Shown here: positions 1 through 7,011 of the stretch, piece by piece
Layout: each line of letters starts with the position of its first letter
How positions within the stretch are numbered: the stretch's first letter is position 1
Source: a virus
Lineage: Duplodnaviria; Heunggongvirae; Uroviricota; Caudoviricetes
DNA length: 7,011 nt
Virus record (IMG/VR): IMGVR_UViG_2690316343_000007
Strand: one strand, 5' to 3'
Made by a program: the position numbers and the translations under genes
The notes under the pieces: generated by a model
What the model was told of the DNA's origin: nothing
Seen by the model: only the letters and a program-made list of their open reading frames with translations
The model's database searches: none

Positions 1-33
1 ACTGGTTGTCTGGAGATTCAGGGGGCCAGTCTA
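1..33 (-). mobile_element. IS2 terminal inverted repeat (outer end only; the element body lies beyond the left window edge)
   Basis: Reverse complement of 3..33 reads TAGACTGGCCCCCTGAATCTCCAGACAACCA, which matches the IS2 terminus as I recall it. Similarity stops at 33/34. Only the tip is in the window, so orientation and completeness cannot be checked here. Confidence 0.7.
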
Positions 34-153
34 CGGACATTTTCTGCCTGTGGACCAGGAAAGTGCACGGGTGCTTTCCACTCCCATGAAGCCCGGCAAT
101 CCGCGCAGATACAGTAATAAACGAACTGACAGCAGTAAGATGGAGCGTTTCTT

Positions 154-411
154 TTGAACAACCAGACAATGACTTTTACCCCTGAACAATTGCGTAAACA
201 CGCGCAGGAAATGCTGCGTCATGCTGAACAACTCGAAAAAACGGGCATAACAAAAGACGCTATCCGTAAAGATATGGTACCCGCGCTTCGGGAACTGATG
301 CAGGCGAAGCATCGCGCACAGAAAGCAGTAGATGAGCTGGTGGACTGTGTGGCAGAGCTGGAAACCAGAGTCGGAAAGTTTGAAAAACTGGTGCAGGAGG
401 TGCTGCGCTGA
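154..411 (+). CDS. hypothetical small lambdoid nin-region protein (85 aa, charged, predicted helical); function unknown
   Basis: ORF in the same orientation as rusA. GGAG at 142-145 sits 8 nt upstream of the TTG at 154; an alternative in-frame ATG is at 169. Its stop codon overlaps the rusA start (TGATG at 409-413), which suggests translational coupling. No family recognised. Confidence 0.5.
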   Translation: MNNQTMTFTPEQLRKHAQEMLRHAEQLEKTGITKDAIRKDMVPALRELMQAKHRAQKAVDELVDCVAELETRVGKFEKLVQEVLR

Positions 412-785
412 TGCGTCATGAGTTTATTTTACCTTATCCGCCGACGGTGAATACTTACTGGCGACGTCGTGACAACACATATTTTGTATCAAAAGCCGGT
501 GAGCGTTATCGCCGGGATGTGGCGCTTATTGTCCGTCAGCAGCGACTGAAATTAAGCCTGTCCGGAAGACTGGCGATAAAGATTATTGCAGAGCCACCGG
601 ATAAGCGCCGTCGTGACCTGGACAATATCCTGAAAGCACCACTGGATGCACTGACACATGCGGGAGTGTTAATGGACGATGAGCAGTTTGATGAAATCAA
701 TATCGTTCGTGGTCAGCCAGTATCTGGTGGACGTCTGGGGGTGAAGATTTACCCCATAATGCATGAAGAGCAGGTCAAAAAATGA
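411..785 (+). CDS. rusA: RusA-family Holliday junction resolvase (crossover junction endodeoxyribonuclease)
   Basis: 124-aa product with N-terminal LPYPPTVNTYWRRR and central RRRDLDNILKAPLDALTHAGVLMDDEQ, matching the RusA signature as I recall it. AGGAGG at 395-400 lies about 10 nt upstream of the ATG. The stop overlaps the next gene's start (ATGA at 782-785). Position matches the lambdoid nin region just upstream of Q. Confidence 0.88.
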   Translation: MRHEFILPYPPTVNTYWRRRDNTYFVSKAGERYRRDVALIVRQQRLKLSLSGRLAIKIIAEPPDKRRRDLDNILKAPLDALTHAGVLMDDEQFDEINIVRGQPVSGGRLGVKIYPIMHEEQVKK

Positions 786-1636
786 AACTGGAAGATTTAC
801 CGAAATACTACTCCCCAAAATCCCCTTGCCTGACCGATGCATCGGCCTCAACGTCAAAAGATGCGCTGAGTATCACTGATGTGATGGCCGCGCAGGGCAT
901 GACACAGAATCGGGCTGAGATGGGGTTTTCTGCGTTCCTGGGGAAAATGGGCATCAGTATGAATGACAGGGCGCGGGCAACAGAATTACTGGCAGATTAT
1001 GCACTCAGTCGGTGCGATCGTGTGGCGGCGTTGAGAAAACTTCCGGCAGAAATAAAACCGGTAGTGATGCGCATTATGGCTTCGTACGCTTTTGAGGATT
1101 ATGCCCGCAGCGCAGCGAGTAAAAAGCAGTGCCCTTGTTGCTATGGGGAAAAATTTATTGAAAGCGTAGTTTTTACAAACAAGGTCCAGTATCCGGATGG
1201 TAAGCCGCCGGTATGGGCAAAGTGTACGAAAGGTGTGTATCCGTCTTACTGGGAAGAATGGAAAAAAGTCAGGGAGGTGGTAAAAGTTGCCTGTCCGGAG
1301 TGTGGCGGAAAGGGTGAGGTTTCCACCGCCTGTAAGGATTGCCGTGGGCGTGGTGTCGCCATTCATCGTGAAGAGTCGGTAAAACGTGGTATGCCTGTTA
1401 TCAGAGACTGCCAGCGTTGTGGTGGTCGTGGCTATGAAAGACTACCATCAACGGAGGCATTTAATGCTATATGCGAGGTGACAAACCAGATAACACGCGC
1501 GTCATGGGAAAAAACAGTTAAGAAATTCTATGATGCGCTGGTGACTCGGTTTGATATTGAAGAAGCATGGGCTGAGCGGCAGTTAAAAAAGGTAACTAGG
1601 TTGATTTTTCCGGAATCTGTGGTAAATTCGTCATAA
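782..1636 (+). CDS. late-gene antitermination protein Q (Q82/QuuQ-like) with DnaJ-type CxxCxGxG zinc-finger motifs
   Basis: 284-aa ORF coupled to rusA. N-terminal region (YYSPKSP...TDVMAAQGM) resembles my recollection of Qin-prophage QuuQ. C-terminal half carries CPCC, CPECGGKGE, CKDCRGRG and CQRCGGRG motifs. Gene order rusA-Q, followed by a promoter-like element and hairpin terminator, is the canonical lambdoid layout. Not verified by search. Confidence 0.6.
   Translation: MKLEDLPKYYSPKSPCLTDASASTSKDALSITDVMAAQGMTQNRAEMGFSAFLGKMGISMNDRARATELLADYALSRCDRVAALRKLPAEIKPVVMRIMASYAFEDYARSAASKKQCPCCYGEKFIESVVFTNKVQYPDGKPPVWAKCTKGVYPSYWEEWKKVREVVKVACPECGGKGEVSTACKDCRGRGVAIHREESVKRGMPVIRDCQRCGGRGYERLPSTEAFNAICEVTNQITRASWEKTVKKFYDALVTRFDIEEAWAERQLKKVTRLIFPESVVNSS
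1601..1628 (+). promoter_or_regulatory. candidate late promoter (pR'-like) inside the 3' end of the Q gene
   Basis: TTGATT (1601-1606), 16-nt spacer, TAAATT (1623-1628) preceded by TG at 1620-1621 (extended -10 form TGgTAAATT). Located where lambdoid phages place pR'. Prediction by eye only. Confidence 0.3.
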
Positions 1637-1677
1637 CTATGGGCGTTTTATGCCTGACGTTAGAAGAGTTTCTACAA

Positions 1678-1699
1678 CCCGCCGCCGAGCGGGTTTTTT
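1678..1699 (+). terminator. intrinsic terminator (tR'-like) about 40 nt after the Q stop codon
   Basis: GC-rich stem CCCGC(1678-1682)/GCGGG(1689-1693) with loop CGCCGA, followed by TTTTTT (1694-1699). Confidence 0.5.
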
Positions 1700-1772
1700 A
1701 TGACTGAAATCGCGTCAGTACAGTAAACGCGCTGGTGGCGGTGAATACCTGTCTTTCAGCTTGCTGGCTTTT

Positions 1773-1959
1773 NNNNNNNNNNNNNNNNNNNNNNNNNNNN
1801 NNNNNNNNNNNNNNNNNNNNNNNNNNNNNNNNNNNNNNNNNNNNNNNNNNNNNNNNNNNNNNNNNNNNNNNNNNNNNNNNNNNNNNNNNNNNNNNNNNNN
1901 NNNNNNNNNNNNNNNNNNNNNNNNNNNNNNNNNNNNNNNNNNNNNNNNNNNNNNNNNNN
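1773..1959. other. unresolved sequence: run of 187 N, flanked on both sides by an identical 53-bp sequence (1720-1772 and 1960-2012)
   Basis: Read directly from the sequence. The two ORFs in the supplied track that span this run are artefacts of translating N. Confidence 0.99.
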
Positions 1960-2059
1960 ACAGTAAACGCGCTGGTGGCGGTGAATACCTGTCTTTCAGC
2001 TTGCTGGCTTTTTCGACAAGAGTTATTGGTGTGTCACGTTAACCGGAAAAGGAAAAGAC

Positions 2060-2257
2060 ATGCTAAAACAGCAGGATATGACAGAAACCGCCAGAGTGGT
2101 GTTTAATGAATTAAGCGTTACCGAACCGGCGACAGTCGGGGAGATAGCGCAGAATACTTACCTTTCACGCGAACGCTGCCAGTTAATACTGACCCAGCTG
2201 GTTATGGCGGGTCTGGCAGACTATCAGTTCGGTTGTTACAGACGCCTTCCGCAGTGA
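2060..2257 (+). CDS. small putative winged-helix DNA-binding protein (65 aa), function unknown
   Basis: AGGA at 2050-2053 lies 6 nt upstream of the ATG. The segment ATVGEIAQNTYLSRERCQLILTQLVMAGLA looks like a helix-turn-helix recognition region (PapI/FaeA-like by eye). The stop codon sits inside an intrinsic terminator. Confidence 0.5.
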   Translation: MLKQQDMTETARVVFNELSVTEPATVGEIAQNTYLSRERCQLILTQLVMAGLADYQFGCYRRLPQ

Positions 2258-2267
2258 AGGCTTTTTT
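2244..2267 (+). terminator. intrinsic terminator closing the small winged-helix gene
   Basis: Stem GCCTTC(2244-2249)/GAAGGC(2256-2261), 6-nt loop, then TTTTTT (2262-2267). Confidence 0.5.
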
Positions 2268-2270
2268 ATT

Positions 2271-2281
2271 TGTGGTAAATG
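2271..2281 (+). promoter_or_regulatory. candidate extended -10 promoter for the methyltransferase gene
   Basis: TGTGGTAAATG, i.e. TG-n-TAAATG. The same decamer TGTGGTAAAT also occurs at 1618-1627 in the candidate pR'. No convincing -35. Confidence 0.3.
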
Positions 2282-2284
2282 GGC

Positions 2285-2315
2285 GGCTGGTGGGTGTTAG
2301 GGGCACCCACCAGCC
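2285..2315. repeat. perfect 12-bp inverted repeat (stem-loop) in the methyltransferase leader
   Basis: GGCTGGTGGGTG (2285-2296), loop TTAGGGG, CACCCACCAGCC (2304-2315). No U-tract follows. A second hairpin CTGCTTT/AAAGCAG lies at 2357-2375. Confidence 0.8.
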
Positions 2316-2407
2316 ATCTGCTCATGCGTTGGGTTCACAAGCAAACCTCAGGCCCACTGCTTTGCGCAAAAGCAGAATGAGCCTATCAGAGACAGGCTTA
2401 ATGATCC

Positions 2408-3466
2408 ATGCTTAATACTGTAAAAATATCCAGTTGTGAGTTAATCAACGCCGACTGCCTGGAATTTATCCGGTCGTTACCCGAAAATTCTGTTGACCTG
2501 ATAGTCACGGACCCGCCGTACTTTAAAGTGAAGCCTGAGGGCTGGGATAACCAGTGGAAGGGCGACGATGATTACCTGAAGTGGCTGGACCAGTGTCTGG
2601 CGCAGTTCTGGCGGGTGCTGAAACCTGCCGGAAGTCTTTACCTGTTCTGTGGTCATCGCCTGGCATCTGATATCGAAATCATGATGCGTGAACGCTTCAG
2701 TGTGCTGAACCATATTATCTGGGCGAAGCCGTCCGGACGCTGGAACGGATGCAACAAGGAAAGCCTGCGGGCGTATTTCCCCGCCACAGAGCGCATTCTG
2801 TTCGCGGAACATTATCAGGGGCCGTATCGTCCGAAAGATGCCGGGTATGCGGCGAAGGGCAGTGCACTGAAACAGCATGTGATGGCCCCGCTGATTTCTT
2901 ACTTTCGTGATGCGCGAGCTGCCCTGGGGATAACGGCAAAACAGATTGCAGATGCCACAGGAAAGAAAAACATGGTGTCGCACTGGTTCAGTGCCGGTCA
3001 GTGGCAGTTGCCGAATGAAAGCGATTATCTGAAATTACAGGCGCTGTTTGCCCGGGTGGCAGAAGAGAAGCATCGGCGTGGTGAACTGGAAAAGCTCCAC
3101 CACCAGCTGGTGGATACGTATACCTCACTGAACCGGCAGTATGCGGAGCTGCTGAGTGAATATAAACATCTGCGGCGGTATTTTGGCGTGACGGTGCAGG
3201 TGCCGTATACCGATGTGTGGACGCATAAACCGGTGCAGTTCTATCCCGGGAAACATCCGTGCGAAAAACCGGCAGAAATGCTGCAGCAGATAATCAGCGC
3301 TAGCAGTCGTCCGGGTGACCTGATTGCAGATTTTTTCATGGGGTTGGGTTCGACAGTGAAAGCGGCACTGGCGCTCGGGCGTCGTGCAATTGGCGTTGAG
3401 CTGGAGACTGAACGTTTTGAGCAGACGGTTCGGGAAGTACAGGATTTAGTCAGCCAGAACGGATGA
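2408..3466 (+). CDS. beta-class DNA methyltransferase (N6-adenine/N4-cytosine family; DPPY motif suggests N6-adenine), apparently orphan
   Basis: 352-aa ORF. Catalytic motif IV (VDLIVTDPPYF) is near the N-terminus and the AdoMet-binding motif I (DLIADFFMGLGST) near the C-terminus, the beta-class order. A coiled-coil-like insert lies between them. No restriction endonuclease candidate is adjacent in the window. Confidence 0.88.
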   Translation: MLNTVKISSCELINADCLEFIRSLPENSVDLIVTDPPYFKVKPEGWDNQWKGDDDYLKWLDQCLAQFWRVLKPAGSLYLFCGHRLASDIEIMMRERFSVLNHIIWAKPSGRWNGCNKESLRAYFPATERILFAEHYQGPYRPKDAGYAAKGSALKQHVMAPLISYFRDARAALGITAKQIADATGKKNMVSHWFSAGQWQLPNESDYLKLQALFARVAEEKHRRGELEKLHHQLVDTYTSLNRQYAELLSEYKHLRRYFGVTVQVPYTDVWTHKPVQFYPGKHPCEKPAEMLQQIISASSRPGDLIADFFMGLGSTVKAALALGRRAIGVELETERFEQTVREVQDLVSQNG

Positions 3467-3468
3467 TA

Positions 3469-3497
3469 TTGAAGAATTAATTACGCGTCGTTATTAT
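3469..3497 (+). promoter_or_regulatory. sigma70-type promoter for the tRNA cluster
   Basis: TTGAAG (3469-3474), 17-nt spacer, TATTAT (3492-3497), then a GC-rich discriminator (GCGGCTCC) placing the start just before the first tRNA at 3507. Confidence 0.45.
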
Positions 3498-3506
3498 GCG
3501 GCTCCC

Positions 3507-3582
3507 GGCCCTTTAGCTCAGTGGTGAGAGCGAGCGACTCATAATCGCCAGGTCGCTGGTTCAAATCCAGCAAGGGCCACCA
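3507..3582 (+). tRNA. ileZ: tRNA with CAU anticodon, most likely tRNA-Ile2 (lysidine type), alternatively tRNA-Met; encoded CCA
   Basis: Cloverleaf folded by hand: acceptor GGCCCTT/AAGGGCC, D-stem GCTC/GAGC, anticodon loop CTCATAA, T-arm GCTGG-TTCAAAT-CCAGC. Near-identical in outline to E. coli ileX as I recall it. Symbol follows the Stx-phage cluster naming and is tentative. Confidence 0.85.
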
Positions 3583-3589
3583 TCACATA

Positions 3590-3666
3590 CCGCCATTAGC
3601 TCATCAGGAAAGAGCGCCAGCCTTCGAAGCTGGCTGCGCGGGGTTCAAGTCCCCGATGGCGGTCCA
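3590..3666 (+). tRNA. argN: tRNA-Arg (anticodon UCG, reads CGA); encoded CCA
   Basis: Acceptor CCGCCAT/ATGGCGG (7 bp, perfect), anticodon stem CCAGC/GCTGG with loop CTTCGAA, T-arm CGGGG-TTCAAGT-CCCCG. Symbol is tentative and based on order within the cluster. Confidence 0.8.
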
Positions 3667-3679
3667 TTATCTGCATCAT

Positions 3680-3756
3680 GCGTTGTTAGCTCAGCCGGAC
3701 AGAGCAATTGCCTTCTAAGCAATCGGTCACTGGTTCGAATCCAGTACAGCGCGCCA
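3680..3756 (+). tRNA. argO: tRNA-Arg (anticodon UCU, reads AGA); encoded CCA
   Basis: Acceptor GCGTTGT/ACAGCGC (one G-U pair), anticodon stem ATTGC/GCAAT with loop CTTCTAA, T-arm ACTGG-TTCGAAT-CCAGT. Symbol tentative. Confidence 0.8.
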
Positions 3757-3866
3757 TATTCATTCTTCCAGATTCCTTCCGGCAGAGCCTTATACTGAAA
3801 TATACCTGGCTCAGGATATTGTTGAAAATATTTTATGTTTGTCAAAAATAAAAGTTCTGTTAAGTA

Positions 3867-4220
3867 TTGATTGAGTGTTTGTTATACGGTCTAATGGTTT
3901 TTTCAGCATTAAATATTTATCATTCATATGGTGTGGGTAGAGTGAATATTGATGAGGCGTCGGGGTGTTTCATCCTTAGGCAGCGTATTGATATAGTCAA
4001 TGCAGCACGAGCAAAGGCCTTCAGCCGTTTGACAGTTTTGTTCTGTACTCCTGATCGTCTTTCGGGAAGAGACGTTATTATTCTGAATAGTGATGCTATA
4101 CAGAGGGTTTGCGATGAGTTCATGGTTGCTAATTCAGAATTATTTGCTCTTGTTCAGGAGTACAACAGAATAGCCAGGACCTGTGGTATGGATGAACTTC
4201 GGATTACTCATCTGGGGTAG
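3867..4220 (+). CDS. hypothetical protein at the accessory locus (117 aa from TTG 3867; about 109 aa if the first in-frame ATG at 3890 is used); function unknown
   Basis: Only sizeable ORF between the tRNA cluster and the repeat. Preceded by a very AT-rich intergenic stretch (3757-3866). No recognisable motif, no hydrophobic segment, start codon and RBS weak. Confidence 0.4.
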   Translation: MIECLLYGLMVFSALNIYHSYGVGRVNIDEASGCFILRQRIDIVNAARAKAFSRLTVLFCTPDRLSGRDVIILNSDAIQRVCDEFMVANSELFALVQEYNRIARTCGMDELRITHLG

Positions 4221-4367
4221 ATACATATCTGGATTATCACCTGTTACGGTAAAAAGTGATTGCTTACTGTTTTTGTGAATGGCATTGCAGCAGCCGGATA
4301 ATGTCAGTGCTGGCTGACGGTGTGCTGGTGGCGGGTGTGGTGGTTGTTGCTTTCCCGTTGCTGAAAA

Positions 4368-4631
4368 AGAAAACGCCAGACTGTTAGCCGGGTATCAGTT
4401 AGCGGGAGAAATTTTTAAATACTTCACAATTCAGGCGGTTGACTGTTGTCTGGTTTGCGGGGAGTTTGTTAAAAGAAACTGGCATGGTGAATCCCCCTGT
4501 GCGGAGGGGCAATCAGCGAGTAGGTATATGGGATAATCGCGGATTCAGGTGCTGGTACTGAATTCACCGGGAGGCACCCGGCATCATGCAATGGCACATA
4601 GCGCCACTCTCCAGCCCTCTCCGGAGGGGCT
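4368..4631 (+). repeat. direct repeat copy A (~264 bp), partner of 5958-6222
   Basis: Aligned by eye to 5958-6222 at an offset of 1590: one substitution (T4584 vs C6174), one 1-nt indel in the terminal hairpin, and one N in copy B. Contains several hairpins (4494-4509, 4541-4565, 4567-4581). Confidence 0.95.
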
Positions 4632-4636
4632 TTTCT
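4613..4636 (+). terminator. intrinsic-terminator-like hairpin at the 3' end of repeat copy A
   Basis: AGCCCTC...GAGGGGCT stem with one bulged base and a TCCG loop, followed by TTTTCTGTG. Confidence 0.4.
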
Positions 4637-4863
4637 GTGCCGGATACATCACAGTTTCTGGAACCTTAGGTACTACAGTATCAGTCAGGGTGCTATATTT
4701 TCAGATGTGATGAAAGCCTGTCAGCAGGCAGGGCGTATCGGAAATGACCCAGTAGAGAAAACGTTGACTCAGATACCGGTGCTGAGTTACCGGGAAACCG
4801 GCATCACATGACCGCTATCCTGAGGTGTACTGGCAATAGCGGACACTACCATTTGTTCTTTTT

Positions 4864-5682
4864 TTAAGCAGCCATCTGATGATATTTTTCCCTGAAGGCT
4901 GCCGGGGAGATATTCCCCAGACGAGAGTGACGACGCTGACGATTGTAGAAAATCTCAATGTATTCCCGTATTACTGAGATGGCTTCATCCCGGTTATTAA
5001 AACGATAGTGGCTCAGGCTCTCATTTTTCAGCGTTCCCCAGAAGCTTTCCATCGGAGCGTTGTCGTAACAGTTACCTTTACGCGACATTGATGTTTTCAG
5101 ACCAGACTGCTCCTGTATGACCCGGTAATCGTATGCGCAGTACTGTGAACCTCGATCAGAGTGGTGGATTAGCCCGGCAGGTGGGCGCTGGCTCCTGAGC
5201 GCCATAAACAGGGCTTTACCTGTCAGCTCTTTTGTCATGCGCTCTCCCATGGCGTAGCCGACAATTTCGCACGTATAAACATCTTTGATGCCAGCGAGGT
5301 ACAACCATCCCTCCTGTGTGGCAACATACGTCAGGTCCGCCACCCAGACCTGATTTGGTGCTGTAGGAGCGAACGTCTGGTTCAGCAGATTTGGCGCAAC
5401 TGGCAGATTGTGGTTCGAGTTCGTAGTCGCTCTGAACTTGCGTTTCTGCTTACAGCGTAGCCTTAGCTCCTTACGAAGACGTGCCAGTCGGTCACGACCA
5501 ACGATGATGCCATTCTCTGCCAGCTCCGTCTGGAGCCGCCGGGTTCCATATGTTTCGCGAGTGCGGATATGTGCCACCTTAATCTCCAGTTTTAGCCGCT
5601 CATCACTTTGTTTTCTGTCTGAGGGTTCATGCTGTACCCAGTTGTAATAACCGCTCCTGGATACACCAAATACCTGACACAT
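4864..5682 (-). CDS. IS3-family transposase OrfB (DDE/RNase-H-fold catalytic domain)
   Basis: 272-aa ORF with the characteristic WVADLTY, HSDRGSQY and CYDNAPMESFWGTLKNE segments. Its frame is open upstream back to the slippery site, consistent with OrfAB fusion by a -1 frameshift. Confidence 0.9.
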   Translation of the reverse strand: MCQVFGVSRSGYYNWVQHEPSDRKQSDERLKLEIKVAHIRTRETYGTRRLQTELAENGIIVGRDRLARLRKELRLRCKQKRKFRATTNSNHNLPVAPNLLNQTFAPTAPNQVWVADLTYVATQEGWLYLAGIKDVYTCEIVGYAMGERMTKELTGKALFMALRSQRPPAGLIHHSDRGSQYCAYDYRVIQEQSGLKTSMSRKGNCYDNAPMESFWGTLKNESLSHYRFNNRDEAISVIREYIEIFYNRQRRHSRLGNISPAAFREKYHQMAA

Positions 5683-5717
5683 CGCTTCAATGGGAAATTG
5701 TTGTCGCCATTGTTCGA

Positions 5718-5957
5718 TTAACGCGTATTTTTCAGCGACTCCTGTGCAAAATACGCTGTTGCTTTTTTTAATATATCTCGCTCAAGGCGAGCTTCATTTA
5801 ACGCCTTACGCAGTTGCAGAATTTCAGATTCCAGTTCAGCCACCGTGCGGGAACCAGGAGTACCGAGCCCTTTTCTGGCGGCGGTAACCCATTGTCCTAA
5901 AGTGCCTTCAGGAAGAGATAATCGGGAAGCGCCTTCACTGATCGAAAGTTGATTTTC
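5718..5957 (-). pseudogene. IS3-family transposase orfA, 5'-truncated (about 79 codons, no start codon)
   Basis: Minus-strand translation gives ...ENQLSISEGASRLSLPEGTLGQWVTAARKGLGTPGSRTVAELESEILQLRKALNEARLERDILKKATAYFAQESLKNTR-stop, an HTH plus leucine-zipper OrfA C-terminus. The upstream frame runs into repeat sequence with no Met. Confidence 0.75.
5763..5769 (-). other. programmed -1 ribosomal frameshift site (A AAA AAA heptamer) linking orfA to orfB
   Basis: Seven consecutive T on the plus strand (A7 on the coding strand) inside the orfA 3' end. A -1 shift here reads KKSNSVFCTGVAEKYALIEQWRQQFPIEAMCQVFGVS into OrfB with no stop. Confidence 0.6.

Positions 5958-7011: not shown

Follow-up and report, generated by a model that had tools for sequence, protein, structure and literature searches.

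Here, we report that a phage methyltransferase gene is preceded by a small winged-helix gene and a leader of ~130 bases, both conserved across many enterobacterial genera. No description of these two elements was found in the literature searched, while the enzyme itself is already known. The window, i.e., the whole 7,011-nt stretch of phage DNA that was analysed, holds what we consider, with reasonable confidence, to be the first, promoter-proximal stretch of a late operon, belonging to a lambdoid, Stx-phage-like prophage from Shigella sonnei or E. coli. In this operon, an M.EcoGII-family gene would be Q-dependent, serve anti-restriction and be equipped with a cis-acting RNA leader and a small partner protein. 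Respective coordinates are listed in Table 1.

Chromatin and RNA mapping make wide use of M.EcoGII as a reagent. The published account of the enzyme in its native host says only that it "is not expressed" (PMC5778455), and no further account of its native regulation was found in the literature searched. The late-operon placement, the conserved leader and the winged-helix protein of a narrow family turn this into a directly testable question. Furthermore, the leader would be a candidate for a new RNA motif, carried by nearly half of the complete E. coli genomes that were searched (the module is found in 2347/5426 of them, as well as in 249 phage records). If leader and small protein were inert, the finding would shrink to another copy of a known enzyme.

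Table 1. Features of the module and its surroundings (positions within the window).
Feature	Position	Strand	Details
Antiterminator Q gene	782..1636	+	Pfam PF03589, E = 7e-55; PHROG 127 anti-termination Q-like
Candidate late promoter pR'	1601..1629	+	TTGATT, 16 nt, TGgTAAATT; directly after Q; kept in L001, L004
Intrinsic terminator tR'	1676..1702	+	7-bp stem, 5 G-C pairs, T7 tail (terminator scan); conserved in L001, L004
Scaffold-join artefact	1720..2012	.	N run 1774-1959 between identical 53-bp overlaps 1720-1772 and 1960-2012
Gene for 65-aa stand-alone protein, predicted winged helix	2060..2257	+	Shine-Dalgarno AAGGA, 8 nt upstream
Second intrinsic terminator	2244..2268	+	overlaps winged-helix stop codon; stem GCCTTC/GAAGGC at 2244-2261, then TTTTTTATTT
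Conserved structured leader of methyltransferase mRNA	2271..2407	+	covariance-model match 2267-2410
Three-way junction	2280..2356	+	P1 2280-2284/2352-2356; P2 2285-2296/2304-2315; P3 2317-2326/2336-2345
Chi octamers GCTGGTGG	2286-2293; 2307-2314	+; -	P2 5' arm (plus strand); P2 3' arm (minus strand)
P4 hairpin	2357..2375	+	CTGCTTT/AAAGCAG, in MFE fold; near-perfect palindrome GCTTTAGCGCTAAAGC in many genera
P5 hairpin	2378..2400	+	UGAGCCU/AGGCUUA, ends 7 nt before start codon; 88.8% paired, 3 covarying pairs
Beta-class N6-adenine DNA methyltransferase, M.EcoGII family	2408..3466	+	352 aa; Pfam PF01555
tRNA trio	3507..3756	+	CAT anticodon (tRNA-Ile annotation in relatives), Arg-TCG, Arg-TCT

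The methyltransferase ORF matches Pfam N6_N4_Mtase (E = 7.9e-42, residues 29-340). Its DPPY (residues 35-38) precedes an FMGLG close to the C-terminus (residues 310-314), which is the motif order of the beta class, and the nearest solved structures are beta-class methyltransferases as well. When aligned with M.EcoGII, 324/349 residues are identical (93%; reference sequence from PMC11551740 Table S1, a machine-read text with a few errors). Both proteins share the N-terminal DPPY, a central recognition domain and a C-terminal FxGxG, and both are orphans of lambdoid prophages. M.EcoGII differs in having 349 aa and FMGSG. The gene is an orphan within a prophage, flanked by Q, tRNA, lysis and terminase genes. 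By sequence, it is a member of the already known M.EcoGII family. An earlier note, made from the letters of the window, had recognized an apparently orphan beta-class methyltransferase of a phage and had seen no restriction enzyme gene. Both observations hold: the window lacks a restriction endonuclease, and so do the 12 kb on either side of the locus in the closest complete genome. The best phage match is phage 1720a-02, which carries winged-helix gene, leader and methyltransferase in the same order and was named by Murray et al. as bearer of a very similar enzyme (PMC5778455).

In E. coli O104:H4 C227-11, prophages encode M.EcoGII and M.EcoGI, two adenine methyltransferases without sequence specificity (Murray et al. 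2018, PMC5778455). M.EcoGII methylates N6-adenine in any context, is toxic and is unexpressed in the lysogen (PMC5778455); its toxicity explains this off-state. The plan of the earlier note to predict a target specificity therefore started from a mistaken premise, given the close identity to a non-specific enzyme. Likewise, a missing strain-specific methylation motif, which the note would have read as inactivity, is no such sign: its absence in a lysogen is expected because M.EcoGII is non-specific and unexpressed there. By homology, the enzyme would methylate the adenines of replicating phage DNA non-specifically, and progeny phage would thereby be broadly shielded from restriction in the next host. 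We consider such DNA hypermethylation against restriction the most likely role, judging from the homologue. Of the two uses offered by the note, anti-restriction is thus favoured, while epigenetic control is less likely because the enzyme is toxic, non-specific and late-expressed.

The Q protein has 284 aa compared to 273 aa in E. coli relatives (alignment with loci L001 and L004). Its ORF continues through pR' because an 8-bp deletion takes out the usual stop codon, and a protein look-up names the exact protein as Shigella sonnei. Behind the candidate pR' comes a -10-like element with GGG (AACTATGGGCG, 1634-1644), as in pR' of lambda. Since the consensus score of the candidate pR' (8/12) lies under the scan threshold, we infer this promoter rather than call it. 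The N run is an assembly artefact: its two flanks share an overlap of 53 bp, and complete genomes read straight through this place; a hidden gene inside the gap is ruled out. Downstream of the methyltransferase, the tRNA trio has the ileZ-argN-argO arrangement of Stx phages, and in L001, the closest complete genome, lysis, terminase and capsid genes with the same orientation come next. That is, Q, a terminator and same-strand late genes of a lambdoid Q-dependent late operon are present, together with a putative promoter.

With Q, pR' and tR' before it and the Stx-phage tRNA trio after it, the methyltransferase is most likely a Q-dependent late gene. Here, pR' would fire constitutively with transcription halting at tR'. 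After induction, Q-modified RNA polymerase would pass both tR' and the second terminator, and read-through would then yield the winged-helix gene, leader, methyltransferase, tRNAs, and the lysis and head genes. Gene order and the established biology of lambda and Stx phages suggest this read-through. Their late regions likewise combine Q, a constitutive promoter, an intrinsic terminator, accessory inserts and ileZ-argN-argO before the lysis genes (PMC7547250; PMC4104026), whereas the stx carried by Stx phages is missing at this locus. The present analysis puts the M.EcoGII family in this probable Q-dependent late operon.

The structured leader proposed by the earlier note is borne out, with a conservation far beyond what its reader could know. 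Nucleotide identity across genera amounts to 80-84%, compared to 73-80% for the methyltransferase protein, and a 20-nt block is invariant. The 181-nt leader has an MFE of -72.3 kcal/mol (z = -3.6; 0/200 shuffles fold as well), and the window scores 132.6 bits (E = 5e-32) with covariance model R1. In the model-fitted alignment, 89.8% of cells are paired versus 28-41% in slid controls, with 12 pairs changed on both sides. Similar values are obtained from a MAFFT alignment (87% versus 28-41%; 11 doubly changed pairs). For the model-fitted alignment, 0/500 shuffles reach the observed value, where such shuffle statistics overstate the support because the leaders are kin by descent and move horizontally.

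Within the three-way junction, P1 is 100% paired with a single compensatory change from G-C to A-U. P2, the 12-bp perfect inverted repeat already seen by the earlier note, closes a 7-nt loop; 98.5% of its cells are paired, 5 of its pairs covary, and U-G and G-U pairs are numerous. Providencia builds this helix anew from different bases. In P3, pair 56:82 is found as CG (29), AU (14), UA (13) and UG (4). P4, the second hairpin of the note and part of the MFE fold, is 89.5% paired with one covarying pair only and could equally be a DNA operator instead of an RNA hairpin. The 5' arm of P5 can alternatively pair with GGCCCAC (2351-2357), which forms helix P1' (85% paired; covariation at 90:124 and 96:118). 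P1/P5 and P1' are mutually exclusive, and some covariation is observed for each. The wobble pairs of P2 (UA 30 / UG 28; GU 9; GU 8) point to plus-strand RNA, since read from the opposite strand they would become A-C mismatches. Pairing and covariation in the alignments show the leader as a conserved plus-strand RNA fold of five helices, i.e., a three-way junction and two hairpins. Distant genera have a long hairpin at the same place made of different bases. Photorhabdus and Xenorhabdus carry a shorter version of it, and the full three-way junction is absent from these two.

The leader is non-coding, as its stop codons and its indels of 1-2 nt show. A leader peptide from the conserved AUG at 2279 (MGGWWVL with tandem Trp codons in most Enterobacteriaceae) was rejected: the ORF length varies (7, 21, 33 or >45 codons), several Xenorhabdus leaders have a stop right after the AUG or no AUG at all, synonymous positions are invariant, and a proper Shine-Dalgarno sequence is missing. 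The same holds for a 60-aa ORF at 2233-2415, which has no family match and is broken by frameshifting indels across genera. An earlier P5 candidate (AUCAG/CUGAU) showed no covariation and many broken cells and was replaced by AGUGAGC/GCUUACU.

Rfam 15 gave no plus-strand match for 2270-2407 at E <= 1, neither for the window nor for four diverse loci. This includes the SAM and SAH riboswitch families; the sole match is P26 on the minus strand at chance level (E = 0.1). A literature search with the leader sequence returned nothing relevant, and no published description of the leader with its upstream winged-helix gene was found; published M.EcoGII work (PMC5778455) describes neither. The invariant block occurs 121 times in viral contigs; 114 of these copies lie before the methyltransferase, and another 3 are truncated where the contig ends. 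The other 4 have a low-GC 237-aa ORF in place of the methyltransferase, with the junction inside the leader. Independent use of the leader is rejected on these 121 occurrences.

The 65-aa ORF had been read as winged-helix-like with a terminator of its own, and both calls were confirmed. AlphaFold2 models the protein with a pLDDT of 90.6 and the topology H1-b-H2-H3-wing, i.e., as a winged-helix fold. Foldseek relates this model to winged-helix domains of IclR/MarR regulators (including OhrR) and of SelB, with TM 0.7-0.8 and E only ~1e-3. By sequence, TrmB/MarR family membership is not reached in Pfam (TrmB 18.0 bits versus a cut-off of 25.6; MarR_2 14.7 versus 27). An NCBIfam search gave no match, and the protein falls into PHROG 331 of unknown function. 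The family is narrow, with only 61 representative clusters among 1.84 billion proteins. Its gene is syntenic with the methyltransferase in 72/73 and 108/114 viral loci, as well as in the majority of genome loci, even where identity falls to 40%, and lies almost always ~150 nt upstream. On the other hand, it is absent in 13/47 genome loci with a full leader, and no change is visible in the leader there, so that the protein is not required in cis. An equivalent hairpin precedes the leader in every genus, with differing stem sequences. Where the winged-helix gene is lacking, either tR' itself provides this hairpin or a different inserted gene does so with its terminator.

How leader and small protein would act can be outlined as follows. 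A canonical Shine-Dalgarno sequence was not found before the methyltransferase. Together with this lack and the two upstream terminators, the leader would hold back or time enzyme synthesis in cis. It may switch between two folds, where pairing in the closed fold (P1 + P5) extends to within 7 nt of the AUG and the open fold (P1') leaves the same sequence free. Burial of the AUG itself is not supported by folding (mean unpaired probability 0.58). Tentatively, we propose an undescribed two-state cis-regulatory RNA, i.e., a closed three-way junction plus P5 and an open P1' that frees the ribosome-loading region, working alone or together with the winged-helix protein or a small ligand, e.g., SAM or SAH. 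As a safety catch at the post-transcriptional level, it would restrain a toxic methyltransferase that acts on DNA/RNA without specificity, with the P2 5' arm also being an active Chi site; we regard this full picture as possible but less than probable. The winged-helix protein would be a dedicated late-expressed partner of leader and methyltransferase. Its action on the leader may resemble that of Com on the mom mRNA of phage Mu; this step is the least certain.

Com is a zinc-finger RNA-binding protein whose gene overlaps mom, and mom transcription depends on the Mu C protein and on Dam/OxyR. Both loci combine a toxic adenine-modifying enzyme that is silent in the lysogen and late, an upstream gene for a protein of ~60 aa and a structured mRNA leader. 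In contrast to the overlapping genes of Mu, the window has a winged-helix protein, a gap of 150 nt that holds a terminator, and transcription that is proposed to be Q-dependent. No four-Cys motif of a Com-type zinc finger is found in the 65-aa protein, which has two invariant Cys only and the predicted fold of a winged helix. Furthermore, the stem of the Mu Com type buries the start site, whereas no leader stem clearly buries the AUG (~58% unpaired in folds). The resemblance is in logic only, without homology. A review also groups Mom with M.EcoGII for silence and toxicity (PMC12707154).

The C proteins of type II restriction-modification systems offer another comparison, as they combine a small helix-turn-helix protein beside a methyltransferase gene with nearby palindromes. 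However, such systems have an endonuclease to delay and this locus has none, C-boxes lie upstream of the C gene while the palindromes here are downstream of the small gene, and C proteins have an Xre-type fold in contrast to the IclR/MarR-like winged helix. That the locus is half of an ordinary restriction-modification system, with its endonuclease outside the window, is very improbable. Beyond the methyltransferase gene itself nothing points to it, the sole HNH gene within those 12 kb of the closest complete genome adjoins the terminase, the gene always has the same neighbours (Q on its upstream side, tRNAs and lysis genes on the other), and M.EcoGII is a described orphan (PMC5778455, PMC6602927).

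A different regulation would result if the leader had its own extended -10 promoter (TGTGGTAAATG), as the earlier note had suggested, with the winged-helix protein binding an operator there and at pR' via the decamer TGTGGTAAAT for Q-independent epigenetic control. A block TGTG...AAAT followed by GGG is kept at the leader's 5' edge, the palindromes of P2 and P4 resemble targets of dimeric winged-helix proteins, and inserted phage genes (morons) often bring their own promoters (PMC4104026). However, TGnTAnnnT occurs in 0/65 distinct leaders and 38/65 match not even its relaxed form, the spacing from TGTG to ATGGGCGG varies, and the window copy has G instead of the last T of the hexamer (position -7). 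There is no conserved -35 since the upstream sequence is the variable terminator, a start 7 nt past the element would remove the 5' strand of P1, and M.EcoGII is unexpressed in lysogens (PMC5778455). The decamer does recur (1618-1627 and 2271-2280), but it does not hold up as a shared regulatory site: it is restricted to the E. coli lineage, other genera lack it in their leaders, and its recurrence is near chance level (>=3 matches at <=1 mismatch in 8/200 shuffles; by our own arithmetic, ~20 repeated 10-mers are expected in a 7-kb window). We consider such a promoter unlikely. A similarly poor prospect is given to leader hairpins that are transcriptional attenuators or pause sites passed only by Q-modified polymerase, with no translational role and none for the small protein. 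Two canonical terminators already lie upstream, the GC-rich P2 is very stable, and the equivalent hairpin of Xenorhabdus is often followed by CUUUUAUGCC. Those U residues are, however, paired within a longer helix, and the Enterobacteriaceae have AUCUGCUC or AUUCGCUC after P2, i.e., no U tract. In the window, P2 was likewise rejected as an intrinsic terminator (stem present, tail ATCTGCTC, no U tract). Moreover, a simple terminator would need neither P1, P3 and P4 nor the 20-nt invariant block.

Chi attenuates RecBCD and stimulates recombination, and the hairpin might be kept for the Chi octamer within its invariant 5' arm, i.e., by a DNA-level constraint instead of an RNA function. The window has 8 Chi sites versus 0.3 expected. 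Across 80 genome loci (665 kb), 322 are found on the plus strand, the sense strand of the late genes, versus 74 on the minus strand, and the leader bin holds 47 of these 322. In addition, the P2 5' arm is fixed while the 3' arm drifts, mostly via G-U pairs. Yet leaders without Chi (Providencia, many Xenorhabdus) keep the hairpin by compensatory changes, Chi covers 8 nt and not the 20-nt invariant block, P1, P3 and P4, and the covariation of P3 has no Chi explanation. As the sole cause of the conservation, we thus give Chi little credit. It may be a second constraint superimposed on the leader RNA, and the invariance of the P2 5' arm in particular may stem from the DNA level rather than from the RNA.

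With regard to the state of this copy, motif I reads DFFMGSG in 175/197 homologues from the fetched loci and DFFMGLG in 1/197, such that the Shigella copy may be weakened by the Ser-to-Leu change in the FxGxG AdoMet-binding motif. It is conceivable, though not the likelier case, that the copy is a decaying remnant without current function in a cryptic Shigella prophage. Besides this rare change, the deleted Q stop codon fits decay, as do IS3-family insertions and IS-bounded contig joins downstream in an IS-ridden draft genome, and loss does occur, as in 933W, where only the last ~105 nt (3' end) of the methyltransferase gene are left. Such a reading would bear on the condition of this copy and not on the nature of the module. 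Against it, the methyltransferase ORF is intact, FxGxG is formally kept, the leader scores as a full-length match, and the same allele is fixed on no fewer than 997 contigs of Shigella, the name under which the exact protein is listed.

The window comes from a lambdoid prophage and covers its late regulatory region. The elements that an earlier note had read from the sequence alone (65-aa ORF, terminator, 12-bp repeat, second hairpin and methyltransferase ORF) were all recovered with their positions. The methyltransferase gene is a known orphan without sequence specificity. Its product is 93% identical over the whole length to M.EcoGII, which is encoded by a prophage of E. coli O104:H4 and methylates adenine irrespective of sequence context, with single-stranded DNA and RNA among its substrates (PMC5778455). 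Expression of M.EcoGII is toxic, and the gene is silent in the lysogenic host (PMC5778455). Predicting a target motif, as the earlier note had proposed on a mistaken premise, is therefore not meaningful. Likewise, a missing methylation motif in a lysogen, which was to be read as a sign of inactivity, is the expected result for a non-specific enzyme that is not expressed there.

Orphan status was correctly supposed, as the closest complete genome has no restriction endonuclease in the 12 kb flanking the gene on each side. In that genome, Q lies upstream and tRNA, lysis, terminase and capsid genes follow downstream, all on one strand. Two terminators precede the gene, whose position is downstream of Q/tR' and upstream of the tRNA, lysis and head genes. 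The module is present in 2347/5426 complete E. coli genomes (up to 10 copies per genome) and matches 249 phage records, mostly of Stx2-converting phages. The best phage match to the region is 1720a-02 (95% nucleotide identity, identical three-part arrangement), named by Murray et al. as bearer of a very similar enzyme (PMC5778455). In phage 933W (L002, 1476-1580), the last ~105 nt of the methyltransferase gene remain, directly after a terminator and before the tRNA genes; since only this 3' remnant is left, 933W derives by deletion from the arrangement of the window. The annotated 933W tRNA promoter 'pT' lies just downstream of the remnant. At its core, the finding adds another copy of an already known enzyme in a familiar type of location, while the conserved RNA of the leader and the partner protein, from a narrow family, seem to be undescribed and are the part worth following up.

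Features of the window with their positions and supporting evidence
Feature	Position	Evidence
RusA resolvase	411-785	
Q antiterminator	782-1636	Pfam PF03589, E = 7e-55
Intrinsic terminator (tR'), just 3' of Q	1676-1702	terminator scan
N run (scaffold join)	1774-1959	flanks share 53-bp overlap
65-aa ORF	2060-2257	
Terminator-like hairpin with T tract	2244-2268	terminator scan
P1	2280-2284 with 2352-2356	100% paired; one compensatory G-C to A-U change
P2, perfect 12-bp inverted repeat	2285-2296 with 2304-2315	98.5% paired; five covarying pairs
P3	2317-2326 with 2336-2345	one pair: C-G 29, A-U 14, U-A 13, U-G 4
P4	2357-2363 with 2369-2375	well paired, hardly varies; forms in minimum-free-energy fold
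P5, last hairpin before start codon	ends 7 nt before AUG	88.8% paired; three doubly changed pairs
Methyltransferase ORF	2408-3466	PF01555, E = 8e-42; DPPY near N-terminus, FxGxG near C-terminus
tRNA gene trio	3507-3756	
STnc100, two full-length copies	4453-4642 and 6043-6232	122 and 132 bits
STnc100, third match, degenerate	4681-4869	
Chi sites	336, 1731/1971, 2286, 3106, 4324 (+); 2307, 3100 (-)	

The leader (about 2271 to the start codon) retains 80-84% nucleotide identity across genera, where the methyltransferase protein shows 73-80%, and holds an almost invariant 20-nt block (AAATGGGCGGCTGGTGGGTGTT). A coding function was ruled out, as indels of 1-2 nt interrupt the leader at several sites and stop codons vary in position. 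The minimum-free-energy fold of the leader beats 200/200 shuffles (z = -3.6). We derived the structure by eye and with RNAalifold and then tested it on two alignments. In the MAFFT alignment (44 distinct sequences), 87.3% of the cells are standard pairs vs. 28-41% with partners slid by 1-3 columns, and 11 pairs are doubly changed vs. 3-6 in the slid controls; the observed covariation was reached by 0/500 shuffles. The covariance-model alignment (65 distinct sequences), which is biased towards the structure, gives 89.8% pairing and 12 doubly changed pairs. Helices P1-P3 meet in a three-way junction. P2 contains many U-G/G-U pairs, which would turn into A-C mismatches if read from the other strand, such that the structure is that of the plus-strand transcript, i.e., of the methyltransferase mRNA.

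In Providencia, P2 is rebuilt from quite different bases (GACUGUAAAGGUG with CACCCUUACAGUC), and the shorter leader of Xenorhabdus and Photorhabdus has a covarying GC-rich hairpin enclosed by a GGUGAA/UUCACC helix. These versions imply that some structure at the leader position predates the enterobacterial three-way junction. Rfam has no family matching the leader of the window or of four diverse loci, and a full-text literature search for the leader sequence returned nothing relevant. Among viral contigs, 114/121 occurrences of the invariant block precede the methyltransferase, for which reason we rejected a free-standing element; 3/121 are cut by contig ends, and 4/121 carry an unrelated low-GC ORF instead, joined by recombination within the leader. 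This ORF (237 aa) is found in a few E. coli prophages (viral contigs L100, L138, L164, L183 and L214); its junction lies just after P2, such that half of the leader remains together with the winged-helix gene, and its first 80 residues have no Pfam match.

The 5' arm of P2 is frozen while its 3' arm drifts via wobble pairs, which a DNA-level constraint may explain. The invariant arm contains the Chi octamer GCTGGTGG, and in the E. coli form a second Chi lies on the other strand, given by the perfectly matching 3' arm. Chi occurs 8 times in the window (7 real, one doubled by the scaffold join) vs. 0.3 expected, and the 80 genome loci (665 kb) hold 322 on the late-gene sense strand vs. 74 on the other. 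In lambda, RecBCD that enters at the right-hand cos end recognises Chi in the orientation of the late-gene sense strand. Both-strand Chi palindromes are found at two places, namely the P2 hairpin (2285-2315) and, within the methyltransferase gene, CCACCAGCTGGTGG at 3100-3113. Still, Chi is not the whole explanation, since lineages without it retained the hairpin. A candidate alternative reason for the invariance is a G-quadruplex, given that the 5' arm GGGCGGCUGGUGGG (2281-2294) fits the two-tetrad pattern. P2 as a canonical terminator was rejected for want of a U tract.

The extended -10 element that the earlier note had placed in the leader did not hold up: TGnTAnnnT occurs in 0/65 distinct leaders, the spacing is not constant, and in the window copy a G replaces the essential final T. 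The decamer TGTGGTAAAT indeed occurs twice, but its recurrence is near chance and leaves the proposed shared regulatory site unsupported. Its copy at 1618-1627 belongs to a plausible pR' (TTGATT, 16 nt, TGgTAAATT).

P5 reads UGAGCCU/AGGCUUA in E. coli and AGUGAGC/GCUUACU in most genera. Alternatively, its 5' arm can pair with GGCCCAC, the source of the P1 3' strand. This helix P1' is 85% paired, covaries at two positions and is mutually exclusive with P1 + P5. With P1 + P5 formed, the leader is paired up to 7 nt before the AUG, while GCUUACUGAUCUAUG is free in the P1' arrangement. The layout lends modest support to a riboregulatory switch. Thermodynamic folding does not show the AUG as buried (mean unpaired probability 0.58). 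On direct reading, a canonical Shine-Dalgarno is absent before the methyltransferase; UGAUC might serve there as a weak, non-canonical ribosome-binding site. The same UGAUC is complementary to GAUCA near the 16S rRNA 3' end. A GATC (Dam) site (2403-2406), 1 nt before the methyltransferase ATG, is kept in most enterobacterial leaders.

For the 65-aa protein, Pfam gave sub-threshold winged-helix matches alone (TrmB, 18 bits vs. cut-off 25.6) and an NCBIfam search no match; it belongs to PHROGs family 331 (function unknown). A winged-helix fold is supported by an AlphaFold2 model based on 25 aligned homologues (pLDDT 90.6, canonical H1-strand-H2-H3-wing topology). Foldseek matched the model to IclR and MarR winged-helix domains, O-methyltransferase dimerisation domains and SelB RNA-binding winged helices with TM scores of 0.7-0.8 at E values of only about 1e-3. 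The gene, read directly, has AAGGA (Shine-Dalgarno) at the right distance. Most of the 80 genome loci, which range from Escherichia to Xenorhabdus, Photorhabdus, Providencia and Morganella, have it upstream of the methyltransferase, down to about 40% identity, as do 108/114 viral-contig loci having both leader and methyltransferase. Starting instead from the small protein, the methyltransferase follows 150-151 nt downstream in 72/73 loci. Judged by this linkage, the small gene is real and tied to the methyltransferase. In a set of 1.84 billion proteins, this very small family accounts for 61 representative clusters, almost all of 60-110 aa. At 13/47 full-leader genome loci, other inserted genes or tR' take the place of the small gene and the leaders look no different, which counts against an obligatory role for the protein.

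Following lambda and Stx-phage biology (PMC7547250), pR' transcripts would end at tR' in the lysogen, and upon induction Q would carry polymerase past both terminators. The methyltransferase would then be made late and, given the published properties of M.EcoGII, methylate most adenines of replicating phage DNA, such that progeny would be shielded from restriction. With low confidence, we suggest that the leader restrains or times translation and that the small protein helps to open it. Such control would resemble in its logic the com-mom operon of phage Mu, which a recent review pairs with M.EcoGII for silence and toxicity (PMC12707154).

The window copy itself is possibly weakened or inactive. 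Although its methyltransferase ORF is intact, motif I reads DFFMGLG, while 175/197 homologues from the fetched loci have DFFMGSG and just 1/197 has Leu. Furthermore, compared with its E. coli and E. albertii relatives, Q has an 8-bp deletion (1590-1636) that takes away the usual stop codon and extends the protein to 284 aa vs. 273 aa, with the ORF running across the pR' -35 and -10; IS insertions downstream add to this. Both the DFFMGLG and the extended-Q allele are fixed in Shigella, and the exact Q and methyltransferase proteins are on record as Shigella sonnei or Shigella in about a thousand contigs.

The window is evidently a draft scaffold with contigs joined at repeats or IS sequences. 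Complete genomes run uninterrupted across the N-run site, a single 'n' at 5959 precedes a 248-bp stretch that repeats the STnc100 region exactly (4370-4617 = 5960-6207), and IS-end sequences lie at two contig edges (4816-4851 ~ 6976-7011). Gene order downstream of about 4640 may therefore not be real. The tRNA trio has the order ileZ-argN-argO as in phage 933W and is followed by two copies of the prophage sRNA STnc100, a PasD relative according to a 2026 preprint, and an IS3-family transposase. Where Stx phages have stx, a 117-aa ORF (3867-4220) matches PHROG 2873 of unknown function (E = 4e-70).

Follow-up and report, generated by a model that had tools for sequence, protein, structure and literature searches.

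Positions 3942 to 4220 of the DNA analyzed here probably carry a real accessory (moron) gene, self-contained across genera, whose 92-amino-acid (92-aa) product is likely a binding protein and not a toxin; we put the probability of this account as a whole at about 0.6. The DNA, referred to below as the window, is a 7,011-nucleotide (nt) stretch of a virus record (IMGVR_UViG_2690316343_000007) and is the late-regulatory region of an Escherichia coli lambdoid (Qin/DLP12-like) prophage. The moron gene is a member of a phage protein family that is catalogued but has no known function, and as such would not surprise a specialist. The analysis corrects its coordinates (92 aa from a GTG codon at 3942) and links it to the protein families PHROG 2873 and 4827 and to Sb55.

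Layout of the window

The gene lies among the following features.

411-785, RusA gene
782-1636, Q antiterminator gene (PF03589, E=7e-55)
between Q and the methyltransferase, TrmB-like ORF
2408-3466, N6/N4 DNA methyltransferase gene
3469-3497, plus strand, sigma-70 promoter-like site just 5' of the tRNAs (TTGAAG, 17-nt spacer, TATTAT; a consensus match only, 9/12)
3507-3582, plus strand, tRNA(CAT), Met according to ARAGORN and tRNA-Ile in the homologous RefSeq gene
3590-3666, plus strand, tRNA-Arg(TCG)
3680-3756, plus strand, tRNA-Arg(TCT)
3757-3941, plus strand, AT-rich non-coding leader with a spurious 25-codon extension of the gene (3867-3941), as judged by GC content, dN/dS, and polymorphism
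3867-4220, plus strand, 117-codon ORF with a TTG start, a program-called open frame
3918-3923, plus strand, -10-like hexamer TATCAT, 18 nt 5' of the GTG and conserved in register
3935-3938, plus strand, weak Shine-Dalgarno-like GGGT, read from the sequence (AGGAG at the homologous position of variant L008)
3942-4220, plus strand, true coding sequence with a GTG start, 92 aa (MNIDEASGCF...RITHLG), as judged by dN/dS, homologue starts, and a PHROG match
4256-4387, plus strand, DUF3927 gene, encoding 43 aa that include a single hydrophobic segment (PF13064, E=1.7e-27; 95.6 bits, cutoff 25)
4453-4642, plus strand, STnc100 (PasD-related) small RNA (sRNA) gene (RF02076; 122.5 bits, gathering score 47)
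between STnc100 and the IraM-like gene, partial IS3-family element
6043-6232, second copy of STnc100
6258-6593, minus strand, IraM-like anti-adaptor gene
6853 to about 6976, DUF1737 gene, cut by a second IS end

The first-pass annotation had recognized a layout of Q, tRNA-Ile(CAU), and two tRNA-Arg genes. The three tRNAs and Q are indeed present, but Q is not adjacent to them; the gap of about 1.8 to 1.9 kb holds the TrmB-like ORF and the methyltransferase gene. The DUF1737-like gene noted further to the right is also there, although cut by the IS. The interval in between had been described as holding a single ORF, and an ORF does lie at 3867-4220, but the DUF3927 gene is a second one, which the end of the annotated interval at 4367 had cut. 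The DUF3927 protein additionally matches PHROG 1470 ("TciB-like," E=7.8e-13). The relationship of STnc100 to PasD has been described previously (bioRxiv 10.64898/2026.05.13.724894).

The window is a scaffolded draft in which 3467-4634 is contiguous and 96.7% identical to a complete genome. A run of N at 1773-1959 lies between identical 53-nt copies, and after a single N at 5959 comes an exact repeat of 4370-4617 (248 nt). Because the window aligns to the complete genome only as three blocks (408-1701, 3467-4634, and 5960-6983), the segment at 4635-5958 is probably an alternative path from another prophage. This draft-assembly problem has no effect on the 92-aa gene itself.

Coding limits of the gene

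The 117-aa ORF of the first-pass annotation exists as an open frame, but its comparison with variants places coding behavior in the 3' 92 codons only, from the GTG at 3942 to the stop at 4220. This core is exactly 92 codons long, with zero indels, in three E. coli variants that are 24 to 33% diverged in DNA. The dN/dS ratio is 0.26 to 0.27 in all three pairwise comparisons, and differences at the first, second, and third codon positions (24/23/43, 19/19/39, and 24/18/40) show an approximately twofold third-position excess. The two shifted frames of the core give dN/dS ratios of 0.8 to 1.2 and 5 to 17 stops in the three pairs. Between the window and variant L003, the last 91 aligned codons have a dN/dS of 0.26 with differences of 24/23/43, and the first 25 codons have a dN/dS of 0.86 with differences of 11/10/12; the extension evolves in the manner of non-coding DNA.

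Polymorphism among 80 near-identical copies of the region gives a similar picture. There are 13 polymorphic sites in the 110 nt upstream of the extension. The 75-nt extension adds another 6, of which 5 are non-synonymous, for a total of 19 in the 185 nt of flanks. The 276-nt core has 9 polymorphic sites, where 5 of the changes are synonymous and 5, confined to 4 sites, are non-synonymous. The base composition of the gene differs from that of its flanks, with GC contents of 31.8% for 3757-3866, 32% for the leader, 41% for the 117-codon ORF, and 44% for the 92-aa coding sequence, compared to 53% for the methyltransferase gene, 51% for the DUF3927 gene, and 48% for the window.

The start codon is further indicated by homologues. 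In the 76% identical E. coli variant L008, PGAP annotates a 92-aa protein (WP_001017777.1) that starts at the GTG homologous to the GTG at 3942; this GTG is preceded at a distance of 4 nt by the ribosome-binding site AGGAG, and an in-frame TGA lies 10 codons 5' of it. Every distant homologue also begins at the position of the GTG at 3942 (NIDE/INFE). In the window type, GGGT lies just 3 nt 5' of the GTG. When the 117-aa version was modeled with AlphaFold, residues 1 to 23 were disordered, with pLDDT below 50. The comparisons indicate that the gene at 3942-4220 is real and not a piece of a longer gene. The first-pass annotation had named a frame without conservation in homologues, or homologues that reveal a longer disrupted gene, as refuting its ORF; instead, the frame is maintained among the homologues, and they reveal no such longer gene. 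Two ORFs on the minus strand (3811-3927 and 3920-4123) were set aside, since the codon periodicity of the substitutions agrees with the plus frame alone. A terminator-like hairpin at 4056-4074, inside the coding sequence, was also dismissed; it is not conserved in L003.

Protein family and predicted fold

The 92-aa product has a mass of about 10 kDa, is slightly acidic (pI 5.7), and is rather hydrophobic (GRAVY +0.13). Its residues 1 to 92 match positions 17 to 108 of the 108-position PHROG 2873 profile (E=5.6e-58, 194.8 bits), of which positions 1 to 16 are the counterpart of the unsupported N-terminal extension. A related family, PHROG 4827, is matched at E=2e-5, and both families are of unknown function. 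A tblastn search with a Serratia-type member identified Sb55 of Salmonella phage ST64B (AAL25933.1) as a family relative. Direct protein searches recovered only close E. coli and Shigella copies and two proteins at 56% identity, whereas a full HMMER scan combined with a profile search recovered a family of 91- to 110-aa proteins with identities down to 20%. These homologues (20 to 63% identity) are found in Escherichia, Citrobacter, Salmonella, Morganella, Serratia, and Xenorhabdus. Residues R23, N64, and N75 are invariant in the family, and C9, L12, E66, V71, A78, and the Y of an EYN motif are nearly invariant. The family pI spans 4.8 to 9.9, and since net charge varies across the family, mostly from neutral to acidic, no single kind of binding target suggests itself. 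GenBank/UniRef already has the exact 92-aa sequence, as a hypothetical protein on 210 contigs.

The first-pass annotation recognized no motif in the product, and this holds for what proves to be a conserved protein: searches with the 117-aa product, the 92-aa product, and 20 relatives gave no significant match to Pfam, NCBIfam, PADLOC, or PDB sequence profiles. Among the PADLOC defense HMMs, the window protein had no match, and two relatives matched at chance level (E=0.009 and 0.019). The slot was likewise correctly described as free of a toxin-like ORF, in that Pfam, NCBIfam, and PDB searches identified no toxin domain in the window product. Neither a signal peptide nor a membrane segment was seen in the 92-aa sequence by inspection, and the Pfam models of PerC, IraP, Hha, H-NS, and Rop were absent among matches at E<=1 for 20 family members. 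GapR/UPF0335 (DUF2312) gave the best PDB profile matches, which covered the first helix only and were not significant (E=0.12 to 0.43), and was rejected.

An AlphaFold model of the 92-aa protein, built from a 20-sequence alignment, reached a pLDDT of 87.9 and a pTM of 0.73. It consists of helices at residues 3 to 33 and 50 to 81, a loop at 34 to 49 with a conserved TPDR, and a short tail. The predicted fold is thus a generic antiparallel two-helix coiled-coil hairpin, and the modeled protein looks like a soluble two-helix binding protein, not a toxin. For the adaptive or virulence role that had been expected of cargo at this slot, we found no support: the product is predicted to be a generic helical hairpin, its sequence shows neither a toxin nor an enzyme motif, and a signal peptide and a membrane segment were not seen by inspection.

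Distribution and genomic context of homologues

Copies of the window type, at 95% identity or more, occur in 1,183 of 5,426 complete E. coli genomes (~22%), and variants at 60 to 80% identity occur in about 128 further complete E. coli genomes. A narrow alignment search of species representatives returned only E. coli and one probably mis-binned MAG, and exact and partial copies are deposited for Shigella. The 92-aa gene is not annotated in the window-type RefSeq complete genomes among the matches listed (25 and 36). Across about 80 loci on viral contigs, the tRNAs, the 92-aa gene, DUF3927, and STnc100 follow one another in a nearly invariant order, with the DUF3927 gene always 3' of the 92-aa gene in window-type loci. 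This block is followed by either an IraM-like gene and DUF1737 or a TolA-like gene and then by a holin gene.

More distant homologues occupy comparable sites. Prophages of Citrobacter, Salmonella, Morganella, and Serratia have the gene between Q and the genes for holin or lysozyme, and in ST64B the Sb55 gene lies just after the lysis genes. The Xenorhabdus homologue adjoins a transposase at an IS-flanked site that has no lysis genes, and diverged copies are found on E. coli plasmids, where they adjoin a K88-like fimbrial operon or close a bfp-like type IV pilus operon. The GTG of the gene lies, in the E. coli type L003/L005/L009, 93 nt 3' of a gene for a 241-aa AraC-family regulator, for which YdeO is the top NCBIfam match (E=4e-35, far below the model cutoff) and which is 59% identical to the same-slot regulator of an O157-like strain.

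The homologue loci also suggest a cassette organization. A strong intrinsic terminator is found about 30 to 110 nt 3' of the stop in 9 of the 12 distinct homologue loci (L008, L012, L111, L019, L108, L112, L103, L104, and L105; -7 to -17 kcal/mol). Serratia-type genes have TGTATAAT about 33 nt 5' of the ATG together with the ribosome-binding site AAAGGA, and the Morganella copy has ATACAAT at the position of this promoter element. The Serratia gene has terminators on both sides and lies downstream of a PR'-like promoter and a first terminator.

On sequence grounds, the homologue loci follow the classic moron pattern at an insertion-tolerant site downstream of PR'. The region downstream of PR' is known to tolerate insertions (PMC4104026), and the designation of the interval as a moron slot by the first-pass annotation is borne out by this and by the varied cargo of related prophages. 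The gene is present in some of these prophages, and others carry Psr-type AraC regulators, tciA/tciB, NanS-type esterases, TolA-like genes, or IraM-like genes. The O157-like prophage L007 and phage JLK-2012 lack it although they share the surrounding frame of Q, tRNA, and lysis genes, so that presence and absence vary at one site among phages with the same flanking genes. The base composition of the gene is unlike that of its flanks, and an intrinsic terminator of its own is lacking in the window but accompanies the gene at the nine loci listed above. The slot is also rich in sRNAs, including STnc100/PasD, AgvB, and AsxR (PMC4104026; bioRxiv 10.64898/2026.05.13.724894).

Expression signals and inferred transcription

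The first-pass annotation had described an AT-rich promoter-like stretch ahead of the ORF. The composition is as described, at the 31.8% GC given above for 3757-3866, but the promoter matches in this stretch are weak (9/12 at 3822-3849). The region as a whole has 6 promoter-like sites, versus 2.3 +/- 1.6 expected. A better promoter-like site, at 3469-3497, precedes the tRNAs. Closer to the gene is the -10-like hexamer at 3918-3923, which reads TATCAT in the window, TATAAT in L003, and TATCAT in L008. The 40 nt upstream of the gene align without gaps among these three diverged variants, and 3914-3933 has zero polymorphic sites among the 80 copies. Because the -35 element is poor, we can only infer a promoter at 3918-3923.

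No terminator-like site was predicted in 3757-4613 except the non-conserved hairpin inside the coding sequence, and 4221-4255 has no convincing hairpin plus T-run (best, -3.7 kcal/mol). The first convincing intrinsic terminator 3' of the 92-aa gene is that of STnc100, at 4613-4631. As the window type is missing its own terminator, transcription should continue through DUF3927 and end at 4613-4631. In induced cells, strong read-through from the Q-modified late promoter PR' would enter the gene, and in a lysogen weaker transcription could start from 3469-3497 and/or from the TATCAT at 3918-3923. The tRNAs through STnc100 would then form one composite unit, expressed at a high level after induction and at a low level in lysogens.

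Alternative explanations

Several other readings of the gene were considered. It is very unlikely that the product is 117 aa (TTG at 3867) or 108 aa (ATG at 3894) and that the hydrophobic N terminus LLYGLMVFSAL serves as an anchor or signal for an exported virulence cargo. No stop codon interrupts the frame from 3867 on, in the L003 type as in the window type, and some gene callers choose longer forms (P0001-P0006), but the extension resembles non-coding DNA in its dN/dS of 0.86, the L008 TGA, and the low pLDDT, and the distant homologues all start at NIDE/INFE. It is even harder to believe that the conserved element is an RNA, either an sRNA or a cis-regulatory leader. The slot is sRNA rich and a copy of STnc100 lies 230 nt downstream, but 3757-4255 has no Rfam match even at E<=1, the substitutions are codon periodic in one frame only, protein homology extends to 20% identity across genera in which the DNA no longer aligns, and the internal hairpin is not conserved in L003. 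That the window type retains just a decaying remnant of a formerly functional moron, no longer expressed, also seems improbable. Its weak start signals, the loss of the relatives' terminator, the absence of a PGAP call among the RefSeq matches listed, and occasional frameshifted or deleted database copies (P0004, P0008, P0009, P0013, and P0017) would be expected of a relic. However, the polymorphism density among the 80 copies is lower in the core than in the flanks, and the non-synonymous-to-synonymous ratio of about 0.3, estimated from counts, suggests purifying selection. The length is the same in 72 of the 73 copies that span the full 644-nt query, and a relic would not readily account for one exact protein sequence on 210 contigs or for a gene in ~22% of complete E. 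coli genomes.

The remaining alternatives concern what a functional protein would do. A small partner, as a co-factor or anti-factor, of a Psr/PatE-type AraC regulator whose gene the window type has lost is suggested by the AraC-family gene 93 nt upstream in L003/L005/L009, by the YdeO-like character of that regulator and its similarity to the O157-like one, by the control of gad acid resistance and type III secretion by the Psr and PatE regulators of the slot (PMC10877973), and by the plasmid copies adjoining fimbrial and type IV pilus operons. Against this, no AraC gene is adjacent in about 1,185 window-type E. coli genomes or in the Citrobacter, Salmonella, Morganella, and Serratia loci, O157 psr loci are without the 92-aa gene, and no homology to known AraC partners was found. 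A perfect TATAAT between the two genes in L003 also means that the 92-aa gene may be transcribed separately, and overall we regard the partner reading as unlikely. It is the most specific of the alternatives, but adjacency speaks for it in one variant only. Fimbrial and type IV pilus loci are often AraC controlled, and in AF/R1 pili the AraC-like regulator AfrR is accompanied by the small partner AfrS. The plasmid copy beside the K88-like operon might be an AfrS homologue; no AraC gene was found upstream of the plasmid copy, the plasmid copies are annotated only as "hypothetical," and a literature search on this idea returned nothing usable. A phage late-function accessory, such as a lysis-timing or late-transcription helper in place of a host-directed moron, would fit a gene that adjoins the lysis cassette in late-operon orientation in five genera, but a strong terminator, and often other cargo, separates the gene from the holin gene. 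The gene precedes the lysis genes in some phages and follows them in ST64B, is missing from close prophages with the same lysis genes, and encodes a protein with no membrane segment seen by inspection. Its persistence outside phage late operons, on plasmids and at the Xenorhabdus site, argues against a dedicated lysis or late-transcription role, which we consider improbable.

Some observations do count against the moron-gene account as a whole. The window-type start signals are weak (GTG, GGGT 3 nt 5' of it, and a poor -35), the window-type gene is uncalled by PGAP among the RefSeq matches listed, and the gene does not keep to one side of the lysis genes, as Sb55 comes after them.

Proposed action and comparison with known systems

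We favor the account of a mobile moron gene for a binding protein. The cassette would travel across genera either in the late region near lysis genes or on plasmids, normally with its own -10 element and usually with its own intrinsic terminator. The product is most likely a small cytoplasmic binding or regulatory protein. Since the protein is small and has no catalytic, DNA-binding, or membrane motif, it would most likely act by binding, sequestering, or modulating a host or phage protein, a proposal we make with low confidence. As the protein is relatively hydrophobic, it would probably form a homodimeric four-helix bundle. The neighbors at this slot are regulators of host physiology, which makes a regulatory role the most economical guess, also at low confidence, and the type of action proposed is the same as that of the IraM-type anti-adaptor and the Psr-type regulators. 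IraM-type anti-adaptors stabilize RpoS. A bolder version would make the hairpin family a new class of mobile small regulators that bind a stress or virulence regulator of the host, such as a Psr/YdeO-type AraC protein or the RssB/RpoS pathway, made in E. coli from an unusual composite transcript of tRNAs, mRNA, and a 3' sRNA that would fill the Shiga-toxin slot of roughly one strain in five; we consider this speculative and unlikely.

Of the accessory sites in lambdoid prophages, this slot is the one induced most strongly, and the gene is common and under purifying selection, yet unannotated among the RefSeq complete genome matches listed. Should its product modulate host regulators in the manner of Psr and IraM, it would join the factors through which prophages control stress physiology in E. 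coli; otherwise it is one among many hypothetical phage proteins.

The closest relatives by descent are the PHROG 2873/4827 proteins and Sb55, which share homology, a size of 91 to 110 aa, conserved positions, and a late-region location with the 92-aa gene. Sb55 differs in lying 3', and not 5', of the lysis cassette in ST64B. A literature search on Sb55, TciA/TciB/DUF3927, or family protein sequences returned nothing relevant. In fold, the closest known systems include prefoldin beta subunits and other antiparallel coiled-coil hairpins. The GapR/UPF0335 (DUF2312) nucleoid-associated proteins differ in that the second half of the 92-aa family does not align with them and the family is mostly neutral to acidic.

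As an analogy only, IraP, IraM, PerC/Pch, Hha, Rop, and ANR/Aar are likewise small (60 to 110 aa), mostly helical, and horizontally acquired, and they bind a regulator rather than DNA. An IraM-like gene even shares the slot, but no sequence similarity to the 92-aa family was detected among the models covered by the Pfam scan (PerC, IraP, Hha, and Rop). ANR/Aar proteins bind an AraC-family activator within their own regulon, whereas only one type of 92-aa homologue adjoins an AraC gene.

The classical morons between Q and the lysis genes (stx, psrA/psrB-type AraC regulators, nanS-p esterases, and tciA/tciB) encode proteins unrelated to the 92-aa product but occupy the same site downstream of Q, PR', and the tRNA cluster. 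They are likewise patchily distributed among related prophages and, as for the 92-aa gene, have a GC content below that of their flanks. Like the classical morons, most relatives of the 92-aa gene have a predicted terminator and a candidate promoter of their own. The window-type copy departs from these in having lost its own terminator and become fused into a unit with DUF3927 and STnc100.

Annotation and 3' flank of the 92-aa gene

For the window-type copies of the 92-aa gene (3942-4220, + strand, GTG start) and for the L003-type copies, which lie downstream of an AraC-family regulator gene, annotation was absent from every RefSeq row and locus that we examined, including L001 (the closest complete genome), L005 (of the L003 type), and L006. 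PGAP annotation is present for L008, the 76%-identical E. coli variant, in which the gene has a strong AGGAG. There may thus be a systematic annotation gap for the 92-aa gene, affecting about one-fifth of E. coli genomes.

The gene is followed by matches to the STnc100 sRNA family (RF02076), which a 2026 preprint links to the PasD sRNAs of EPEC (bioRxiv 10.64898/2026.05.13.724894):
4453-4642, STnc100 sRNA gene, full-length copy 1 (122 bits)
4681-4869, weak third match to STnc100
6043-6232, STnc100 sRNA gene, full-length copy 2 (132 bits)

STnc100 copy 1 supplies the terminator that a transcript of the 92-aa gene would meet first, so this sRNA might arise from the 3' end of such a transcript. 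The E. coli, Citrobacter, and Salmonella homologues share a conserved stretch of ~45 nt just 3' of their terminators, CACATCAAAAAC(C)ACAGAGCCTTTCAGG (L008, 3360-3400; homologue-bearing loci L012, ~6360-6400, and L111, ~5360-5400), which in Citrobacter is upstream of a TerB-like (tciA) gene. This stretch could represent either an sRNA or a leader.

Homologues on plasmids and in a MAG

Plasmids of E. coli and E. albertii carry diverged members of the 92-aa family (L106, 4501-4776; L107, 4501-4761). One plasmid group, which shares 34% identity with the window protein, adjoins a K88-like fimbrial operon with a PapB regulator, and a second, ~40% identical to the K88-side plasmid copy, is directly 3' of bfpD-E-F-P-H-like type IV pilus genes; the plasmid copy after the type IV pilus gene set is absent from the PLSDB gene table. 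A MAG labelled "Bacillota bacterium" has a 62%-identical homologue (L114, 1039-1314) on a 2.7-kb contig, in all likelihood enterobacterial prophage DNA that was mis-binned.

Neighboring cargo and probable scaffold joins

Farther along the window are another cargo-slot gene, the DUF1737 gene, and IS sequences:
4816-5958, partial IS3-family copy (orfB at 4864-5682, - strand; orfA truncated)
6258-6593, - strand, IraM-like anti-adaptor gene, 111 aa (NF007393, E=4.7e-48)
6853-7011, DUF1737 gene (MAFKHYDVVRAA...), starting at 6853 and broken at ~6976 by an IS end

The IraM-like gene is AT-rich (34.5% GC) and occupies the same cargo slot as the 92-aa gene on the opposite strand. The IS end inside the DUF1737 gene is identical to that at 4816-4851.

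Signs of scaffold joins were seen at 1720-2012 and 4370-6207. Identical 53-nt copies stand on both sides of the N run at 1773-1959, and an exact 248-nt copy of 4370-4617 follows a single N at 5959. Since the window aligns to a complete genome as segments 408-1701, 3467-4634, and 5960-6983, the stretch at 4635-5958 resembles an alternative path that came from another prophage and collapsed at a repeat.

The tRNA cluster and its upstream interval

A promoter-like site stands just ahead of the first tRNA, so the lysogen may express the tRNA cluster (3507-3756) without need of the late promoter:
3469-3497, TTGAAG-17-TATTAT, 3' end ~10 nt before the first tRNA

In L001 (4604-4748), the tRNAs directly follow Q, whereas the window has ~1.8 kb inserted between them (1637-3466), containing a TrmB-like 65-aa ORF (PHROG 331) and an N6/N4 methyltransferase gene. 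The arrangement of Q, TrmB-like ORF, methyltransferase, and tRNAs is also found in STEC and Morganella prophages.
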